Source: Comamonadaceae bacterium
GTDB lineage: Bacteria; Pseudomonadota; Gammaproteobacteria; Burkholderiales; Burkholderiaceae_C
Direction: 5' to 3'
Length of the DNA: 64,000 nt
NCBI GenBank assembly: GCA_009996515.1
Contig: JAACZV010000007.1
Location: forward strand, 10,482-74,481
Shown: piece after piece, positions 1 to 64,000 of the stretch
How the letters are laid out: the number at the start of each line of letters is the position of its first letter
How positions within the stretch are numbered: the stretch's first letter is position 1
Notes under the pieces: generated by a model
The model's input: only the letters and a program-made list of their open reading frames with translations
What the model was told of the DNA's origin: nothing
Databases searched by the model: none
Position numbers and translations under genes: made by a program

Positions 1-329
1 GGCAGCACGTCGGTGGCCGGGTTGTAGGCCAGCTTGCGGTAGGCGTGGGGGTAGATGGTGAACATGGACGAGGGGCTGATCAGCAACGTCTGCCCGTCGG
101 CCGCGGCGTCCTTCAGCCCGGCGATGGCGATGCGGCCGCCGGCGCCCACCTTCTGCTCGACGAGCACGGTCTCGGCCAGCTTGCCGCGGCAGAACTCGGC
201 GAAGCGCCGCGCCGTCGTGTCCACCGAGCCGCCGGCCGGGAAGCCGACCAGGATGCGCGGCGGCTGGCCCTGGGCGCGGGCCGCCAGGGGCAAGGCCGCC
301 AGGGCGGCGAGGAGCTGTCGTCTGTCCAT
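1..329 (-). CDS. Bug/TctC family tripartite tricarboxylate transporter substrate-binding protein (5' part; runs off window start)
   Basis: Hand translation from ATG 329: MDRRQLLAALAALPLAARAQGQPPRILVGFPAGGSVDTTARRFAE...VLVEQKVGAGGRIA, with the GFPAGG and GAGG motifs of Bug proteins. The start overlaps the MarR stop. Confidence 0.88.
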   Translation of the reverse strand, partial: MDRRQLLAALAALPLAARAQGQPPRILVGFPAGGSVDTTARRFAEFCRGKLAETVLVEQKVGAGGRIAIAGLKDAAADGQTLLISPSSMFTIYPHAYRKLAYNPATDVL

Positions 330-862
330 CATGGCTGGGGTCTCCTGGGCTTGGGGTCGGGGGCGGTGCTCTGTGCGGTGGCCACCCAGGCCAGGCGTTC
401 CAGCCCGGCCTTGAGCGCCGCGCCCTGCTCGCCGAGGGCGGCGGTCAGCGCGCGGTCATGTTCGGCAACGGCCCGCTCCAGCCGCACCAGGCGGCGCCGG
501 CCGGCGGGCGTGAGGTGCAGGCCCCAGGCGCGGGCGTCGCCCGGCGCGTCGCGGCGCTCGGCCCAGCCGTTGGCCGTCAGCCAGTCGGTCAGGCGCAGCG
601 CGCCGCTGCGGTGCAGGCCCATGGCCTGGCCCAGCAGGCCCTGTCGCAGCCCCGGATTGCGCGCGATCAGCACCAGCGCGGCGAAGCGCTGCGGGCTGAC
701 GTCCCACTCGGCGGTGGCGCGGTAGAAGTCCAGGTACAGCGCGTTCTGCGCGCGGCGCAGCGCATAGCCCAGCAGGCCGTCCAGCACCCCATAGTCCACG
801 CCCGGCACGGGCAGCATCAGGCCCTCGGGAGTCACGGCGTCCAGGCTGTCGGTCTTGCTCAC
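329..862 (-). CDS. MarR family transcriptional regulator
   Basis: C-terminal part of ORF 329..2122: LLGYALRRAQ...VSPQRFAALVLIARNPGLRQGLLGQAMGLHRSG...DARAWGLHLTPAG. Start is GTG 862 or ATG 817. Confidence 0.88.
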   Translation of the reverse strand: MSKTDSLDAVTPEGLMLPVPGVDYGVLDGLLGYALRRAQNALYLDFYRATAEWDVSPQRFAALVLIARNPGLRQGLLGQAMGLHRSGALRLTDWLTANGWAERRDAPGDARAWGLHLTPAGRRRLVRLERAVAEHDRALTAALGEQGAALKAGLERLAWVATAQSTAPDPKPRRPQP

Positions 863-880
863 CGACTCAGCGTAGTTTTC

Positions 881-895
881 GTTGCTTACTGCAAC
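881..895. promoter_or_regulatory. Candidate MarR operator, inverted repeat GTTGC-N5-GCAAC
   Basis: gttgcttactgcaac lies in the AT-rich 54-bp gap between the divergent marR and monooxygenase genes. Confidence 0.5.
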
Positions 896-916
896 AATCT
901 CGCATACCCTGAGCTG

Positions 917-2140
917 ATGCAGATCATCATCGCGGGCGGCGGCATCGGCGGGCTCACGGCGGCACTGGCCCTGCACGCGCGGGGGCACGAGGTCACCGTG
1001 CTGGAAGCCGTGCGCGAGCCCAGGCCGCTGGGCGTGGGCATCAACCTGCTGCCGCACGCGGTGGCGGTGCTGGACGGGCTGGGCCTGCTGCCGGCGCTGC
1101 GTGCGATGGCCGTCGAGACCTCGGCACTGGTCTTCGCCAACCGCCACGGCCAGACCATCTACCGCGACCCGCGCGGCCTGGCCGGCGGCTACAGCCATCC
1201 GCAGTTCAGCATCCACCGCGGCGAGCTGCAGATGAAGCTGTGGGCCGAGGCCTCGGCGCGGCTCGCCGTGGTCGGCGGCCAGCGCGTCGTCGGCGTGCGC
1301 GACAAGGGCGGCCGCGCCGTCGCGCAGATCGAAGCGGCCGACGGCCCGCGCGAGCTGGCGGCGGACCTGGTCGTCGGCGCCGACGGCATCCACTCGGCGC
1401 TGCGCCGGCGCCTCGCGCCGGACGAGGGCGCGCCCTGCTGGCGCGGCGTCATGATGTGGCGCGGCACGTCGTGGGCGCCACCCTTCCTGGACGGCCGCAC
1501 CATGGTGCAGGCCGGCCACAGCCGGGCCAAGTTCGTCGTCTACCCGATAGGCGCGCCGCGCGCCGACGGCCTGCAGCTGATCAACTGGATCGCGGACCGG
1601 CGCGTGCGCGAGCCCGAGCCGGGCCTGACCGCGCCGGACCGCGCCGACTGGAGCCGCCCCGGGCGCCTGGACGACCTGCTGCCCACCTTCGGCGGCTGGC
1701 ATTTCGACTGGCTGGACGTGCCGGGCCTGCTGACCCGCGCCGAGCAGATGCTGGAGTGGCCCATGGTGGACCGCGACCCGCTGCCGCGCTGGCGGCTGGG
1801 GCCCACGACGCTGCTGGGCGACGCGGCACACCCGATGTTCCCCATAGGCTCCAACGGCGCGACGCAGGCCATCCTGGACGCACAGGCGCTGGCCGACGCG
1901 CTGGCCGCCCATGCCGACCTCGACACCGCGCTGGCCGCCTACGAGGACCAGCGCCGGCCGATGTGCGCCCGCATCGTCGAGATGAACCGGCGCGAGGGGC
2001 TGGACGCCATCCTGGACCGCGTCGAGGCGCTGGCGCCCGGGGGCTTCGCGAACCTGGCCGACGTCATCGACCCGGCCGAGGTGGCCCGCGAGATCAACAG
2101 CTACAAGGCGGCCGCCGGCCACCGCCAGCGCGCCTCCTGA
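917..2140 (+). CDS. FAD-dependent monooxygenase (PhzS/salicylate-hydroxylase-like)
   Basis: MQIIIAGGGIGG (GxGxxG), RPLGVGIN, SIHRGELQ, GADGIHS, PMVDRDPLP and LLGDAAH motifs. Confidence 0.9.
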   Translation: MQIIIAGGGIGGLTAALALHARGHEVTVLEAVREPRPLGVGINLLPHAVAVLDGLGLLPALRAMAVETSALVFANRHGQTIYRDPRGLAGGYSHPQFSIHRGELQMKLWAEASARLAVVGGQRVVGVRDKGGRAVAQIEAADGPRELAADLVVGADGIHSALRRRLAPDEGAPCWRGVMMWRGTSWAPPFLDGRTMVQAGHSRAKFVVYPIGAPRADGLQLINWIADRRVREPEPGLTAPDRADWSRPGRLDDLLPTFGGWHFDWLDVPGLLTRAEQMLEWPMVDRDPLPRWRLGPTTLLGDAAHPMFPIGSNGATQAILDAQALADALAAHADLDTALAAYEDQRRPMCARIVEMNRREGLDAILDRVEALAPGGFANLADVIDPAEVAREINSYKAAAGHRQRAS

Positions 2141-2158
2141 GCGGCCGCTGAGCGCCGC

Positions 2159-3847
2159 TCAGGCCTTGAGCATCTCCGCGGCGATCAGCCGCACCGGCGC
2201 ATTGCCGTAGCTCAGGAACTGCTCGTGGAAGTCCTTGAGCTTGAAGCCCGGCCGCGCCTTGAGCTGCTCGCGCAGCGCAAAGATCTCGCTGTAGCCGCTG
2301 AAATAGCTGGTCAGCTGCACGGACGTGAGCTGCACGCGGCGCCACTTCTCGCGGGCCTCGCGCTCGGTCTGGAAGGCCTGGCGCACCAGCAGGTCCATGG
2401 CCTCGGCCTCGGCCATGCCCAGCACGTGCACGCTGTAGTCCAGCACGGTGTTGGTGACGGAGCGCAGATGCCATTTGCCGTACATCAGCGTCATCTCCGG
2501 CGAGGCGCCGTAGCCGCTCTCCATCATCATGCGCTCGCCGTAGACGGCCCAGCCCTCCACCATGGCGCCGTTGCCGAACAAGGCCTTGACCTTGCTGGGC
2601 ACGCGGTTGGCATGCACCAACTGCGTGTAATGGCCGGGGATGGCCTCGTGGATGTTGAGGATCTGCAGGATCCAGTGGTTGTACTCGCGCAGGCTGCTCT
2701 CGGCCTCTGCGGGCGTCAGGTCGGTGAGTGGCGTGACGTTGTAATAGGTCTTGTCCTGAGGCCGGTAGGGGCCCGGCGCCTCGATGCTGGCGCCGGCCAC
2801 GCCGCGCTGGTAGACGGGCGTCTCGCGCACCTGCAGGGGCTTGGCCAGGTCCTGGCTGAGCAGGTCGTGGTCGCGCACCCAGGCCTCCAGCTGCGGGATC
2901 TGGGCGCGGATCTCGTCGACGAAGCGCTCGCGGGCGACATGGCGCTCGCTCAACTTGTCGATGACGCGGCCGATCAGCGCGAAGCGGTCGGCCGGCGGCG
3001 GCTCGCTGCCCATGACCGTGGGCCACAACGCGGCGGCCTGGGCCTGCATGCTGGTCAGCACCTCCTCGCGGCGCTGCAGCGCCAGCTCGTAGGTCTCGCG
3101 GCCCGTGCGGGCGGACTGGATGTCGTGCGCGAACTTCGGCTCGTAGAGCGCGGCGCCGAGGCGGAAGCCCCGCGCCGGCTTGAGGCCCTTCAGGTGCGCG
3201 ACATAGCCGTTCACGGCCGCGCGGGCCCGGGCCAGCGGTGCCTTGAAGGCCGCCGCCTGGTGGGCCTCGGCGGCGCGCGCGCCAATGTCGTCCAGCAGGC
3301 CCAGCACGCCCGGCGCCTGCTGGATGGCCAGCTCGGTGTGCTCGCGGGTGACGCGCCCCAGGCTGTCCCGGGCGGCGCGGTAATAGGCCGGCAGCGCCGC
3401 GATGCGCGGCTGCAGCGCCTTCAGCCGCGCGGCCAGCGGCGCGTAGTCGGTGTTGAGCAGCAGGTCCAGCGGTGCGGCGGGGTTGTGCTCGGCCGGGTTC
3501 CAGGACCATTCGCGCAGCGTGTCCAGGCGCCAGAGATCGCTCTGCAGCTTGGCGACCAGCATGTCGCGGTCCATGCGGTCGGCGGTGGCCAGCGGCGCGT
3601 CGGGCAGGCGCTGCAGCCGCGCCAGCCAGTGCTTCGTGAAGGCGCGCATGCGCTGGCGCTGGGCGCTGCTCGGCAGCGTCACGCGGCCGGCGAACTCGAA
3701 ACGCCCGGCGGCCACGGCCGCATCCGGGTCCAGCTTCCACAAGGCCTCGAGGAAGTCCTCGGCGATCGCCGCGAACGCGCGGTCTTGCGCCAGCGCGGGC
3801 AGGCCCAGGCCGGCCAGGCCCAGCAGCGTGAACTCGCGCCGCCTCAT
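2159..3847 (-). CDS. DUF885 family protein (putative exported metallopeptidase-like)
   Basis: MRRREFTLLG signal-like start; HEAIPGHYTQ, VEGWAVYGE and QLTSYFSG motifs typical of DUF885. ATG overlaps the gshB stop. Confidence 0.88.
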   Translation of the reverse strand: MRRREFTLLGLAGLGLPALAQDRAFAAIAEDFLEALWKLDPDAAVAAGRFEFAGRVTLPSSAQRQRMRAFTKHWLARLQRLPDAPLATADRMDRDMLVAKLQSDLWRLDTLREWSWNPAEHNPAAPLDLLLNTDYAPLAARLKALQPRIAALPAYYRAARDSLGRVTREHTELAIQQAPGVLGLLDDIGARAAEAHQAAAFKAPLARARAAVNGYVAHLKGLKPARGFRLGAALYEPKFAHDIQSARTGRETYELALQRREEVLTSMQAQAAALWPTVMGSEPPPADRFALIGRVIDKLSERHVARERFVDEIRAQIPQLEAWVRDHDLLSQDLAKPLQVRETPVYQRGVAGASIEAPGPYRPQDKTYYNVTPLTDLTPAEAESSLREYNHWILQILNIHEAIPGHYTQLVHANRVPSKVKALFGNGAMVEGWAVYGERMMMESGYGASPEMTLMYGKWHLRSVTNTVLDYSVHVLGMAEAEAMDLLVRQAFQTEREAREKWRRVQLTSVQLTSYFSGYSEIFALREQLKARPGFKLKDFHEQFLSYGNAPVRLIAAEMLKA

Positions 3848-4791
3848 GCCAGCGCCTCTTCCAGCGCGTCGACGAACATCTTCGCGACGTCGAAGCCGCT
3901 CTGGTCGGTGATCTCCTGGAAGCAGGTCGGGCTGGTCACGTTGATCTCGGTGACGTTCTCGCCGATGACGTCCAGGCCCACCAGCAGCAGGCCGCGCTGC
4001 TGCAGGATGGGGCCGAGTTCCTCGGCGATCTCGCGGTCGCGCGGCGTCAGCGGGCGGGCCACGCCCTTGCCGCCGGCGGCCAGGTTGCCGCGCACCTCGC
4101 CGCCCTGCGGGATACGGGCCAGGCAATGCGGCACCGGCTTGCCGCCGATGATGAGGATGCGCTTGTCGCCCTCGGCGATGGCCGGGATGAAGCGCTGCAC
4201 CATGACGGTCTGCGTGCCGTCCTTGTTCAGCGTCTCGATGATGGCGCCGAGGTTGAGGCCGTCGTCCTGGACGCGGAAGATGCCCATGCCGCCCATGCCG
4301 TCCAGCGGCTTCAGGATGATGTCGCGCTGCTCGGCGTGGAAGGCGCGGATCTCGGCCGGGTCGCGCGTGACCAAGGTCGGCGAGATGAACTGCGGGAACT
4401 CCATGATGGCCAGCTTCTCGGGGTGCTCGCGCAGCGCGCTTGCCTTGTTGAAGACGCGCGCGCCCTCGCGCTCGGCCTGGCTGAGCAGATGGGTGGCGTA
4501 GAAGAACTCGCTGTCGAAGGGCGGGTCCTTGCGCATCAGCACGGCGCCGACGTCGGCCAGCGCGACGTCGCCGGTCGACTGGACCTGGAACCAGTCCTGC
4601 GCGTCGCCGGTCAGCCTGATGTGGCGGGCAGCACGCGCCGTCACGCGGCCGCCGCGCTGCCAGACCAGCTGGCCCACCTCGCAGGCCAGGATGTCGTGGC
4701 CGCGCCGCGCGGCCTCGCGCATCATCGCGAAGGTGGAGTCCTTGTAGGTCTTGAAGGTGTCGAGAGGGTCGGCAACGAAGAGCAGCTTCAT
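3844..4791 (-). CDS. gshB: Glutathione synthetase
   Basis: MKLLFVADPL...KDSTFAMMREA, MRKDPPFD, KPLDGMGG, RGNLAAGG, EINVTSPTC; 315 aa. Confidence 0.96.
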   Translation of the reverse strand: MKLLFVADPLDTFKTYKDSTFAMMREAARRGHDILACEVGQLVWQRGGRVTARAARHIRLTGDAQDWFQVQSTGDVALADVGAVLMRKDPPFDSEFFYATHLLSQAEREGARVFNKASALREHPEKLAIMEFPQFISPTLVTRDPAEIRAFHAEQRDIILKPLDGMGGMGIFRVQDDGLNLGAIIETLNKDGTQTVMVQRFIPAIAEGDKRILIIGGKPVPHCLARIPQGGEVRGNLAAGGKGVARPLTPRDREIAEELGPILQQRGLLLVGLDVIGENVTEINVTSPTCFQEITDQSGFDVAKMFVDALEEALA

Positions 4792-4851
4792 GGGTACGGC
4801 CTGTGGATTCAGCGCCGGCCAGTGTTGCACAGCGCCGCGCCCGCCGCCCGT

Positions 4852-6030
4852 CTAGGGCTGAGGTCGCCGCAGCGTGGCCACCAGCGTCGCGACGCCGCCC
4901 GCCACCACGCCCCAGAACGCCGAACCGATGCCGAACAGGCTGAGGCCCGACAGGCAGACCAGGAAGGTCAGGATGGCCGCGTCGCGATGGGCCTCGTCCT
5001 TCAGCGCCGCGGCCAGCGCGCCGGCAATGGTGCCCAGCAGCGCCAGCCCGGCGATGGCCGCGACCAGCTCGCGCGGAAAGGCCGCCAGCAGCATCGCGAC
5101 GGCGCCGCCGGCCAGGCCCAGCAGCACGTAGAACAGGCCCGCGGCGACGCTGGCGGTGTAGCGCCGCGCCGGGTCCTCGTGGGCCTCGCGGCCCATGCAG
5201 ATGGCGGCCGTGATGGCGGCCAGATTGAACGCATAGCCGCCGAAGGGTGCCAGCAGCGTCGTCGCCGCGCCGGTCACGGCGATGGAGGCCGACACCGGCG
5301 TCTGGTAGCCACTGGCGCGCTGGGCCGCGACGCCCGGCAGGTTCTGCGAGGCCATGGTGACGATGAACAGCGGCAGCGCCACGCCGACGGCCGCATGCCA
5401 GGTGAATTGCGGCGCCGTCCAGACCGGCAGCGCGAAGACCTGGGACAGGTCCAGGCCCAGCAGGCTGAGCCGCCCCTGCGCCAGCGCGACGGCGACGCCC
5501 GCGACGAGCACGCCGGGCACCGCATAGCGCGGCCACAGCCGCCGCCCCAGCAGGAAGGCCGCGGCCATCGCGAGCACCAGCACGGGCGCCGTCTTCACGC
5601 TGCCCACCGCGTCGAGCCCGAAGCGCGCCAGCACGCCGGCCAGCAGCGCCGACGCGATGGCGACGGGGATGCGGTCCATCAGCTTCTCGAACCAGCCGCT
5701 GGCGCCGGCCCAGGCGATCAGCAGGCCGCAGAGGATGAAGGCGCCGACGGCCTCCGGCATCTCCACGCCCGAGGTCGAAGCGAGCAGCGCCGCGCCGGGC
5801 GTGGACCAGGCCGTCAGCACCGGCTGGCGCGTCCACAGGCTCAGGCCCAGGCTGGTCAGGCCCATGCCCAGGCCCAGCGCCCACAGCCAGGAGGCGGTCT
5901 GCGCCGGCGTGGCGCCCAGCGCGACGGTGGCCTGGAAGATGATGGCCACCGAGCTGGTGTAGCCCACCAGCACGGCGACGAAGCCGGCCACGACGGTGGA
6001 CGGCGAGAAGTCCTTCAGCAACGTGCGCAT
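4852..6030 (-). CDS. benE: Benzoate/H+ symporter BenE family transporter
   Basis: Hydrophobic 392-aa protein with AWSTPGAAL, VTMASQNLPG, NLAAITAAIC and SAFWG motifs. Confidence 0.9.
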   Translation of the reverse strand: MRTLLKDFSPSTVVAGFVAVLVGYTSSVAIIFQATVALGATPAQTASWLWALGLGMGLTSLGLSLWTRQPVLTAWSTPGAALLASTSGVEMPEAVGAFILCGLLIAWAGASGWFEKLMDRIPVAIASALLAGVLARFGLDAVGSVKTAPVLVLAMAAAFLLGRRLWPRYAVPGVLVAGVAVALAQGRLSLLGLDLSQVFALPVWTAPQFTWHAAVGVALPLFIVTMASQNLPGVAAQRASGYQTPVSASIAVTGAATTLLAPFGGYAFNLAAITAAICMGREAHEDPARRYTASVAAGLFYVLLGLAGGAVAMLLAAFPRELVAAIAGLALLGTIAGALAAALKDEAHRDAAILTFLVCLSGLSLFGIGSAFWGVVAGGVATLVATLRRPQP

Positions 6031-6075
6031 CGGGGCAGCATAGCGATGCCCGCAGCCGGCACTGCAGGGGGTGGT

Positions 6076-7959
6076 CTAAATCTCGACCTTGGAGCCCAGC
6101 TCGACGATGCGGTTGGTGGGCAGGTGCAGGAAGTCTGCGGCCGCGGCGGCGTTGCGGTGCATGCTGGCGAACAGCTTCTCGCGCCACAGCGCCATGCCCG
6201 AGCCTATGGTGGGGATGACGATGTCGCGGCTCAGGAAATAGCTGGTCTCCATGTCGTCCAGCAGCACACCCTGCTGCTTCAGCAGCGCCAGCGCCTCGGG
6301 CACGTCGGGTTCGTCCTTGAAGCCGAAGTGCAGCGCCACCTGCCAGCAGCTGTGGCCCAGCGCCTCGGCCTCGCAGCGCTGCTCCAGGCTGATCCACGGC
6401 ACCTCGTGGTGCTTGACGGTGACGAAGATGTTCTGCTCGTGCAGCACCTTGTTGTGCTTGAGGTTGTGCAGCAGCGCGTTGGGCGTCGTGCCCTTCTCGG
6501 ACGACAGGAACACGGCCGTGCCGGCCACGCGCAGCGGCGGGTTGACGAACACGGCCTCCAGGAAGGCAGTCAGCTCGATGGCGTCCTCGCGCAGCTTGTC
6601 GGACAGCTGCTTGCGGCCCTGCTTCCAGGTCAGCATCAGCGTGAACATCGCGATGCCGATCAGCAGCGGGAACCAGCCGCCGTGCAGCAGCTTGAGCAGG
6701 TTGGACGCGAGGAAGGTCACGTCGATGATGAAGAACAGGCCGGTGGCCGCCAGGCACAGCGCCAGCGGATAGCGCCAGCCGAAGCGGATGACGAAGAAGG
6801 TCATCACGGTCGTGATCGTCATGTCGATGGTGACGGCCACGCCGTAGGCGCCGGCCAGCTTGCTGGACGAGCCGAAGAAGACGACGGCCACCACCACCAG
6901 CGCGAACAGTCCCCAGTTGACGAAGGGCACGTAGATCTGGCCGGTGTCGCGCACGCTGGTGTGCAGCACGCGCAGCCGCGGCAGGATGCCCAGCTGTATG
7001 GCCTGCTTGGTGACGGAGAAGGCCGCCGTGATCAGCGCCTGCGACGCGACGACGGCCGCCGCCGTGGCGAGCAGGAACAGCGGGATCTCGGCCCAGGCCG
7101 GCGCGAGCAGAAAGAAGGGGTTCTTCACGCCCTCGGGGTTGTCCAGCAGCATGGCGCCCTGGCCGAAGTAGTTGATGACCAGGGCCGGCATGACGACGCC
7201 GTACCAGGCGATGCGGATGGGCTTCTTGCCGAAATGGCCCAGGTCGGCGTAGAGCGCCTCGCCGCCGGTCACCACCAGCACGATGGCGCCCAGCGCGACG
7301 AAGGCCACCCAGCGGTACTCCAGGCAGAAGCGCAGCGCGTACAGCGGGTTGACGGCGGCCAGCACGCGCGGGTTGTCGAACACATGCGGCAGGCCCAGCG
7401 CCGCCAGGCTCAGGAACCACACCAGCATGACCGGGCCGAAGGCCTTGCCTATGCCGCCGGTGCCGAAGCGCTGCACCGAGAACAGCCCGGCCAGCACCAG
7501 CAGCGAGACCGGCAGCACGGCGTCGTGGTAATCCGGCGCATAGACCTCGATGCCCTCGATGGCGCTGAGCACGGTCATGGCCGGCGTGATGACCGCGTCA
7601 CCGAAGAAGATCGCCGTGCCGAACAGCCCGACCGCCATCAAGCCGCGCCGCAGCCGCGGCCGGCCGTTCACGGCGTTGGTGGCCAGCGCCAGCATCGCGA
7701 TGAGGCCGCCCTCGCCGTTGTTGTCGGCGCGCAGGATCAGCAGCACGTACTTGACCGAGACGATGGTGGTCATGGTCCAGAACAGCAGCGACAGCACGCC
7801 GAGGATGTTGTCCGGCGTGGTGGCGACATGGCCGCCGTGGAAGACTTCTTTGAGGGCGTACAGCGGGCTGGTGCCGATGTCGCCATAGACCACCCCGAGG
7901 GCGCCTAGGGTCAGGCCCGCCAGCGCCGAGGGGCTGCGGGCCGCTTGGGAAGAACTCAC
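6076..7959 (-). CDS. kup: Potassium transporter Kup
   Basis: [35 protein letters not shown] and [10 protein letters not shown] motifs. Probable GTG start at 7959. Confidence 0.95.
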
Positions 7960-8104
7960 TGCACGAGCACCACCCTCGCGGGGTGGCGTTTGTTCGAAAG
8001 CGGCGATTCTCCGTCGGGCCGCCGCGTCTTGTGCGACGCAGCAAAACCACAACGCCCGGGCTTGACGCCCGCCGGGCGGCGGGCGTAGGCGTGGGCGGCC
8101 CGCC

Positions 8105-10123
8105 TCACCAGATGCGGATGCGCTCGGCCTCGGGCTTGAACATCTTGTCGCCCGGCCGGGTCTTGAAGACCTGGTGGAAGCCGTCGTGGTTGACGGCGGC
8201 GCCGTTGGCGCGGAACTCGGACGGCGAATGCGGGTCGGCCGTCAGCAGCCGCAGCTGGCGCTGCTCGCGCGACTTCTCGCGCCAGGCCTGCGACCAGCCG
8301 AGGAAGAAGCGCTCCTCGCCGCTGTAGCCGTCGATGACCGGCGCCGGCTTGCCGCCCAGCGAGCGCAGATAGGCCTTGTAGGCGATCTGCAGGCCGGACA
8401 GGTCGGCGATGTTCTCGCCCAGCGTCAGCCGGCCGTTCACATGCTTGCCGGGGATGGGCTCGTAGGCGTCGTACTGCGCCACCAGCTTGGCGCCTATGGC
8501 GTCGAAGGCCTTGCGGTCGGCCTCGGTCCACCAGTTGCGCAGCGCGCCGTCGCCGTCGAACTGGCTGCCCTCGTCGTCGAAGCCATGGCTGATCTCGTGG
8601 CCGATGATGGCGCCGATGGCGCCGTAGTTGACGGCGTCGTCGGCCTGGCTGCTGTAGAACGGCGGCTGCAGGATGGCAGCCGGGAAGACGATCTCGTTCA
8701 TCATCGGGTTGTAGTAGGCATTGACGGTCTGCGGCGTCATCAGCCACTCGCGCCGGTCCACCGGCTGGTCGGCCTTGGCGGCCTGGTGCAGCCAGCCGAA
8801 GCGGCCGGCCCGCAGCGCATTGCCCAGCGCGTCGCCGGCGCGCACCTCCAGCCCGGCATAGTCGCGCCAGGTCTCGGGGTAGCCGATCTTGACCATGTAC
8901 TTGGACAGCTTGTCCTGCGCCGCCGCCTGCGTGGCTGGCGTCATCCAGCTCAGCCCGCCGATGGAGTCCTTGTAGGCCGCCATCAGATTGCCCACCAGCG
9001 TCAGCATGCGGGCCTTGTCGGACGCCGGGAAGTAGCGCTGCACATAGGCCTGGCCGACCGCGTCGCCCAGCGCGCCATTGACGTCGGCGACGGCCTTCTG
9101 CCAGCGCGGCCGCTCGGCGGTGGCGCCGCTCAGCGCCGTGCCGCGGAAGGCGAAGCTGGCGTCGCGCACGGGGCGCGGCAGCACGCTGGCCAGGCTGTCC
9201 AGCGTGTGCAGCTTGGCGTACAGGCGCAGCTCGTCCAGCGGCGTCTGGCCCACCAGCCGGGCCAGGCCGATCGCGAAGCTGGGCTGTGACACCGACAGCT
9301 TCTGCAGCGCCGGCAGGCCGGCGGCCTTGAAGAAGCCCTGCCAGTCGAAGCCGGGCGCCTTCGCGGCCAGCTCGGCCGGCGTCATCGGGTTGTAGAGCTT
9401 GACGGGATCGCGGTTGGCGACCTGGTCCCAGTGCAGCTCGGCGATGCGGTGCTCCAGCGCCATCACGCGGCCGGCGGCGGCGGCCGGCTCGGCCAGGCCG
9501 GCCTCGCGGGCCAGCGTCTCCAGATAGGCCAGATAGGCGGCGCGGGCCTTGGCCATGCGCGCGTCGTCGGCCTTCAGGTAGTAGTCGCGGTTGGGCAGGC
9601 CCAGGCCGGCCTGCTGCACCAGCAGGCGGTTGACGCTGGGCTGCTTGAAGTCGGCGTCGATGTCCAGGCCGACCAGGCCGGCCACCTGCCCGGCGCGGGC
9701 ACCCAGCCAGGCCGCGAACTGCTCGCGGCTGGCGATCGCGTCGATGCCGTCCAGCAGCGGCTTGAGCGGCGCCATGCCGGCCTTGTCGATGGCCGCCAGG
9801 TCCAGATGGGCCGCGTAGTAGTCGACGATCTTGCGGGCCTCCGAGCCGGCCGGCTGCGGCGTCGCCGCCAGCGACTCGACCAGCTCGCGCACCCGCCGGT
9901 CCGACAGGTCGGCCAGTTCGACGAAGCTGCCGTAGGCGGGCTTGTCGGCCGGGATCTCGGTGGTCGCCAGCCAGTGGCCGTTGGCGGCGCGGAACAGGTC
10001 GTCCTGCGGGCGCACGGCGCGGTCGAAGCCGGCCAGGTCGAGGCCGGAGCGGGGCGAGGCGGCCAGCGCGGCGCCGCCCAGCAGCATCAACAGGGACAGG
10101 GTGGAGAGGCGGAAGACGTTCAT
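8105..10123 (-). CDS. M13 family metallopeptidase (exported)
   Basis: Signal peptide; [26 protein letters not shown] (HExxH), GENIAD and DPHSP motifs. Confidence 0.94.
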
Positions 10124-10227
10124 CGCGGCATCGGGGCTTGAAGAAGGCTCGCAGCCTAGGCGAGAACGGCCCGCAACACCCCCTGCCAAATGGAATGGGT
10201 GGGGCGGGGCGGCCGCAGATGGGGGGG

Positions 10228-11493
10228 TCAGGCCGCCTCGGCCTCCGCCTGCGGGTCGGTGGCCTCCAGCTCGTAGCTGGCGGCCAGCATGGCCAGGCGG
10301 CCGATGACGCCGTACATGTAGAAGCGGTTGGGTGCGCTGGCGCCGGGCTTCTCGCCGGGGCGCGGCAGGTGCGGCGACTCGGCAAAGGCCAGCGGCACAT
10401 AGCTGGCACCGGGCGCGTTCAGGTTCTCGTCGATGCCGCGCTGGGCATGCACGCGATAGAAGCCGCCGACGACGTAGCGGTCCATGGTGTAGACCACCGG
10501 CTCGGCCACGGCCTCGTGCACGCGCTCATGCGTGGGCACGCCTTCCTGCACGATGACTTCCTGGCCCAGGTTCTCCGGCAGCGCGGCGGCCAGGCCCTCG
10601 ATGTCCTTGGCGTCGCGCACCGTCATGACGCCGCGGCCATAGCTGCCCACGTCGCTCTTGATGATGACGAAGGGCTTCTCGTTGATGCCGTATTCCTTGT
10701 ACTTGCGGCGCACCTTGGCGAGCTGGGTGTCGGCGGCCGTCTGCAGCGCCTCCAGGCCCTTGTGGCCACGCAGGTCCACGCCCTGGAACATGGGCGTGAT
10801 CAGCCAGGGGTCCATGCCCAGCAGCTTGCCGAAGCGCTTGGCCACCTCCTCGTAGGCGCGGAAATGCCGGCTCTTGCGCCGCACCGTCCAGCCGGCGTGC
10901 AGCGGCGGCAGCAGGTATTGCTCGTGCAGGCCCATCAGCTGCGGCGGCGTGCCGGCGGCGAGGTCGTTGTTGAGCAGGATGGTGCAGGGGTCGAAGCCCT
11001 TGAGCGTCAGGCGGCCGCGCTTGCGCACCAGCGGCTCGACGGTGATGCTGCCGCCGGTGGCGATCTTCAGCTCGGTAGGCTCTGTGACGGCCGCGTCCAG
11101 CGTGCCGAAGCGCACGTTCAGGCCGGCCTGGGTGAAGATGCGCGCCAGCGTGGCGAGGTTGTCCAGGTAGAAGCTGCAGTGCGCGCCGGTCTCGGGGATG
11201 ACCAGCAGGTTGCGCGCCTCGGGGCAGATCTTCTCGATGGCCGCCATGGCCGCCTGCACGGCCTGGGGCAGCATCTGCGGCGTCAGATGGTTGAAGCCGC
11301 CGGGGAAGAGGTTGGTGTCCACCGGTGCCAGCTTGAAGCCGGCATTGCGCAGGTCCACCGACGCGTAGAAGGTGGGCGTGTGCTCCATCCATTCCAGCCT
11401 GAACCAGCGCTCGGTCGCCGGCATGGACTCCAGGACGCGGGCCTCCAGCTCGTTGATGGGGCCGTTCAGGGCGGTGATCAGATGCGGAACCAT
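10228..11493 (-). CDS. gshA: Glutamate--cysteine ligase (betaproteobacterial GshA type)
   Basis: MVPHLITAL...SVDLRNAGFKLAPVDTNLFPGGFN, VQEGVPT, GGFYRVH, NLNAPG. Confidence 0.93.
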   Translation of the reverse strand: MVPHLITALNGPINELEARVLESMPATERWFRLEWMEHTPTFYASVDLRNAGFKLAPVDTNLFPGGFNHLTPQMLPQAVQAAMAAIEKICPEARNLLVIPETGAHCSFYLDNLATLARIFTQAGLNVRFGTLDAAVTEPTELKIATGGSITVEPLVRKRGRLTLKGFDPCTILLNNDLAAGTPPQLMGLHEQYLLPPLHAGWTVRRKSRHFRAYEEVAKRFGKLLGMDPWLITPMFQGVDLRGHKGLEALQTAADTQLAKVRRKYKEYGINEKPFVIIKSDVGSYGRGVMTVRDAKDIEGLAAALPENLGQEVIVQEGVPTHERVHEAVAEPVVYTMDRYVVGGFYRVHAQRGIDENLNAPGASYVPLAFAESPHLPRPGEKPGASAPNRFYMYGVIGRLAMLAASYELEATDPQAEAEAA

Positions 11494-11569
11494 GGGCGAA
11501 TGATGTCAGACTCGGCGGGCCGACCCACTTGGGGCCGGCATGCCGGATCACAAGCCACCCGCCGCCCAC

Positions 11570-11593
11570 AAAAAAGCCGCCCCGCGGGGCGGC
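11570..11593 (-). terminator. Rho-independent terminator after amtB
   Basis: Minus strand reads GCCGCCC-CGCG-GGGCGGC-TTTTTT, 21 bp downstream of the amtB stop. Confidence 0.8.
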
Positions 11594-11614
11594 CGGCAGC
11601 GCGTCTGCGCCCCG

Positions 11615-13138
11615 TCACTTGTGATAGGCCGTCTCGCCGTGGGCCGAGATGTCCAGGCCCTCGCGCTCCTCCTCCTCGGTGACGCGCAGGCCTATGGTCA
11701 TGTCGACCAGCTTGTAGGCCACCACCGAGACCACGCCCGACCAGACGATGGTCAGCAGCACGGCCTTGGCCTGCACCCAGACCTGCGAGGCGATGGAGTA
11801 GGCGTCCGGCGCGATGGCGGCGGCCGTGACCCAGTCGCCGACGGCGCTGGGGCCGCCCAGGTTGGGGCTGTTGAACACGCCGGTCAGCAGCGCACCGACG
11901 ATGCCGCCCACGCCGTGGACGCCGAAGACGTCCAGCGAGTCGTCCGCACCCAGCAGCTTCTTCAGGCCCGACACCCCCCACAGGCAGGCGAAGCCGGCGA
12001 CGATGCCGATGACCAGCGCGCCGCCAATGCCGACGTTGCCGGCGGCGGGCGTGATGGCCACGAGGCCGGCGACCGCGCCCGAGGCGGCACCCAGCATGGA
12101 GGCCTTGCCCTTCAGCAGCGCTTCACCCACGCTCCAGGCCAGCACGGCGGCGGCCGTGGCGGCAAAGGTGTTGATGAAGGCCAGCGCGGCGAAGCCGTTG
12201 GCTTCCAGCGCGGAGCCGGCGTTGAAACCGAACCAGCCCACCCACAGCAGCGAGGCGCCCACCATGGTCAGCGTCAGGCTGTGCGGCGTGAAGGCCTCCT
12301 TGCCGTAGCCGATGCGCTTGCCCACCATGTAGGCGCCCACCAGGCCGGCGACGGCGGCGTTGATGTGCACCACGGTGCCGCCGGCGAAGTCCAGCGCGCC
12401 CCACTGCCAGATCAGGCCGGCCTTGCTGTTCATCTCGTCGACGACGCCGGCGGCGGTGTAGGCATCCGGGCCCATCCAGAACCAGACCATGTGGGCGATG
12501 GGCAGGTAGCTGAACGTGAACCACAGCACCAGGAAGGCCAGCACGGCCGAGAACTTGATGCGCTCGGCGAAGGCGCCAATGATCAGGCAGGCCGTGATGC
12601 CGGCGAACGTGGCCTGGAAGGCGGCGAACACGATCTCGTACATGGGCACCCCCTTGCTGAAGGTGCCGCCCAGCGCGAAGGTCCCGGCGACGTTGTCCCA
12701 GATGCCCTTCATGAACAGCCGGTCCGTGCCGCCGATGAACTTGCCGCCCTCGGTGAACGCGAGGCTGTAGCCGTACAGGAACCACAGCACGACGATCAGC
12801 GAGAAGCCGACCATGACCTGCATCAGCACCGACAGCATGTTCTTGCTGCGCACCAGGCCGCCGTAGAACAGCGCCAGGCCGGGCACCGTCATCAGGATGA
12901 CCAGCAGCGTGGACAGCATCATCCAGGCGGTGTCGCCCTTGTTGGGCTGGGGCGCGGGGGCCGAGGCCGCCTCGGCAGGTGCCGAGGCTGCAGCGGCGGC
13001 GGGAGCGGAAGCCGCGTCGGCCGCCGCAGCCGCCGTGGTCACAGCCGCGGAGGCGGGCGCCGAGGCCGGGTCCTGGGCCCAGGCGGCCGGGGCGAGCAGG
13101 CCGGCGGCAAGGGCGAGGCCGGCAAGGAGTTTTTTCAT
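11615..13138 (-). CDS. amtB: Ammonium transporter
   Basis: Signal peptide and Ala/Pro linker, then GDTAWMM, GLALFYGG, DFAGGTVVH, WVGWFGFNAGS, DDSLDVFGVHG. Confidence 0.96.
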   Translation of the reverse strand: MKKLLAGLALAAGLLAPAAWAQDPASAPASAAVTTAAAAADAASAPAAAAASAPAEAASAPAPQPNKGDTAWMMLSTLLVILMTVPGLALFYGGLVRSKNMLSVLMQVMVGFSLIVVLWFLYGYSLAFTEGGKFIGGTDRLFMKGIWDNVAGTFALGGTFSKGVPMYEIVFAAFQATFAGITACLIIGAFAERIKFSAVLAFLVLWFTFSYLPIAHMVWFWMGPDAYTAAGVVDEMNSKAGLIWQWGALDFAGGTVVHINAAVAGLVGAYMVGKRIGYGKEAFTPHSLTLTMVGASLLWVGWFGFNAGSALEANGFAALAFINTFAATAAAVLAWSVGEALLKGKASMLGAASGAVAGLVAITPAAGNVGIGGALVIGIVAGFACLWGVSGLKKLLGADDSLDVFGVHGVGGIVGALLTGVFNSPNLGGPSAVGDWVTAAAIAPDAYSIASQVWVQAKAVLLTIVWSGVVSVVAYKLVDMTIGLRVTEEEEREGLDISAHGETAYHK

Positions 13139-13170
13139 TTGAGGTTTCTCCAAACGGGGTTGTGGACGCG

Positions 13171-14249
<1,079 letters not shown>

Positions 14250-14296
14250 GGCGGGCTCCTAATCAACAAGGTGGGGAAGGCAGTCACGGGGGGCTT

Positions 14297-14313
14297 TGCA
14301 GCTTCCGTGCCAA
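14297..14313 (-). promoter_or_regulatory. Sigma54 (-24/-12) promoter for torF-glnK-amtB
   Basis: Minus strand TTGGCACGGAAGCTGCA = GG-N10-GC with the TGGCACG consensus, 47 bp upstream of the torF ATG. Confidence 0.8.
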
Positions 14314-14416
14314 GCGTCACACCCGGGCGTTGCACCCGGGCCGGCCGCACGAATCTGGGCCGCCGCGGCCCGTCATGCGGGCGCCTGCACCAAGCTGGGA
14401 TGGCCAGGCGGCCGAA

Positions 14417-14433
14417 TTGCACCTCGGCAGTGC
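14417..14433. promoter_or_regulatory. NtrC-type enhancer site
   Basis: TGCACC-TCGGC-AGTGCA is one mismatch from TGCACC-N5-GGTGCA and lies about 105-120 bp upstream of the sigma54 site. An extra TGCACCA half-site is at 14386. Confidence 0.7.
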
Positions 14434-14512
14434 ATCCGGGAAAAAGCACCGAGCGCCGGCCGCGGGCGCGGGGCTAGACTGCCCCGCGCCGCCCGCCGCC
14501 CCGCCCACCTCG

Positions 14513-16036
14513 ATGAGTCTCGCCACCGTCCACAGCCGCGCCCTCGACGGCCTAGCCGCCGCACCGGTGACGGTGGAGGTGCACCTGGCCAATGGGCTGC
14601 CCAGCTTCACCGTCGTGGGCCTGGCGGACACCGAAGTCAAGGAGGCGCGCGAACGCGTGCGCGCCGCGCTGCAGAGCGCGGGCCTGTCTTTTCCCGCCAA
14701 CAAGCGCATCACCGTCAACCTGGCGCCGGCCGACCTGCCCAAGGAGGGCGGCCGCTTCGACCTGCCCATGGCCCTGGGCCTGCTGGCCGCCAACGGCCAG
14801 ATCGACGCCGCCGCACTGGCCCGCTTCGAATGCGCGGGCGAGCTGTCGCTGGCCGGCGAACTGCGCCCGGTGCGCGGCGCGCTGGCCATGGCGCTGGCGC
14901 TGCGCCAGGCCGGCTGCGACCGCGAGCTGCTGCTGCCCGAGGCCAGCGCCGCGGAGGCCGCGCTGGTGGACGGCCTCACGGTGCGCCAGGCCCGGCATCT
15001 GCTGGACGTCGTCGCGGCGCTGCAGCCCCAGGGCGAGGCCCTGCCCCGCGCGGCGGCCCTGCCACGCGCGCACCCCAACGACCCGTCCGATCTCGCCGAC
15101 ATCAAAGGCCAGGCGGCGCCGAAGCGCGCGCTGGAGATCGCCGCCGCGGGTGGCCACAGCCTGCTGATGGTGGGCCCGCCGGGCACGGGCAAGTCCATGC
15201 TGGCGCAGCGCCTGCCGGGCCTGCTGCCGCCGCTGGACGACGCGGCCGCGCTGGAGTCCGCCGCCGTGCTCAGCCTGGCCGGCCAGTTCGACGTCGCGCG
15301 CTGGGGGCAGCGGCCTTTTCGCGCCCCCCATCACTCGGCGTCCAGCGTGGCCCTGGTGGGCGGCGGCTCGCCGCCCCGGCCGGGCGAGATCTCACTGGCC
15401 CAGCATGGCGTGCTGTTCATGGATGAGCTGCCCGAGTTTCCGCGCGCCGCGCTGGAGGCGCTGCGCGAGCCGCTGGAGAGCGGCCGCATCCTGATCTCGA
15501 GGGCGGCGCGCCAGGCCGAGTTCCCGGCGCGCTTCCAGCTCGTCGCCGCCATGAACCCCTGCCCCTGCGGCCAGCTGGGCAACCCGCTGAAGGCCTGCCG
15601 CTGCACGCCGGACCAGGTGGCGCGCTACCAGGGCCGCCTGAGCGGGCCATTTCTTGACCGGCTGGACCTGCTCATCGAGGTGCCCGTCATCCCGCCGCGC
15701 GAGCTGCAGGACATGGCACCGGGCGAACCCAGCGCCGTCGTCGCGGAGCGCGTCGCGGCGGCCCGCCAGCGCGCCACGGACCGCCAGGGCGTCGCCAACG
15801 CACAGCTGCAGGCCCAGGATCTCGCCACCCACGCCGTGCCTGAGCCACCGGCCAAGGCGCTGCTGGAACGCTCGGCCGAGAAGTTAGGATGGTCGGCTCG
15901 CAGCTTCCACCGCGTGCTGCGCGTGGCCCGCACCATCGCCGACCTGGCGGGCACCGGCCAGATCGGCAGCGCCCATGTCGCCGAGGCCGTACAGCTCAGG
16001 CGCGGCTTGCCCGGGGCCATGGGCACGTCCCCGTGA
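14513..16036 (+). CDS. comM: YifB/ComM family Mg-chelatase-like AAA+ ATPase
   Basis: MSLATVHSRAL, ITVNLAPADLPKEGGRFDLP, GPPGTGKS (Walker A), GVLFMDELPEF, AAMNPCPCG. Confidence 0.95.
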   Translation: MSLATVHSRALDGLAAAPVTVEVHLANGLPSFTVVGLADTEVKEARERVRAALQSAGLSFPANKRITVNLAPADLPKEGGRFDLPMALGLLAANGQIDAAALARFECAGELSLAGELRPVRGALAMALALRQAGCDRELLLPEASAAEAALVDGLTVRQARHLLDVVAALQPQGEALPRAAALPRAHPNDPSDLADIKGQAAPKRALEIAAAGGHSLLMVGPPGTGKSMLAQRLPGLLPPLDDAAALESAAVLSLAGQFDVARWGQRPFRAPHHSASSVALVGGGSPPRPGEISLAQHGVLFMDELPEFPRAALEALREPLESGRILISRAARQAEFPARFQLVAAMNPCPCGQLGNPLKACRCTPDQVARYQGRLSGPFLDRLDLLIEVPVIPPRELQDMAPGEPSAVVAERVAAARQRATDRQGVANAQLQAQDLATHAVPEPPAKALLERSAEKLGWSARSFHRVLRVARTIADLAGTGQIGSAHVAEAVQLRRGLPGAMGTSP

Positions 16037-16088
16037 ACTTCCTCCCGCCATCGCCTTGGCGACTTCCACTCCACCCCTCACGACCGAC

Positions 16089-16913
16089 ATGTCCAACACC
16101 TCGCCCGCACGTCCCGACGTTTCCCATGCCCAGGAGCTGAAATCGGGCGATCGCTATGAATTCGGCGCCAACTGGGCGCGCTTCCTGCGGACGCTGGACG
16201 AGGAAAAGATCCGCGGCGCGGAGGAAAGCCTGAAGAAGATGCTGGGGATCTCCGACCTGGCCGGCAAGACTTTTCTCGACATCGGCAGCGGCAGCGGCCT
16301 GTTCTCGCTGGCGGCGCGGCGCCTGGGCGCGGTCGTGACGTCTTTCGATTACGACCCGCAGTCGGTGGCCTGCACGCAGGCGTTGAAGAACCGCTACTTC
16401 AACGATGACGCGAACTGGCGCGTCCAGACGGGCTCGGCGCTGGACGCCGACTACCTCACCGGCCTGGGCAAGTTCGACATCGTCTATTCATGGGGCGTGC
16501 TCCACCACACCGGCGATATGTGGCAGGCGCTGGAGAACGCGATGCTGCCGGTGCGCGAGCAGGGCCGACTGTTCATCGCGCTGTACAACTACCAGCCCTT
16601 TGCCAGCCGCTACTGGACCTGGATCAAGCGCACCTACAACAAGCTGAAGTTCACGCGCCCGCTGATCTTCGCGATCCACGCCATCTATCCCACGCTGCCC
16701 AGCGTGTTGCTTAAACTAGCGCGTGGCCAGAAATATGACCGGGGCATGAACCCCTGGCACGACCTGCACGACTGGCTGGGCGGGTACCCCTTCGAGGTAT
16801 CGAGCCCCGAGCAGATTTTCGACTTCTACAAGCAGCGCGGCTTCCGGCTCGAAAAGCTCCGCACCGTGGGCGGCCGCATGGGCTGCAATGAATTTGTCTT
16901 CGATAGAACCTGA
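16089..16913 (+). CDS. Class I SAM-dependent methyltransferase
   Basis: FLDIGSGSGLFS (motif I) and FDIVYSWGVLHHTG; lower GC than the flanks. Confidence 0.88.
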   Translation: MSNTSPARPDVSHAQELKSGDRYEFGANWARFLRTLDEEKIRGAEESLKKMLGISDLAGKTFLDIGSGSGLFSLAARRLGAVVTSFDYDPQSVACTQALKNRYFNDDANWRVQTGSALDADYLTGLGKFDIVYSWGVLHHTGDMWQALENAMLPVREQGRLFIALYNYQPFASRYWTWIKRTYNKLKFTRPLIFAIHAIYPTLPSVLLKLARGQKYDRGMNPWHDLHDWLGGYPFEVSSPEQIFDFYKQRGFRLEKLRTVGGRMGCNEFVFDRT

Positions 16914-17946
16914 CCCGTCCGCCCCCTCCAACCCGCTGAGAGTTGCCGCCTTCACCGGCGGAGACAACGTCCCGGGCGCCCGCTTCCGGATCAGGCAGCA
17001 TATTCCCGCGCTGAGGGATCTCGGCGTCGACCTGACCGAGTTCGCCGCGCCGCTGGGCAGCTATCCGCCGCGCAGCCGGTTGGCCCGCCCGCTGTGGGGC
17101 GTGGCCACGCTGGCCGCCCGGCTGCCGGGCATCGTGCGCTCGCACGGCTTCGACGTGACCTGGCTGCAGCGGGAGATGCTGTCCAAGTACGTGACGCTGG
17201 AGCCGCTGACGCGCGCGCCACGCGTGCTGGACGTGGATGACGCGATCTGGCTCAACCGGCCGGGCCGCTTCGCGCCCAGACTCGCACGCCTGTGCGCCGG
17301 CGTCATCTGCGGCAACAGCTACCTGGCCGAGAACTTCGAGCGCTGGAACCCCAACATCGCCATCGTCCCGACGGCGGTGGACACCCGGCGCTTCACCCCG
17401 GCGCCCCCCAGCGAAGAACTCGTCATCGGCTGGTCGGGCACCAGCGGCGGCTATGAGTACTTCCGCCCCATCGAGACGGCCTTCGCCACCGTGCTGCAGC
17501 GCTTCCCGCAGGCCCGCCTGCGCATCGTCTCCGACCGCCCGCCCGCGTTCACGCGCATTGCCCCGGAACGCGTCGAGTACATCCGCTGGTCGCCCGACAA
17601 CGAGGTCAGCGCCATCCAGGGCATGACGGTAGGCATCATGCCCTTGCTGGACAGCCCCTGGGCCCGCGGCAAGTGCAGTTTCAAGATGCTGACCTACATG
17701 GCCTGCGGCATTCCGGTCGTCGCCACGCCGGTGGGCATGAACGCCGACGTGCTGGCGGCCGGCGATTGCGGCCTGGGAGCGCGCAGCGTGGACGACTGGG
17801 TGGACGCGCTGACGACGCTGCTGCAAGACCACAGCCTGGCCCGGACTTACGGGCGCACCGGCCGGCAGATCATCGTCGAGCGCTATTCGGCCGAGGTCGT
17901 GGCGCCCGCTCTCAAGCAGGCACTCACGCGCTTCGCCGGCCGCTGA
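16888..17946 (+). CDS. Glycosyltransferase family 4 protein
   Basis: GT-B motifs DVDDAIW, IGWSGT and GKCSFKMLTYMACGIPVVATPVG. Start uncertain; overlaps the methyltransferase end. Confidence 0.88.
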   Translation: MNLSSIEPDPSAPSNPLRVAAFTGGDNVPGARFRIRQHIPALRDLGVDLTEFAAPLGSYPPRSRLARPLWGVATLAARLPGIVRSHGFDVTWLQREMLSKYVTLEPLTRAPRVLDVDDAIWLNRPGRFAPRLARLCAGVICGNSYLAENFERWNPNIAIVPTAVDTRRFTPAPPSEELVIGWSGTSGGYEYFRPIETAFATVLQRFPQARLRIVSDRPPAFTRIAPERVEYIRWSPDNEVSAIQGMTVGIMPLLDSPWARGKCSFKMLTYMACGIPVVATPVGMNADVLAAGDCGLGARSVDDWVDALTTLLQDHSLARTYGRTGRQIIVERYSAEVVAPALKQALTRFAGR

Positions 17947-17976
17947 GGCTCATGCCGCCACGTGGGCGGCACCTCG

Positions 17977-18600
17977 TCAGCGGCGCTCGAACCCGCTCTG
18001 GGTCAGACGCACCTCGTCGCCCACGCGCAGGCCCGGGTCGGCGCTGCGTTCGAAGCGGCGCACGCGGCCATCGCGTTCCTCGATCTTGACGACCCAGACG
18101 GTGCGGCTCTTCTGGTTCTTCTCGATCTCGTTGCCGGCATAGCCGCCGGCCACGGCACCGCCCACGGTCGCCAGCTTGCGGCCGTTGCCGCCGCCGATCA
18201 TGTTGCCCAGCAGGCCGCCCACGACGGCGCCGCCCACGGCGCCGACGCCGCTGCCCTGGCCCTGACGGGTCTCGGCATGCACGGCGACCACGCGGCCGCA
18301 GTCATGGCACAGCGCCGCCGGCTGCGGCTCGCGCTCGACGGCCGGTGCGGCCTCGCGGCCCGTGTCGGCGCGCGCCAGCTGCACGGGCTTGCGCACCTCG
18401 TCGGCGCGCGGCAGGACTTCCTCGCGACGCGCGTCCGGCTGTGCCGGCTTCTGCGACGCCTCGGCCACCAGCGGCGCGGCGGGCGGCTCGCCGCTGACGC
18501 CTTGCGAACGCCCCACTGCATAGGCGCCGCCGAGCAATGCCAGCACGACGGCGACGCCGGCGACGATCTGGGTGGACTTGACGGGGGTGGGGGTCGACAT
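17977..18600 (-). CDS. Glycine zipper 2TM domain protein
   Basis: N-terminal TM helix; GVGAVGGAVVGGLLGNMIGGGNGRKLATVGGAVAGGYAGNEIEK zipper. Confidence 0.88.
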   Translation of the reverse strand: MSTPTPVKSTQIVAGVAVVLALLGGAYAVGRSQGVSGEPPAAPLVAEASQKPAQPDARREEVLPRADEVRKPVQLARADTGREAAPAVEREPQPAALCHDCGRVVAVHAETRQGQGSGVGAVGGAVVGGLLGNMIGGGNGRKLATVGGAVAGGYAGNEIEKNQKSRTVWVVKIEERDGRVRRFERSADPGLRVGDEVRLTQSGFERR

Positions 18601-18710
18601 GGGGCCTCCGATGTGATGGGTGATGGTGACAGCATGCCCGTCACCGCGGCCCGCCCTTGTAGGACGCAACCGCGGACTACGCGCCGGCAATGTAAGCAGA
18701 TGCTGCGCGC

Positions 18711-21419
<2,709 letters not shown>

Positions 21420-21443
21420 CGATGGCGTCTCGCGCAGGGGATC

Positions 21444-21507
21444 GATGAGCGCCGTTGGGAAACGATCCGAGCCTGGGGGCATCCAAACCCTCGCAGCGCT
21501 CCTCGGA
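21444..21507 (-). ncRNA. SAH riboswitch
   Basis: Minus strand TCCGAGGAGCGCTGCGAGGGTTTGGATGCCCCCAGGCTCGGATCGTTTCCCAACGGCGCTCATC matches the remembered SAH-riboswitch pattern (GAGGAGCGCTGC...CCAGGCTC...AACGGCGCTC). P1 is CCGAG/CTCGG and the pseudoknot is GAGCGC/GCGCTC. It ends 24 nt before the metH ATG. Confidence 0.88.
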
Positions 21508-21670
21508 TGAGGCCGGAATTCTACGCAGCCCCTCCTTCGCCGGCATGCAAGCCTGGCTTGTGCGCATGCTCGGCCCCGAACTGCACGACGCGCTGCAAGC
21601 CATGGCAAGGGGCGGCCCGCAGGCCGCCCCGGTCGCGCAGCGCCGACGCGGACGCCGACGCCGCACACAC

Positions 21671-22396
21671 TCACCGCCTCGCCGAGCCGTTGGCCGAGGC
21701 GTCCAGGGCGACGCCGTTGTCGGCACGCGCGGCCTTGGCCGAGGCGCCGCCGGTGGCGTGGGCGCCGGTGTCTTTGCCGCCGACGGCCTGCGGCGCCGGC
21801 TGCTCGGGCGCAGCGGCCGGGGCCGCCGGCTTGGCGGGCGTGGTGGCCGCCGGCGCAGCCGGCGTGTCGCCCCGCTTCAGCGCGCCGTTCAAGCCGCCGC
21901 TGCCCTGGCCGGCCAGGGCGCCGCCGCCTGCCGTGCCGTTCAACGCGCCGCCGCCGTCGGCACCGCCGCTGGCATTGCCGGCACTCGAGGCCAGCGAGTC
22001 CTTGGCCTCCTGGCCGGCGCTCTTCAGCATGCCCGCCTGGCCGGTCGCCGTCGACTTCACGTCGGCCGCGCCTCCCTTGGCCGCCTCGGCCTGGCCTCGG
22101 GCGGCGGCCTTCGCATCGCCGACCTTGCCGGTGGCGGCATCCTGGACGCCGACGACGGCGCCCTGGGCGCGGTCCAGCGCGCCCAGGGCCCGCGAACCAT
22201 CGGCCGAGCCCCCGGCACGGCCGCTGGCCTTGCCACCCAGCTCCAGCTGGCGGGGCTGCAGCGCGCCGTTCAGGCCGCCGCTCAGCCCGCCGCCACCACC
22301 GCCGAGCAGGCCGGCGTGGGCGTTGGAGGCGATGAGGCCGGCGGCCATGGCGAGGGTGCCCAGCTGCGTGCGGAGGGTGAGGCGGGTTGCAAACAT
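21671..22396 (-). CDS. Secreted Gly/Ala-rich low-complexity protein
   Basis: 241-aa ORF with a signal peptide (ASNAHA/G), repeated [15 protein letters not shown] units and a PAAPAA linker; an upstream ECF-type promoter supports expression. Confidence 0.75.
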
Positions 22397-22453
22397 GAGG
22401 GATCTCCGTGGGTCGGTTCGGAAGAGCCAGCCATTCCGGCCCTTTCACCGATC

Positions 22454-22481
22454 ACAACGACGCGCGGGGAGATTTCCGTCC
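22454..22481 (-). promoter_or_regulatory. Candidate ECF-sigma promoter for the Gly/Ala-rich gene
   Basis: Minus strand GGACGGAAAT-ctccccgcgcgt-CGTTGT; same spacing and near-identical boxes as the site at 23861. Confidence 0.65.
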
Positions 22482-22536
22482 CGACCGAGGTGTAACAAGC
22501 TGCGCCAAGGGCTGGTCCGCACGCCGGCCGCCGGCC

Positions 22537-23820
22537 TCAACGGGCCTGGCGCGCCTGCAGGCGCTCGGGCAGCACCCGCAGGTCCTCGGCCACCAGGCCG
22601 CGGCCGTAGACGGGGTCGCGGCCCGACGCGCCCAGGTCCACGGCGCCGGATGCCAGCCGCTCGACGGCGGCGGCCGCCGCCGCCACGTCCGGCTCGCGCA
22701 GCTCGGCGGCCAGCAGGCCGGCCACCAGCGGCGCCGCGAACGAGGTGCCGCGCGCGATGGCGTAGCCGCCACCGCTGCGCGCCACCGCCATGTCGGACCC
22801 GGGGGCCGACCACATCACCTGCGGCCCCTGCGCCGCCTCCGGCAGCACGCGGCGCGACGGCGTCACGCCGGTCACACCCACGACGCCGGCATAGGACGCC
22901 GGGTACAGCGGCGGTGCGGCCGGGCCGTCGTTGCCGACCGCCGCCACCAGCAGATGGCCGCGCCCGACCAGCGCCGCGACGCCCTGCTCCAGCAGCCGGT
23001 TCGACGGGCCCACCAGGCTGACGTTGATGACGGCCACGCGTTCGCGCGCCAGCCAGGCCAGCGCGCGCACGACCTCCTCGGCCGAGCCGCCATCGGGCCG
23101 GTCGCAGTACACGTCGGCGGCGAACAGCTCGGCCTTCACGGCCGCGCCGGCAAAGCCACGGTCGCTGCCGACCAGCAGCGACGCGACAGCCGTGCCATGC
23201 TCGCTGGGCACGGCGCTACCGCCGCAGCCGAAGCTGGCGCCGCCGGCATTGCGCAGCGCCGCATGGCGGCGGTCCACGCCGCCGTCGATGAGGCCCACGC
23301 GCAGCGCGCCGCGCCTGGGGGCGGCCGCCGGCCCGGCAAGCGCCGCCACCTCGCCGCTGCGCGCATAGAGATGGTTGAAGTCGGCCTGCAGCCCCGGCTG
23401 GGCGGCGCGCAGCTTGTCCAGCGCCTCCGCCGTGTCCAGGCCCGGCGGCACGCGCAGCACGACCGCGCGCAGCGCCAGCTCGGGCCAGGCCTCCTCGCGC
23501 AGCGGCGCCAGGCCCAGGGCCGCCGCCGCGGCCAGCGCGGCCTCGCTCGGCGCCAGCAGCACCAGCTCGCGCCGGCGGATCGGCTCGCCGCGCGGGTCGG
23601 CCTCGATGAGGTCCGGGTGGCGGCCCAGCAGCTCGCGCAAGCGCGCCAGGCGCGAGTCCAGCCCCTGGGTGGACGCCGACAGCAGCTCGGGCAGGGGTGG
23701 CACGGCGCGGTCGACCAGGCCCGGCAGGCGCGACACGCCCGGCAGTTGCGGCAGGCGCAGCTGGGCCTGGGCCGGCAGGGCGAAAGCGGCGCTCAGGGAC
23801 AGGGCAAGCAGGGATTTCAT
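22537..23820 (-). CDS. S8 family serine peptidase (subtilase), exported
   Basis: Signal peptide; catalytic D (VGLIDGGVD), H (EHGTAVASLL) and S (GTSFAAP); oxyanion N (AAVGNDG). Confidence 0.92.
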   Translation of the reverse strand: MKSLLALSLSAAFALPAQAQLRLPQLPGVSRLPGLVDRAVPPLPELLSASTQGLDSRLARLRELLGRHPDLIEADPRGEPIRRRELVLLAPSEAALAAAAALGLAPLREEAWPELALRAVVLRVPPGLDTAEALDKLRAAQPGLQADFNHLYARSGEVAALAGPAAAPRRGALRVGLIDGGVDRRHAALRNAGGASFGCGGSAVPSEHGTAVASLLVGSDRGFAGAAVKAELFAADVYCDRPDGGSAEEVVRALAWLARERVAVINVSLVGPSNRLLEQGVAALVGRGHLLVAAVGNDGPAAPPLYPASYAGVVGVTGVTPSRRVLPEAAQGPQVMWSAPGSDMAVARSGGGYAIARGTSFAAPLVAGLLAAELREPDVAAAAAAVERLASGAVDLGASGRDPVYGRGLVAEDLRVLPERLQARQAR

Positions 23821-23860
23821 GGCGCGCGGCGACGTCGAGTGAGGATAACGAGCGCGGGGC

Positions 23861-23888
23861 GGAAGAAAATCCATGCCTCGTCCGTTGT
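23861..23888 (+). promoter_or_regulatory. Candidate autoregulatory ECF promoter of the sigma gene, overlapping a divergent site for the S8 gene (23845-23872, minus)
   Basis: Plus strand GGAAGAAAAT-ccatgcctcgtc-CGTTGT; minus strand GGATTTTCTT-ccgccccgcgct-CGTTAT. Both place CGTT 22 nt after the first G of GGA. Confidence 0.62.
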
Positions 23889-23898
23889 CCATGCATCG

Positions 23899-24396
23899 AT
23901 GCACGAAAGCCTTGCCGAGCTTCGCCAGGAGATTGCCGCGCTGCTGCCGCGGCTGCGCCGTTTCGGCCGCACGCTGGCCCCGGCCCGCGAAGACGCCGAC
24001 GACCTCGTGCAGGTCGCCATCGAGAAGGCGCTGACGCGCACCGACCAGTGGACGCCTGGAACGCGTCTGGACAGCTGGATGTTTCGCATCATGCAGAACG
24101 CGTGGATTGACGAGCTGAGGGCGCGCGAACGGCGCGGCCAGACCTTTTTGCCCGAGGAGGCCGGCGAACAGGTCGGCGACGACGCCAAGTCCGGCGCGCC
24201 GCTGGACGCCATCCTCGTGCGCCGGGCCGTGGCCAGGCTCAGCGCTGAGCACCGCGCCGTGGTGGGCCTGGTGCTGGTCGAGGGCCTGAGCTACCAGGAG
24301 GCGGCCGAGACACTGCAGGTGCCGGTCGGCACCGTCACCAGTCGCCTGGCGCGGGCCCGCGAGGCGCTGCAGGAGTTGCTGGGAGAGTGGCCATGA
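23899..24396 (+). CDS. ECF RNA polymerase sigma factor (PrtI-like)
   Basis: LLPRLRRFGRTL...DADDLVQ...LDSWMFRIMQNAWID (region 2); GLSYQEAAETLQVPVGTVTSRLARAR (region 4). Confidence 0.92.
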   Translation: MHESLAELRQEIAALLPRLRRFGRTLAPAREDADDLVQVAIEKALTRTDQWTPGTRLDSWMFRIMQNAWIDELRARERRGQTFLPEEAGEQVGDDAKSGAPLDAILVRRAVARLSAEHRAVVGLVLVEGLSYQEAAETLQVPVGTVTSRLARAREALQELLGEWP

Positions 24397-25004
24397 GCCT
24401 GAACGACGAACAGCGGCTGAGGGCCGAGCGCCGCCGCATGGCCGCGGCCTTCGACGATGTGCTGGACGAGCCGGTGCCGGACCGCCTCAAGGCCTTGCTG
24501 GCCGAACCGGCGCCCGCGCCGCAGGTGGTGGACCTGGGCGCCGTGCGTGCGCAGCGCCGCGGCATGGCCCGCTGGGCCGCCTGGGGCGGCATGGCCGCGA
24601 CGCTGGTGCTGGGCACGCTGATCGGCATGCGGCTGACGCCGGCGGACGATGACGGCCAGGGCCGCCTGCTCGCCCGCGGCGCCCTCGCCAAGGCACTGGA
24701 CCAGCAACTGGCCAGCGCCCCGGCCGGCGGCCCGGTGGCTGTGCAGATCAGCTTCAAGGCCAGGGACGGCCGCTTCTGCCGCAGCTTCTCGATGGCCGCG
24801 TCGGCCGGCCTGGCCTGCCGCGAGCGCGATGGCGCCTGGGCGCTGCAGCAGGTCGCGGCCGTGGCGCCGGCAGCGGGCGGCGGCATGCGCCAGGCGGCCA
24901 GCAGCCTGCCGCCCAGCGTGCTGGGCGCGGTGGACGCCCTGATGGCCGGTGACGCGCTGAATCCCGCGCAGGAGAAGGCCGCGCGGGACGGCGGCTGGCG
25001 TTAG
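24393..25004 (+). CDS. Putative transmembrane anti-sigma factor
   Basis: ATGA-coupled to the sigma gene; DEPVPDRL motif, one TM helix (WAAWGGMAATLVLGTLIG), then a periplasmic domain with a Cys pair (RFCRSF...GLACR). Confidence 0.8.
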   Translation: MSLNDEQRLRAERRRMAAAFDDVLDEPVPDRLKALLAEPAPAPQVVDLGAVRAQRRGMARWAAWGGMAATLVLGTLIGMRLTPADDDGQGRLLARGALAKALDQQLASAPAGGPVAVQISFKARDGRFCRSFSMAASAGLACRERDGAWALQQVAAVAPAAGGGMRQAASSLPPSVLGAVDALMAGDALNPAQEKAARDGGWR

Positions 25005-25300
25005 GCCAGCGGCACGGCCTGGAAATGTTCCACGCTCGGCGGGCCGGCGAAGAAGCTGCCGATGTGGCCGCGCCAGACCGCGAACAGCGGCCCGTCGCGG
25101 AAGCCCTGCATGTGGTCTTCCAGCGTCTGCCATTCGACCAGCAGCACATAGCGCTCGGGCGACTCGACGCCATGCTGCACGCGGGCGCTGATGAAGCCCG
25201 GCGAGCGCGACAGCGCGGTGGCGATGCCGATCCTGAGGGCGGCTTCGAAGGCGGCCTGCTGGCCGGGCTGGATGCGGAAGTCGGCGATTTCGAGAATCAT
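25001..25300 (-). CDS. Antibiotic biosynthesis monooxygenase (ABM) family protein
   Basis: MILEIADFRIQPGQQAAFEAA...ESPERYVLLVEWQTLEDHMQGFR; 99 aa. Confidence 0.88.
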   Translation of the reverse strand: MILEIADFRIQPGQQAAFEAALRIGIATALSRSPGFISARVQHGVESPERYVLLVEWQTLEDHMQGFRDGPLFAVWRGHIGSFFAGPPSVEHFQAVPLA

Positions 25301-25370
25301 GGCCGGCAGTGTCGCTCGGCTGGCATGCACCGCCGCTCCGGTCGGGCATCAAGCCGCCCGGCGCGCGGCC

Positions 25371-26009
25371 TCAGCGCGGCATTTCCAGGCTGCGCCAGAT
25401 CAGGCCCGTGATCAGCTGGCGGGCGCGCTCGAAGTCTTCGTCGTCCAGCGCGGGCTTGCCCATGAAGAGCGAGAACTGCGCGCCCAGGTCCGCATAGGCC
25501 TGCGTGGACGACCACAGCAGGAACATCAGGTGCGTGAAGTCCAGGTGGCGGATCAAGCCCTCCCTGGCCCAGCGCTCGAAGCGCTCCACGTCGGCATGCA
25601 GCAGCGGCATGACCTGGGCCTTCAGCACGTCCTGGTAGCGCGGCGCGCCGGCCATGATCTCGCGTGTGAAGACGGCATTGCCGCTGGGGCGCTCGCGGCT
25701 GAAGCGCAGCTTGACGTCCACATAGGTGTGGATGGCCGCCTCGGGCTCGTCGGCCTCGGCGATGGCGCTCATGTTGGCCATCCATTCACCCATCACGCTG
25801 TCCAGCACCGCACGGTAGAGCTCTTCCTTGCTGGGCCAGTGGTAGAGCAGGTTCTGGCGCGACAGGTCCAGCGCCGCGGCGATGCTGTCCAGGCTGACGC
25901 CCTCGAAGCCGAAGCGCGCGAACTGGCGCTCGGCCTCGGCAAGGATGGCCTCCTGCTTGCGCAGGGTGGCGGCGCGCGGCGTGCGCGTCACGGGGGCGAT
26001 GTCAGTCAT
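25371..26009 (-). CDS. rutR: TetR family regulator, RutR-like
   Basis: TetR HTH (ILAEAERQFARFGFEGVSLDSIAAALDLSRQNLLYHW); RutR-type C-terminus (FTREIMAGAP, STQAYADL); divergent from the pyrimidine operon. Confidence 0.85.
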   Translation of the reverse strand: MTDIAPVTRTPRAATLRKQEAILAEAERQFARFGFEGVSLDSIAAALDLSRQNLLYHWPSKEELYRAVLDSVMGEWMANMSAIAEADEPEAAIHTYVDVKLRFSRERPSGNAVFTREIMAGAPRYQDVLKAQVMPLLHADVERFERWAREGLIRHLDFTHLMFLLWSSTQAYADLGAQFSLFMGKPALDDEDFERARQLITGLIWRSLEMPR

Positions 26010-26052
26010 GGGCTGAATTCTGATGGCGTGCACCAAGACGATGCTGCGGGTT

Positions 26053-26068
26053 TTTACGCTTCGGTCAA
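26053..26068. promoter_or_regulatory. RutR-box-like operator
   Basis: TTTACG-CTTC-GGTCAA resembles TTGACC-N4-GGTCAA and lies between rutR and preT. Confidence 0.65.
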
Positions 26069-26115
26069 TTTTTACGGGGAAGTAATGTTTGCCTGTTTTC
26101 GCCAGGGAGACTGCC

Positions 26116-27498
26116 GTGGACCTTGCAGATTTGAAATCGGGCCGGCTCGCGCCGGATGACTATGCCCGCAATTTCGCGGAGGCCCACCCGCCGCTGAACC
26201 GGGCCCAGGCGCTGATCGAGGCCGAGCGCTGCTACTACTGCCATGACGCGCCCTGCCAGACGGCCTGCCCCACCGGCATCGACATCCCCAGCTTCATCCA
26301 ACGCGTCGCCCAGGACAACGTGCGCGGCGCGGCCGAGGCCATCCTGACGGCCAACCCGCTGGGCGGCATGTGCGCCCGCGTCTGCCCCACCGAGGTGCTG
26401 TGCGAGCAGGCCTGCGTGCGCAACAGCCACGAGAGCAAGCCCGTGGAGATCGGCCTGCTGCAGCGCTACGCGGTGGAGGGCCACCTGGCCAACCCCGGCA
26501 AGCCCATGTTCACACGCGGCATGCCCACGGGGCGGCGCGTCGCCGTGGTGGGCGCCGGCCCGGCGGGCCTGGCCGCGGCCCACGGGCTGGCCTGGCGCGG
26601 GCATGAGGTGGTGCTGTTCGACGCCGCGGCCAAGCTGGGCGGCCTGAACGAATACGGCCTGGCCACCTACAAGGTGGCCGGCGGCTTTGCGCAGCGCGAA
26701 GTCGACTGGCTGCTGTCCATCGGCGGCATCACGCCGAAGCTGAACTGCCGGCTGGGCCGCGACATCACGCTGGACGGCCTGCTGGCCGAGTACGACGCGG
26801 TCTTCCTGGGCCTGGGCCTGCAGGGCGTCAACGCGCTGGGCATCGCCGAGCCCCAGTTGCCGGGCCTGCGGTCCTCGTACAGGGATGCGGTGGACTTCAT
26901 CGCAGAGCTGCGCCAGAGCGCGCCCGAGATCGTGCCGGTGGGCCGCCGGGTCGTCGTCATCGGCGGCGGCATGACGGCCGTGGATGCGGCCGTGCAGAGC
27001 AAGCTGCTGGGCGCCGAGCAGGTCACCATGGTCTACCGCCGCGGGCCCGAGAGCCTGTCCGCCTCGCTGCATGAGCAGCACTGGGCGCAGACCCATGGCG
27101 TGACCATCCGCTGCTGGGCGCGGCCGCTGGCCGTCGTCGCCGAGGGCGGCGTGCTGCGCGGCATGCGCTTCGCCGCGACCCGGCTGGACGGCGGCCAGCT
27201 GGTGGACAGCGGCGAGCAGTTCACCCTGGAGGCCGACCTGGTGCTGCGCGCCATCGGCCAGACCTTCGAGGCCGCGCCCATCGGCGCCGGCATCGAGCTG
27301 CAGTCCGGCCGCATCAAGACCGATGCCGACGGCCAGACCAGCCTGGCCCGCGTCTGGGCCGGCGGCGACTGCCGCGCCGGCGGCCGCGACCTGACCGTGG
27401 AGGCCGTGGAGCATGGCAAGCGCGCGGCCATCGCCATCGACCGCCACCTGGGCCTCGCCACCGCCCGCCACCTCGACAAGGAGGCCGCCCATGGCTGA
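26116..27498 (+). CDS. preT: Dihydropyrimidine dehydrogenase subunit PreT
   Basis: CYYCHDAPCQTACP and CARVCPTEVLCEQAC Fe-S motifs; GAGPAG; VIGGGMTAVD. GTG start after the AGGGAGA RBS. Confidence 0.92.
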   Translation: MDLADLKSGRLAPDDYARNFAEAHPPLNRAQALIEAERCYYCHDAPCQTACPTGIDIPSFIQRVAQDNVRGAAEAILTANPLGGMCARVCPTEVLCEQACVRNSHESKPVEIGLLQRYAVEGHLANPGKPMFTRGMPTGRRVAVVGAGPAGLAAAHGLAWRGHEVVLFDAAAKLGGLNEYGLATYKVAGGFAQREVDWLLSIGGITPKLNCRLGRDITLDGLLAEYDAVFLGLGLQGVNALGIAEPQLPGLRSSYRDAVDFIAELRQSAPEIVPVGRRVVVIGGGMTAVDAAVQSKLLGAEQVTMVYRRGPESLSASLHEQHWAQTHGVTIRCWARPLAVVAEGGVLRGMRFAATRLDGGQLVDSGEQFTLEADLVLRAIGQTFEAAPIGAGIELQSGRIKTDADGQTSLARVWAGGDCRAGGRDLTVEAVEHGKRAAIAIDRHLGLATARHLDKEAAHG

Positions 27499-28798
27499 CC
27501 TGAGCACCGATTTCCTGGGCATCAAGAGCCCCAACCCCTTCTGGCTGGCCTCGGCCCCGCCCACCGACAAGGAGGTCAATGTGCGCCGCGCCTTCGAGGC
27601 CGGCTGGGGCGGCGTGGTCTGGAAGACGCTGGGCGAGGACCCGCCGGTGGTCAACGTCAACGGCCCGCGCTATGCCACGCTGTGGAGCCAGGACCGGCGC
27701 GTCATCGGCTTCAACAACATCGAGCTGATCAGTGACCGGCCGCTGCAGGTCAACCTCGACGAGATCCGCCGCGTGAAGCGCGACTTCCCGGACCGGGCCA
27801 TGGTCGTGTCGCTGATGGTGCCGGTGAACGAGCAGAGCTGGAAGGCCATCCTGGCCCGCGTGGCCGACACCGGCGCCGACGGCGTGGAGCTGAACTTCGG
27901 CTGCCCGCACGGCATGAGCGAGCGCGGCATGGGCTCGGCCGTGGGCCAGGTGCCGGAGTACATCCAGCAGGTCACCGAATGGTGCAAGCAGCACACCAGG
28001 CTGCCGGTCATCGTGAAGCTGACGCCCAACATCACCGACGTGCGCTACCCGGCGCGCGCGGCCAAGGCCGGCGGCGCGGATGCGGTCAGCCTCATCAACA
28101 CCATCAACTCGGTCATGGGCGTGGACCTGGACCGCATGACGATGAGCCCGGTCACCGACGGCTGGGGCTCGCACGGCGGCTATTGCGGCCCCGCCGTCAA
28201 GCCCATCGCGCTGAACATGGTGGCCGAGATCGCCCGCGACGCCGCCACGGCCGGCCTGCCCATCTCGGGCATAGGCGGCATCACCACCTGGCGCGACGCA
28301 GCCGAGTTCATCGCCATGGGCTGCGGCACGGTGCAGGTCTGCACGGCCGCCATGGTCTACGGCTTCAAGATCGTGCAGGACCTGTGCTCGGGCTTGAGCA
28401 ACTTCATGGACGAGAAGGGTTACGCCAACCTGAAGGCCTTCGAGGGCAAGGCGGTTCCCACGGTCAAGAACTGGAACCAGCTCAACCTCAACCATGTCGA
28501 CAAGGCCGTCATCGACCAGGCAAGCTGCATCCAGTGCGGCCGCTGCCACGTGGTGTGCGAAGACACCTCGCACCAGGCCATCTTCGCGACGAAAGACGGC
28601 AAGCGCCACTTCCACGTCAACGAAGCCGAGTGTGTCGGCTGCAACTTGTGCGTGTCGATTTGCCCCGTCCCTGGCACCATCACGATGCGTGCCCTCCAGC
28701 CGGGCGAGACCGATGCGCGCACCGGCCGCGTCATCGATGGCAGCTACGCCAACTGGACCACGCATCCGAACAACCCCATGCGCCAGAGCTGCGCCTGA
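27491..28798 (+). CDS. preA: Dihydropyrimidine dehydrogenase subunit PreA
   Basis: [29 protein letters not shown] and two C-terminal CxxCxxC ferredoxin motifs. Confidence 0.94.
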
Positions 28799-28808
28799 AG
28801 GACGAGCG

Positions 28809-30308
<1,500 letters not shown>

Positions 30309-30317
30309 AACCCCAAG

Positions 30318-30399
30318 GCAACCACAGAGGCACGGAGACACAGAGGAATAGCCAGCCATGAATTTCTCTGTGCCTCTGTGCCTCCGTGGTTGCATTTCC
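30318..30399. repeat. Palindromic intergenic element, copy 1
   Basis: GCAACCACAGAGGCACGGAGACACAGAG (30318-30345), 20-nt loop, CTCTGTGCCTCTGTGCCTCCGTGGTTGC (30366-30393); 25/28 complementary; followed by ATTTCC. Confidence 0.9.
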
Positions 30400-30413
30400 G
30401 TTCTGGAGCACGC

Positions 30414-33325
<2,912 letters not shown>

Positions 33326-33335
33326 CAGACAAAAC

Positions 33336-33418
33336 GCAACCACAGAGGCACAGAGTCACAGAGAAAATCCAAAGGGCTTCCCTTCTCTGTGCCTCTGTGC
33401 CTCGGTGGTTGCATTTCC
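33336..33418. repeat. Palindromic intergenic element, copy 2
   Basis: GCAACCACAGAGGCACAGAGTCACAGAG (33336-33363), 21-nt loop, CTCTGTGCCTCTGTGCCTCGGTGGTTGC (33385-33412); 26/28 complementary; followed by ATTTCC. Confidence 0.9.
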
Positions 33419-33433
33419 ATTGAGGAACCAGGA

Positions 33434-34690
33434 ATGGATACCGCAGTCACCCGACCCGACATCACCCAGCTGCGCGTCAACGGCCCGCGCCTGTGGGACT
33501 CGCTGATGGAACTGGCGCAGATCGGCGCCACCGACAAGGGCGGCGTCTGCCGCCTGACTCTGACCGACCTGGACAAGCAGGGCCGCGACCTCGTCACGCG
33601 CTGGGCACGCGAGGCGGGCATGACGGTCACGGTGGACAAGATCGGCAACGTCTTCATGCGCCGCGCCGGCCGCAACAACGCGCTGCCGCCCATCATGACC
33701 GGCAGCCACATCGACACCCAGCCCACCGGCGGCAAGTTCGACGGCAACTACGGCGTGCTGGCCGGCCTCGAGGTGGTGCGCACGCTGAACGACCATGGCG
33801 TCGAGACCGAGGCGCCCATCGAGGTCGCGTTCTGGACCAACGAGGAAGGCTCGCGCTTCGTGCCCGTCATGATGGGCTCGGGCGTGTTCGCCAAGGCCTT
33901 CACGCTGGAACATGCCTACGCGGCCACCGACACTGCAGGACTGACGGTCAAGGGCGAGCTGGAGCGCATCGGCTACATCGGCGAGCAGCAGCCCGGCGAC
34001 CACCCCATCGGCGCCTACTTCGAGACCCACATCGAGCAGGGTCCGGTGCTGGAGGACCACGACAAGACCATAGGCGTCGTCACCGGCGTGCTGGGCATAC
34101 GCTGGTACGACTGCGTCGTCACCGGCATGGAAGCCCACGCCGGCCCCACGCCCATGGCGCTGCGCAAGGATGCGCTGCAGGTGGCCACCAAGCTGATGCA
34201 GGAAGTCGTCGCCTGCGCCCACCGCCACCCGCCGCATGGGCGCGGCACCGTGGGCATGGTGCAGGTGCACCCGAACAGCCGCAACGTCATCCCCGGCCGG
34301 GTGAAGTTCAGCATCGACCTGCGCAACGCGACCGACGCACTGTGCGAGGCGATGGACACCGACATCCGTGCGGTGGCCGCGAAGCTGTCGGCCGACAGCG
34401 GCCTGCCCATCGAGATCACGCCCGTCAGCGCCTACCCGGCCCAGCCCTTCCACCCCGACTGCATCGGCGCCGTGCAGAAAGCCGCCGACACGCTGGGCTA
34501 CAGCAACATGCCCGCGGTTTCAGGCGCCGGCCACGACGCCGTCTACATGGCCCGCCTCGCGCCGGCCGGCATGATCTTCATCCCCTGCAAGGACGGCATC
34601 AGCCACAACGAGATCGAGGACGCCAAGCCGGAGCACATCGAGGCGGGGTGCAATGTGCTGTTGCAGGCGATGTTGGAGCGGGCGGGCTGA
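33434..34690 (+). CDS. Zn-dependent hydrolase (beta-ureidopropionase / N-carbamoyl-amino-acid amidohydrolase)
   Basis: GSHIDTQPTGGKFDG, TNEEGSRF, ETHIEQGP, HAGPTPM, SGAGHDA, SHNEIE. Confidence 0.92.
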   Translation: MDTAVTRPDITQLRVNGPRLWDSLMELAQIGATDKGGVCRLTLTDLDKQGRDLVTRWAREAGMTVTVDKIGNVFMRRAGRNNALPPIMTGSHIDTQPTGGKFDGNYGVLAGLEVVRTLNDHGVETEAPIEVAFWTNEEGSRFVPVMMGSGVFAKAFTLEHAYAATDTAGLTVKGELERIGYIGEQQPGDHPIGAYFETHIEQGPVLEDHDKTIGVVTGVLGIRWYDCVVTGMEAHAGPTPMALRKDALQVATKLMQEVVACAHRHPPHGRGTVGMVQVHPNSRNVIPGRVKFSIDLRNATDALCEAMDTDIRAVAAKLSADSGLPIEITPVSAYPAQPFHPDCIGAVQKAADTLGYSNMPAVSGAGHDAVYMARLAPAGMIFIPCKDGISHNEIEDAKPEHIEAGCNVLLQAMLERAG

Positions 34691-34709
34691 AGCCCGTTTG
34701 ATGGGGTGA

Positions 34710-35468
34710 TCAGGCCGCTAACAATTCTTTAAAACCTTCCCGTGCGGACCACGGGATCGGAGTTATGTCGTAGTTCCTGAGTGCGTCCTTCACAGCATCG
34801 CCAATCTTGTGCTCGCGATCATTCAACACCGCATAAGCCAGTGAATCCGCCGGGCGAACATCCTTCGTATCCACCCATGCGAACGCCACACTTTGGGCGT
34901 TATCTTTGTTCGGGTTGTTGATTACTCGGAGAATTCGCTCAGGAGCTTGGCGAGACTTCGGCACGACGAAGTCAAACTGATGGCTATATCTGCTGCGCCC
35001 CACAAATGTCACACTTGGCGAGTAGCGAACGTCCGCCTCATCCAGCCATAAGGCCACATCCTCAAAGAAAAAGCTCTCTACGTTGGCTCGGGCAACGAAG
35101 AACAAATCGTTGACCGCGAGAATCGCTTGCAACAAGCTATGTTTGCGCAGAGAAAAATTCTCGGGAAATGCTCGTACGACAAGCGCTTCGCCGTTCATTT
35201 GAACGCCGAATCCGTTCAGCGTTGAAGCCAGAAGCGCTTTTCGCCTTGGCGTATCTATTTCGCAGCCCGATTGCGCCAAGTCCGCAAGCGTGTAACCGTC
35301 GTCCGTTAGCAACCACTCCTCACCTTCCTTGCGAAGATAAATTTGGATGTAGTCGTTGTGCCGATCCAAGTAGGGTGTGGTTATTTCCAGCCAACCGTTA
35401 AGCTCGCGCAAGGACGTCTTAGCCTTGAGCCAGTCATAGTATCTCCCAATGAGATCAGGCGCATTCAT
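34710..35468 (-). CDS. DUF1828/DUF1829-like protein
   Basis: N-terminal EITTPYLDRHNDYIQIY...LTDDGYTL; C-terminal GRSRYSHQFDFVVP...FAWVDT. About 50% GC. Family assigned from memory of the motifs. Confidence 0.78.
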   Translation of the reverse strand: MNAPDLIGRYYDWLKAKTSLRELNGWLEITTPYLDRHNDYIQIYLRKEGEEWLLTDDGYTLADLAQSGCEIDTPRRKALLASTLNGFGVQMNGEALVVRAFPENFSLRKHSLLQAILAVNDLFFVARANVESFFFEDVALWLDEADVRYSPSVTFVGRSRYSHQFDFVVPKSRQAPERILRVINNPNKDNAQSVAFAWVDTKDVRPADSLAYAVLNDREHKIGDAVKDALRNYDITPIPWSAREGFKELLAA

Positions 35469-35911
35469 ACGGAGAACAGGCCTCTAGAAATGTTCGGTTG
35501 CTCTACAACGTTGCAGTAGCGCATGAAATCCAGCAGCACTTGCCAAGCATCATTCGGATCAGTTAGCAGCCCATCAGGCACGTCAAATGCCCACTTGTCC
35601 CCAAATCCCTCACGATACAGATGCAGGTGTGGCACACCCACCTCACTACCGTCGGGATTTCGATGAGGAGCTGCAAAATCCAACCTTGCCAAAACAAATA
35701 CGTGCCGCCCACGCATTTGATAGCCAGTCTTTAGAGAAATTCTTTTCCGATTGATATCGAGAGAAAAACGCTCCCGACCGTCCTTGGAAATCAGCGGCAA
35801 CTCGACACGCCCGCCGAAGTCCGGAAAGGCGACGGGCTTCTGCAGCACGGCAACTTTTTCTAGCCGCAGAAGCACGTCGGCATCGCTTTGCGCAAGACCG
35901 TCGTCAGCCAT
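35465..35911 (-). CDS. DUF6978-like hypothetical protein
   Basis: 148 aa with LARLDF...HRNPDG...PHLHLYREGFGDKWAF...DFMRYCN. RBS GGGAGAGAG upstream. Stop overlaps the ATG of the next gene (ATGA). Confidence 0.72.
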   Translation of the reverse strand: MADDGLAQSDADVLLRLEKVAVLQKPVAFPDFGGRVELPLISKDGRERFSLDINRKRISLKTGYQMRGRHVFVLARLDFAAPHRNPDGSEVGVPHLHLYREGFGDKWAFDVPDGLLTDPNDAWQVLLDFMRYCNVVEQPNISRGLFSV

Positions 35912-36029
35912 GACTCTCTCCCTTTTTTGCTGATTGTGTCAGCGCAGGGAAGAACCCAACGATAGGAACAAGCGCTAGGCGTCGAGAGTCCGTACCGCGA
36001 TTAGCGTTGTGGCAGCAAGGCTGGTCAAG

Positions 36030-37889
36030 TTACCCGTCCAGCTGACTCAAATCCCTCACCGCCCCCTTGTCCGCCGACGTCGCCAGCAGCGCATAGGCCT
36101 TCAGCGCCGCGCTCACCTTGCGCGGGCGCGGCTGAGCCGGCTTCCAACCCTTCGCATCCTGCTCCGCACGGCGCTTCGCCAGCTCTTCGTCGCTGACCAG
36201 CACGTCGATCGTGCGGTTCGGAATGTCGATGCGAATGCGGTCGCCATTGCGCACCAGGCCGATGGCGCCACCCGCTGCCGCCTCCGGCGAGCAGTGGCCG
36301 ATGGACAGGCCCGAGGTGCCGCCGGAGAAGCGGCCGTCCGTCAGCAGCGCGCAGGCCTTGCCCAGGCCCTTGGACTTGATGTAGCTCGTCGGGTAGAGCA
36401 TCTCCTGCATGCCGGGGCCGCCCTTGGGGCCTTCGTAGCGCACCACCACCACGTCGCCGGCCTTGACCTGGTCGTCCAGGATGTGGGCGACCGCCTCGTC
36501 CTGGCTCTCGACCACATGGGCCGGGCCTTCGAAGACCAGCAGGCTGTCATCCACGCCGGCCGTCTTCACGACGCAGCCGTCCAGCGCGATGTTGCCGCGC
36601 AGCACGGCCAGGCCGCCTTCCTTGCTGAAGGCATGGTCGAACGAACGGATGCAGCCCTCGGCGCGGTCCAGGTCCAGGCTGGGCCAGCGCGTGTTCTGGC
36701 TGAAGGCCACCTGTGTCGGGATGCCGGCGGGGCCGGCCATGTAGAAGGTCTTGACCGCGTTGCTGGGCGCACGGGCGATGTCCCACTGGTCCAGCGCGTC
36801 CTTCATGGTCTTGGCGTGCACCGTGGGCACGTCGGTGTGCAGCTTGCCGGCGCGGTCCAGCTCGCCCAGGATGGCCATGATGCCGCCGGCGCGGTGCACG
36901 TCCTCGATGTGGTACTTGTTGGTGTTGGGCGCCACCTTGCACAGCTGCGGCACGTCGCGCGACAGGCGGTCGATGTCGGTCATGTCGAAATCGATACCGG
37001 CCTCCTGGGCCGCGGCCAGGATGTGCAGGATGGTGTTGGTGGAGCCGCCCATCGCGATGTCCAGCGTCATCGCGTTCTCGAAGGCCTTCTTGCCGATGGC
37101 GCGCGGCAGGATGCTCTCATCCTCCTGCTCGTAGTAGCGGCGGCACAGCTCGACGATGGTGCGGCCGGCCTGCTTGAACAGCTGCTCGCGGTCCGCATGC
37201 GTGGCGACCACCGTGCCGTTGCCCGGCAGGCTCAGGCCCAGCGCCTCGGTCAGGCAGTTCATGGAGTTGGCCGTGAACATGCCCGAGCAGCTGCCGCAGG
37301 TCGGGCAGGCCGAGCGCTCGACCTCGGCGAGGTCGGCATCGCTGACCTTGCTGTCGGCGGCCATGACCATGGCGTCGATGAGGTCCAGCTTCTTGATCTC
37401 GATCTTGCTGGTGCCCGGCACCGCCAGGCGCACCTTGCCGGCCTCCATCGGGCCGCCGGACACGAACACGACGGGGATGTTGAGCCGCATCGCGGCCATC
37501 AGCATCCCGGGGGTGATCTTGTCGCAGTTGGAGATGCACACCAGCGCGTCGGCGCAGTGGGCGTTGACCATGTACTCGACCGAGTCGGCAATGATGTCGC
37601 GGCTGGGCAGCGAATACAGCATGCCGTCATGGCCCATCGCGATGCCGTCGTCCACGGCGATGGTGTTGAACTCCTTGGCCACGCCGCCCACGGCCTCGAT
37701 CTCGCGGGCCACCAGCTGGCCCAGGTCCTTCAGGTGCACGTGGCCGGGCACGAACTGGGTGAAGGAATTCGCGATGGCGATGATGGGCTTGGAGAAGTCA
37801 TCGTCCTTCATGCCCGTGGCGCGCCACAGCGAGCGGGCGCCGGCCATGTTGCGGCCGGCGGTGGAGGTCTTGGAGCGGTAGGTGGGCAT
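36030..37889 (-). CDS. ilvD: Dihydroxy-acid dehydratase
   Basis: [62 protein letters not shown]. Confidence 0.97.
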
Positions 37890-37927
37890 GGCGGGGCCTG
37901 TGCGGTGCGGATCGGGAAGCGCCGATT

Positions 37928-38011
37928 TTCCGGCAGCGCGCGGCCGGCGTCTGCTGGCGGACGAGTTCCCGGGGGCGGGCCGAAAGCTCGGTTGCGCCAT
38001 GCCGAATGCTC
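37928..38011. repeat. 84-bp imperfect direct repeat, copy 1 (upstream of ilvD)
   Basis: Block A TTCCGGCAGCGCGCGGCCGGCGTCT (37928-37952) and block B CCGAAAGCTCGGTTGCGCCATGCCGAATGCTC (37980-38011). Confidence 0.85.
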
Positions 38012-38055
38012 GCTGCCCCGCTCGGGCCCTCCGCGTCAATCTCGGCAACGCCCCG

Positions 38056-39165
38056 CTAGGCCCCTTGATGCCGCGCCAGAAACCGCCGCATCGTCGGGTC
38101 CATCAGCCCGCGCTTCTCGATGATCTGGCTCAATTCGCCACCGCCGGTGCCGAACAGGTTGAGTTCCAGCGCCAGGGGCCCGCCATCGGCCAGGGCGATG
38201 TCCCATTGCTGGAAGCGCAGCTTCGGGAAGACCAGCGCCGCGCGCTCGACGAAGGCACACACCTCGGGCCAATCGGGCACGCTCAAGCCCAGCAGGTCGG
38301 CCCCCGTGTCGGGGTGGCGCTGCAATTCGCGACGGCGCACGCCGCTGCCACTGACAACCCGCGTTACCCGGCCGTCGCTCAGGTCCAGCCCCGCAGCCAG
38401 GTTGCCGGTGACGCCATCGTTGAAGTTGTCATTCATGTTCTTTCCCGTCGGCAGCTTCCAGAACGCCCGGTGGATGAGCGGCCCCTCCGTGTCGTCCAGC
38501 AACACCATCACGCGCAGGCTGGTGACCAGGCCCCCGATCAGCGGCACCAGGCGCGCATCCGGCGCCACCGGGGTTTGCAGCAGATAGCCCAGCTTCTCGT
38601 GATCGAACAGGGATGCGGCAAATGCCTGCACCGCCAGGCGCTCGCCACTGCGCAGGCACAGGCTGTCGGTCGCCGCGTCGTAACGCTCGGCGAAGTAGGC
38701 GCCACGCCCGAAGCCACTGGCCGCCGGTTTTCCAAAGAATGGATAGTTGGCAGGATCGCGCAACCAGGCGTGAAGTGCCGGCAGGTCCTTCAGCGGCCGG
38801 GCGGTTTGCAGCATGCGCTCCCGCCCCGGCAGGTAGATCGCACGCGTCTCGGTGCAGCGTATCCCCTGGGCGGCCAGCAGTTCGGTGGTCAGCACCTTGT
38901 CCAGCCCCAGACAAGCCCAGGACCGTTCATTGAGCCGGTCCAGCCTCGCCTCCAGACGCCAGCCGACAAACTCGGCCCTGGCCGCCAGCGTGAGCTCGGG
39001 GTCGAACAGGCGGTAGGTGTAGTAGTCCCCGGGGCCCAGCCGGGCCTCGCCTCGCATCAAGCGCGCGATGTCCCTCAGCTGTCGCCAGGTCGCAGGTCCT
39101 CCCTGAGCTTGAGCCTCGCGGGACTGCTGCCGGAACTCCCGCAGCTTCCTGTGAATGTTCTTCAT
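38056..39165 (-). CDS. Sugar-transfer-associated ATP-grasp domain protein
   Basis: [55 protein letters not shown]. Strong GGAGG RBS. Confidence 0.8.
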
Positions 39166-39353
39166 GGCTCCTCCCCCCTTGTTGCCAGGGTTGAGCCACT
39201 CTAGCGCCGGGGATCTCGAAGCCGCAGGGCCTAACCGGCCATTCGACCTGGACAAAACCCCGATTGCCGGCCGCGCGCCGGCAAGCCCTAAGCCGGGCAG
39301 GCCGGCCTGCAATCGCCGTGCGGCTTCGGCCGGCGTCTCGTCCCGCTTCGCAA

Positions 39354-39437
39354 TTCCGGCAGCGCGCCGGCCGCGTCTCGCCCCGCAGGCATGGCGGCGG
39401 GGTCACCGAAAGCTGGGTTGCGCCATGCCGAACGCTC
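39354..39437. repeat. 84-bp imperfect direct repeat, copy 2
   Basis: Block A TTCCGGCAGCGCGCCGGCCGCGTCT (22/25 identical to copy 1) and block B CCGAAAGCTGGGTTGCGCCATGCCGAACGCTC (30/32); same 52-nt A-to-B offset. Confidence 0.85.
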
Positions 39438-39837
39438 AGCGCTCCCGCACTGGCCACAACTGCACCACCGCCCATGCGATCTCGGGCAGCAGGAACAGCG
39501 CCAGCACCGGCAGCCCGCCCTGCGCCCAGGCCCAGGCCATCCACAGGCTGAACAGCAGCCGACCGACACCGTCGTAGCGGCCGAACTGCACCGTCGGCCC
39601 GCGCAGCCGCAGCACGGACCAGACCAACACGATGCTGCCCATCAGCAGCGCGAACAGTGTCTGTACCGGGCCGAAAGCCGGCAGCGCCATACCGCCCAGC
39701 GCCTGGTTGAGCGCGCTGAGCTGCACGCGGTTGAGTTCGAAGCTCCAAGGCGTGGCGAAGGGCGCGGTGACGACGAGGTCGTACAGCGCGCTGAACCAGA
39801 CGATGCGCAGGAAGCGAGAGGTGCTGAAGGAAGGCAT
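39436..39837 (-). CDS. Small hypothetical membrane protein (about 4 TM)
   Basis: 133 aa, hydrophobic: SALYDLVVTAPFATPW...LMGSIVLVWSVLRL...YDGVGRLLFSLWM. Sits behind a MerR-type promoter. Confidence 0.78.
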   Translation of the reverse strand: MPSFSTSRFLRIVWFSALYDLVVTAPFATPWSFELNRVQLSALNQALGGMALPAFGPVQTLFALLMGSIVLVWSVLRLRGPTVQFGRYDGVGRLLFSLWMAWAWAQGGLPVLALFLLPEIAWAVVQLWPVRER

Positions 39838-39878
39838 GCGGGACCGCAAACAGTTGGGGTTGAGAATCCCGAATGCTC

Positions 39879-39902
39879 GACCCTGGATCACACTCCAGGG
39901 TC
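39879..39902 (-). promoter_or_regulatory. MerR-type operator/promoter
   Basis: Perfect 9-bp dyad GACCCTGGA-N6-TCCAGGGTC overlapping a minus-strand -35 TTGACC, with an over-long spacer before a -10-like GAGCAT. Confidence 0.8.
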
Positions 39903-39924
39903 AAGTCTTTTTTTTCGACGTTCC

Positions 39925-40299
39925 ATGCGCATCGGCACCCTTTCCACGCGGACCGGCCTGAGCCGCGACAGCCTACGCTTCTACGAGAAGCGTGGCCTGC
40001 TGCAGGCCCGTCGCAGCCCCAACGGCTACCGCGACTACCCCGAGGAGGCCGTGCAGTGGCTGGGCTATGTGCGCACCGCCCAGCAATTGGGCTTCACGCT
40101 GGCCGAGATCGCCGCCGATCTGCCACGGCTGACCCAGGGCGAGGACGCCGGTCCGGCGCTGCGGGCAACACTGGCACACAAGCTGGCGGACGTGGATGCA
40201 CGCATCGTGGCGCTGCAGGCGCTGCGTGGCGAACTGGCGAGCCGGCTTGCCGACACGCCCGACAGCGGCGTCAACTGCCCTCTGCAGCCGGCGGCCTGA
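39925..40299 (+). CDS. MerR family transcriptional regulator
   Basis: MRIGTLSTRTGLSRDSLRFYEKRGLL...NGYRDY...AQQLGFTLAEI; only one Cys (NCPL) near the C-terminus. Confidence 0.92.
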   Translation: MRIGTLSTRTGLSRDSLRFYEKRGLLQARRSPNGYRDYPEEAVQWLGYVRTAQQLGFTLAEIAADLPRLTQGEDAGPALRATLAHKLADVDARIVALQALRGELASRLADTPDSGVNCPLQPAA

Positions 40300-40302
40300 G
40301 CT

Positions 40303-41448
40303 TCAGCGGAGATTGGCCAGCCGCTTCGCCGCCTCCGCCAGCGTTTCATCCCGCTTCGCAAAGCAGAACCTCACATGCCGCCGCTCTCGCGGCCGCTGGT
40401 AGAAGACCGACAGCGGGATGGCCGCGACGCCGATTTGCGTGGTCAGCCATCGCGCGAACTCCAGTTCCGGCAGGTCGGACACGGCGCTGTAGTCCACCGT
40501 CTGGAAGTAGGTGCCCTCGCAGGGCAGCAGCCGCAGCGGCGTGCCCTGCAGCGCCGCGCGGAAGGCATCGCGCTTGGCCTGGTAGAAGCCGGCGAGGCCG
40601 GCCCACGGCGCCGGGTCGGCCAGATAGGCCGCCAGCGCATGCTGGGTGGGCGTGTGTACCGTGAACACGGTGTACTGGTGCAGACGCCGGAAGGCCGCGC
40701 TCAGCGCCGGCGGCGCGGCGACGTAGCCGACCTTCCAGCCCGTCACGTGGAAGGTCTTGCCGAAGCTGCCGACGAGAAAGCTGCGCTCGCGCAGGGCCGG
40801 AAAGCGCGCCACGCTCTGATGCGCCGCGCCGTCGAACACCATGTGCTCGTAGACCTCGTCGCTGATGACGAAGAGGTCGTGCTGCCCGGCCAGCCGCTCC
40901 AGCTCGCGCAGGTCCTCGGCCGTCGCGATGCGGCCGCTGGGGTTGTGCGGCGTGTTCAACACCAGGGCCCGCGTGCGCGGCGTGACGGCGGCGCGCACGG
41001 CCGCCCAGTCCAGCCGGTAGTCGGCCGTCATCGGCACGCCCACCGGCACCGCGCCGGCCAGGCGTATGGCGGGGTCGTAGCTGTCGTAGGCCGGCTCGAT
41101 GACGACGACCTCGTCGCCCGCGCCGACGCAGCATTGCAGCGCCGTGAACAGCGCCTGCGTACCGCCCGCCGTGATCGTGATGTCGCGCTCCGCGTCATAG
41201 GCCGAGCCGTGGCGCGCATTGAGATGGCCGGCGATGGCCTGGCGCAGCGCCGGCACGCCGGTCATGGGCGGGTACTGGTTGTGGCCGGCGGCCATCGCGG
41301 TGCCGACGGCCTGCAGCAGCGCGGGGTCGGCAGCGAAGTCCGGGAAGCCCTGGCCCAGGTTGACCGCGCCATGCTCGGCGGCCAGCGCCGACATGACGGT
41401 GAAGATGGTGGTGCCGGCGTTCGGCAGCTTGGCAGGCAGGGCGGGCAT
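40303..41448 (-). CDS. PLP-dependent aminotransferase class I/II (YbdL/methionine aminotransferase-like)
   Basis: TTIFTVMSALA, VNLGQGFPDF, NQYPPMTG, NTPHNPSG, SDEVYEH, SFGKTFHVTGWKVGY. Confidence 0.92.
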   Translation of the reverse strand: MPALPAKLPNAGTTIFTVMSALAAEHGAVNLGQGFPDFAADPALLQAVGTAMAAGHNQYPPMTGVPALRQAIAGHLNARHGSAYDAERDITITAGGTQALFTALQCCVGAGDEVVVIEPAYDSYDPAIRLAGAVPVGVPMTADYRLDWAAVRAAVTPRTRALVLNTPHNPSGRIATAEDLRELERLAGQHDLFVISDEVYEHMVFDGAAHQSVARFPALRERSFLVGSFGKTFHVTGWKVGYVAAPPALSAAFRRLHQYTVFTVHTPTQHALAAYLADPAPWAGLAGFYQAKRDAFRAALQGTPLRLLPCEGTYFQTVDYSAVSDLPELEFARWLTTQIGVAAIPLSVFYQRPRERRHVRFCFAKRDETLAEAAKRLANLR

Positions 41449-41479
41449 GGTGCCCGCATTGTGCAAGGCGGGCGCCGGC

Positions 41480-41857
41480 TCAGGCCGGCGTGGGGGCCTC
41501 GCGGCGCTGTGCATGCTCGCCACCGCACTGCTCGAAGGCATCCAGGGCGCGGGCGGCATACATCAGCGCCGGCCCGCCGCCCATGTAGACGCTGACGGAG
41601 AGCATCTCCTCGAACTCGGCGCGCTGGCAGCCCAGCCTGACCAGGGCCTCGGCATGGAAGGCCAGGCAGGCATCGCAGCGCGCCGCGATGCCTATGGCCA
41701 TGGCGATCAGCTCCTTGGTCTTGCGGTCCAGCACGCCGTCGCGCAGCGCCGCCTGGGACAGCGTGCCGAAGCCGCGCATGGTGTCGGGAATGTCGGCGCG
41801 CAGCTGGGCCAGTGTGCCGGAGATGTCGCTAGCCAGCGCGCGGAAATTGGTGCTCAT
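41480..41857 (-). CDS. Carboxymuconolactone decarboxylase / AhpD-like protein
   Basis: LDRKTKELIAMAIGIAARCDACLAFH (CxxC) and YMGGGP. Confidence 0.88.
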   Translation of the reverse strand: MSTNFRALASDISGTLAQLRADIPDTMRGFGTLSQAALRDGVLDRKTKELIAMAIGIAARCDACLAFHAEALVRLGCQRAEFEEMLSVSVYMGGGPALMYAARALDAFEQCGGEHAQRREAPTPA

Positions 41858-41972
41858 GCAGGCCTCCTGATGTCGATCACGGGCCATGCTGCTACCGGCA
41901 GCGGCCGGGCACCTTGACCTGCCGCAAGAGGCCGTCAGCCGGCCGGCCCAGAGGGCGCGCGTGCCCGCGGCT

Positions 41973-42386
41973 TCATGCCACCGGTCCCGGCGGGCCCTTG
42001 AGCTCCACGACGTTGCCCTCGGGGTCGGCCAGGTAGAGGGACGGCCCCTCGCCCTCGGCACCGTAGCGGCTCTCGGTCTGGCCGGCGGCCACGCCATGCG
42101 CCGCGAGATGGGCGCGGATGGCGGCCGCGTCGAAGGGCTCCACACGCAGGCAGAAATGGTCCAGGTTGCGGCCCTCGGCGCCCGGCGCCGCACCGCCCAT
42201 GCGGCCCAGCTTGCCGTGCACAGGCACCAGGTCGATCAGCGAGCGGCCGGCGCGCAGCTGCACCAGGCCGATCTCCTCCTGGCGGCGCTCTACCGTGCAG
42301 CCCAGCGTGCCGACATAGAAGCCCAGCATGGCGTCGAGATCGACGACGCGCAGCACGAGGTGGTCAAGTCCTTGCAGGTTCAGCAT
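41973..42386 (-). CDS. VOC (glyoxalase) family protein
   Basis: LDHLVLRVVD, NLDHFCLRV, YLADPEGNVVELK. Confidence 0.9.
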   Translation of the reverse strand: MLNLQGLDHLVLRVVDLDAMLGFYVGTLGCTVERRQEEIGLVQLRAGRSLIDLVPVHGKLGRMGGAAPGAEGRNLDHFCLRVEPFDAAAIRAHLAAHGVAAGQTESRYGAEGEGPSLYLADPEGNVVELKGPPGPVA

Positions 42387-42535
42387 GAGGGCATTCCGGA
42401 GCGGGCACGCGAGCATGTTGCCGCGCCGCCCCCATGCCGGAAGTGACGGCGGGTTTGTCCCGAGTAACGACGGGGGCCCGTCGCGCTCAATAGGGGCATG
42501 CAACTCCTGCAGGCCCTCACACCATGCACCCCGGC

Positions 42536-43138
42536 ATGAGCTGGCTGACCCGCCTCGGCTTCGTCGCCCCGTCCGCCGCCTCCACGGCGGGCGACGAGGC
42601 CGCGCTGCTGGCCCGCCTGGCCGACGGCGACGCCGACGCGCTGGAACAGCTCTACCGGCGCGAGAGCGGCGCGGTCTACCGCTACGCCCTCGCGCTGGCC
42701 GGCGACGAGGCCGCGGCGCTGGACGCCGTGCAGGAGGCCTTCGCCCAGCTGCTGCGCGGCCCGCAGGCCTACCAGGCCGGCCGCGGCTCGCTGGGCGCCT
42801 ACCTCGCCGGCATGGCCCGGCATCAGCTGCTGAACCAATGGCGCGACGCGCGCCGCCACGTGCCGCTGGACGACTCGCTAGCCGCCGACGACAGCGCCGA
42901 GGCCCAGCCGGCCAGCGACAGCCGCCTGCAGCAGGCCCAGCAACAGGACGGCCTGTGGGCCGCCATCCGCGCCCTGAGCTGGCCGCAGCGCGAGGCCATC
43001 GTGCTGGTGGATCTGCAGGAGCGCAGCTACGCCGACGCCGCCGCCATCGCCGGCATCAGCGTGGACGTGCTGCGCACCCGGCTGCACCGCGCCCGCCAGC
43101 GCCTGGCCGACCTGCTGGCCGTGGGAGAGAGACCATGA
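42536..43138 (+). CDS. ECF RNA polymerase sigma factor
   Basis: GDADALEQLYRR...VYRYA...DAVQEAF (region 2); QREAIVLVDLQERSYADAAAIAGISVDVLRTRLHRAR (region 4). Confidence 0.92.
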   Translation: MSWLTRLGFVAPSAASTAGDEAALLARLADGDADALEQLYRRESGAVYRYALALAGDEAAALDAVQEAFAQLLRGPQAYQAGRGSLGAYLAGMARHQLLNQWRDARRHVPLDDSLAADDSAEAQPASDSRLQQAQQQDGLWAAIRALSWPQREAIVLVDLQERSYADAAAIAGISVDVLRTRLHRARQRLADLLAVGERP

Positions 43139-43656
43139 GCAAGATCGACGACGACACCCCCGCCTGGCTGCGGCCGGCGCGCGCGGAGTTCGCGCGGCTG
43201 CGGCCCGATGCCGGGCAGGAGGCCGCGCTGCTGGCCCGCCTGGCCGAGCAGCAGCGCGGGCTGCGCGCGCGCCGCCGCGCCGCCGAGATGCGCGCGACGG
43301 CCGAGGCCCATGAGCCACGCTGGCTGCGCCGCCTGGCCTGGGGCAGCGGCGCGCTGGGCGCCATGGCCGCCGTGCTGCTGAGCACCATGCTGCTGCTGGA
43401 CCCGCCCGGCACCCAGACGGCCCGTGCCGCGCCGGCCGGCAGCGGCTTCATCCCGCTGGTGCCCGAGGGCCAGCTGCGCCAGGCCCTGGCGGCCGGTCAA
43501 GGCGCCGCCGTCTGGCTGCAGCCCACCGAGCTGGCGCGCGAACGCCTGGCCCTGCTGGGCCTGCCCTTCGATGCCGCGCGCGCCGACGAGACGGTGCACG
43601 CCGAGCTGATGCTGGACCCGGGCGGCCGGGTGCTGGCCGTGCGCATCCTGAACTGA
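43135..43656 (+). CDS. Putative membrane-anchored anti-sigma factor
   Basis: ATGA-coupled to the sigma gene; one TM helix (LAWGSGALGAMAAVLLSTMLLL); C-terminal GFIPL...LGLP...VHAELMLDPGGRVLAVRI domain. Confidence 0.7.
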   Translation: MSKIDDDTPAWLRPARAEFARLRPDAGQEAALLARLAEQQRGLRARRRAAEMRATAEAHEPRWLRRLAWGSGALGAMAAVLLSTMLLLDPPGTQTARAAPAGSGFIPLVPEGQLRQALAAGQGAAVWLQPTELARERLALLGLPFDAARADETVHAELMLDPGGRVLAVRILN

Positions 43657-43678
43657 GTTGTTGACGAAGGAGAACGAC

Positions 43679-44836
43679 ATGAACACCCCCCTGACCGGTC
43701 TGGCGCTGTGCGCCCTGGGCGCAACGCTGGCGGCATCGGCCACCGCCCAGGAGGCCGAACGCGCGGCGGAACGCGACCTCGAGCGCAGCGTCACGCGCCA
43801 TGTGCAGCTGGCCCTGTCCGACATGCCGGTGCGCATCGCGCTGGGCGACCAGGCCCTGGCCTTCGCCGGCCGCGAGCTGGAGGGCGAACGCGTCGTGCGC
43901 GGCGCCCCCTACTGCGCGACGGCCGTGCATGAGAGCGTGCAGCCGCTGGCCGACGGCAACCGCATCGTGCGCAAGCAGCAGAGCCAGCTCTGCCGCGACG
44001 GCGAAGGCCGCACGCGCCGCGAAGTGCAGCGCGAGGGCGGCCCCAGGGTCGTCTACCTGAACGACCCGGTGGCCAAGACCAGCTGGGTCATCTACCCGGA
44101 CGAGAAACGCATGCAGAAGCTGCGCGGCGCGGTGGGCTGGGCGGCGGGCAGCGACGCGGCCGCCCAGGCCGCCTGGCAGGCCTCCATGCAGGACTGGGGC
44201 GAGCGCATGAAGGAGCAGGCCGCGCGCTGGAAGGAATGGGGCGCCCGCGTGGCCGATCAGGCGCGCAGCGCGGACGCCGAGCGTGTGCGTGCACGCACGC
44301 TGGCCGGCGGCGAGCCGGGCATCATCATCGAGCGGGAGATCGCCGTGCCGTCCGCCCCGGGCGCCAGTGGCGTGGAACGCCGGCGCGAGCTGCGCATCGT
44401 CCGCGCCAGCGAGCTGCCGGCACCGCCCGTGCCGCCCGCGCCCCTGGCCGTGCCCACGCCGCCGCAGCCGCCCATGCCGCTGCTGCAGGGCCTGACGCTG
44501 CTGCCGCGCGAGGGCGGCACGACGACGGCGCTGGCGCCGAAGGAGATCGAAGGCCTCAAGGTCAACGGCGAGCGCACCACCTGGACCCTGGAGGCCGGCA
44601 AGATCGGCAACGAAAAGCCCATCGTCACCGTCCGCGAGGTCTGGCGCAGCCCCGAGCTGATGCTGACCGTGCAGAGCCGCGATGCCGATCCGCGCCAGGG
44701 CGAGCAGAACTACCGGCTGGAGAACATCAGGCGCGGCGAGCCCGACCCGGCGCTGATGAAGCCGCCGGCCGACTACAGCGAAGGGCCGCGGCGCAGCGCG
44801 AAGCCGGCTGCGAGCGCGCCGACGCGCTCGTTCTGA
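43679..44836 (+). CDS. Secreted hypothetical protein, possibly LolA-like beta fold
   Basis: Signal peptide (ASATA/QE); GAPYCA...QPLADGNRI...RDGEGRTRRE and EVWRSPEL...EPDPALMKPPADY segments. Confidence 0.72.
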   Translation: MNTPLTGLALCALGATLAASATAQEAERAAERDLERSVTRHVQLALSDMPVRIALGDQALAFAGRELEGERVVRGAPYCATAVHESVQPLADGNRIVRKQQSQLCRDGEGRTRREVQREGGPRVVYLNDPVAKTSWVIYPDEKRMQKLRGAVGWAAGSDAAAQAAWQASMQDWGERMKEQAARWKEWGARVADQARSADAERVRARTLAGGEPGIIIEREIAVPSAPGASGVERRRELRIVRASELPAPPVPPAPLAVPTPPQPPMPLLQGLTLLPREGGTTTALAPKEIEGLKVNGERTTWTLEAGKIGNEKPIVTVREVWRSPELMLTVQSRDADPRQGEQNYRLENIRRGEPDPALMKPPADYSEGPRRSAKPAASAPTRSF

Positions 44837-44839
44837 CCC

Positions 44840-46522
44840 TCACTCCGCCGGCGTCGCCGGCGCGGCGGGCTTGAGCATGGCGGCGAGGTTCTGCGCCATG
44901 CCAGTGATGCCCTGGTTGGACAGGCCGGCGTCCTGCATGACGGCGTCGACGATGGGCTTGGCGATCTGGTACTGCAGCGCCGAGTTCATGACCTGTTCCG
45001 GGAAGGTCGCGCCGTTGGCGGCGCCACCTTCCGAGCCGCCCTGCCCCGGCATGCCGTTCACCTGAACGATGCGGATGGAGTCGATGTTCTCCATCGGCTT
45101 CACCGCCTCGGCCAGGATGGTGGGCAGCTGCTGCAGCAGCTGGGTGCGCACCTGCAGGTCGATCTGCGCGGCGGACAGCATGTTCAACGCCTCGTTGATC
45201 GCGCGGCGGCCTTCGGCCTCGGCGATGGCGGCGGCCTGCTTGGCCTTGGCCTCGATGGTCAGCGCCTCGGCGCGGTCGATGGCGGCCTCCTTCTCGGCCG
45301 AGGCCGCCACCTTCACCGCGATGGCGTTCTGCTCGGCGTCCTTGCTGGCCTCGATCAGCTGGATGGCCTTCTCGCGCTCGGCCACGGCCACCTGGCGCGC
45401 CGTGTTGACGGTTTCCTCGGCCTTCACGGCCTCGGCGCGCGCCAGGTTGGCGGCGGCGTCGGCCTCGGACTGCTCGCGCGACTTGGTCGCAATGGCGATC
45501 TGCGTGTCCTGGCGTGCGATCTCGACCTGCTTGCGCTGCTCGGCGCGCTTGAGCTCGGCCTGGCGCTCCTGCTCGATCTCGCGCGTCTGGATGACGAGGT
45601 TCTTCTCGATCTCGGCGGCCTTGATCTCGCGCTCGGCCTCGATGCGGCGCTGGCCCACCTGGCGCTCGGCCTCGATCTTGACCGTCTCGGCCTCACGGCC
45701 GCGCTCGGCCTGCTGGGCCGCGATCAGCGCGACCTGCTCGGCCCGCGCCGTCTCGATCTCGCGCTGCTGCGACAGCGAGGCGAACTCCTGGTCCTTCTCG
45801 ATGGTCAGCTTCAGCCGCGAGGCCTCGAGGTTCTTGGTGCGCACCTGCACCTCGGTGTCCTGCTCGACGTCGTTGCGCTGCTTGCGGCGCGCCTCGGTCT
45901 GCTCGGTCAGCCGCGTCAGGCCCTCGGCGTCGAAGGCGTTGTTGGGGTTGAAGAACTGCTTGTCGGTCTGGTCGAGACTCGTCAGCGACACCGACTCCAG
46001 CTCCAGGCCGTTCTTCTCCAGGTCCTCGGCGACGGCGTTCTGCACCGCCTGCACGAAGTCGCGCCGCTTGTCCTGCAGCTCCTGGATGGTCATGGTGGCG
46101 GCGGTGGCGCGCAGGCTGTCCACGAACTTGTCCTCCACCAGCGCCTTCAGCTCGTTGGGGCTCATGGTGCGTGCACCCAGCGTCTGGGCCGCCGTGCTCA
46201 CCGCCTCTTCGGTCTGCTTCACGCGCACGAAGAAGGCCGCCGTCACGTCCACGCGCATGCGGTCCTTGGTGATGAGGCTCTCGCGCTCGCGGCGCAGCAC
46301 TTCGAGCTTGAGCGTGTTCATGTTGACGAGCACGCGCTCGTGGAACACCGGCAGCACGATGGCGCCGCCGTCCATGATGACCTTCTGCCCGCCCAGGCCG
46401 GTGCGCACGAAGGCCGTCTCCTTGGTGCTGCGCTTGTACAGCCGCGCGAAGATGAAGCCTATGGTCAGCAGCCCGACCAGGGCGATACCGGCGAGGCCGG
46501 CGATCTCGATGACGTTTTCCAT
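44840..46522 (-). CDS. yqiK: Flotillin/SPFH family protein (YqiK-like)
   Basis: N-terminal TM; AFVRTGLGGQKV, ITKDRMRVDV, NGLELESVSLT; long AEA-rich coiled coil; KPMENIDSIRIVQV. Confidence 0.92.
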   Translation of the reverse strand: MENVIEIAGLAGIALVGLLTIGFIFARLYKRSTKETAFVRTGLGGQKVIMDGGAIVLPVFHERVLVNMNTLKLEVLRRERESLITKDRMRVDVTAAFFVRVKQTEEAVSTAAQTLGARTMSPNELKALVEDKFVDSLRATAATMTIQELQDKRRDFVQAVQNAVAEDLEKNGLELESVSLTSLDQTDKQFFNPNNAFDAEGLTRLTEQTEARRKQRNDVEQDTEVQVRTKNLEASRLKLTIEKDQEFASLSQQREIETARAEQVALIAAQQAERGREAETVKIEAERQVGQRRIEAEREIKAAEIEKNLVIQTREIEQERQAELKRAEQRKQVEIARQDTQIAIATKSREQSEADAAANLARAEAVKAEETVNTARQVAVAEREKAIQLIEASKDAEQNAIAVKVAASAEKEAAIDRAEALTIEAKAKQAAAIAEAEGRRAINEALNMLSAAQIDLQVRTQLLQQLPTILAEAVKPMENIDSIRIVQVNGMPGQGGSEGGAANGATFPEQVMNSALQYQIAKPIVDAVMQDAGLSNQGITGMAQNLAAMLKPAAPATPAE

Positions 46523-46542
46523 GCTTTCTAGCTCCCTCGTTG

Positions 46543-47169
46543 TCAGATCAGATGGGGGTGCGGGTTGGCGATGCAGCGATAGAACGCCCCCAGCTTGCGC
46601 ACGATCAGGATCTGCGCGCCCTCCTCGAACACTTCATCGTCCAGGTCGGGTTCGACCATCAGGTAATGCGTGCGGCCATGGGCGTCTCGCACCCGGGCCT
46701 GCGCGGCCAGCCCGCGGCGCGCCGCGCCCGCGCTGACCACGCCCGAGCGCCCCACCAGCGACTGCTCGCTGACGGCGCTGCTCTCGTCGCGCGGCACGAT
46801 GTGCGCGACCAGGCTGCCCAGGCCGCGCACGGTGGCCAGGCCCGGCGGCACGGCCAGCAGCCCGGCCAGCCAGGCGGGGACGAAGCCGCCGAACAGGTTG
46901 AACGCCACCTTCTGCAGCGCGTAGCCGAACAGCGCATAGCCCAGCAGGAACAGCAGCAGCAGCACCAGCGCGGGCACGCGGCCCAGGTGCAGCCAGCCGA
47001 GCACGCGGTCCAGCCCCGTCTCGGCCGCATGCTCCGGCAGCCAGCTGTCGATGAGGTTGCTGGGGCTGAGCGCGATCAGCATGCCCAGGCCTTCCAGCAA
47101 CGCAATGGCGACGATCAGCGCGACCGCGACGCCGAAGGGCAGCGTCTCGGGCGAAGTGAACAGGTTCAT
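46543..47169 (-). CDS. yqiJ: YqiJ family membrane protein (NfeD-like OB-fold, DUF1449)
   Basis: ETLPFGVA..., WLHLGRVPALV, and a C-terminal AQARVRDAHGRTHYLMVEP OB-fold; directly upstream of the flotillin gene. Confidence 0.85.
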   Translation of the reverse strand: MNLFTSPETLPFGVAVALIVAIALLEGLGMLIALSPSNLIDSWLPEHAAETGLDRVLGWLHLGRVPALVLLLLFLLGYALFGYALQKVAFNLFGGFVPAWLAGLLAVPPGLATVRGLGSLVAHIVPRDESSAVSEQSLVGRSGVVSAGAARRGLAAQARVRDAHGRTHYLMVEPDLDDEVFEEGAQILIVRKLGAFYRCIANPHPHLI

Positions 47170-47197
47170 CGGCCCTCCCTTGGATTGGACGTTAGTG

Positions 47198-47866
47198 TCA
47201 GGCCTGACCCGCCTTGATCTGCGCCAGGCGTTCCGAAATCTTGTGGTCCCGCACCAGGTCGTCCAGCTCACGCAGCTGCGCGGCCTGCTGCAGGCTGCCG
47301 GCGCGCTGCGTGCCGTCCAGGCCGGTCTGGCGCTGGTAGACCTTGTCGAACGCGTCCGTGACGCGGCCCAGCCGCTGCTCCACGCTCACCTGCCCCAGCG
47401 CTTGGGCGGCCGACTCGGTGGCGGCGCGGCTCCTGCGGAACTCGGCCAGCGCCTCCTGCATCTCGCGCTTCTTGGCCAGCAGCGCCGCGGTGAAGCCCTG
47501 CAGCTCCTGCTCCTGGCGGGCCAGGTCGGCCAGCGTCGTCTCCAGCACGGGGATCTGGGCCTCGATGTCGATCTGCCGCGACACGGCCGCGCGCGCCAGG
47601 TCTTCGCGCTGCTGGGCCAGCGCCTGCGAGATCTGATCGCGCAGCTCCTCGTGGCCGCGGTTGAGCTTGGCGTGCTGCTGCTGGGCCAGGTGGCGGTTGG
47701 CGCTGACGACACCCAGCTCGTGGCGCACCTCGTCGATGACGCCCTCGGCCTCCCGGATGGCCTGCTCCATGACCGCCTGCGGATTGCGGTCCTCGATCTT
47801 GTCCAGTAAGGCGTGCATGCTGCCGGCGATCACGCGGCCCACGCGGGTCTTCAGGGAATCGGCCAT
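47198..47866 (-). CDS. PspA/IM30 family protein
   Basis: N-terminal amphipathic helix (LKTRVGRVIAGSMHALLDKIEDRNPQAVMEQAIRE), coiled coil, EDLARAAV motif, C-terminal ISERLAQIKA. Confidence 0.85.
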   Translation of the reverse strand: MADSLKTRVGRVIAGSMHALLDKIEDRNPQAVMEQAIREAEGVIDEVRHELGVVSANRHLAQQQHAKLNRGHEELRDQISQALAQQREDLARAAVSRQIDIEAQIPVLETTLADLARQEQELQGFTAALLAKKREMQEALAEFRRSRAATESAAQALGQVSVEQRLGRVTDAFDKVYQRQTGLDGTQRAGSLQQAAQLRELDDLVRDHKISERLAQIKAGQA

Positions 47867-47867
47867 G

Positions 47868-48371
47868 TCAGGCTCCTTTCGCGGCGGTGAGCGTCGAGGC
47901 CAGCTCGACGGTGGTGCTGAGGTGGCGCTTCACCACCTCGGGATCGAATGCATGCGCGGCGCCGGTGGTGGCCTGGCGCAGCAGGGATTCGCTGAGCAGC
48001 GCGGCGCGGCGCACCAAGGCGTCCTCCAACCTGGCCGCGTCGCCGGCGGTGGCCGGCGCGGCGCTGACGACCAGGGCCATCAGCGCCGTGACCTGCTCGA
48101 TGAGCTGCCCCAGCACCTCGGAGTGGCGGCCCTCGCTGCCCTCGATGCGCACCAGTGCCTCGCGCAGCCGGTGCGTCAGCTCGCGCGCCCAGGCATGGGC
48201 GGCCACGTAGTCGAAGGCACCGTCGTGCTGGCGCTTGAGCTGGCCCAGCAGCACGCGCAGCTTGTCGCTGTTGGTCGTCGCGCCGTCCACCTGCAGCTGC
48301 GCCAGCCACAGGTAGAGATCGCTCGGGATGCGAGCCGACAAGGGCTCCATCGTGATCGCTTGCGTCGCCAT
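47868..48371 (-). CDS. Hypothetical protein with a putative ribbon-helix-helix N-terminus
   Basis: MEPLSARIPSDLYLWLAQLQVDGATTNSDKLRVLL fits a strand-helix-turn-helix pattern; stop lies 1 bp before the pspA-like ATG. Confidence 0.68.
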   Translation of the reverse strand: MATQAITMEPLSARIPSDLYLWLAQLQVDGATTNSDKLRVLLGQLKRQHDGAFDYVAAHAWARELTHRLREALVRIEGSEGRHSEVLGQLIEQVTALMALVVSAAPATAGDAARLEDALVRRAALLSESLLRQATTGAAHAFDPEVVKRHLSTTVELASTLTAAKGA

Positions 48372-48403
48372 GAGGCACCGCCTTCAAATGAGTTCCAACG
48401 AAC

Positions 48404-48434
48404 ACGAATGTATTCGTTTGAATTCAAATGTCAA
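48404..48434 (-). promoter_or_regulatory. Sigma70 promoter with two overlapping palindromes
   Basis: Minus strand TTGACA-N16-TACATT. Palindromes TTTGAATTCAAA (48417-48428) and ACGAAT-GT-ATTCGT (48404-48417) cover the spacer and the -10. Confidence 0.78.
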
Positions 48435-48534
48435 CGCCGATCACGATCCAGTGTCATCCAGCCATGCGGCAGCACCCCTCCCGAGGTGGGAGAGGCAGCC
48501 GGCTGGGTTGGGGGACGGACGCGCGACGAAGCCG

Positions 48535-49587
48535 TCAGGCGGCGTCCAGCATCTGGGTGAAGAACTTCTCGCCGCTGACGCGCGGCTTGTAGGCCGACAC
48601 GGCCTTGGCGATGGCCGCGATGTGGTCGGGCGTGGTGCCGCAGCAGCCACCGGCGATGTTCAGGAAGCCGGCCTGCGCGAACTCGCCCACCAGGCGGGCC
48701 GTGACGTCCGGCGTCTCGTCGAAGCCGGTGTCGCTCATGGGGTTGGGCAGGCCGGCGTTGGGGTAGCAGCTCACGGCCACCTCGCCCGCCACCTTGGACA
48801 GCTCCTCGATGTAGGGCCGCATCAGCGTCGCGCCCAACGCGCAGTTCAGGCCGATGGCGATGGGCCGCGCATGGCGCACCGAGTGCCAGAAGGCCGTGAC
48901 CGTCTGGCCCGACAGGATGCGGCCGGACGCATCCGTCACCGTGCCCGAGATGATGACGGGCAGGCGCTCGCCGGTGTCTTCCATCAGCTCGTCCAAGGCA
49001 AAGATGGCGGCCTTGGCGTTCAGCGTGTCGAAGATGGTCTCGACGAGGAAGAGGTCGGCGCCGCCGTCCAGCAACCCCTTGGCCTGCTCGTAGTAGGCCG
49101 CGCGCAGCCGGTCGAAGTCGATGTTGCGCGCGCCGGGGTCGTTGACGTCGGGGCTGATGGAGGCGGTGCGCGGCGTGGGGCCCAGCGCGCCGGCGACGAA
49201 CCGCGGTTTGTCGGGCGTCGAGTACTTGTCGCAGGCGGCGCGGGCGATCTGCGCGGCGACCAGGTTCATCTCGTAGGCCAGCTCGGGCAGGTCGTAGTCT
49301 TCCTGCGCGATGGAGGTGGCGCCGAAGGTGTTGGTCTCGATGATGTCGGCGCCGGCGGCCAGGTATTGCTCGTGGATCTCGCGGATCACGTCGGGCCGCG
49401 TGAACAGCAGCAACTCGTTGTTGCCCTTCAAGTCCTTGCCATGGTCTTTGAAGCGCTCGCCGCGGTAGTCGGCCTCGCCGAGCTTGTAGCGCTGGATCAT
49501 GGTGCCCATGGCGCCGTCGAGCACGGCAATGCGGCTCTGCAGCAGGGCGGGCAGGTCTTGGGCGCGGGTGTAGGCGATGGGCTTCAT
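48535..49587 (-). CDS. metH: Methionine synthase, N-terminal homocysteine-binding domain (stand-alone)
   Basis: [61 protein letters not shown]; 350 aa, then stop. Confidence 0.95.
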
Positions 49588-49757
49588 GGTGCGGGCATTT
49601 TCGCAGCCCGGCCAATGGCCCGGACGGGCCGGGTGTATGCGGCGCGCCGCGCCGCCCTGACGGCGCGGTCCGGCGGCGGGTTGCCGCCGCACCCTGGCAC
49701 CGCGGCCGGCGCCCGCTGGCCCGGCGGCCGCGGACCCGGGCTGGAGTGGTCGGCAAA

Positions 49758-49778
49758 GGTATAAGCTTGGGTTATGCC
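49758..49778. promoter_or_regulatory. LysR-type binding site
   Basis: GGTATAA-GCTTGGG-TTATGCC (ATAA-N7-TTAT, T-N11-A), about 80 bp upstream of the peptide-binding-protein gene. Confidence 0.62.
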
Positions 49779-49857
49779 GCCCGGCCGCCCGCGGCCTTGT
49801 CGCCACCGGCTCGACTACAAACAATCCGAGCCCGTTCCCTCTCTGAAATCGCCCGTG

Positions 49858-51444
49858 ATGAAGCCCCTCTCCATCGCCCTGCTGACCCTCCTGGCACTGG
49901 CTGCCGCGCCGTCGGCCCAGGCCCAGAGCAGCAAGCCCCTGATCTACTGCGCCGACGCCAGCCCCGAGGGCTTCGACCCCGGCATGTGGGACAGCGCCAG
50001 CACCAACACGGTCAGCAACCAGCTGTTCGACAGCCTGCTGGGCTTCAAGAGGCCGTCCACCGAACTCGCGCCGCGGCTGGCCACCAGCTGGGAGATCTCC
50101 CCCGACGCGCGCAGCTTCACGTTCAAGCTCCGGCAGGGCGTGAAGTTCCACAGCACGCCCTGGTTCAAGCCGACGCGCGACTTCAACGCCGACGACGTGC
50201 TGTTCACCTTCAATCGCTTCATCGACCCCAACCAGCCGTTCAACAAGGCCTTCCCGGCCAACTTCGTCTATCCGCAGAACCTGGGCCTGGCCAAGCTGAT
50301 CGAGGGCATAGACAAGCTCGACGAGCACACCGTCCGCTTCCGGCTGCGCCAGCCCAACGTGACCTTCATCGCCAACTTCGCGTTCGCCTGGGCCAGCATC
50401 CAGTCGGCCGAGTACGCGGCCCAGCTGCTGAAGGCCGGCAAGGCCTCGCAGATCAACGTGCAGCCGGTCGGCACGGGCCCGTTCCGCTTCAGGAGCTATG
50501 CCAAGGACGACGTGCTGCGCATGGAGGCCAACCCCGACTACTGGGGCAACAAGCAGCGCACCAAGATGCTGATCTTCAGCATCAGCCGCGAGCCCAATGT
50601 GCGCGTGCAGAAGATCGCCGCCGGCGAATGCCATGTGACGTCGCCGCTGCGCGACGTGGACGTGGCCTCGCTGGCCCGCAACGACAAGGTCAGCATCCAG
50701 AAGATCCAGGCCCTCAACATCTCCTACCTGAGCTTCAACCTGAAGAAGGCACCCACCGACAAGCGCGAGGTGCGCGAGGCGCTGGACATCGCCATCGACC
50801 GCAACGCCATCTTCAAGGCGCTGTTCCCGCGCGGCGACGCCATGCAGGCCGTCAGCGCCTTCCCGCCGGCCGTGCCCGGCTACAACAAGAAGCTGAAGAA
50901 CGAGTTCGACCCGGTCCGCGCCAAGGCGCTGCTGGCCAAGGCCGGCTACCCCAACGGCTTCGCCATCGACCTCTGGGCCCTGCCGGTGCAGCGCCCCACC
51001 AACCCCAACGGCCAGCTGATGGCCCAGCTCATCCAGCAGGACTGGGCCAAGATCGGCGTCAAGGCCAGCATCAAGACCTATGAGTGGGGCGAGTACCTCA
51101 AGCGCGCCAACAACGGCGAGCACAACGTCTACATGAGCGGCTGGAGCGGCGAGACCGGCGACGCCGACGAGTTCCTGACGCCCAACCTGAGCTGCGCCGC
51201 GAACAAGAACGGCATCAAGTTCTGCAACGCCCAGTTCGAGAAGCTCATCGACGAGGCCCGCGCGACGACCGACCCGGCCAAGCGCAACGCGCTCTACGAG
51301 AAGGCGCAGGAGATCTTCAAGCACGAGCGCCCCTGGATCACGATGGCGCATTCCACCGTCTACATCCCCATCCGCAAGGACGTCGTCGGCTTCAAGATGG
51401 CGCCCAACGGGTCGGTGGACTTTGAGGGCGTCTACCGGCAATGA
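49858..51444 (+). CDS. ABC transporter substrate-binding protein, family 5 (DppA/DdpA-like)
   Basis: Signal peptide; [45 protein letters not shown]. Confidence 0.92.
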
Positions 51445-52340
51445 GACTGCGCCACATCGAGGTCTTCCACGCCATCATGCAGGCCGGCACCATCAGCGGC
51501 GCCGCCCAGCTGCTGCACATCTCCCAGCCGGCCGTGACCAAGGTGCTGCAGCACTGCGAGCTGCAACTGGGCATGCCGCTGTTCGACCGCGTGCGCGGCA
51601 AGCTCTATCCGACGCCCGAGGCCCAGCGCCTGTTCGTCGAGATCGACAAGCTCAACCGCGACCTGGTGGGCATACGCCGGCTGGCGGCCAGCCTGAAGAG
51701 CGGCGAGAGCGAGCAGGTGCGCCTGGTCGCCACGCCGGCGCTGGCGACGGCCGTCGTGCCCGCCGCGATGACGCCCTGGTGCAAGGCCTATCCCAACGCC
51801 AGCTGCTCGCTGGCCACGCACCACACGCGCGAGATCGTGTCGGCCCTGCTGCTGGGCGAGGCCGACCTGGCGCTGTCGCTGCAGGACCCCCGCCACCCCG
51901 GCATCAAGGCCGAGCCCATTGCCAGCGGCACCATGATGGCCCTGTGCCCGCTGAACAGCCCCGAGTCCAAGGGCGATGGGCCGCTGGGCCTGGCGGACAT
52001 CCGCACCGAGATCGTCGGCCTGCACAGCGACGACCCGCTGGCCGGCCTGCTCCACCATGCCGGCGAGGCCCTGGGCCAGCCGCTGACCAGCCGCATCAGC
52101 GTGCAGACCTACCAGCTCGCGCGCGCCCTCGTCGAGGCCGGCGTCGGCATGACGCTGGTGGACCCCTTCACCGCCGCCAGCGCCGACCTCGGCCGCGTGC
52201 GCGTGCGCTCCCTGTCGCCCGCCGTGCCCGTGCAGCTCTACCTGCTCAGCGCCGCCAATGCCCCGCTGGGCCAGGCCGCGCGACGCCTCGTCAAATTCAT
52301 CACCGCCGCTGCCCACGAGCACCTGGCCCGCCTGCCTTGA
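51441..52340 (+). CDS. LysR family transcriptional regulator
   Basis: [37 protein letters not shown]; ATGA-coupled to the upstream gene. Confidence 0.94.
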
Positions 52341-52948
52341 ACAGCCTGCCCATCGAAGACATCGCCGGCCATCCCGACTTCCGCCGCCTGGACACGCTCA
52401 GGCACGGCATCGCCGTGGACCTGCGCTACGCCACCGCCGACAACTTCGTCGGCCACCCCGTCTACGACGGCATCGCCTGCGACTGGCTGCGCCGCGAGGC
52501 CGCCGACGCGCTGGAGCATGCCGCCGCCTGGCTGCACGCCCGCCGCCCCGGCCACCGCCTGCTGGTGCTGGACGCGCTGCGCCCGCAGCGCGTCCAGCAG
52601 CGCCTGTGGGACGAGCTGCAGGGCACGCCGCTGACGATGTACCTGGCCCCGCCGGAGCGCGGCTCCATCCACAGCTTCGGCATGGCCGTGGACCTGACCG
52701 TGCTGGGCCCCGACGGTCGCGAGGTCGACATGGGCAGCGGCTTCGACGAGATGACGCTGGCCTCGCATCCCGATCACGAGGCCGAGAACCTGGCCCTGGG
52801 CGTGCTCAGGCCCCAGCATCTGATCGAGCGGGGCTGGCTGCGCGCGGCCATGCGCGAGGCCGGCTTCCAGGGCATCAGCACCGAATGGTGGCACTTCGAC
52901 TTCGGCGACCGCGTGGCGGTGCGGCGCGACCTGCCGCGCGTGCTGTGA
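52337..52948 (+). CDS. ddpX: D-Ala-D-Ala dipeptidase (M15D, VanX/DdpX)
   Basis: DLRYATADNF, DALRP, SIHSFGMAVDLT (SxHxxGxAxD) and EWWHF. TTG start overlaps the LysR stop. Confidence 0.9.
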   Translation: MNSLPIEDIAGHPDFRRLDTLRHGIAVDLRYATADNFVGHPVYDGIACDWLRREAADALEHAAAWLHARRPGHRLLVLDALRPQRVQQRLWDELQGTPLTMYLAPPERGSIHSFGMAVDLTVLGPDGREVDMGSGFDEMTLASHPDHEAENLALGVLRPQHLIERGWLRAAMREAGFQGISTEWWHFDFGDRVAVRRDLPRVL

Positions 52949-53120
52949 ACCCCTAGCCCCGCCGACACGGGCGCCCCACCGACCTTCACGCGGGTCCGGA
53001 ACCCGCATCCAGCGCGGGGAGTCATCAGGGCAAACACCAGGCACAGGCCCGCTCGAAGGCGTCGCCGCACCGCCTGATACTTGCGTTAGACCCCAACCGC
53101 AACAACCGCTACGGCTCGCC

Positions 53121-53573
53121 ATGAAGGAATGCTTTCGGACCACTCTGGCGCGGTGCGCCGCCACGACGGCCGTCGTGTGGTTGTCGGGCTGCGCCTCCGG
53201 ACCGCTGTCCTTTGTCGAAGGCGTGCCCTTGACCCGGACGGACACCAGCCTCTATCCCGTCCGGGTCGTCGCGGTGGACGGCAGCCTTCATTTCGACGGC
53301 CCCAGCCAGCCGGTGCAGCTGTCGCCCGGCGCCCGGCACCTGGTGCTGGTGGCCGCGCCCAGCCACAGCGCGAGGAAGACGGTGCAGAAATCCTTCGTCC
53401 TCCAGATCGAGCCCTGCCGGCGCTACTACCTGGCGGCGAAACGGCAGTCTTCGATGGACGCGGACTGGTCGCTCGTCGAGGAGCGGAAGGAGGTCGTCGC
53501 GGGCTGCGATGTGGCGGAGGAGCTGCGCAAGGCCGAGCTGCAGGCCAGGGCATCCGCCGGCGGCGCCCGCTAG
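53121..53573 (+). CDS. Hypothetical lipoprotein
   Basis: Lipobox-like WLSGC; beta-rich mature part (VRVVAVDG...EPCRRYYLAAK). Confidence 0.65.
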   Translation: MKECFRTTLARCAATTAVVWLSGCASGPLSFVEGVPLTRTDTSLYPVRVVAVDGSLHFDGPSQPVQLSPGARHLVLVAAPSHSARKTVQKSFVLQIEPCRRYYLAAKRQSSMDADWSLVEERKEVVAGCDVAEELRKAELQARASAGGAR

Positions 53574-53580
53574 GCGATGG

Positions 53581-54897
53581 CTAGCGAGGCGGGTCCGAGC
53601 GCGCTTCGCCCGCGGCCCTGCCCTTGCACAGAGCCCCCTCGGCCTGCCAATCGAACTGCGCCCGCAGCCGACGCACCGTCGGATGGGCCGCGAGCAGGTG
53701 CAGCGGCGAGTTCAGCAGCAGCGGCAGCAGGCCGCTGCGCGCCTCGAAACCGGCCTCGATCAGGCCTACGGCCCGTTCCAGCTGGCCCAGCAGCATCAGC
53801 GCCGGCGCGAGCAGCGCATGGCTGGCTGCCGCGGGTTGATCCGCCGCGAGCGTGGCTTCTATCAGGGCTTGCGCCTGCCCGGCCTCGCCGCTGCTCGCCA
53901 GCACAAAGGGCAACGTGGCGCGCACATAGCAGGGCGTGTCGGCCCTCGCCAGCAGCTCCCGAGTGGGCGCCACCAGCTCCGGACCGGGTCTGCTGCGGGC
54001 CCGCAGCAGCAGGTGCTGGCCGATCGCGATGGGGCTGTCTGGATGATCCAGCTCGGCCCGCTGGGCCTCACACAGCGCCGCACCGGACTGGCCGGCAAAG
54101 TCCAGTGCACGCGACAGCATCACGCGTGGGAACACGGCATAGGGCCGCAGCGCCGTCGCCCGGCGCATCACGTCCACCGCCTCGCCGCTGCGGCCGGTGG
54201 CCAGCAGATGCCAGCCAAACAGCTGCAGCAGCTCGACGTCGTCCGGCTGCTGGCGGTAGGCGGCACGGAACAGCGGCTCGGCCGCGTCGAAGCGCCAGTC
54301 CACCGCGGCCAGCCAGGCGCGCGCCACGCTCATGCCGCTGGCGCGACCATCCAGGCGCTCCGCGGCGTCCAGTTCGGCCCGGGCCTCGGCCGCCGTCACG
54401 CCCAGCTGGACTGCCATGCCCCAGCCAATCGCCGCGCCCATGGTGGCGGCCAACGACACACGGGCCGGCGCGTAGCCGGGGTAGGCAGCCACGATGGAGC
54501 GCAGCAGGATCAGCGCGCGGCACAGCGTGCGCGGCGTGCCCTGCTGGGCCAGCTCCCAGGCATGCAGATAGGCCTCGACCACATCCGGTGGCGCCTTCAC
54601 GACCGCCTGCATGCGGCTGTGCACCGCCGACTCGGGCTGGACCAGCCGGTAGCCGAAACCGTAGATGGCCTCGATCCTGACCCCGGGCAGCGCGCGGCGC
54701 AGCTGGCTGATGCAGCGCGTCAGGCTGTCATCGGACACGGCCAGCCCCTGCCAGGCATGCTCGACCAACTCGGCCTTGCTGACCGGCCCGGGCTGGGCCT
54801 GGATCATGCGGGCCAGCACGGCCCTTTCCTTCGGGGGCAAGAAGAGTGGCGCGTCCTGCCAGGTGGGCAGGCCGTCGGCCGTCAGATCCAGGGTCAT
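53581..54897 (-). CDS. Winged-helix (OmpR/CadC-type) DNA-binding protein with a TPR-like helical C-terminus
   Basis: LPPKERAVLARM...VSKAELVEHAW...SDDSLTRCISQLRRAL...IEAIYGFGYRL, followed by Ala-rich helical repeats. Confidence 0.82.
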   Translation of the reverse strand: MTLDLTADGLPTWQDAPLFLPPKERAVLARMIQAQPGPVSKAELVEHAWQGLAVSDDSLTRCISQLRRALPGVRIEAIYGFGYRLVQPESAVHSRMQAVVKAPPDVVEAYLHAWELAQQGTPRTLCRALILLRSIVAAYPGYAPARVSLAATMGAAIGWGMAVQLGVTAAEARAELDAAERLDGRASGMSVARAWLAAVDWRFDAAEPLFRAAYRQQPDDVELLQLFGWHLLATGRSGEAVDVMRRATALRPYAVFPRVMLSRALDFAGQSGAALCEAQRAELDHPDSPIAIGQHLLLRARSRPGPELVAPTRELLARADTPCYVRATLPFVLASSGEAGQAQALIEATLAADQPAAASHALLAPALMLLGQLERAVGLIEAGFEARSGLLPLLLNSPLHLLAAHPTVRRLRAQFDWQAEGALCKGRAAGEARSDPPR

Positions 54898-55012
54898 GGC
54901 GCGTGGTCATCCGCAGCCGCATTCTGCGTCCGCCCGGGCACGTGACGGATGAATCCAACGCCGGCATGGCGGCGCCGCTGCGGCCCGGACCAGCCCGCGA
55001 AGGCAGCCGCCT

Positions 55013-56578
55013 TCACGCCCCGGCGCGGGCCGGGTCGATGCGGAACACCGACACCGCCGTGCTCAGCAGCTGGGCCTGCTGGTTCAGGCTGTCGGCGGCG
55101 GCCGCGCTCTCCTCGACCAGCGCGGCGTTCTGCTGCGTGACCTGGTCCAGCTGCTGGATGGCGTCGCCCACCTGGCCTATGCCCTGCGACTGCTCGTGGC
55201 TGGCCGCGCCGATCTCGCCCATCAGGTCGCTGACGCGCCGCACCTGGGCCAGCAGCTCGTTCATGGTCTGGCCGGCCTCGTCGACCAGGCTGCTGCCCTG
55301 CTCCACGGTCTCGACGCTCTGGCCGATCAGCACCTTGATCTCCTTGGCCGCGTCGGCCGAGCGGCTGGCCAGCGCGCGCACTTCCGAGGCCACCACCGCG
55401 AAGCCCCGCCCCTGCTCGCCGGCGCGCGCCGCCTCGACGGCCGCGTTCAGCGCCAGGATGTTGGTCTGGAAGGCGATGCCGTCGATGACGCCGATGATGT
55501 CGCCGATCTTCCTGGAGCTGTCCGACACCCGGCCCATCATCTCGACCACCTGCCCCACCACCTCGCCGCCCTTGGACGCCACCGTCGACGCGGTCGCGGA
55601 CAGCTGCGTGGCCTGGCGCGCGGTATCGGCGTTCTGCTGCACGGTGACGGTGAGCTGCTCCATGGAGGCGGCGGTCTGCTGCAGATTGGAGGCCTGCTCC
55701 TCGGTGCGCTGCGACAGGTCGGCGTTGCCGGTCGCGATCTGCGACGCACCGGTGCCTATGGAGTCCGAGCTGGCGCGCACGCGCTCGATGAGCCGAGTCA
55801 GGCTGCCGGTCATGTCCTGCAGCGCCTGCATGAGCTGGCCGGTCTCGTCGCGGCCGCCCACGGCGATGGGGTGGGTCAGGTCGCCAGCGGCGACGCTGCG
55901 CGCCACCTCGACGGCGCGCTGCAGCGCACGCGAGATCAGGCGGGCCACGCCCAGCGCCAGCGCCAGGCCCAGCGCCACGCAGGCCAGGATCATGCCGATG
56001 ACCCAGCCGCGCGCGCTGGCATAGAGCGCATCGCCCAGGCGGTTGGCCTCGTCGGCGCCGGCCTCGTTGACCTCCACGATCTGCTGGATGCGCTCCTCCA
56101 TGGCGTTGTAGTTGTCACGCGCGGAACCGCGCAACAGCGCCATCGCCTCCTCGTTCTTGAGCGCGCTGGACAGCGCCAGCACCCGGCCATGCTCGGCCAT
56201 GTAGGCGTCCAGCAGCCGGGAGAACTCGGCATAGGCTTTTTTCTCGCCGGGCTCGGACAGCCGGGCCTCGTAGGCCTTGCGATCCTCGGCGAGCTTGGCG
56301 GTCAGGCCGGTCATCGCATCCTCGTAGCGCTTCTTCAGCGGCGCCTCGTCGGCCAGCACATGCTGCAGCGAGTAGGAGCGGATGCGGGCGATGCCGTAGC
56401 GGATGTCGCCCGCGCCCTTGATGGACGGCATCCAGTTCTCGGCCAGCTCGTTGGCCGTCTGGTTCACGCGCGCCAGCTGGATGATGGAGAACAGGCCGAG
56501 CCCGGTGGCCAGCAACAGCACGGCGACGAACGACACCACCAGCTTGGTGGCGATCTTCAGGTCGTAAAACCACTTCAT
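55013..56578 (-). CDS. Methyl-accepting chemotaxis protein
   Basis: Two TM helices, four-helix sensor, HAMP (GRDETGQL) and signalling hairpin [30 protein letters not shown]. Confidence 0.96.
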
Positions 56579-56755
56579 GAGACAGGTCCTGGGATGGGAG
56601 GCCGCGCCACCAACCCCTGGGGGCAGCGACGGTGGCAAAGCCAACCATCCTAGGAATCCGGCCCCCCGGAGATCCTGATGAAAAGCCGATGGCGAGCCCC
56701 CCGGCGCCGGCGCCTCGTGACTTAGTGCCGAGCGCCTGCCCGGCGGCGGGCGGCC

Positions 56756-56989
56756 TCAGCCGATGCGCTCGAAGCGCGGCCGCCGCACGCCGTCCACTTC
56801 CAGCGAGCCGGTGAACATCTCGAAGGGCCGCACCCACCAGCCGCTGTCGTTGTACAGCGGCCGGTAGACGACCAGCGGCTGCAGCGTCTCGCTGTGGCGG
56901 GCGACGGCGAGCACCTCGTACTCGCCGCCCTTGTAGTGGCGGTAGCGGCCGGGCGCGAGGGCCGGCAGCGCGGGCAGGTTGTCGTTCAT
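56756..56989 (-). CDS. DUF1653 family protein
   Basis: GRYRHYKGGEYEV...HSET...VVYRPLY...WVRPFEMF...RF. Confidence 0.9.
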   Translation of the reverse strand: MNDNLPALPALAPGRYRHYKGGEYEVLAVARHSETLQPLVVYRPLYNDSGWWVRPFEMFTGSLEVDGVRRPRFERIG

Positions 56990-57065
56990 GCATGGATTGG
57001 AATACATGACGCGCGCCCGCCGCGCGGCACCTGGAGAGAATGCGCCCTCCAACGCAGGACAGCCC

Positions 57066-58100
57066 ATGACGACCTCACGCCGCCAACTTCTGCAACTCGG
57101 CACCGGCGCCGGCCTGCTGGCCGCCGCCCGCCCGGCCGCCGCCGCCAGCGGCGCGCTGCTGGCCCCGCGGCTGCGCCCCGGCGACACGCTGGGCCTGGTC
57201 AGCCCGGCCAACGCGACCTTCGAGCGCGAGCCGCTGAAGATCGCCACCGAGTCGCTGCAGGCGCTGGGCTTCAAGGTCAAGCACGGTGCCAACGTCGCCG
57301 CGCGCCGCGGCCCCTTCGCCGGCACGGATGCCCAGCGCGCCGCCGACGTGAACGCGATGTTCGCCGACGACTCGGTGGCCGGCATCATCGCGATGACCGG
57401 CGGCTCGGGCTGCAACCGCATCGTCGACAGGCTGGACTACGAGCTGATCCGCCGCAAGCCGAAGTTCTTCGGCGGCTTCAGCGACCTGACCAGCCTGGTC
57501 AACGCCATCCACCGCCAGACCGGCCTGGTCGCCTTCCACAGCCCGGTGGCCGTGTCGGAATGGAACGACTACTCGGTGCAGAGCTTCAAGGCCATCGTCA
57601 TGAATGCCGAGGCCGCCCTGCTGCGCAACCCGGTGGTGAAGCCGGCCGACGACCTGGTCGTGCGCGAGGAGCGCATCTCGACGATACGCGGCGGCAAGGC
57701 CCAGGGCCGGCTGGTGGGCGGCAACCTGACGGTGCTGGCCTCGCTGGCCGGCACGCCTTATTTCCCCGACTGCCGCGGCGCCCTGCTCTTCCTCGAGGAC
57801 ATCAACGAGTACATCTACCGCATCGACCGCTGCCTCTCCACGCTGCGCCTGACCGGCGCGCTGAGCCAGCTGGCCGGCGTGGTGCTGGGCCGCTTCACCA
57901 AGTGCGAGCCGGGCGACGGCTACGGCGCGCTGACGCTGGACGAGGTCTTCGACGACTACTTCCTGCCGCTCGACATCCCCGTCTACCGCGGCGCGGCCAT
58001 CGGCCACATCAGGCGCAAGCTGACGGTGCCGGTGGGCGCCATGGCCGAGATGGACGCCGACGCCGGCACCATCCGGCTGCTGGCGCCGGCGGTCGCCTAG
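57066..58100 (+). CDS. LD-carboxypeptidase (S66) with a Tat-like signal
   Basis: SRRQLL twin-arginine start; GGFSDLT (Ser), GGNLTVL, LFLEDINE (Glu), IGH (His). Confidence 0.9.
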   Translation: MTTSRRQLLQLGTGAGLLAAARPAAAASGALLAPRLRPGDTLGLVSPANATFEREPLKIATESLQALGFKVKHGANVAARRGPFAGTDAQRAADVNAMFADDSVAGIIAMTGGSGCNRIVDRLDYELIRRKPKFFGGFSDLTSLVNAIHRQTGLVAFHSPVAVSEWNDYSVQSFKAIVMNAEAALLRNPVVKPADDLVVREERISTIRGGKAQGRLVGGNLTVLASLAGTPYFPDCRGALLFLEDINEYIYRIDRCLSTLRLTGALSQLAGVVLGRFTKCEPGDGYGALTLDEVFDDYFLPLDIPVYRGAAIGHIRRKLTVPVGAMAEMDADAGTIRLLAPAVA

Positions 58101-58119
58101 CGTCCCGCCGCAGCGGGCC

Positions 58120-58986
58120 CTAGACCGGGCCCAGCACGCGCATGGAGTAGTCCACCGCGCGCACGTCCTTGGTCAGCCGGCCGATGGAGATGCGGTCCAC
58201 GCCGGTGGCGGCGATCCAGCGCAGCTGCTCCAGCGCCACGCCGCCCGACACCTCCAGCAGCGCGCGGCCGGCGTTGCGGGCCACGGCCTCGCGCATCATG
58301 GCCTCGTCGAAGTTGTCCAGCAGCACGCTGACCGCGCCGGCCGCCAGCGCCTCGTCCAGCTGCGCCAGCGTCTCGACCTCGATCTGGATGTCCACGCCCG
58401 ACTGCAGCGCCTGGGCCGCGCGCAGCGCCGAGCCCACGCCGCCGGCCGCGGCGATGTGGTTTTCCTTGATGAGGATGCCGGCGTACAGCGCCAGCCGCTG
58501 GTTCTGGCCGCCGCCCACGCGCACCGCGTACTTCTGCGCCAGGCGCAGGCCCGGCAGGGTCTTGCGCGTGTCGAGGATGGCGCAGCCGCGCGGATTGGGG
58601 CTGGCGCCCGCCACCGCATCCACATGGGCGCGCGTGAGCGTCGCCGTGGCCGACAGCAGCTGCAGGAAGTTCAGCGCCGAGCGCTCCGCGCTCAGCAGCG
58701 CGCGGCCGTCGGCCTCGATGCGGCAGACGATGCTGTCCGCCGTCATCGCCGCGCCCTCGTCGTACAGCCAATCGATGCGGGCCGTGGCGTCCAGCGCGGC
58801 GAACACGCCGTCGAACCAGTCACGGCCGCACAGCACGGCCGCCTCGCGCACCTTCACCTGCGCGGCCACGCGCCGGCCCGCGGGCACCAGCAGGGCCGTC
58901 CAGTCGCAATGGCCGATGTCCTCGGCCAGCGCCTCGTGGATGTTGCGCGCGCGCGCCTGGGCCAGCGTCTCTTCGGCAGAAAACAT
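58120..58986 (-). CDS. nadC: Nicotinate-nucleotide diphosphorylase (quinolinate phosphoribosyltransferase)
   Basis: ALAEDIG, ERSALNFLQ, LDTRKTLPGLR, LIKENH, VLLDN, EVSGGV. Confidence 0.95.
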   Translation of the reverse strand: MFSAEETLAQARARNIHEALAEDIGHCDWTALLVPAGRRVAAQVKVREAAVLCGRDWFDGVFAALDATARIDWLYDEGAAMTADSIVCRIEADGRALLSAERSALNFLQLLSATATLTRAHVDAVAGASPNPRGCAILDTRKTLPGLRLAQKYAVRVGGGQNQRLALYAGILIKENHIAAAGGVGSALRAAQALQSGVDIQIEVETLAQLDEALAAGAVSVLLDNFDEAMMREAVARNAGRALLEVSGGVALEQLRWIAATGVDRISIGRLTKDVRAVDYSMRVLGPV

Positions 58987-58991
58987 CGCGC

Positions 58992-59690
58992 TCACTCCGC
59001 GGGGCCCACGGTCAGCCGGATCTCGCCCAGCCCCTCGATGCGGCCCTCCAGCACATCACCCGGCACGACCGCGCCGACACCGGCCGGCGTGCCCGTGTAG
59101 ATCAGGTCGCCGGGGTGCAGGTGGTAGAGCTGGGACAGGTTGGAGACGATCTCGGCGGGGTTCCAGATCATGTCGGCCAGGTCGCCGTGCTGCTTCTCGA
59201 CGCCGTTGACGGCCAGCGTGATGGCGCCCTTGTCGAGCCGGCCGATGTCGGCCACGCGCACGATCTCGCCCAGGATGGCCGACTGGTCGAAGCCCTTGGC
59301 CGTGTCCCAGGGCTTGCCCGCCGCCTTGGCCGAGGCCTGCAGGTCGCGGCGCGTCATGTCCAGGCCCGGGGCATAGCCCCAGATCGCGGCCAGCGCCGCC
59401 TCGGGCGTGACCTTGAACACCGGCGCGCCCAGCGCCAGCACCAGCTCCATCTCGTAGTGGTAGTTCCGGGTCTCGGTCGGGTAGGGCACGGTCGCGCCCG
59501 AGGGAGTCAACGCATGGGCTGGTTTCGTGAAGTAAAACGGCGGCTCGCGTGTCGGATCAGCGCCCATCTCGCGGGCATGATCGGCATAGTTGCGGCCGAC
59601 GCAGAAGATGCGTCGCACCGCGTAACGGGCCGCGGTACCACGCACCGCGGCGCTGGGAATCTCGGCCGGAGGAAAGACGAAATTGCTCAT
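58992..59690 (-). CDS. Fumarylacetoacetate hydrolase family protein
   Basis: IFCVGRNYADHAREMG, YFTKP, HYEMELV, DMTRRDLQ, WDTAKGFD, YTGTPAGVG. Confidence 0.93.
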   Translation of the reverse strand: MSNFVFPPAEIPSAAVRGTAARYAVRRIFCVGRNYADHAREMGADPTREPPFYFTKPAHALTPSGATVPYPTETRNYHYEMELVLALGAPVFKVTPEAALAAIWGYAPGLDMTRRDLQASAKAAGKPWDTAKGFDQSAILGEIVRVADIGRLDKGAITLAVNGVEKQHGDLADMIWNPAEIVSNLSQLYHLHPGDLIYTGTPAGVGAVVPGDVLEGRIEGLGEIRLTVGPAE

Positions 59691-60597
59691 GGCATGGCAT
59701 AGCCGATGGGGACAGACCGCACAGCATACTGGGCTGGCCTTGCTGCTGCTGGCGCTGGCGCTGTTGACCGGCTGCGCGACGCGCTCGGGCGGCGGCGGCA
59801 CCCCCACCAGCAGCGAGCGCGACGGCCCCGAACGCAAGCCGCCCCCCAACCTCGCCGGCGTGCCCGACGCCGTGCCGCGCCTGGACCCCATACGCATCGG
59901 CGGCCCCAACAAGCCCTACGAGGTGCTGGGCGAGCGCTACGAGCCGCTGAAGGGCGACGTGGTCTACGCCGAGAAAGGCCTGGCGTCCTGGTACGGCAAG
60001 AAGTTCCACGGCCGGCCCACGGCCAGCGGCGAGGTCTACAACATGTACGCGATGACGGCCGCCCACGCCACGCTGCCCATCCCCAGCTATGCCCGCGTGC
60101 GCAACCCGCGCAACGGCCGCGAGGTCATCGTCCGCATCAACGACCGCGGCCCCTTCCACAAGGGCCGCCTCATCGACCTCAGCTACACGGCGGCGCTGAA
60201 GCTGGACGTGCTGCACGGCGTGTCGCCGGTGGAGGTGAGGCGCATCACCCATGCCGAGATCCGCGCCGGCAACTGGGGCCGGCCGGACGGCGAACCCCTG
60301 TTCGCGCCGGACACGCCGCCCGGCGCGCCGCTGCGCGAGACCACGCCGGGCGCCGCCGAGGCCGGCATCTACTGGCTGCAGTTCGGCAGCTTCACCCGGC
60401 TGGACGGCGCCGAGGGCCTGCGCCAGCGCGTGGCCGAGGCCGACCTGGGCCTGCTGCCGCTGCTGACCATCGTGCGCGAGGCGGGCCGCCACCATCTGCG
60501 CGCCGGGCCCTTCCCCAGCCTGGAGGAGGCGCGCGCGACGGCCGCACGGCTGCGCGCCGAGGGCGGCTTCGACAGCAGCCTGGTGGAGAGGCGCTGA
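59689..60597 (+). CDS. rlpA: Septal ring lytic transglycosylase RlpA with SPOR domain
   Basis: Lipobox LLTGC; GLASWYG, MTAAHATLP, VRINDRGPF, IDLSY; C-terminal SPOR (WLQFGSF). True start uncertain and may be further downstream. Confidence 0.9.
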   Translation: MAWHSRWGQTAQHTGLALLLLALALLTGCATRSGGGGTPTSSERDGPERKPPPNLAGVPDAVPRLDPIRIGGPNKPYEVLGERYEPLKGDVVYAEKGLASWYGKKFHGRPTASGEVYNMYAMTAAHATLPIPSYARVRNPRNGREVIVRINDRGPFHKGRLIDLSYTAALKLDVLHGVSPVEVRRITHAEIRAGNWGRPDGEPLFAPDTPPGAPLRETTPGAAEAGIYWLQFGSFTRLDGAEGLRQRVAEADLGLLPLLTIVREAGRHHLRAGPFPSLEEARATAARLRAEGGFDSSLVERR

Positions 60598-60606
60598 GGC
60601 GCGGCC

Positions 60607-61347
60607 TCAGCGCCCGCCCGCCACGTCCAGCAGCGCGCCCACCGTGTAGCTGGCCGCGTCGCTGAGCAGCCAGACGATGGCCTCGGCCACCTCCTCGGCG
60701 CGGCCCAGGCGCTGGATGGGAATGGTGTCGGCGGCCGCGGCCGCATCCAGGCCGCTGGCGGCGTGGATGTCGGTCTCGATGATGCCGGGCCGCACGCCGT
60801 TGACGCGTATGCCCTCGGCGATCAGCTCGCGGGCCAGCCCCTTGGTCAGCGTATCGACGGCGCCCTTGGTGGCCGCGTAGTCCACATAGATGCCGGCCGA
60901 GCCGAACTCGGCGGCGCGCGAGCTGAGGTTGACGATGGCGCCGCCCGCGCCGCCCTGCGCCCGGCTCATGCGCCGCGCCGCCTGCTGGCAGCACAGCAGC
61001 GTGCCCAGCACGTTGACGTCGAACAGGCGGCGCCAGCGCGCCATGTCCATGTCCTGCAGCCGCGCGGCCGGCGCCACGATGCCGGCGTTGTTGACCAGGC
61101 CGACGAGCCGCCCGCCCGCCGCGTCCAGGCGCTCGAACAGGGCCGCCACCTGGGCCGGGTCGGCCACGTCGGCCTGCAGGCACAGCGCGCGCCGGCCCAG
61201 CGCCTGCACGCGCGCCGCCAGCGCGTCGGCCGCGGCGCCGTCGCGGGCGTAGTTGATGGCCACGTCCCAGCCCGCCGCGGCGCAGCGCAGCGCCGTCGCG
61301 GCGCCGATGCCGCGCGAGCCCCCGGTGATCAGGATCCATGTGCTCAT
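60607..61347 (-). CDS. SDR family oxidoreductase
   Basis: ITGGSRGIG, LVNNAG, YAATKGA (YxxxK), VRPGII. Confidence 0.93.
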   Translation of the reverse strand: MSTWILITGGSRGIGAATALRCAAAGWDVAINYARDGAAADALAARVQALGRRALCLQADVADPAQVAALFERLDAAGGRLVGLVNNAGIVAPAARLQDMDMARWRRLFDVNVLGTLLCCQQAARRMSRAQGGAGGAIVNLSSRAAEFGSAGIYVDYAATKGAVDTLTKGLARELIAEGIRVNGVRPGIIETDIHAASGLDAAAAADTIPIQRLGRAEEVAEAIVWLLSDAASYTVGALLDVAGGR

Positions 61348-61406
61348 GCGCCGCATTGTGGCGGCGGCGCGCCCGCGCGAAGATCGCCGCCACCGCCCCT
61401 GCCACC

Positions 61407-61886
61407 ATGACCACTGACCCGCTGCCCCTGCTGCTGGACTTCCTCACCGGCATAGGCCTGGACGTGCGCGAGGGCGAGGTGCCGGCCGACAGCTTCCTGC
61501 CCGGGCTGCGCCTGGTGGCCGGCACGCTGGTCGTCGACCGCGCGGCGCTGCGCTGGCCCGGCGACCTGCTGCACGAGGCCGGCCATGTCGCGACGACGCC
61601 GGCCGCGCTGCGCGCGACGCTGGATGACCGGCTGGCCGATGACCCGACCGTCGCCCACCGTGGCGAGGCCGAGGCCAGTGCCTGGGCCTGGGCCGCGCTG
61701 ACCCGGCTGGGCCTGCCGGCCGAGCTGCTGTTCCACGCCGGCGGCTACCACGGCCATGCGGCCGGCCTGGCGCTGACCTATGCGATGGGCGTCTACCCCG
61801 GCGCCGCCGGCCTGGCCAGCGCCGGCATGACCCGGCTGGGCGGCGCGGACGGCTATCCGCGCATGCTGCGCTGGCTGCGCGACTAG
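61407..61886 (+). CDS. Hypothetical protein with an HExxH motif
   Basis: 159 aa: SFLPGL...WPGDLLHEAGHVA...GEAEASAWAWAA...YPRMLRWLR. Confidence 0.72.
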   Translation: MTTDPLPLLLDFLTGIGLDVREGEVPADSFLPGLRLVAGTLVVDRAALRWPGDLLHEAGHVATTPAALRATLDDRLADDPTVAHRGEAEASAWAWAALTRLGLPAELLFHAGGYHGHAAGLALTYAMGVYPGAAGLASAGMTRLGGADGYPRMLRWLRD

Positions 61887-61965
61887 GGCCTGGCTTGCAG
61901 CGGGCTTGCGGCCGGTTGCGTCGGCCGGGTTCACACTGCGACATCCCATCAGCCTCGCCATCGCC

Positions 61966-62568
61966 ATGGACCTCGACCCCAAGGAACTCGTGGACCGCGC
62001 CGCCGAAGCCCGCCGGGAAGCCAGCGCCGCGCGCCTGAATGCGGCCGTCGCCGTGACGGTGGCCGTGCTCGCGACCTTCATGGGCATCTGCAAGGTCAAG
62101 GACGACAACATCGTCCAGGCCATGCAGCAGGCCCAGGCCGACAAGCTGGACCACTGGGCCTTCTACCAGGCGCGCAATGTGCGCGCCGACGTGGCCGAGG
62201 CCACGGCCGCCCAGCTCGAACTGGCCCGGGCCGGCGCCGCGCCGGCGCAGGCCGCGGCCTACGACCAGGCCATTGCCACCTACCGCGCCAAGGCCGAGGA
62301 GCAGCGCCGCAAGCGCGACGAGCTCAAGGCCCAGGCCGAGGCGGCCCAGCGCAGCTATGACGCGCTGAACTACCGCGACGACCAGTTCGACCTGTCCGAC
62401 GCGCTGCTGGCCATCGCGATCGCGCTGCTGGCCGTCACGGCGCTGACCCGGCTCTGGCCGCTGTACTACGTGGCGCTGCTGCCGACCTTCTTTGGCCTGC
62501 TGATGGGCGTGGCGGGACTGGCCGCCCTGCCCCTGCACCCGGACAGCCTGATCAAGCTGCTGTCCTAG
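61966..62568 (+). CDS. DUF4337 family membrane protein
   Basis: VAVTVAVLATF, DHWAFYQARNVR, FDLSDALLAIAIALLAV. Confidence 0.82.
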   Translation: MDLDPKELVDRAAEARREASAARLNAAVAVTVAVLATFMGICKVKDDNIVQAMQQAQADKLDHWAFYQARNVRADVAEATAAQLELARAGAAPAQAAAYDQAIATYRAKAEEQRRKRDELKAQAEAAQRSYDALNYRDDQFDLSDALLAIAIALLAVTALTRLWPLYYVALLPTFFGLLMGVAGLAALPLHPDSLIKLLS

Positions 62569-63470
62569 CGCTGCGGCCGGCCCGGCCCCTCGTCACGCCG
62601 GTCCCTGCCCGGCTCGCCCTGTTCCCTGCCGCGCCCGCGCTCCTGCGGCTCGGCACGCCCCGGCGGCTGGCGCTGCGACTCGTTGGGATGGACCATGGGC
62701 GGCCGTTCCGGGGCGCGCGGTGGCGCCGCCTCGCGGCGCGGCGGGCCCTCGCCGCGCGGCTGCTCCCGTTGCGGCGGCATGTCCCGGTCCGGCTCGCGCG
62801 ATGGCGGCATGCGCGGCTCATGCCGCGGCTGGGGCGGCTGGGGCGGCTGCGCCTGCCGCCGCGGCGGCTCGCCGGCGGGGCCGCGACGCTCCGGCTGCTG
62901 CTGCATGAAGTCGCGCGCCACCTCGGCACGCGGCTGGTAGCGGTAGTTGCGGGCCTGCAGGTCGGCCTGCTGCTGCGGGCCCGGGTAGCGCTCGCCCGAG
63001 TAGGCGCGCTGGTAGACCGGCAGCGGCGCCGGCTTGGGCACGGCGCTGCGGTTCCAGCGGTCCCAGTCGCGGTGGCGCTGCTCCCACTGCGGCCCCCAGT
63101 GCTGGCCCCAGCGCGGCGGGGCGCCGGGCTGCCAGCCGCGGAAATAGGCCGGCGGCGCCATGTAGTAGCGCACCGGCACGCGCAGCAGGTAGTAGGGCAC
63201 AAAGGCCGGCTGCACCAGGCTCCAGGGGCCGTTGTACCAGCTGCTCATGTACCAGTCGTCGCCGTCCAGCACCCAGTACAGGCCGTCGTAGAAGAAGAAG
63301 TTGGCGCCCAGCGCCGGCGCGTAATAGACCGGATAGCCCGGCACGACCACCATCTGCGGATAGGCACCGATGTTGATGCCTATGCTCACGCTGACGGCGG
63401 CCTGGGCGGGCGGCAGCGCCGTCGCGGCGCCAAGGAGAGAGATGCACAAGGCGATGAGTCTGCGGCGCAT
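62565..63470 (-). CDS. Secreted hypothetical protein, Tyr/Trp/Pro-rich N-domain and Pro/Arg/Gln-rich disordered tail
   Basis: Signal peptide; VPGYPVYYAP...FFYDGLYW...SSWYNGPW; low-complexity C-terminus. Confidence 0.75.
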   Translation of the reverse strand: MRRRLIALCISLLGAATALPPAQAAVSVSIGINIGAYPQMVVVPGYPVYYAPALGANFFFYDGLYWVLDGDDWYMSSWYNGPWSLVQPAFVPYYLLRVPVRYYMAPPAYFRGWQPGAPPRWGQHWGPQWEQRHRDWDRWNRSAVPKPAPLPVYQRAYSGERYPGPQQQADLQARNYRYQPRAEVARDFMQQQPERRGPAGEPPRRQAQPPQPPQPRHEPRMPPSREPDRDMPPQREQPRGEGPPRREAAPPRAPERPPMVHPNESQRQPPGRAEPQERGRGREQGEPGRDRRDEGPGRPQR

Positions 63471-63621
63471 GGCTGCCTCCTGTTGCGTGGCGGACAGCGG
63501 CCGTGCGGGCTGCGGCAGCCGCAGCGTCCGCGCCCAGCCATTCTGCCCAGCACGCCATGGCAGCGGGCGCGCAGATGTTTCCATCGGCATCGGCGCGCCG
63601 CCGCAGCCGGCGGCGCTGCCG

Positions 63622-64000
63622 CTAGCGCTGGCCGGCCACCCAGTTCACCAGCGCGTCCAGCACCGGCCGGCCCTTGCGCGCGGCCTCCGGGTGGTTGAGC
63701 AGCGCGACGAAGACCCAGGGCTTGCCGCCCGCGTCCGTGACGAAGCCGGCCAGGCCCACGGCGTCGCGCAGCGTGCCGGTCTTGAGCCGAGCCTGACCGG
63801 TGGCCGGACCGTCCCTGAGCCGGCGCGACAGCGTGCCGTCCACGCCGGCGATGGGCAGCGTGGCCAGCAGCTCCGGCGCCTGCCCGCCGCGCTGGCCCGC
63901 GCGCAGCACGCCGGCCAGCAGGGCCGGGCTGACGCGCTCGCTGCGCGACAGGCCCGAGCCGTTGTCCAGCACCAGCGCCGTCGCGTCTATGCCCTGGCCG
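63622..64000 (-). CDS. dacB: D-Ala-D-Ala carboxypeptidase/endopeptidase PBP4 (S13), 3' part
   Basis: DNGSGLSR, LPIAGVDGTL and KTGTL motifs; the gene enters from the window end. Confidence 0.9.
   Translation of the reverse strand, partial: GQGIDATALVLDNGSGLSRSERVSPALLAGVLRAGQRGGQAPELLATLPIAGVDGTLSRRLRDGPATGQARLKTGTLRDAVGLAGFVTDAGGKPWVFVALLNHPEAARKGRPVLDALVNWVAGQR

What the first reader, a model, noticed from the sequence alone, without database searches (positions are those of the whole stretch)
21671..25004. ECF sigma/anti-sigma + subtilase + Gly/Ala-rich secreted protein: a self-contained extracytoplasmic module
Seen: a coupled ECF/anti-sigma pair diverges from an exported S8 protease with an intact D/H/S triad. 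The protease gene is followed by a secreted low-complexity protein, and all three units carry a matching promoter motif. Known: PrtI/PrtR-like ECF pairs have been linked to extracellular protease control in pseudomonads, and TM anti-sigmas are typically released by proteolysis. Inference: the ECF co-induces a protease and a probable substrate or structural protein, with the protease either maturing the Gly-rich protein or feeding back on the anti-sigma. I know of no characterised four-gene system of this form.
Basis: partly seen in the sequence, partly recalled or inferred. Interest (0 to 1): 0.72.

Follow-up and report, generated by a model that had tools for sequence, protein, structure and literature searches.

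The report
ECF26 sigma module with protease
This is a real, widely conserved four-gene stress-signalling cassette: a sigma factor, its membrane anti-sigma factor, an exported subtilisin-type protease and a secreted glycine-rich disordered protein. It belongs to an already catalogued sigma-factor group (ECF26) whose function is still unknown.

Summary
The window (a Roseateles/Pelomonas relative) encodes a translationally coupled ECF sigma and single-pass anti-sigma pair. An exported pre-pro-subtilase (D179/H208/S360) is transcribed divergently from it, followed by a secreted Gly/Ala-rich disordered protein. All three transcription units carry GGAx-N18-CGTT promoters, and these are the only strong matches in the 64 kb.

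In 145 species-level loci from Alpha-, Beta- and Gammaproteobacteria:
- sigma and anti-sigma flank the protease in 134 of 134 testable loci;
- the Gly-rich gene is present in 122 of 131;
- no fifth gene is conserved.

The system is not new in kind. It matches group ECF26 in promoter consensus, anti-sigma architecture and the documented "divergent serine protease" context. In the distant homologue on Sinorhizobium meliloti pSymA (RpoE6/EcfR6/SMa0142/SMa0146), sigma overexpression induced the protease and a secreted low-complexity protein. No function or phenotype was found there.

New details from this analysis:
- the conserved Gly-rich fourth gene, with an invariant mature N-terminus;
- a shared 12-bp -35 element that serves both divergent promoters;
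- a covarying 5'UTR hairpin on the Gly-rich mRNA;
- a truncated, NepR-like anti-sigma domain in Roseateles.

Whether the protease processes the Gly-rich protein or cleaves the anti-sigma remains untested.

The parts
23899..24396 (+). ECF sigma factor (165 aa, sigma-2 plus sigma-4), ECF26-like
   Evidence: It hits Pfam Sigma70_r2 and Sigma70_r4_2. It is 42% identical to S. meliloti RpoE6. Its best solved relative is Bartonella EcfG, 5UXX, at E 4e-22.
24387..25004 (+). Single-pass anti-sigma factor. The start is probably the ATG at 24393, which overlaps the sigma stop as ATGA. It has a NepR-like sigma-binding helix (aa 20-40), a TM helix near aa 63-83, and a periplasmic domain at about aa 86-201 with invariant C131 and C144.
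   Evidence: It hits Pfam NepR at 29.7 bits. Orthologue starts are shown. The AF2 periplasmic domain has pLDDT around 90 and no PDB fold match. The domain family contains 1441 clusters, almost all 200-300 aa with the domain at the C-terminus.
23847..23886 (.). Bidirectional ECF promoter element AACG-N10-GGAAGAAAATCC-N10-CGTT. The 12-bp core is the -35 for both the sigma promoter (+, 23861-23886) and the S8 promoter (-, 23872-23847).
   Evidence: The full AACG-N10-GGA-N6-TCC-N10-CGT element was found in 71 loci; the core was GGATTTTCTTCC in most Burkholderiales loci scanned, with variants.
22537..23820 (-). Exported pre-pro-subtilase (S8). The layout is: signal peptide 1-20, disordered 21-41, helix 43-67, I9-like propeptide about 72-151, linker 159-171, catalytic domain 174-410 (D179, H208, N297, S360).
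   Evidence: It hits Pfam PF00082 and aligns to subtilisin DY. The AF2 model has pTM 0.80. Its best PDB match is unautoprocessed pro-subtilisin E, 3WHI, at E 2e-15 over 376 columns.
22456..22481 (-). ECF-type promoter of the Gly-rich gene (GGACGGAAATCTCCCCGCGCGTCGTT)
   Evidence: It scores 18.8 bits on the weight matrix. An equivalent GGAAGnAn-N14-CGT(T/A) lies upstream of 120 of 130 Gly-rich genes.
22424..22442 (-). Conserved 7-bp GC-rich hairpin with a 5-nt loop, near the predicted 5' end of the Gly-rich mRNA
   Evidence: In 51 sequences, 88% of cells are paired against 28-48% in slid controls. There are 75 double-change cells against 38 in shuffles, exceeded in 0 of 500 shuffles. There is no Rfam match.
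21671..22396 (-). Secreted Gly/Ala-rich, predicted disordered protein (241 aa). Signal peptide cleavage is predicted at AHA|GLLGGG.
   Evidence: An ORF with a signal peptide and a conserved mature N-terminus lies downstream of S8 in 122 of 131 loci. It has no family match and only 4 weak homologues.
21609..21630 (-). GC-rich hairpin (GGGGCGGCC-TGCG-GGCCGCCCC) 40 nt after the Gly-rich stop codon; a probable terminator that separates the module from the SAH riboswitch and metH
   Evidence: Read directly from the sequence. The consensus terminator scan did not detect it because it lacks a T-run.

Best explanation
This is an ECF26-type extracytoplasmic signalling cassette.

At rest, the membrane anti-sigma holds the sigma factor through its cytoplasmic NepR-like helix. 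An unknown envelope cue is read by the anti-sigma's periplasmic domain, which carries a probable C131-C144 disulfide, and inactivates it. By analogy with other single-pass anti-sigmas, the likely route is regulated proteolysis.

The freed sigma then directs RNA polymerase to three GGAA-N17/18-CGTT promoters:
- its own, giving positive autoregulation from a nearly leaderless transcript;
- the divergent pro-subtilase gene, through the same 12-bp -35 element read on the opposite strand;
- the Gly-rich gene, whose mRNA begins with a conserved hairpin.

Both products are exported by Sec. The subtilase autoprocesses its I9-type propeptide. The most likely arrangement is that the protease and the disordered Gly-rich protein work as a pair in the periplasm or outside the cell, with the Gly-rich protein as the protease's dedicated substrate or partner.

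Shown or well supported: gene identities, module conservation, promoter and hairpin conservation, and sigma-dependence in the S. meliloti homologue.

Inferred: the input signal, the mode of anti-sigma inactivation, and the protease-Gly-rich relationship.
For: Domains and triad.

Module conservation in 145 unique loci from Sphaerotilaceae/Comamonadaceae, Oxalobacteraceae, Steroidobacteraceae, Arenimonas, Caulobacterales and Hyphomonadaceae:
- sigma and anti-sigma are present in 134 of 134 loci, divergent in 133;
- the Gly-rich gene is present in 122 of 131;
- all four genes are present in 114 of 121;
- no other gene is conserved in more than 8 of 62 non-Roseateles loci once antisense ORFs inside the module genes are set aside.

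Promoters: they are conserved at fixed spacing and are the only strong matches in the window. The motif equals the ECF26 consensus, -35 GGAATA and -10 CGTTTT (PMC6180224; PMC13492112 Table 4).

Homology to the pSymA locus: sigma 42%, S8 35%, anti-sigma about 30% identity.

Experiment in S. meliloti: RpoE6 overexpression induced rpoE6, ecfR6, SMa0142, SMa0146 and SMa0148, with mapped transcription starts (PMC6180224).

SMa0146 shares four features with the Gly-rich gene: the same promoter type, a 5'UTR hairpin, a signal peptide and low complexity.

SMa0142 itself carries a Gly-rich stretch between its signal peptide and propeptide. This is a fusion-type hint that the Gly-rich element and the protease act together.

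The nearest sub-threshold NCBIfam models are dedicated processing subtilases: mycosin, QhpE and PatA.
Against: - There is no expression data for this organism or its close relatives.
- The enzyme-substrate link rests only on co-occurrence, co-regulation and one fusion-like case.
- The Gly-rich gene is absent or unrecognisable in about 7% of loci.
- In S. meliloti the gene sits elsewhere, and its product is Ser/Asn-rich rather than Gly-rich, so homology of the fourth gene is not demonstrated.
- The RpoE6 deletion had no phenotype in the conditions tested (PMC6180224).
- The Roseateles anti-sigma lacks the first ~40 residues of the class I anti-sigma domain present in most relatives, so its binding mode is uncertain.
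Confidence: 0.55

Rival explanations
1. Protease-driven feedback. The subtilase is the site-1 protease for the anti-sigma. Once made, it cuts the anti-sigma's periplasmic domain and hands it to a site-2 protease, locking the sigma on. The Gly-rich protein acts as a competing decoy substrate or inhibitor that limits or times the loop.
For: The protease is linked to the sigma/anti-sigma pair more strictly (134 of 134 loci) than the Gly-rich gene is (122 of 131). The protease and sigma share one -35 element, so they are wired together. Both the protease and the anti-sigma's sensor domain are periplasmic. The activation mechanism of ECF26 anti-sigmas is explicitly unknown (PMC6180224).
Against: - The same type of periplasmic domain is described for ECF26 anti-sigmas that have no protease partner, such as EcfR1 and EcfR4, which respond to sulfite (PMC6180224, PMC3511301). 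The domain family is large, at 1441 clusters.
- A sigma-induced activator would give runaway positive feedback.
- Conserved, divergently transcribed, sigma-dependent neighbours of ECF genes are usually outputs.
- There is no direct evidence for this model.
Confidence: 0.17
2. Two independent outputs. The sigma switches on a general degradative or scavenging periplasmic or extracellular protease and, separately, a protective disordered (LEA-like or hydrogel-like) envelope protein. There is no enzyme-substrate relationship between them.
For: The Gly-rich protein has its own promoter and 5'UTR element. Its middle region varies widely in length (about 160-407 aa) and in sequence. Gene order differs in S. 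meliloti and in L125. The catalytic domain resembles ordinary subtilisins at about 30% identity.
Against: - The two genes stay adjacent across three proteobacterial classes while all flanking genes change.
- The mature N-terminus (G/Q)LLGG is conserved in an otherwise free-drifting protein, which implies a specific interaction.
- The protease is a minimal enzyme, with no extra domains typical of nutritional proteases.
- The S. meliloti protease carries its own Gly-rich segment.
Confidence: 0.2
3. The Gly/Ala-rich ORF is a GC-rich reading-frame artefact, and the shared motif is chance.
For: The window is about 70-76% G+C and full of long spurious ORFs. The ORF has no family hit. The window's own protein was not returned by the protein database search.
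Against: An ORF with a signal peptide, a conserved mature N-terminus, a Shine-Dalgarno sequence, its own conserved promoter and a covarying 5'UTR hairpin occurs at the same position in 122 of 131 genomes, including lower-GC taxa. The motif scores far above all shuffles.
Confidence: 0.01

Closest known systems
Sinorhizobium meliloti pSymA RpoE6-EcfR6 with serine protease SMa0142 and hypothetical protein SMa0146 (group ECF26; Lang et al. 2018, PMC6180224)
   Same: - The S8 protease is divergent from a sigma/anti-sigma operon.
- The proteins are homologous: sigma 42%, S8 35%, anti-sigma about 30% identity, including the periplasmic two-Cys domain.
- The promoters are of the same type, GGAATA...CGTT.
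- A secreted low-complexity protein has the same promoter type and a 5'UTR hairpin.
- Sigma-dependence of the neighbouring genes was shown by overexpression.
   Different: - The low-complexity gene lies after the anti-sigma, not after the protease, and its product is a Ser/Asn repeat rather than Gly-rich.
- It lacks the (G/Q)LLGG N-terminus.
- rpoE6 itself has an RpoD/RpoH-like promoter, and there is no shared -35 element.
- Extra local targets exist (SMa0139, SMa0148).
- The protease lacks the conserved C199/C239 pair and carries an Asp/Gly-rich N-terminal extension.
EcfG-NepR-PhyR general stress response of Alphaproteobacteria (ECF15)
   Same: - EcfG is the closest solved sigma (5UXX).
- The promoter has the same form, GGAAC-N16/17-CGTT.
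- The anti-sigma carries the NepR motif FxxVLxEPVPxRL and scores above the Pfam threshold.
- Cross-talk between RpoE6 and RpoE2 is reported (PMC6180224).
   Different: - The anti-sigma here is membrane-anchored with a periplasmic sensor domain.
- No PhyR-type partner is conserved nearby.
- The module occurs in Beta- and Gammaproteobacteria.
- The regulon appears local rather than global.
Regulated intramembrane proteolysis of single-pass anti-sigmas (RseA/DegS/RseP; RsiW/PrsW/RasP)
   Same: The anti-sigma has the same topology, and the logic of signal-triggered release is expected to be the same. ECF26 anti-sigma C-terminal domains are said to resemble that of RsiW (PMC6180224).
   Different: No site-1 protease is known for ECF26. 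A subtilase has not been described in that role. Here the protease is itself a sigma target.
Dedicated processing subtilases encoded beside their substrates (mycosin MycP1-EspB, QhpE-QhpC, LanP and PatA leader peptidases)
   Same: These are compact S8 catalytic domains encoded next to a secreted and partly disordered substrate. They are the best sub-threshold NCBIfam matches.
   Different: All scores are far below the family cut-offs. There is no T7SS, quinohemoprotein or RiPP context. The putative substrate here is a 160-400 aa low-complexity protein.
PrtI/PrtR of Pseudomonas fluorescens
   Same: An ECF sigma and a membrane partner are linked to the control of an extracellular protease (from general knowledge; not checked here).
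   Different: The controlled protease there is a metalloprotease (AprX), not an S8 enzyme. No homology or shared gene context was established here.

Membership tests
ECF sigma group ECF26 (Staron 2009 / ECF classification 2.0) | [quoted passage not shown] | tested here: met
   Pfam Sigma70_r2 and Sigma70_r4_2 hits in a 165 aa protein.
ECF sigma group ECF26 (Staron 2009 / ECF classification 2.0) | Assignment by the group's own HMM (ECFfinder / ECF Hub) | not testable with these tools
   The models are not available here. As a proxy, the sigma is 42% identical (E 2e-35, 120 bits) to RpoE6, which ECFfinder places in ECF26 (PMC6180224). That score is higher than its match to EcfG 5UXX (82 bits).
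ECF sigma group ECF26 (Staron 2009 / ECF classification 2.0) | [quoted passage not shown] | tested here: met
   The anti-sigma start overlaps the sigma stop. The TM helix and C-terminal domain are present. The anti-sigma domain is truncated to its NepR-like helix in this window, whereas most orthologues have the full domain with weak zf-HC2 hits.
ECF sigma group ECF26 (Staron 2009 / ECF classification 2.0) | Target promoter consensus -35 GGAATA and -10 (C)GTT(TT), with autoregulation | tested here: met
   The sites show GGAAGAAA or GGAATAAA ... CGTT(G/T)T upstream of sigma, S8 and the Gly-rich gene. The consensus is taken from PMC6180224 and PMC13492112. Function as a promoter is inferred, not measured here.
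ECF sigma group ECF26 (Staron 2009 / ECF classification 2.0) | Subgroup context: a divergently transcribed serine protease gene | tested here: met
   The arrangement is divergent in 133 of 134 loci. The pSymA locus has the same arrangement.
EcfG/NepR/PhyR system (ECF15) | A small soluble NepR anti-sigma and a PhyR anti-anti-sigma encoded nearby | tested here: not met
   The anti-sigma is a 205-aa transmembrane protein. No additional conserved neighbour exists.
EcfG/NepR/PhyR system (ECF15) | Restricted to Alphaproteobacteria | tested here: not met
   Most loci are from Burkholderiales and Steroidobacteraceae.
Subtilase family S8 (subtilisin-like, with I9 propeptide) | An Asp-His-Ser triad in that order, an oxyanion Asn, and an N-terminal beta-alpha-beta-beta-alpha-beta propeptide | tested here: met
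   D179, H208, N297 and S360 are invariant in 45 sequences. In the AF2 model the propeptide, about residues 72-151, has pLDDT 97. The best PDB hits are unprocessed pro-subtilisins. Catalytic activity was not measured.
Anti-sigma factors inactivated by regulated proteolysis (RseA/RsiW type) | Signal-dependent site-1 cleavage in the periplasmic domain, followed by RseP/RasP cleavage | not testable with these tools
   Only the topology matches. There are no cleavage data.
PrtI/PrtR-type protease regulators | Homology to PrtI and PrtR, and control of an aprX-type metalloprotease | not tested
   No reference sequences were compared. The protease here is S8, not a metalloprotease.

The most novel reading that the evidence does not exclude
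The subtilase is the long-sought site-1 protease of ECF26-type anti-sigma factors. The Gly-rich disordered protein is its co-induced decoy or inhibitor. Its conserved (G/Q)LLGG N-terminus would dock on the protease or on the anti-sigma sensor domain. Together they would form a self-contained proteolytic feedback timer, a mode of ECF activation not described before.
Probability: 0.12. Interest if true: 0.75.

Novelty: new member of a known kind. Interest (0 to 1): 0.42.

Why it matters
ECF26 is a large proteobacterial sigma-factor group. Its protease-linked branch has no known signal, function or activation mechanism. The only experimental study, on S. meliloti RpoE6, found the regulon but no phenotype.

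This analysis shows that the branch is a compact four-gene cassette conserved across Alpha-, Beta- and Gammaproteobacteria. It defines a previously unremarked secreted Gly-rich partner, with a conserved N-terminus, its own promoter and an RNA hairpin. This narrows the problem to a few direct experiments: does the protease act on the Gly-rich protein or on the anti-sigma?

The shared -35 bidirectional promoter and the naturally truncated, NepR-like anti-sigma domain may also interest people who build orthogonal ECF switches or study how NepR-type anti-sigmas arose.

Tried and rejected
- **Transcript evidence.** No RNA runs hold the window.
- **Fold of the anti-sigma periplasmic domain.** The model is confident, but no PDB match was better than E 0.58.
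- **Family assignment of the Gly-rich protein.** Pfam and NCBIfam found nothing, even at E = 1 in Pfam. A homologue search found only four weak, unnamed proteins.
- **Rfam match for the 5'UTR hairpin.** None was found.
- **Standard promoter and terminator scans.** No sigma-70 promoter-like site and one terminator-like site (21754-21767, +), which is no more than the ~1 expected from shuffles.
- **ECF classification supplement.** The group descriptions are not held in the library, so formal ECF Hub subgroup assignment was impossible.
- **EcfG/NepR membership.** Considered because of the NepR Pfam hit and the 5UXX match. Rejected because the anti-sigma is membrane-bound, there is no PhyR, and the taxa are wrong.
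- **A fifth conserved gene.** None was found.
- **Other regulon members in the window.** None were found.


Full report
**What is in the window**

The region lies in a 70-76% G+C genome. Its genes are 76-93% identical to those of Roseateles/Pelomonas species.

- **Anti-sigma factor.** Its stop codon overlaps the start of a 203-205 aa anti-sigma factor (24387/24393-25004, +). This protein has a cytoplasmic helix that scores above threshold for Pfam NepR, one transmembrane helix, and a C-terminal periplasmic domain.
- **Protease.** Seventy-eight bases upstream of the sigma gene, on the other strand, starts a 427-aa S8 peptidase (22537-23820). It has a Sec signal peptide and the triad D179/H208/S360 with oxyanion residue N297.
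- **Gly-rich protein.** Next on that strand is a 241-aa Gly/Ala-rich ORF (21671-22396) with a signal peptide ending AHA|GLLGGGGGG. It has no family match.

**Structure predictions**

The AlphaFold2 model of the protease (pTM 0.80) has these parts:
- a signal peptide and a disordered stretch;
- a long helix;
- a beta-alpha-beta-beta-alpha-beta propeptide with pLDDT 97;
- a flexible linker;
- the catalytic domain.

Its best PDB matches are unprocessed pro-subtilisin E, pro-Tk-subtilisin and fervidolysin, aligned over the propeptide as well as the catalytic domain. It is therefore a classical pre-pro-subtilase.

The anti-sigma model has a confident periplasmic alpha/beta domain (pLDDT about 90), but it has no recognisable solved relative (best E 0.58). 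Its two invariant cysteines, C131 and C144, sit opposite each other on adjacent strands of a predicted beta-hairpin. A disulfide is therefore likely; this is an inference.

A search with this domain alone finds 1441 clusters at 50% identity. Nearly all are 200-300 aa proteins with the domain at the C-terminus. It is thus a dedicated anti-sigma sensor domain.

**Promoters**

All three transcription units carry GGAx-N18-CGTT(G/A)T. The sigma and protease promoters are back to back and share one 12-bp -35 element. It reads GGAAGAAAATCC on one strand and GGATTTTCTTCC on the other, within AACG-N10-core-N10-CGTT at 23847-23886.

This core was GGATTTTCTTCC in most Burkholderiales loci examined, from Roseateles to Massilia, with variants such as GGATTTTATTCC in some. 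The proteins in those loci are only about 50% identical. Steroidobacteraceae keep the sigma-side motif with small changes.

The Gly-rich gene has its own copy roughly 50-90 nt upstream of its start codon in 120 of 130 loci. In this window its -35 reads GGAC instead of GGAAG.

A weight matrix built from the orthologous sites gives 39.7, 36.8 and 18.8 bits for the three window sites. The next-best site in the 64 kb scores 12.8 bits, and nothing exceeds 12 bits in 20 shuffles. Within the window, therefore, the predicted regulon is the module itself.

In the S. meliloti homologue, the mapped transcription start lies 9 nt after CGTT. Applying the same spacing here, the sigma mRNA would have a leader of only about 4 nt. 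This is an inference.

**Conservation**

Two profile scans of one genome per species returned 558 and 366 relatives of the protease. The best 80 of each were fetched, giving 145 unique loci.

| Test | Result |
|---|---|
| Sigma and anti-sigma present, where upstream sequence suffices | 134 of 134 |
| Sigma/anti-sigma divergent from the protease | 133 of 134 (L125 is on the same strand) |
| Signal-peptide-bearing Gly/Ala/Ser-rich ORF follows the protease, where downstream sequence suffices | 122 of 131 |
| All four genes present | 114 of 121 |

The taxa span:
- Sphaerotilaceae/Comamonadaceae: Roseateles, Ideonella, Rhizobacter, Methylibium, Rhodoferax, Ramlibacter, Caldimonas, Piscinibacter and Rubrivivax;
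- Oxalobacteraceae: Massilia, Pseudoduganella, Duganella and Janthinobacterium;
- Steroidobacteraceae, and Arenimonas;
- Alphaproteobacteria: Brevundimonas, Phenylobacterium, Asticcacaulis, Hyphobacterium and Hyphomonadaceae.

The flanking genes of the window (metH, an ABM monooxygenase and a RutR-like regulator) are conserved only within Roseateles. Among 62 other loci, no further gene family recurs in more than 8 once antisense ORFs inside the module genes are set aside.

**The Gly-rich protein**

Across taxa it varies from about 160 to 407 aa and drifts freely in sequence. It keeps three features:
- a signal peptide;
- a mature N-terminus (G/Q/V)LLGG followed by a Gly-rich tract;
- a low-complexity Ala/Ser/Thr/Gln-rich remainder.

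This pattern fits a disordered protein whose N-terminus makes a specific contact.

Its mRNA carries a conserved 7-bp GC hairpin with a 5-nt loop immediately after the predicted start (window 22424-22442, -). In 51 diverse sequences:
- 88% of cells pair, against 28-48% when the partner is slid;
- all seven pairs show compensatory changes;
- the covariation score is 0.525 against 0.239 in shuffles, exceeded in 0 of 500.

Rfam has no such family. Its role, whether in mRNA stability or as a binding site, is open.

**Comparison with what is known**

The sigma's best solved relative is an EcfG sigma (5UXX, E 4e-22). The promoter resembles the EcfG consensus. However, the anti-sigma is membrane-bound, no PhyR partner is present, and most carriers are not Alphaproteobacteria. 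The module is therefore not an EcfG/NepR/PhyR system.

The decisive link is Lang et al. 2018 (PMC6180224). [quoted passage not shown] I fetched that pSymA locus. Its sigma is 42% identical to the window's, its protease 35%, and its anti-sigma about 30% to the Massilia/Steroidobacteraceae anti-sigmas (27% to the window's own). The anti-sigma match includes the LDEPVP helix and the two-cysteine periplasmic domain.

The published ECF26 consensus is -35 GGAATA and -10 CGTTTT (PMC13492112 Table 4). It matches the motif found here.

In S. meliloti, RpoE6 overexpression raised rpoE6 (log FC 4.5), ecfR6 (3.6), SMa0142 (4.7) and SMa0148 (6.5). SMa0146 was named among the prominent targets.

SMa0146 is a signal-peptide-bearing (Ser-Ser-Asn)n low-complexity protein. 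It has a GGAATAG...CCGTT promoter and a 5'UTR hairpin. It is the positional and architectural counterpart of the Gly-rich gene, although it is placed after the anti-sigma. SMa0142 itself has an Asp6 run plus a Gly-rich stretch between its signal peptide and propeptide.

No function or phenotype was found for RpoE6. Preliminary data say it does not respond to sulfite, unlike its paralogues RpoE1 and RpoE4 (PMC3511301).

**How it most likely works**

The well-supported part is the circuit: an anti-sigma-gated ECF26 sigma that autoregulates and drives two exported products.

The least certain part is what those products do. I favour a protease-partner pair, for these reasons:
- the two genes remain adjacent across three classes;
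- the disordered protein keeps a specific N-terminus;
- the protease is a minimal processing-type enzyme;
- one lineage fuses a Gly-rich stretch to the protease.

The main rival is that the protease cleaves the anti-sigma, giving feedback activation. Against this, ECF26 anti-sigmas without a protease partner are described as sharing a similar periplasmic C-terminal domain (PMC6180224; not checked by sequence here). No data exclude either model.

**Verdict**

It is a member of an already catalogued kind (ECF26 with a divergent serine protease), and a homologue has been probed experimentally. It is not categorically new.

The value added here is the conserved fourth gene, the shared -35 bidirectional promoter, the 5'UTR hairpin and the truncated anti-sigma domain in Roseateles. 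Together with a concrete experimental plan, these address a sigma-factor branch whose function is still unknown.

Noticed in passing
window 21440-21510 (-): An SAH riboswitch (Rfam RF01057, 60.9 bits against a gathering score of 37) lies directly upstream of metH (18711-~21460, -). It is an ordinary, known arrangement and marks the boundary of the module.
   Followed up: partly
window 24387-24500; loci L001-L022, L033, L052: The anti-sigma of Roseateles/Pelomonas, one Ramlibacter MAG and one Ideonella strain lacks the first ~40 residues (LMAYADGELD..., helix 1 of the class I anti-sigma domain) that almost all other orthologues have. What remains is the NepR-like helix. This looks like repeated natural truncation towards a NepR-type minimal anti-sigma.
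   Followed up: partly
L163 (S. meliloti pSymA) 7423-8823 (-) and 10313-10773 (+): SMa0142 has an Asp6 run plus a Gly-rich segment between its signal peptide and its I9 propeptide. SMa0146 is a secreted (SSN)n repeat protein with an ECF26-type promoter and a 5'UTR hairpin (CGGACCG-AAGAAC-CGGTCCG), like the Gly-rich gene of the window.
   Followed up: partly
L046 2952-4256; L109 ~6180-7024; L123 ~6312-7195: The protease reading frame in L046 contains an internal stop. The Gly-rich genes in L109 and L123 appear split by frameshifts. These are MAG assemblies, so the cause may be decay or sequencing error.
   Followed up: no
L125 3481-6173: This is the only locus where sigma and anti-sigma lie on the same strand as the protease, upstream of it, rather than divergent.
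   Followed up: no
L010 7284-8220; L015, L135, L146, L148: In L010 another gene is inserted between the protease and the Gly-rich gene. In four other loci no Gly-rich gene was recognisable although downstream sequence was available.
   Followed up: no
window 25001-28798: An ABM-family monooxygenase gene (25001-25330, -) overlaps the anti-sigma stop by 4 nt in convergent orientation. Beyond it lie a RutR-like TetR regulator (25371-26036, -) and genes that look like preT/preA (dihydropyrimidine dehydrogenase; read from the translations only, no family search run) (26089-28798, +). These are unrelated to the module.
   Followed up: no
L016 4796-8040 (Pelomonas aquatica): The orthologous locus is held at 100% of sampled words in many small runs labelled as RNA of another organism. 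This is consistent with Pelomonas being a common reagent contaminant.
   Followed up: partly
window 21671-22396 (-): The protein database search did not return the window's own Gly-rich protein. Gene callers may therefore miss or mis-start this low-complexity ORF, which could explain why the fourth gene has gone unremarked.
   Followed up: no

What the first reader, a model, noticed from the sequence alone, without database searches (positions are those of the whole stretch)
34710..35911. Low-GC two-gene islet (DUF6978-like + DUF1828/DUF1829-like): candidate undescribed defence or toxin-antitoxin system
Seen: two translationally coupled genes (ATGA overlap at 35465-35468) at about 47-52% GC on hand-counted lines, against 70%+ around them. 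They sit alone between the convergent 3' ends of the ureidopropionase gene and ilvD, with no integrase or transposase. Gene 1 has an R-L-D-x4-H...P-H-L-H histidine cluster, which could be a metal or catalytic site and loosely recalls DUF6516/TumE-type proteins. Gene 2 has an N-terminal domain (TPYLDRHND...LTDDGYT) and a C-terminal HQFDFVVP...ERILRVIN segment that could be a PD-(D/E)XK-like nuclease core. Known (from memory): these DUF families recur as a pair in prophages and mobile DNA, and I know of no assigned function. Inference: a compact sensor plus effector anti-phage or TA module.
Basis: partly seen in the sequence, partly recalled or inferred. Interest (0 to 1): 0.8.

Follow-up and report, generated by a model that had tools for sequence, protein, structure and literature searches.

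The report
Foreign PDC-M24 defence-candidate gene pair
A 1.3-kb piece of foreign DNA in a Roseateles/Pelomonas-like chromosome carries two overlapping genes (DUF6978, then DUF1828/DUF1829) that match a catalogued but never tested anti-phage candidate, PADLOC "PDC-M24"; the find is real but already listed, and how it works is unknown.

Summary
Two minus-strand genes lie between an amidohydrolase gene and ilvD: A (35911-35465, 148 aa, DUF6978) and B (35468-34710, 252 aa, DUF1828+DUF1829). They overlap by ATGA. Their GC is 0.50-0.54 and GC3 0.54-0.60, against flank GC3 of 0.94.

The pair is not undescribed. It matches PADLOC PDC-M24A/B (E 2e-51 and 1e-103), one of 145 untested candidates found by embedding in R-M/BREX/DISARM loci.

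All 80 relatives' loci lack the pair, six of which keep the same flanking genes. A ~94%-identical sister lineage has it at the same site under strong purifying selection (dN/dS 0.04 and 0.02).

Homologues usually end type I R-M operons (hsdM-hsdS-A-B). Others follow type III R-M genes, sit beside Borvo, RhuM or Abi2, or lie in prophage lysogeny modules, including an archaeal virus.

B's C-terminal domain has a PD-(D/E)xK nuclease fold, but the catalytic triad is conserved only in this clade. A has no fold relative of known function and carries an invariant R/H/N/D/H/H cluster. Copies with A damaged and B full-length argue against "B toxin, A antitoxin".

Best reading: a two-subunit mobile defence module. 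This is a new member of a known candidate kind, with mechanism open.

The parts
34691..36029 (.). Whole foreign islet: everything between the stop codons of the amidohydrolase gene and ilvD (1339 bp, GC 0.53)
   Evidence: Composition. Homology to Roseateles/Pelomonas relatives stops at the two flanking stop codons. The same flanks lie 200-2860 bp apart, with other or no cargo, in six relatives.
35465..35911 (-). Gene A, 148 aa: DUF6978 = PADLOC PDC-M24A. Beta-rich fold with no solved or annotated structural relative
   Evidence: Pfam E 2.5e-39. PADLOC PDLC04538 E 1.8e-51. AF2 pLDDT 88, pTM 0.85. Foldseek against PDB: best E 0.11. Foldseek against BFVD: one uncharacterised phage protein only. 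dN/dS 0.044 against the sister lineage.
35609..35686 (-). Codons 76-101 of A: conserved cluster R76-x-D78...H83-x-N85-P86-D87...H95-x-H97-x-Y99-x-E101 (candidate catalytic or metal site)
   Evidence: In 58 representatives at <=52% identity to the window's A, K19, R76, H83, N85, P86 and H97 are invariant; D87, H95, Y99, R67, E47 and C133 are >=90% conserved. The cluster holds in phage and archaeal-virus copies.
35465..35468 (-). ATGA stop/start overlap of A and B (translational coupling)
   Evidence: Sequence. The same 4-nt overlap occurs in 12 of 18 co-directional pairs from diverse sources.
34710..35468 (-). Gene B, 252 aa: DUF1828 + DUF1829 = PADLOC PDC-M24B
   Evidence: Pfam. PADLOC PDLC04539 E 1.4e-103. 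phrog_5059 E 2.6e-70. AF2 pLDDT 85. dN/dS 0.019 against the sister lineage.
35112..35378 (-). B residues 31-119: DUF1828 domain, an acidic alpha+beta domain (pI 4.9 for residues 1-101). Family-wide invariant P32, D35, D39, D56, G68, R76; Q114 and D121 lie in the following helix
   Evidence: Pfam. Secondary structure. Conservation. pI.
34740..35000 (-). B residues 157-243: DUF1829 domain with a restriction-endonuclease-like (PD-(D/E)xK) fold, basic (pI 9.4 for residues 147-252). D166/K171/E177 are conserved only in this clade. [D/E]137, G157, R178, W198, D200 and R205 are family-wide
   Evidence: Foldseek hits: VC1899 (8e-5), Cdn1, Can2, Card1, Bax1, XisH (TM 0.62 on target), MspJI, McrC and R2 endonuclease domains. 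Alignment. A paper's supplementary table lists DUF1829 in Pfam clan CL0236 PDDEXK.
35912..36029 (-). 118-nt leader between the ilvD stop and the A start. Shine-Dalgarno GGGAGAG at 35916-35922, 4 nt before the ATG. No sigma-70 consensus and no terminator, so read-through from ilvD is possible
   Evidence: Sequence. Scan found 0 promoter-like sites and no terminator on this strand here. The leader is ~90% conserved in sister lineage L226.
34691..34709 (.). 19-nt spacer between the convergent stop codons of the amidohydrolase gene and B; no terminator-like hairpin
   Evidence: Sequence, scan.
33434..34690 (+). Flank, not part of the islet: hydantoinase/carbamoylase-family Zn amidohydrolase, native GC
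   Evidence: NCBIfam NF006769 E 6e-196, TIGR01879. 93-94% aa identity to Pelomonas/Roseateles species.
36030..37880 (-). Flank, not part of the islet: ilvD (dihydroxy-acid dehydratase), same strand as A and B, directly upstream of them
   Evidence: NCBIfam NF009103, 1176 bits.

Best explanation
The islet is a horizontally acquired, solo copy of the mobile two-gene module that PADLOC lists as phage-defence candidate PDC-M24. It landed in a variable intergenic spot downstream of ilvD in one Roseateles/Pelomonas-like lineage and has since been kept by selection.

Shown:
- A and B are made from overlapping cistrons.
- They are inherited and evolve as a unit.
- They travel with restriction-modification operons, other defence genes, plasmids and the lysogeny modules of temperate phages.

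Inferred mechanism:
- A and B act as one two-subunit anti-phage (abortive-infection-type) effector, not as a toxin held by an antitoxin.
- B is the nucleic-acid-binding scaffold. Its basic C-terminal restriction-endonuclease-fold domain binds DNA or RNA, and in this clade, which keeps E136/D137, D166, K171 and E177, probably also cuts it.
- B's acidic DUF1828 domain, with an invariant Asp cluster, docks or regulates A.
- A is a small protein with a fold that has no characterised relative. Its invariant Arg/His/Asn/Asp/His/His pocket supplies the family-wide catalytic or metal/ligand-sensing site.
- In most relatives the pair is co-translated as the last cistrons of hsdM-hsdS. This suggests it backs up type I restriction. 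The copy here has no R-M partner and must work autonomously.
For: Identity:
- PADLOC PDC-M24A/B matches, E 1.8e-51 and 1.4e-103; Pfam.
- PDC systems are defined as untested candidates embedded in BREX/DISARM/type I R-M loci. PDC-M24 is listed in the preprint's supplement.

Horizontal transfer and retention:
- GC3 0.54/0.60 against 0.94/0.95 in the flanks.
- By far the lowest-GC kilobase in the 64-kb window.
- None of 80 relatives' loci has A or B. Six keep the same flanks with 200-2860 bp of other or no cargo.
- A ~94%-identical lineage has the same insertion, with dS 0.20/0.28 (similar to flanks at 0.23-0.33) and dN/dS 0.044/0.019.

Linkage of A and B:
- ATGA overlap in 12 of 18 co-directional pairs.
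- A lies directly upstream of B in 74 of 80 metagenome loci.
- B follows A in the 12 of 16 A-anchored places where the contig runs far enough; the other 4 end inside or just past a short ORF at B's position.
- Pairwise identity matrices of A and B correlate at r = 0.945; Mantel 0 of 2000 permutations reach this.
- One representative is an A-B fusion.

Defence context:
- hsdR-hsdM-hsdS-A-B followed by RhuM, an RT or Abi2.
- Type III mod-res beside the pair or B.
- Of 55 metagenome loci with >=1.5 kb upstream of A, 30 have hsdM/hsdS upstream on the same strand. In 18 the hsdS ORF ends at or within 400 nt of A's start.
- Borvo (BovA)-A-B on IncP-1 plasmid pRSB223.
- The pair lies between repressor and integrase, in Lj965 two genes from a superinfection-exclusion gene, in Lj965, Javan642 and Staphylococcus phage 37. 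It also occurs in haloarchaeal virus Humcor1.
- E. coli homologues of B are scored 'predicted novel defense gene'.

Structure:
- B's C-terminal domain matches PD-(D/E)xK nucleases and has pI 9.4.
- A has conserved active-site-like residues and no fold relative of known function.

Not a B-toxin TA: eight loci have A truncated, frameshifted or absent beside a full-length B ORF.
Against: - No experiment on this system was found in the literature searched.
- Guilt by association is the only functional evidence, and some PADLOC candidates have failed when tested (PDC-M63 and PDC-S04).
- This copy is not near any defence gene or mobile element.
- The canonical nuclease residues of B are not conserved family-wide. 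D166 becomes N/H/P and E177 becomes Q/T/S. B may therefore be non-catalytic.
- I could not inspect model coordinates or predict the A-B complex, so contact between A and B, and the geometry of either putative site, are untested.
- A's pI (6.1) is not what is usual for a nucleic-acid-cleaving toxin.
- Some frameshifted A copies may be metagenome assembly errors.
- Six viral loci have a convergent B-> <-A arrangement, so fixed-stoichiometry co-translation is not universal.
Confidence: 0.5

Rival explanations
1. Toxin-antitoxin or addiction module with the roles reversed from the first reader's guess. A is a small toxin of a new fold, with the His/Arg/Asn pocket as its active site. B is its neutraliser: the acidic DUF1828 domain plugs the toxin, and the basic DUF1829 domain binds DNA for autoregulation. 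The pair stabilises R-M operons, plasmids and prophages, and may also abort phage infection.
For: - Decay pattern: A is lost or broken while the B ORF stays full-length in eight loci. No orphan A was seen in 16 A-anchored places, though 4 of those contigs end too early to show a full B.
- A's catalytic-looking residues are invariant family-wide, whereas B's nuclease triad is not.
- B's N-terminal domain and linker are acidic (pI 4.9 and 4.4) and its C-terminal domain is basic (pI 9.4).
- In the one characterised system whose second protein carries a (weakly called) DUF1829 region, HipA + DUF3037/DUF1829 (DS-6/HipAD, PDC-M66), that protein is the neutraliser: deleting it is toxic, and it is predicted to bind DNA.
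- Neighbours are often TA pairs.
Against: - No similarity of A to any known toxin, by Pfam, NCBIfam, PDB sequence or fold.
- A is not basic (pI 6.1).
- B evolves no faster than A, unlike typical antitoxins.
- B is larger than usual for an antitoxin and has no HTH/RHH domain.
- The DUF1829 call in DS-6B is weak (HHpred probability 0.78).
- The convergent gene arrangement in six loci is unusual for TA operons.
- The sample of A-anchored loci is small and comes from only two proteins.
Confidence: 0.22
2. One reading: A is a sensor or antitoxin, and B is a PD-(D/E)xK nuclease toxin that degrades DNA when released.
For: - B's nuclease fold.
- In the window's clade E136/D137, D166, K171 and E177 are invariant or nearly so.
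- The gene order, small protein first, is the commonest TA order.
Against: - Full-length B ORFs persist beside missing, truncated or frameshifted A in eight loci. An unrestrained toxin would not allow this.
- D166 and E177 are replaced in whole subclades that still keep the pair.
- A's pattern of invariant His/Asn/Asp/Arg residues is not what is seen in antitoxins.
Confidence: 0.13
3. Not immunity at all. The pair is an accessory of mobile DNA or of R-M systems, for example a regulator of R-M establishment, a recombination or excision-control factor like the XisH/XisI pair, or a DNA-repair helper. On this reading it is carried here as inert cargo.
For: - B's C-terminal domain matches XisH excision-control proteins best in proportion to target length (TM 0.56-0.62 on target).
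- The pair is tightly co-translated with hsdS.
- It lies next to integrases in several elements.
Against: - Strong purifying selection on a solo copy with no R-M system, integrase or element around it argues for a host-beneficial, autonomous function.
- The pair also sits beside unrelated defence genes (Borvo, Abi2, RhuM, RT).
- XisH-like similarity is limited to the generic nuclease core.
Confidence: 0.1

Closest known systems
PADLOC-DB v2 'PDC-M24' (multi-gene phage defence candidate; Payne et al. preprint 10.1101/2024.01.29.577857)
   Same: Both proteins match its A and B models end to end. Gene order and adjacency are the same. Many homologues fetched here are attached to type I R-M operons, which is how the candidate was defined.
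   Different: This copy is solo, between housekeeping genes, with no R-M, BREX or DISARM nearby. PDC-M24 itself is only a prediction: no phenotype, structure or mechanism has been published in the literature searched.
DS-6 / HipAD / PDC-M66 (HipA-like kinase + DUF3037-DUF1829 protein), a validated defence system
   Same: A two-gene PADLOC multi-gene candidate in which one partner is annotated with a DUF1829 region. That partner neutralises the other and is predicted to bind DNA.
   Different: The other partner there is a HipA kinase, not DUF6978. The N-terminal domain is DUF3037, not DUF1828. The DUF1829 call in DS-6B is weak (HHpred probability 0.78). Homology between B and DS-6B was not tested here.
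CARF-nuclease effectors Can2 / Card1 / Cdn1 and VC1899 (PDB 7bdv, 6xl1, 9u49, 1xmx)
   Same: These are the best Foldseek matches of B (E 8e-5 to 4e-3). They share the layout of an N-terminal non-catalytic domain plus a C-terminal PD-(D/E)xK nuclease domain.
   Different: TM is only 0.32-0.36 on the query, with RMSD above 10 A over the long alignments, so essentially only the nuclease core matches. B's N-terminal domain is predicted as an antiparallel beta-meander with helices, not a Rossmann-like CARF. No CRISPR or cyclic-oligoadenylate genes were seen in any neighbourhood. The D...ExK triad is incomplete.
PrrC / RloC-type abortive-infection modules embedded in type I R-M operons
   Same: Genomic logic: an extra cassette transcribed with hsd genes, which suggests a second line of defence coupled to restriction.
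   Different: No sequence or fold similarity; PrrC and RloC are ABC-ATPase anticodon nucleases. Any coupling of A-B to R-M activity is speculation. The pair also occurs without R-M, as here.
XisH (PDB 2inb, 2okf), fdxN-element excision-controlling factor, encoded with XisI
   Same: Compact PD-(D/E)xK-like core that superposes best on B's C-terminal domain (TM 0.56-0.62 on target, RMSD 3.8-4.0 A). It is also encoded as one of a small gene pair.
   Different: About 10% identity. There is no DUF1828 domain and no DUF6978 partner. No excision element surrounds this islet.

Membership tests
PADLOC PDC-M24 (candidate system) | A protein matching a PDC-M24A model | tested here: met
   PDLC04538 E 1.8e-51, residues 6-146 on model positions 3-145 of 146
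PADLOC PDC-M24 (candidate system) | A protein matching a PDC-M24B model | tested here: met
   PDLC04539 E 1.4e-103, residues 3-252 on model positions 4-255 of 255
PADLOC PDC-M24 (candidate system) | The two genes adjacent on one strand | tested here: met
   4-nt overlap, both on the minus strand
PADLOC PDC-M24 (candidate system) | Found embedded in or attached to R-M/BREX/DISARM loci (the basis of the candidate) | tested here: not met
   This copy has no hsd, mod/res or integrase relatives in the 64-kb window. Homologues do: 30 of 55 loci have hsdM/hsdS upstream, and. PADLOC's detection rule does not require embedding, so membership by model match stands.
Anti-phage defence system (functional class) | Reduces phage plating or aborts infection when expressed | not testable with these tools
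   No published test was found. Only context and ML predictions exist.
Pfam DUF6978 / DUF1828 / DUF1829 | Score above the Pfam gathering threshold over the full model | tested here: met
   135.1, 98.2 and 110.1 bits against cut-offs of 29.6, 22 and 22.2; full model coverage
PD-(D/E)xK nuclease superfamily (B, residues ~132-252) | alpha-beta-beta-beta-alpha-beta core fold | tested here: met
   AF2 secondary-structure order H(..144)-E150-E162-E178-H188-E210. Foldseek probability 0.97-1.00 to VC1899, Can2, Card1, Bax1, XisH, McrC and R2 endonuclease domains (0.80-0.93 to MspJI). Pfam clan CL0236 as cited in a paper's table. This rests on a predicted model.
PD-(D/E)xK nuclease superfamily (B, residues ~132-252) | Conserved catalytic D ... 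(D/E)-x-K residues on strands 2 and 3 | tested here: inconclusive
   The window clade keeps D166 (strand 2), E177 (start of strand 3), K171 and E136/D137, but there is no K two residues after E177. Across the family D166 becomes N/H/P and E177 becomes Q/T/S/D.
PD-(D/E)xK nuclease superfamily (B, residues ~132-252) | Metal-dependent nuclease activity | not testable with these tools
   Needs purified protein
Type II toxin-antitoxin system | Two small adjacent co-transcribed genes | tested here: met
Type II toxin-antitoxin system | One partner related to a known toxin family, the other carrying a DNA-binding antitoxin domain (HTH/RHH/AbrB etc.) | tested here: not met
   No such Pfam, NCBIfam, PDB or fold hits for either protein
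Type II toxin-antitoxin system | Toxicity of one partner, neutralised by the other | not testable with these tools
   Indirect only: full-length B ORFs persist beside broken or absent A in eight loci
CARF-nuclease effectors (Can2/Card1 type) | N-terminal CARF (Rossmann-like) cyclic-oligoadenylate sensor; association with type III CRISPR | tested here: not met
   The predicted N-terminal domain is a helix plus a four-strand meander, not beta-alpha-beta. No CARF Pfam hit. No CRISPR genes in any of the annotated neighbourhoods.
   Apart from one sub-threshold chance match (KN_motif, E 0.16), DUF6978 is the only Pfam hit at E<=1. No PDB fold match. A direct profile-profile comparison with DUF6516 was not possible, because no member sequences were in hand.

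The most novel reading that the evidence does not exclude
A (DUF6978) is an enzyme of a previously unseen fold and is the real effector of the system. B holds it in check through its acidic DUF1828 domain and reads nucleic acid with a largely non-catalytic nuclease-fold domain. As the last cistrons of hsdM-hsdS operons, the pair acts as a guard that fires when a phage anti-restriction protein disables type I R-M. This would be a PrrC-like retaliation logic built from entirely different parts and shared by bacteria, their prophages and an archaeal virus.
Probability: 0.12. Interest if true: 0.75.

Novelty: new member of a known kind. Interest (0 to 1): 0.42.

Why it matters
For this genome it is an ordinary event: one small defence-type cargo gained by horizontal transfer and kept by selection.

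For the field, PDC-M24 is one of many catalogued but untested candidates. The analysis here gives reasons to test it and says how:
- It is widespread. There are 3916 B relatives at E<=1e-5 and 888 A clusters at 50% identity. It occurs in Proteobacteria, in Firmicute prophages and in an archaeal virus.
- It is habitually the last pair of cistrons in type I R-M operons.
- One subunit has no fold relative of known function and carries an invariant His/Asn/Asp/Arg pocket.
- The expected 'nuclease = effector' reading is weakened by residue conservation and by the decay pattern.

If the pair protects against phage, it would add a new protein fold and possibly a new R-M-coupled mechanism to bacterial immunity.

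Tried and rejected
- NCBIfam: no model for either protein.
- PDB by sequence, single sequences and profiles: only chance hits.
- Foldseek of A against PDB and BFVD: nothing interpretable.
- Fusion partners of A among 10 longer representatives: no informative domains. There was one A-B fusion and one membrane-protein N-terminus; the rest are probably mis-called starts.
- A as a paralogue of B's DUF1828 domain (local look-alike 'HRNPD..HLHLYREG' against 'DRHND.YIQIYLRKEG'): hhalign probability 0.1%, rejected.
- Insertion signatures: no meaningful direct or inverted repeats at the islet ends, no tRNA, and no integrase or R-M relatives in the window. The junctions cannot be placed more precisely than the two stop codons, because intergenic DNA is unalignable between species.
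- Promoter and terminator scan: no sigma-70 consensus upstream of A and no terminator after ilvD or B.
- Rfam on the islet: one sub-threshold chance hit to a eukaryotic IRES model.
- Transcript evidence: only one soil-metagenome run holds the full sequence, and no RNA runs were found. Not pursued.
- Scan of viral contigs with the diverse A alignment failed because no conserved stretch was usable. The closer alignment found only 2 loci.
- 'Decaying junk': rejected by dN/dS of 0.02-0.04.
- 'Vertically conserved at this locus': rejected, absent in all 80 relatives' loci.
Full report
**1.

- The ORF list shows two minus-strand genes: A at 35911..35465 (148 aa) and B at 35468..34710 (252 aa). Window positions 35465-35468 read TCAT, which is ATGA on the coding strand, so A's stop overlaps B's start.
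- 300-nt windows give GC 0.50-0.54 across the pair, against 0.64-0.72 on either side. At 1-kb resolution the 35001-36000 bin (0.525) is by far the lowest of 64. The next lowest is 0.640, the bin covering the islet's other end, and the rest run 0.642-0.77.
- Third-codon-position GC is 0.54 (A) and 0.60 (B), against 0.94 and 0.95 in the flanking genes.
- The domain names it recalled are correct. A is a full-length DUF6978 (E 2.5e-39). B is DUF1828 (residues 31-119, E 3.4e-28) plus DUF1829 (residues 157-243, E 7.7e-32).
- The flanks are a hydantoinase/carbamoylase-family Zn amidohydrolase (33434-34690, +), preceded by a dihydropyrimidinase, and ilvD (36030-37880, -).
- A and B are on ilvD's strand, directly downstream of it. 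A has a strong Shine-Dalgarno sequence (GGGAGAG, 35916-35922).
- The 118-nt leader has no sigma-70 consensus, and there is no terminator after ilvD or after B. Read-through from ilvD is therefore possible. This is inference.

**2. The pair is already catalogued**

- Against PADLOC-DB v2, A matches PDC-M24A (E 1.8e-51) and B matches PDC-M24B (E 1.4e-103), both end to end.
- PDC systems are 'phage defence candidates'. They were picked because homologues are embedded in BREX, DISARM or type I R-M loci. The authors describe the 145 PDCs as untested.
- PDC-M24 appears in their supplementary cassette list as FAM_00129>>FAM_00065.
- Full-text searches for PDC-M24, the DUF names and the Pfam accessions found no functional study.
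- E. coli DUF1828/DUF1829 proteins are listed as 'predicted novel defense gene' in the DefensePredictor tables. I did not find them in the supplementary tables as stored. The same table places DUF1829 in Pfam clan CL0236 (PDDEXK).
- PHROGs has both families with unknown function. NCBIfam has neither.

**3. Origin of this copy**

- The amidohydrolase is 93-94% identical to those of Pelomonas nitida, Roseateles saccharophilus and related genomes, so the host is a Roseateles/Pelomonas-like betaproteobacterium.
- None of the 80 fetched relatives' loci encodes A or B.
- Six close relatives keep the convergent amidohydrolase/ilvD pair. The gap between the genes is 200, 313, 811, 867, 1593 or 2860 bp at native GC (0.65-0.73). 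It is either empty or holds other genes, such as a trypsin-like protease or a small secreted protein.
- Alignment with these relatives breaks exactly at the two stop codons. The islet is therefore 34691-36029, inserted in a naturally variable spot.
- There are no flanking repeats and no tRNA. No integrase or R-M relative was found in the window.
- Four short metagenome contigs about 94% identical in DNA carry the same ilvD-A-B-amidohydrolase arrangement.
- Between the window and the longest of them, dS in A and B (0.20 and 0.28) equals that of the flanking gene ends (0.23-0.33). dN/dS is 0.044 for A and 0.019 for B.
- So the islet predates that split, is inherited vertically within this narrow lineage, and is under strong purifying selection. 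It is neither junk nor a family-wide resident.

**4. The pair elsewhere**

*Abundance and linkage*

- B has 3916 relatives at E<=1e-5. A has 564 relatives in the word-index search and 888 clusters at 50% identity.
- A and B are inherited together:
  - A lies directly upstream of B, co-directional, in 74 of 80 metagenome loci found with B. Five more have no room for it, and one lacks it.
  - B follows A in 12 of 16 places found with A. In the other 4 the contig ends at or just inside a short ORF at B's position.
  - The ATGA overlap is kept in 12 of 18 co-directional pairs.
  - The pairwise identity matrices of A and B correlate at r = 0.945. In a Mantel test, 0 of 2000 permutations reach this.
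- A second architecture exists in six viral loci: B and A converge, with their 3' ends abutting (-8 to +5 nt).

*Neighbourhoods*

- hsdR-hsdM-hsdS-A-B followed by RhuM (Castellaniella), a 686-aa reverse transcriptase, or Abi2.
- hsdM-(TA genes)-hsdS-A-B.
- Type III mod-res followed by A-B in two settings. In a third, mod-res lies divergently upstream and only B is present.
- A TA-rich island in a betaproteobacterium.
- Borvo (BovA)-A-B on IncP-1 plasmid pRSB223.
- Among 55 metagenome loci with at least 1.5 kb upstream of A, 30 have hsdM/hsdS upstream on the same strand. In 18 the hsdS ORF ends at or within 400 nt of A's start, often exactly at it. This is a lower bound, because only four reference HsdS sequences were used.
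- In Lactobacillus prophage Lj965, Streptococcus phage Javan642 and Staphylococcus phage 37, the pair sits in the lysogeny module between the repressor and the integrase. In Lj965 a superinfection-exclusion gene lies two genes downstream. The upstream ~150-aa genes there are DUF6978 / PDC-M24A.
- The haloarchaeal virus Humcor1 also has the pair.

These contexts support a defence or addiction role. They do not prove one.

**5. The proteins**

*Protein B*

- The model has pLDDT 85. It shows an N-terminal alpha+beta domain (a helix, a four-strand meander, two helices, a hairpin), a long helix (102-144), and a C-terminal alpha-beta-beta-beta-alpha-beta domain.
- Foldseek against PDB matches PD-(D/E)xK nucleases: VC1899 (E 8e-5), Cdn1, Can2, Card1, Bax1, XisH (TM 0.62 on target, RMSD 3.8 A), MspJI, McrC and the R2 endonuclease domain.
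- The long alignments to CARF nucleases have RMSD above 10 A, so only the nuclease core is shared.
- The C-terminal domain is basic (pI 9.4). The N-terminal domain and linker are acidic (pI 4.9 and 4.4).
- In the window's clade, E136, D137, D166, K171 and E177 are invariant or nearly so.
- A broader alignment includes the convergent clade and Firmicute prophages. There D166 becomes N, H or P, and E177 becomes Q, T, S or D.
- The family-wide invariants are [D/E]137, G157, R178, W198, D200 and R205. In the DUF1828 part they are P32, D35, D39, D56, G68, R76, Q114 and D121.
- The nuclease fold is therefore supported. A canonical active site is not conserved family-wide.

*Protein A*

- The model is confident (pLDDT 88, pTM 0.85). 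It has two helices and about eight strands.
- It has no PDB fold match (best E 0.11). In BFVD it matches only one uncharacterised phage protein.
- Among 58 representatives at <=52% identity to the window's A, K19, R76, H83, N85, P86 and H97 are invariant. E47, R67, D87, H95, Y99 and C133 are >=90% conserved.
- The H-x-N-P-D ... H-x-H core persists in phage 37 and Humcor1.
- This pattern looks like a catalytic or metal-binding pocket. That is inference; I could not inspect coordinates.

**6. Which partner does what**

- Eight loci carry a full-length B ORF beside an A that is 5'-truncated (L125, L130), frameshifted or interrupted (L132, L137, L157), or absent (L096, L123, L162).
- Some of the frameshifts may be assembly errors. 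The truncations and absences are not.
- This is hard to reconcile with B being a toxin that needs A as its antitoxin.
- It fits two models. Either both proteins are needed for activity, or A is the harmful or catalytic partner and B its neutraliser or regulator.
- A precedent exists. The only characterised protein with a DUF1829 call, the DUF3037-DUF1829 partner of a HipA-like kinase (DS-6/HipAD, PADLOC PDC-M66), is the neutraliser and a predicted DNA binder. That DUF1829 call is weak (HHpred probability 0.78).
- I therefore favour a two-subunit effector: B as the nucleic-acid-binding scaffold, possibly still a nuclease in this clade, and A as the conserved catalytic or sensing subunit. The reversed-TA model is the main rival.

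**7. Verdict**

- The finding is a true, horizontally acquired copy of the two-gene module, maintained by selection.
- The system is a listed candidate rather than undescribed, and the proposed division of labour is not supported by the residue and decay evidence.
- Novelty: a new, solo, chromosomal member of a known candidate kind.
- Interest is moderate. The instance is ordinary. The system is untested, widespread and habitually attached to type I R-M operons, and one subunit has a fold with no characterised relative.

Noticed in passing
window 34691-36029; L012, L014, L016, L017, L019, L021 (gap between the amidohydrolase gene and ilvD): The intergenic spot between the convergent amidohydrolase and ilvD genes is a variable cargo site in Roseateles/Pelomonas. 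It is empty (200-313 bp) in two genomes. In others it holds native-GC genes: a trypsin-like serine protease, a small secreted Gly/Asp-rich protein, or a cupin-like ORF.
   Followed up: partly
L103, L104, L106, L107, L111, L113 (viral contigs, around locus position 8000): Phage contigs carry short ORFs that are DUF1828-only: the B N-terminal domain, 125-149 aa in five of the six (a 229-aa call in L111), up to 66% identical to the window's B. They have no DUF1829 domain and no A gene beside them. They may be decayed copies, or conceivably decoys against the system.
   Followed up: partly
L100, L101, L102, L105, L109, L110, L112, L114 (viral contigs): An alternative architecture: B and A are on opposite strands, converging, with 3' ends abutting or overlapping (-8 to +5 nt) instead of the A->B overlapping operon. 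In this clade B's D166 and E177 are mostly replaced.
   Followed up: partly
L129, L142, L143, L148, L174, L176, L192, L196, L198, L199, L201, L203 and others (metagenome loci): The hsdS reading frame ends exactly at, or within a few nucleotides of, the A start. hsdM-hsdS-A-B therefore looks like one translationally coupled operon, with A-B as its last cistrons.
   Followed up: partly
L125:6440-7762: A decayed copy sits next to a tRNA gene. A has lost its first 85 codons while B is full-length. A 1403-aa NACHT-WD40 gene lies just downstream.
   Followed up: partly
L120 (plasmid pRSB223, JX469828.1:39207-42377): A broad-host-range IncP-1 conjugative plasmid carries Borvo (BovA, E 2e-150) immediately upstream of an A-B pair whose B is 83% identical to the window's. 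This is a plausible type of vehicle for the transfer.
   Followed up: partly
L231:1998-3181 (Halorubrum virus Humcor1): An archaeal tailed virus encodes the same A->B pair (A-profile E 1.7e-16, B-profile E 2.5e-23) next to its Orc1 replication gene. The module therefore crosses the bacteria/archaea boundary.
   Followed up: partly
window 35609-35686 (A) and 35330-35380 (B): A and B share a short local look-alike: A has 'HRNPD...HLHLYREGFGDKW' and B has 'DRHND.YIQIYLRKEGEEW'. Profile-profile comparison gives probability 0.1%, so it is treated as chance.
   Followed up: yes
window 38056-39204 (-): The gene upstream of ilvD (a ~380-aa product) has no NCBIfam match at E<=1e-10. It was not examined further.
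   Followed up: no

Follow-up and report, generated by a model that had tools for sequence, protein, structure and literature searches.

In this study, we have found that four tightly packed minus-strand genes in the 64,000-nucleotide stretch of DNA that was analysed (the window) form a real, widely conserved membrane-stress cassette. Its new element is the first gene, which, with moderate support, appears to encode a ribbon-helix-helix (RHH) regulator of an undescribed family and is accompanied by a conserved putative operator. We consider it fairly probable that the whole constitutes a self-contained, self-repressed, sigma-70-driven four-gene Psp-like envelope-stress cassette. The earlier note on this DNA had described the four genes, and both their packing and their identities were borne out by the open reading frames, by Pfam, and by comparisons with Escherichia coli. 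The cassette (48371-44840) encodes, in order, a 167-amino-acid protein with no family match, comprising an RHH-like N-terminal region (approximately residues 8 to 51) and a C-terminal four-helix bundle (residues 55 to 166) (47868..48371); a PspA/IM30 (ESCRT-III-like) protein of 222 amino acids (47198..47866; PF04012); YqiJ, an NfeD2-type inner-membrane protein of 208 amino acids (46543..47169; PF21001 and PF07290); and the SPFH2a-type flotillin YqiK, of 560 amino acids (44840..46522; Band_7 and Flot domains). The intergenic gaps are 1, 28, and 20 nt. The yqiK stop codon (44842-44840) lies 3 bp from the stop of a convergent 392-amino-acid gene (44836), exactly as had been claimed. The G+C content of the cassette is host-like, and its setting is chromosomal, among housekeeping genes. 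A scan revealed no intrinsic terminator, a hairpin at the convergent junction was no better than shuffled sequence (z -0.67), and an Rfam search over 44000-49000 returned no RNA family.

This arrangement recurs at every occurrence of the first gene, across the Alpha-, Beta-, and Gammaproteobacteria as well as on a megaplasmid. The synteny survey that the earlier note had proposed showed this order at 80/80 genome loci carrying a first-gene homologue (78 complete, 2 cut by contig ends) and in all seven of the distant relatives (22 to 36% identity), Alphaproteobacteria among them; the Vitreoscilla megaplasmid pVF1 carries the cassette in the same order. The first gene and pspA are separated by 1 nt in 66 of the 78 complete loci, there is a 4-nt overlap between pspA and yqiJ in 50 of them, and metatranscriptome contigs of a relative span all three gene junctions, though these are assemblies from another strain in which DNA may be present. 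Outside Roseateles the flanking genes vary. The convergent gene had been described as ECF linked, and its adjacency is real, but the linkage is specific to Roseateles; the ECF sigma, anti-sigma, and secreted-protein genes were considered as parts of the cassette and were ruled out because they are conserved only within that genus.

The PspA-like protein matches PF04012 over its full length (E 1.4e-15; 57.9 bits against a cutoff of 33.9), with residues 8 to 219 covering model positions 5 to 216 of 220, and shares 30% identity with E. coli PspA (BLAST E 9e-10); its comparison with E. coli YjfJ gave no significant BLAST similarity (E 2.7). It scores 47.1 against a cutoff of 243 for the equivalog model TIGR02977, and is therefore not a PspA equivalog, and 29.7 against 336 for NF007974. 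YqiJ consists of an N-terminal transmembrane domain (PF21001, YqiJ_N; 2e-31) and a C-terminal OB fold (PF07290, YqiJ_OB; 8e-29), shares 30% identity with E. coli YqiJ along its entire length, and, as a member of the YqiJ family, has a yqiK flotillin gene 20 nt downstream. Its start was placed at the ATG at 47169, behind GGGAGGG, because residue 1 of E. coli YqiJ aligns there; on the same alignment, a longer GTG open reading frame from 47271 was set aside. YqiK belongs with the bacterial flotillins (YqiK/FloT, SPFH2), which combine a hydrophobic anchor at the N terminus with a Band_7/SPFH domain, a coiled coil, and a Flot domain. It carries Band_7 (PF01145, 1e-18) and Flot (PF15975, 1e-35) and is 53% identical to E. 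coli YqiK, and its score for the FloT equivalog is below the cutoff (75.9 against 700). Conservation across the 80 loci is highest for YqiK (82 to 97% identity) and lowest for the PspA-like protein (42 to 97%).

A sigma-70 promoter drives the four genes as one tightly coupled unit. The sigma-70-type promoter that had been proposed is the single sequence TTGACA-16-TACATT at 48434-48407 (-35 hexamer, 48429..48434; -10 hexamer, 48407..48412; minus strand), which has 10 of the 12 consensus bases, where 0.2 such sites were expected by chance. Superimposed on it is the putative operator, a near-palindrome of 38 bp (48389..48426, minus strand) containing four GAATTC-like hexamers spaced 10 bp apart: GAATTC (48425-48420), GAATAC (48415-48410), GTGTTC (48405-48400), and GAACTC (48395-48390). 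It takes in the spacer along with the -10 box, the predicted start site, and the early 5' untranslated region; complementarity between its inverted arms (48389-48405 and 48410-48426) is 82%, and the pattern is unique within the 64 kb (0.02 expected). Among 48 non-redundant upstream regions, whose consensus is tGTTGACAa.cGAATTCaaatGAATACA.TtG.aTTCAa, the -35 TTGAC is kept in nearly all and the -10 TACAnT is kept as part of an invariant GAATACA block; in six of the seven distant loci the upstream region contains related yGwATACAwwyG palindromes. The putative operator overlaps the -35 and -10 elements, and so part of its conservation is simply that of the promoter. Conservation also continues across the spacer and beyond the -10 box, in positions for which a promoter by itself has no sequence requirement.

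The earlier note had also reported that pspB, pspC, pspF, and a sigma-54 site were missing from the vicinity, and this held. E. coli PspB, PspC, PspD, and PspF queries found no match in the 64 kb by tblastn (the E-values for PspB and PspC were at least 0.1), with the sole exception of a weak AAA+ match at 15161-15556, which was rejected as PspF since Pfam identifies it as a Mg-chelatase/YifB-type protein. No sigma-54 consensus was found upstream of the operon with up to two mismatches allowed. The hallmarks of a classical Psp system, namely, PspF with a sigma-54 promoter and PspB and PspC alongside pspA, are thus not present within the window.

The first gene had been called hypothetical, which was right in that its product matches no known family but passed over its RHH-like regulator features and the conserved putative operator. 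The 167-amino-acid protein found no match in Pfam, NCBIfam, PADLOC, or PHROGs; searches of PDB sequences, including those with full-length profiles and an N-terminal profile, were also negative, with no RHH chain found by the N-terminal HMM. Pfam searches with 18 and with 104 family members, at E-values up to 10, gave scattered chance matches alone, none of the 104 matched a Pfam RHH model, and a tblastn search of plasmids with the N-terminal consensus returned only another family member. The family numbers 311 clusters at 50% identity, all of whose members are annotated as "hypothetical protein," and judged by these sequence searches it is previously undescribed. Residues R14, A31, T33, S35, K37, R39, S84, and E116 are invariant, and conservation is strongest in the N-terminal 50 residues, not in the bundle, where the conserved polar residues are E77, H83, S84, and E116.

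With a shallow alignment, AlphaFold2 gave a low-quality model (pLDDT 62) whose Foldseek matches were meaningless. The model from a deeper alignment (pLDDT 87) has an extended segment at residues 8 to 16, helices at 17 to 25 and 34 to 51, and then a four-helix bundle. With this model, Foldseek gave no significant match in either the PDB or the viral library; a match to the Spastin MIT/ESCRT-III structure (E 9.8) was dismissed as noise. Comparison of the N terminus with a validated RHH profile by hhalign gave a P value of 2.3e-4 and a probability of only 44%; its score of 20.1 was reached by none of 200 shuffles (mean, 7.9; standard deviation, 1.8; maximum, 14.4). The alignment is in register, through strand, helix A, turn, and helix B, with Arc, CopG, NikR, RelB, and other RHH cores, although in the monomer model the N-terminal segment is extended and not a strand. 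R14, in the strand, and T33/S35, at the helix B cap, occupy what we take to be the positions at which RHH proteins contact DNA. These data lend moderate support to the view that the first protein is an RHH DNA-binding protein, which would repress its own operon as the probable ligand of the putative operator.

We postulate that the RHH-like protein would bind, as a dimer of dimers or in a higher oligomeric state, to the hexamer array, whose units lie one helical turn apart. Bound across the spacer, -10 box, and start site, it would repress its own operon and so stand in for PspF and sigma-54 as the regulator. By analogy with known systems, YqiK, with its N-terminal hairpin anchor, and YqiJ, with its OB fold, may form an SPFH/NfeD scaffold that positions PspA, much as YdjI does with YdjGH in Bacillus subtilis, where PspA foci depend on the SPFH protein YdjI (PMC8581546); on these grounds it is plausible that the YqiJ/YqiK scaffold recruits PspA. 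The C-terminal four-helix bundle may receive the signal, most simply by binding PspA, and repression would be released when PspA moved to damaged membrane at the YqiJ/YqiK platform. Such negative feedback would follow the logic of PspA-PspF in E. coli and of BacA in Pseudomonas aeruginosa, where the other Bac proteins increase 6- to 13-fold once the first bac gene is lost (PMC10948618). This partner switch, in which an RHH repressor with a four-helix receiver binds PspA directly and PspA assembly at the flotillin/YqiJ platform sets transcription, is a tentative proposal; if true, it would add a third solution to Psp feedback, independent of those that use PspF/sigma-54 and the CesT-like BacA.

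It is conceivable, though unlikely, that the first protein acts as a chaperone or adaptor specific to PspA, the functional counterpart of the DUF2170/CesT-like BacA and YjfI, that keeps PspA soluble or passes it to YqiJ/YqiK, the palindrome being bound by a factor encoded elsewhere. Its gene lies immediately upstream of pspA and is coupled to it, like the CesT/Tir-like gene of the CesT-PspA dyad (PMC11237479), the protein is mostly a helical bundle whose conserved polar residues would suit a protein interface, and the support for an RHH fold is moderate, not decisive. However, the in-register RHH match beats every shuffle, the N terminus is better conserved than the bundle, and the operator-like palindrome stays with the cassette from class to class despite changing flanking genes, so that no other regulator is linked to it. 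Homology of the first gene to BacA was itself considered and rejected, given that the protein has no PF09938 match, no BLAST match to E. coli YjfI, and an all-helical model after the extended N terminus.

Two features, the near-invariant spacer and post--10 sequence and a universally linked first gene with an RHH-like N terminus, are left unexplained if there is no dedicated regulator and the flotillin/NfeD scaffold replacing PspBC is the only special feature of an operon with a strong, essentially constitutive sigma-70 promoter. This explanation is improbable, even though the promoter has a 10/12 consensus match, PspBC and PspF are not found in the window, and SPFH-dependent localization of PspA has a precedent (PMC8581546). 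We regard as quite improbable a cassette that is mainly a flotillin microdomain system like E. coli yqiJK, with PspA serving the scaffold, for example, by remodeling or dismantling SPFH assemblies: YqiK is indeed better conserved than PspA, and yqiJK pairs without PspA occur in E. coli and widely elsewhere (PMC11237479), but what is known of PspA is a role in membrane repair, and in B. subtilis it is PspA that depends on the SPFH protein (PMC8581546). An anti-phage or mobile-element function is extremely improbable; the "phage shock" name and the one megaplasmid copy might suggest it, but the four proteins have no significant PADLOC match and no PHROGs match at all, and the cassette studied here is chromosomal, with host-like G+C and housekeeping neighbors.

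PspA-SPFH operons are already known, in the form of P. aeruginosa bac, B. subtilis pspA-ydjGHI, and the survey by Ravi et al. in 2024. PspA-flotillin neighborhoods had been said to be noted bioinformatically, correctly so: both Ravi et al. and Popp et al. have compiled PspA/band-7/flotillin/YqiJ neighborhoods (PMC11237479, PMC9239133). To call the mechanism uncharacterized was an overstatement, since the PspA-containing P. aeruginosa bac operon (bacABCDEF, from PA3732) has been studied (PMC2587700, PMC10948618), and in B. subtilis experiments have shown that an SPFH protein localizes PspA, recruiting it to the membrane without PspBC (PMC8581546). Like bac and the CesT/Tir-PspA class of Ravi et al. 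(PMC11237479), the cassette has a small first gene coupled to a PspA-family gene, with no PspBC; as in that class, a YqiJ-type membrane protein and a band-7/flotillin protein then follow, with all the genes co-transcribed, and as in bac the first gene is proposed to exert negative control over the others. The tentative designation of PA3730 and PA3729 as YqiJ- and flotillin-type proteins comes from their reported sizes and the class description of Ravi et al. Whereas the bac-class first gene encodes a DUF2170 protein with a CesT-like alpha/beta fold and its PspA is of the YjfJ type, the first protein here is all alpha with an RHH-like N terminus, and the PspA resembles PspA proper, so that neither defining trait of the CesT/Tir-PspA dyad is present. 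A sigma-54 site has been proposed for bac, in contrast to the sigma-70 promoter and putative operator found here, and the AAA+/beta-propeller and phospholipase-D genes listed for the class by Ravi et al. are absent here.

The B. subtilis pspA-ydjGHI operon (samGHI; PMC8581546) likewise co-encodes PspA with an SPFH protein and membrane partners; however, its SPFH protein, YdjI, is soluble and not a flotillin, YdjG and YdjH bear no relationship to YqiJ, the operon lacks an RHH gene, and it is regulated differently. With E. coli pspF-pspABCDE the cassette shares a PspA effector and, as proposed, PspA feedback on its own regulator, but PspF, PspB, PspC, and the sigma-54 promoter are not found in the window and the PspA falls below the equivalog model. 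The E. coli yqiJ-yqiK genes are an orthologous pair in the same order but have no pspA or regulator gene upstream. Like the RHH autorepressors with a C-terminal partner-binding domain (RelB, ParD, FitA, NikR, CopG, and Arc), the first protein appears to have an N-terminal strand-helix-helix region, with a basic strand residue and a Ser/Thr helix B cap; its gene likewise stands first in the operon, and the putative operator consists of short repeats on one DNA face that overlap the promoter. Unlike them, it has no RHH Pfam match, its four-helix bundle has no detectable relative, and its proposed partner is an ESCRT-III-like protein and not a toxin or metal. The clgR operon of Mycobacterium tuberculosis resembles the cassette in its four-gene design, in which a transcription factor is followed by PspA and two membrane-associated partners, with no PspF or PspBC; however, ClgR is a helix-turn-helix activator, and its membrane partners are unrelated to YqiJ/YqiK. 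This operon, clgR-pspA-rv2743c-rv2742c, is cited in PMC10948618 and PMC11237479.

In conclusion, PspA, IM30, and Vipp1 are bacterial ESCRT-III membrane-repair machines, and, outside the PspF-PspBC model of E. coli, the cassette joins PspA to a true flotillin/NfeD pair, apparently with its own compact regulator and operator. It would offer a minimal and portable system of approximately 3.6 kb for the study of the link between flotillin scaffolds and ESCRT-III-like repair, of effector feedback, and of a new DNA-binding family, and naming the 167-amino-acid family, with its approximately 300 clusters at 50% identity, would improve many annotations.

The cassette, a run of four minus-strand genes, is a conserved, tightly coupled unit preceded by a sigma-70 promoter that carries an operator-like array. 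The gene calls of the earlier note were right, as judged from the open reading frames, Pfam matches, and comparison with Escherichia coli YqiK and YqiJ. The first gene (48371-47868) is an open reading frame for a 167-aa protein without a family match; it is followed by pspA (PspA/IM30; 47866-47198), which matches PF04012 over its full length, yqiJ (47169-46543; PF21001 and PF07290), and the flotillin gene yqiK (46522-44840; Band_7 and Flot), whose product is 53% identical to E. coli YqiK. The start of yqiJ was placed at the ATG at 47169, which is preceded by the ribosome-binding site GGGAGGG, because residue 1 of E. coli YqiJ aligns there; a longer GTG open reading frame overlapping pspA was rejected on these grounds. 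The intergenic gaps are 1, 28, and 20 nt. The window, of about 70% G+C, derives from a Roseateles/Pelomonas-like betaproteobacterium. The sigma70-type promoter that the earlier note had described was found at 48434-48407 (TTGACA-N16-TACATT), the only such promoter between 44600 and 48700 (0.2 expected by chance), and its statement that pspB, pspC, pspF, and a sigma-54 site are absent nearby holds for the genes within the 64-kb window and for the site upstream of the operon. No sigma-54 consensus was present upstream of the operon, and E. coli PspB, PspC, PspD, and PspF used as queries gave no match within the window apart from one weak AAA+ match. The latter, the sole similarity in the window to the PspF ATPase core, was rejected as PspF, since it is a 610-aa Mg-chelatase/YifB(ComM)-type protein (14204-16036, plus strand). 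Within the window, the cassette does not qualify as a classical Psp system.

The synteny survey that had been suggested, conducted with one genome per species, recovered 80 loci with a first-gene homologue. Among them, Betaproteobacteria are represented by Roseateles, Acidovorax, Ideonella, Rubrivivax, Aquabacterium, Caldimonas, Zoogloea, Azospira, and Accumulibacter, and Gammaproteobacteria by Nevskia. The four-gene order was kept in all 80 loci, 78 of them complete and 2 cut by contig ends. Complete genomes with the cassette include that of Roseateles chitinivorans P36 (NZ_CP192577.1). Of 78 loci, 66 have a first-gene stop separated from the pspA start by 1 nt, and 50 have a 4-nt overlap between pspA and yqiJ. 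All three gene junctions are spanned by contigs of a relative (about 90-97% identical) in a wastewater metatranscriptome; this is consistent with co-transcription, although such contigs can contain DNA. Profile searching of 1.84 billion representative proteins yielded 311 clusters of the first-protein family, nearly all 160-190 aa in length. Seven distant members (22-36% identity), including alphaproteobacterial Labrenzia/Roseibium, all keep the four-gene order among unrelated neighbors. The cassette is also carried, with the same promoter and hexamer layout, by the 283-kb nonmobilizable megaplasmid pVF1 of Vitreoscilla filiformis (NZ_CP022424.1, 269435-272989), where RefSeq labels its products hypothetical protein, PspA/IM30 family protein, YqiJ family protein, and flotillin domain-containing protein. 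These findings are evidence for an ancient, portable cassette. A soil-metagenome run contained 100% of the sampled words, and one of its contigs (7.4 kb) was identical to the window across the operon; the run probably represents the sample of origin or the same strain.

Flanking genes are common to Roseateles only, with metH upstream and genes for an ECF sigma factor, an anti-sigma factor, and a secreted protein downstream; the conserved unit therefore comprises the four genes, with the ECF genes as mere neighbors. In the window, this trio lies on the plus strand, convergent to the operon, and comprises the ECF sigma factor (42524-43138), the putative anti-sigma factor (about 43135-43656), and a 392-aa protein (43658-44836) with an apparent signal peptide by eye and no Pfam match, whose stop lies 3 bp from that of yqiK. 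At this junction, the 3' end of the 392-aa gene contains a perfect 7-bp hairpin, GAGCGCG-TCGG-CGCGCTC (44816-44833), which lacks a T-run and shows no better folding than shuffled sequence (z, -0.67). Judged from its translation, a minus-strand open reading frame on the other side of the cassette (48535 to about 49587) seems to encode about 350 aa of N-terminal methionine synthase (MetH) sequence, apparently as a separate gene.

The upstream regions of the 80 loci were aligned and cut to 48 representatives less than 80% identical pairwise, giving the consensus tGTTGACAa.cGAATTCaaatGAATACA.TtG.aTTCAa. Conservation passes well beyond the -35 and -10 hexamers, continuing through the spacer and beyond the probable start site, which is predicted near 48400 in the window; farther upstream, the sequence is unconserved. 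In the window, the putative operator has four GAATTC-like hexamers at an exact 10-bp spacing, namely, GAATTC (48425-48420), GAATAC (48415-48410), GTGTTC (48405-48400), and GAACTC (48395-48390), which make up a pair of inverted 17-nt arms with 82% complementarity; the pattern was found once in 64 kb (0.02 expected). The array is flanked by an exact 8-nt direct repeat (48383-48390 and 48423-48430, 40 bp apart), which reads CATTTGAA on the coding strand. Related palindromes centered on GTATAC or GAATAC lie beside TTGACA in six of the seven distant loci (for example, CGTATACATATG, TGAATACATTCG, and ACATTTGTATACAAATGT). That this element tracks the cassette across classes amid changing neighbors argues for a regulator carried by the cassette itself. 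The ribbon-helix-helix (RHH)-like first gene is the sole candidate, and we infer that its product binds the operator.

The first-gene family is new to the databases: in Pfam, NCBIfam, PADLOC, PHROGs, and PDB sequences, nothing matched the 167-aa protein, whether the query was its sequence or a profile. Its most conserved part is the N-terminal 50 residues, which read EPLSARIPSDLYLWLAQLQVEGATTNSDKLRVLLGQLKRQ in close relatives and VPLSVRIsxeDAeFLAxLxixGAxTPSDKLRAlI across the family. An AlphaFold2 model from a 47-sequence alignment (pLDDT, 87) has an extended segment (residues 8-16), two helices (17-25 and 34-51), and a four-helix bundle (55-166); the extended segment and two helices have the look of an RHH domain modeled as a monomer. 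The family N terminus was compared by hhalign with an RHH profile built from 13 cores (Arc, Mnt, CopG, MetJ, NikR, ParD, omega, FitA, RelB, DinJ, CcdA, PutA, and AmrZ), which was validated in that it retrieves exactly those PDB entries. The P value was 2.3e-4, but the probability was just 44%. The register placed strand on strand, helix A on helix A, and the G-x-T/S turn on the helix B cap, and the score of 20.1 was attained by none of 200 column shuffles (mean, 7.9; standard deviation, 1.8; maximum, 14.4), with the reversed profile scoring 9.5. The invariant residues R14, T33, S35, K37, and R39 presumably sit where RHH proteins touch bases and phosphates. Pfam RHH models did not match the family, and Foldseek found nothing significant with the model in the PDB or a viral library. 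On balance, we consider it more likely than not that the first protein is an RHH protein. No relative of the C-terminal bundle was detectable; its conserved polar residues E77, H83, S84, and E116 suggest a putative binding site. A 1559-aa protein from the profile search matches family-profile positions 86-130 a total of 27 times (E value, 1e-40) and could represent a repeat protein assembled from a portion of the bundle domain, or else a low-complexity artifact.

An RHH autorepressor role for the first protein is moderately supported. RHH dimers would cooperate on one face of the DNA, occluding the -10 box and the start site, and the bundle domain would take in a signal, most simply PspA itself, so that repression would be relieved as PspA moves to the stressed membrane; YqiJ and YqiK would form an SPFH/NfeD platform positioning PspA. 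Signal reception, derepression, and the platform are postulated purely by analogy, which three precedents support. In E. coli, PspA inhibits PspF. In Pseudomonas aeruginosa, the remaining Bac proteins rise 6- to 13-fold when the first gene of the bac operon is deleted, and binding of BacB by BacA has been reported (PMC10948618). The membrane foci of Bacillus subtilis PspA require the SPFH protein YdjI together with YdjGH (PMC8581546). The central proposal of the earlier note, that a flotillin/NfeD scaffold may act in place of PspBC, is reasonable and has published precedent.

Links between PspA and SPFH proteins are already known. The PspA-flotillin neighborhoods to which the earlier note alluded have indeed been catalogued, with PspA alongside band-7/flotillin, NfeD, and YqiJ/YuaF proteins, by Popp et al. 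(PMC9239133) and Ravi et al. (PMC11237479), and the bac cluster has been under study since 2008 (PMC2587700). Unlike the cassette, the bac/CesT class has a DUF2170/CesT-like first gene, a PspA of the YjfJ type, AAA+/beta-propeller and phospholipase-D genes, none of which follow the cassette, and a proposed sigma-54 site in place of a sigma-70 promoter with a putative operator. Full-text literature searches yielded no report of a PspA-YqiJ-YqiK operon led by an RHH gene; in Ravi et al., an RHH factor appears solely as the final gene of another operon type, one linked to polyamines (PMC11237479). Beyond the earlier note, these results provide the cassette with a probable regulator and its putative operator, together with evidence for an ancient portable unit.
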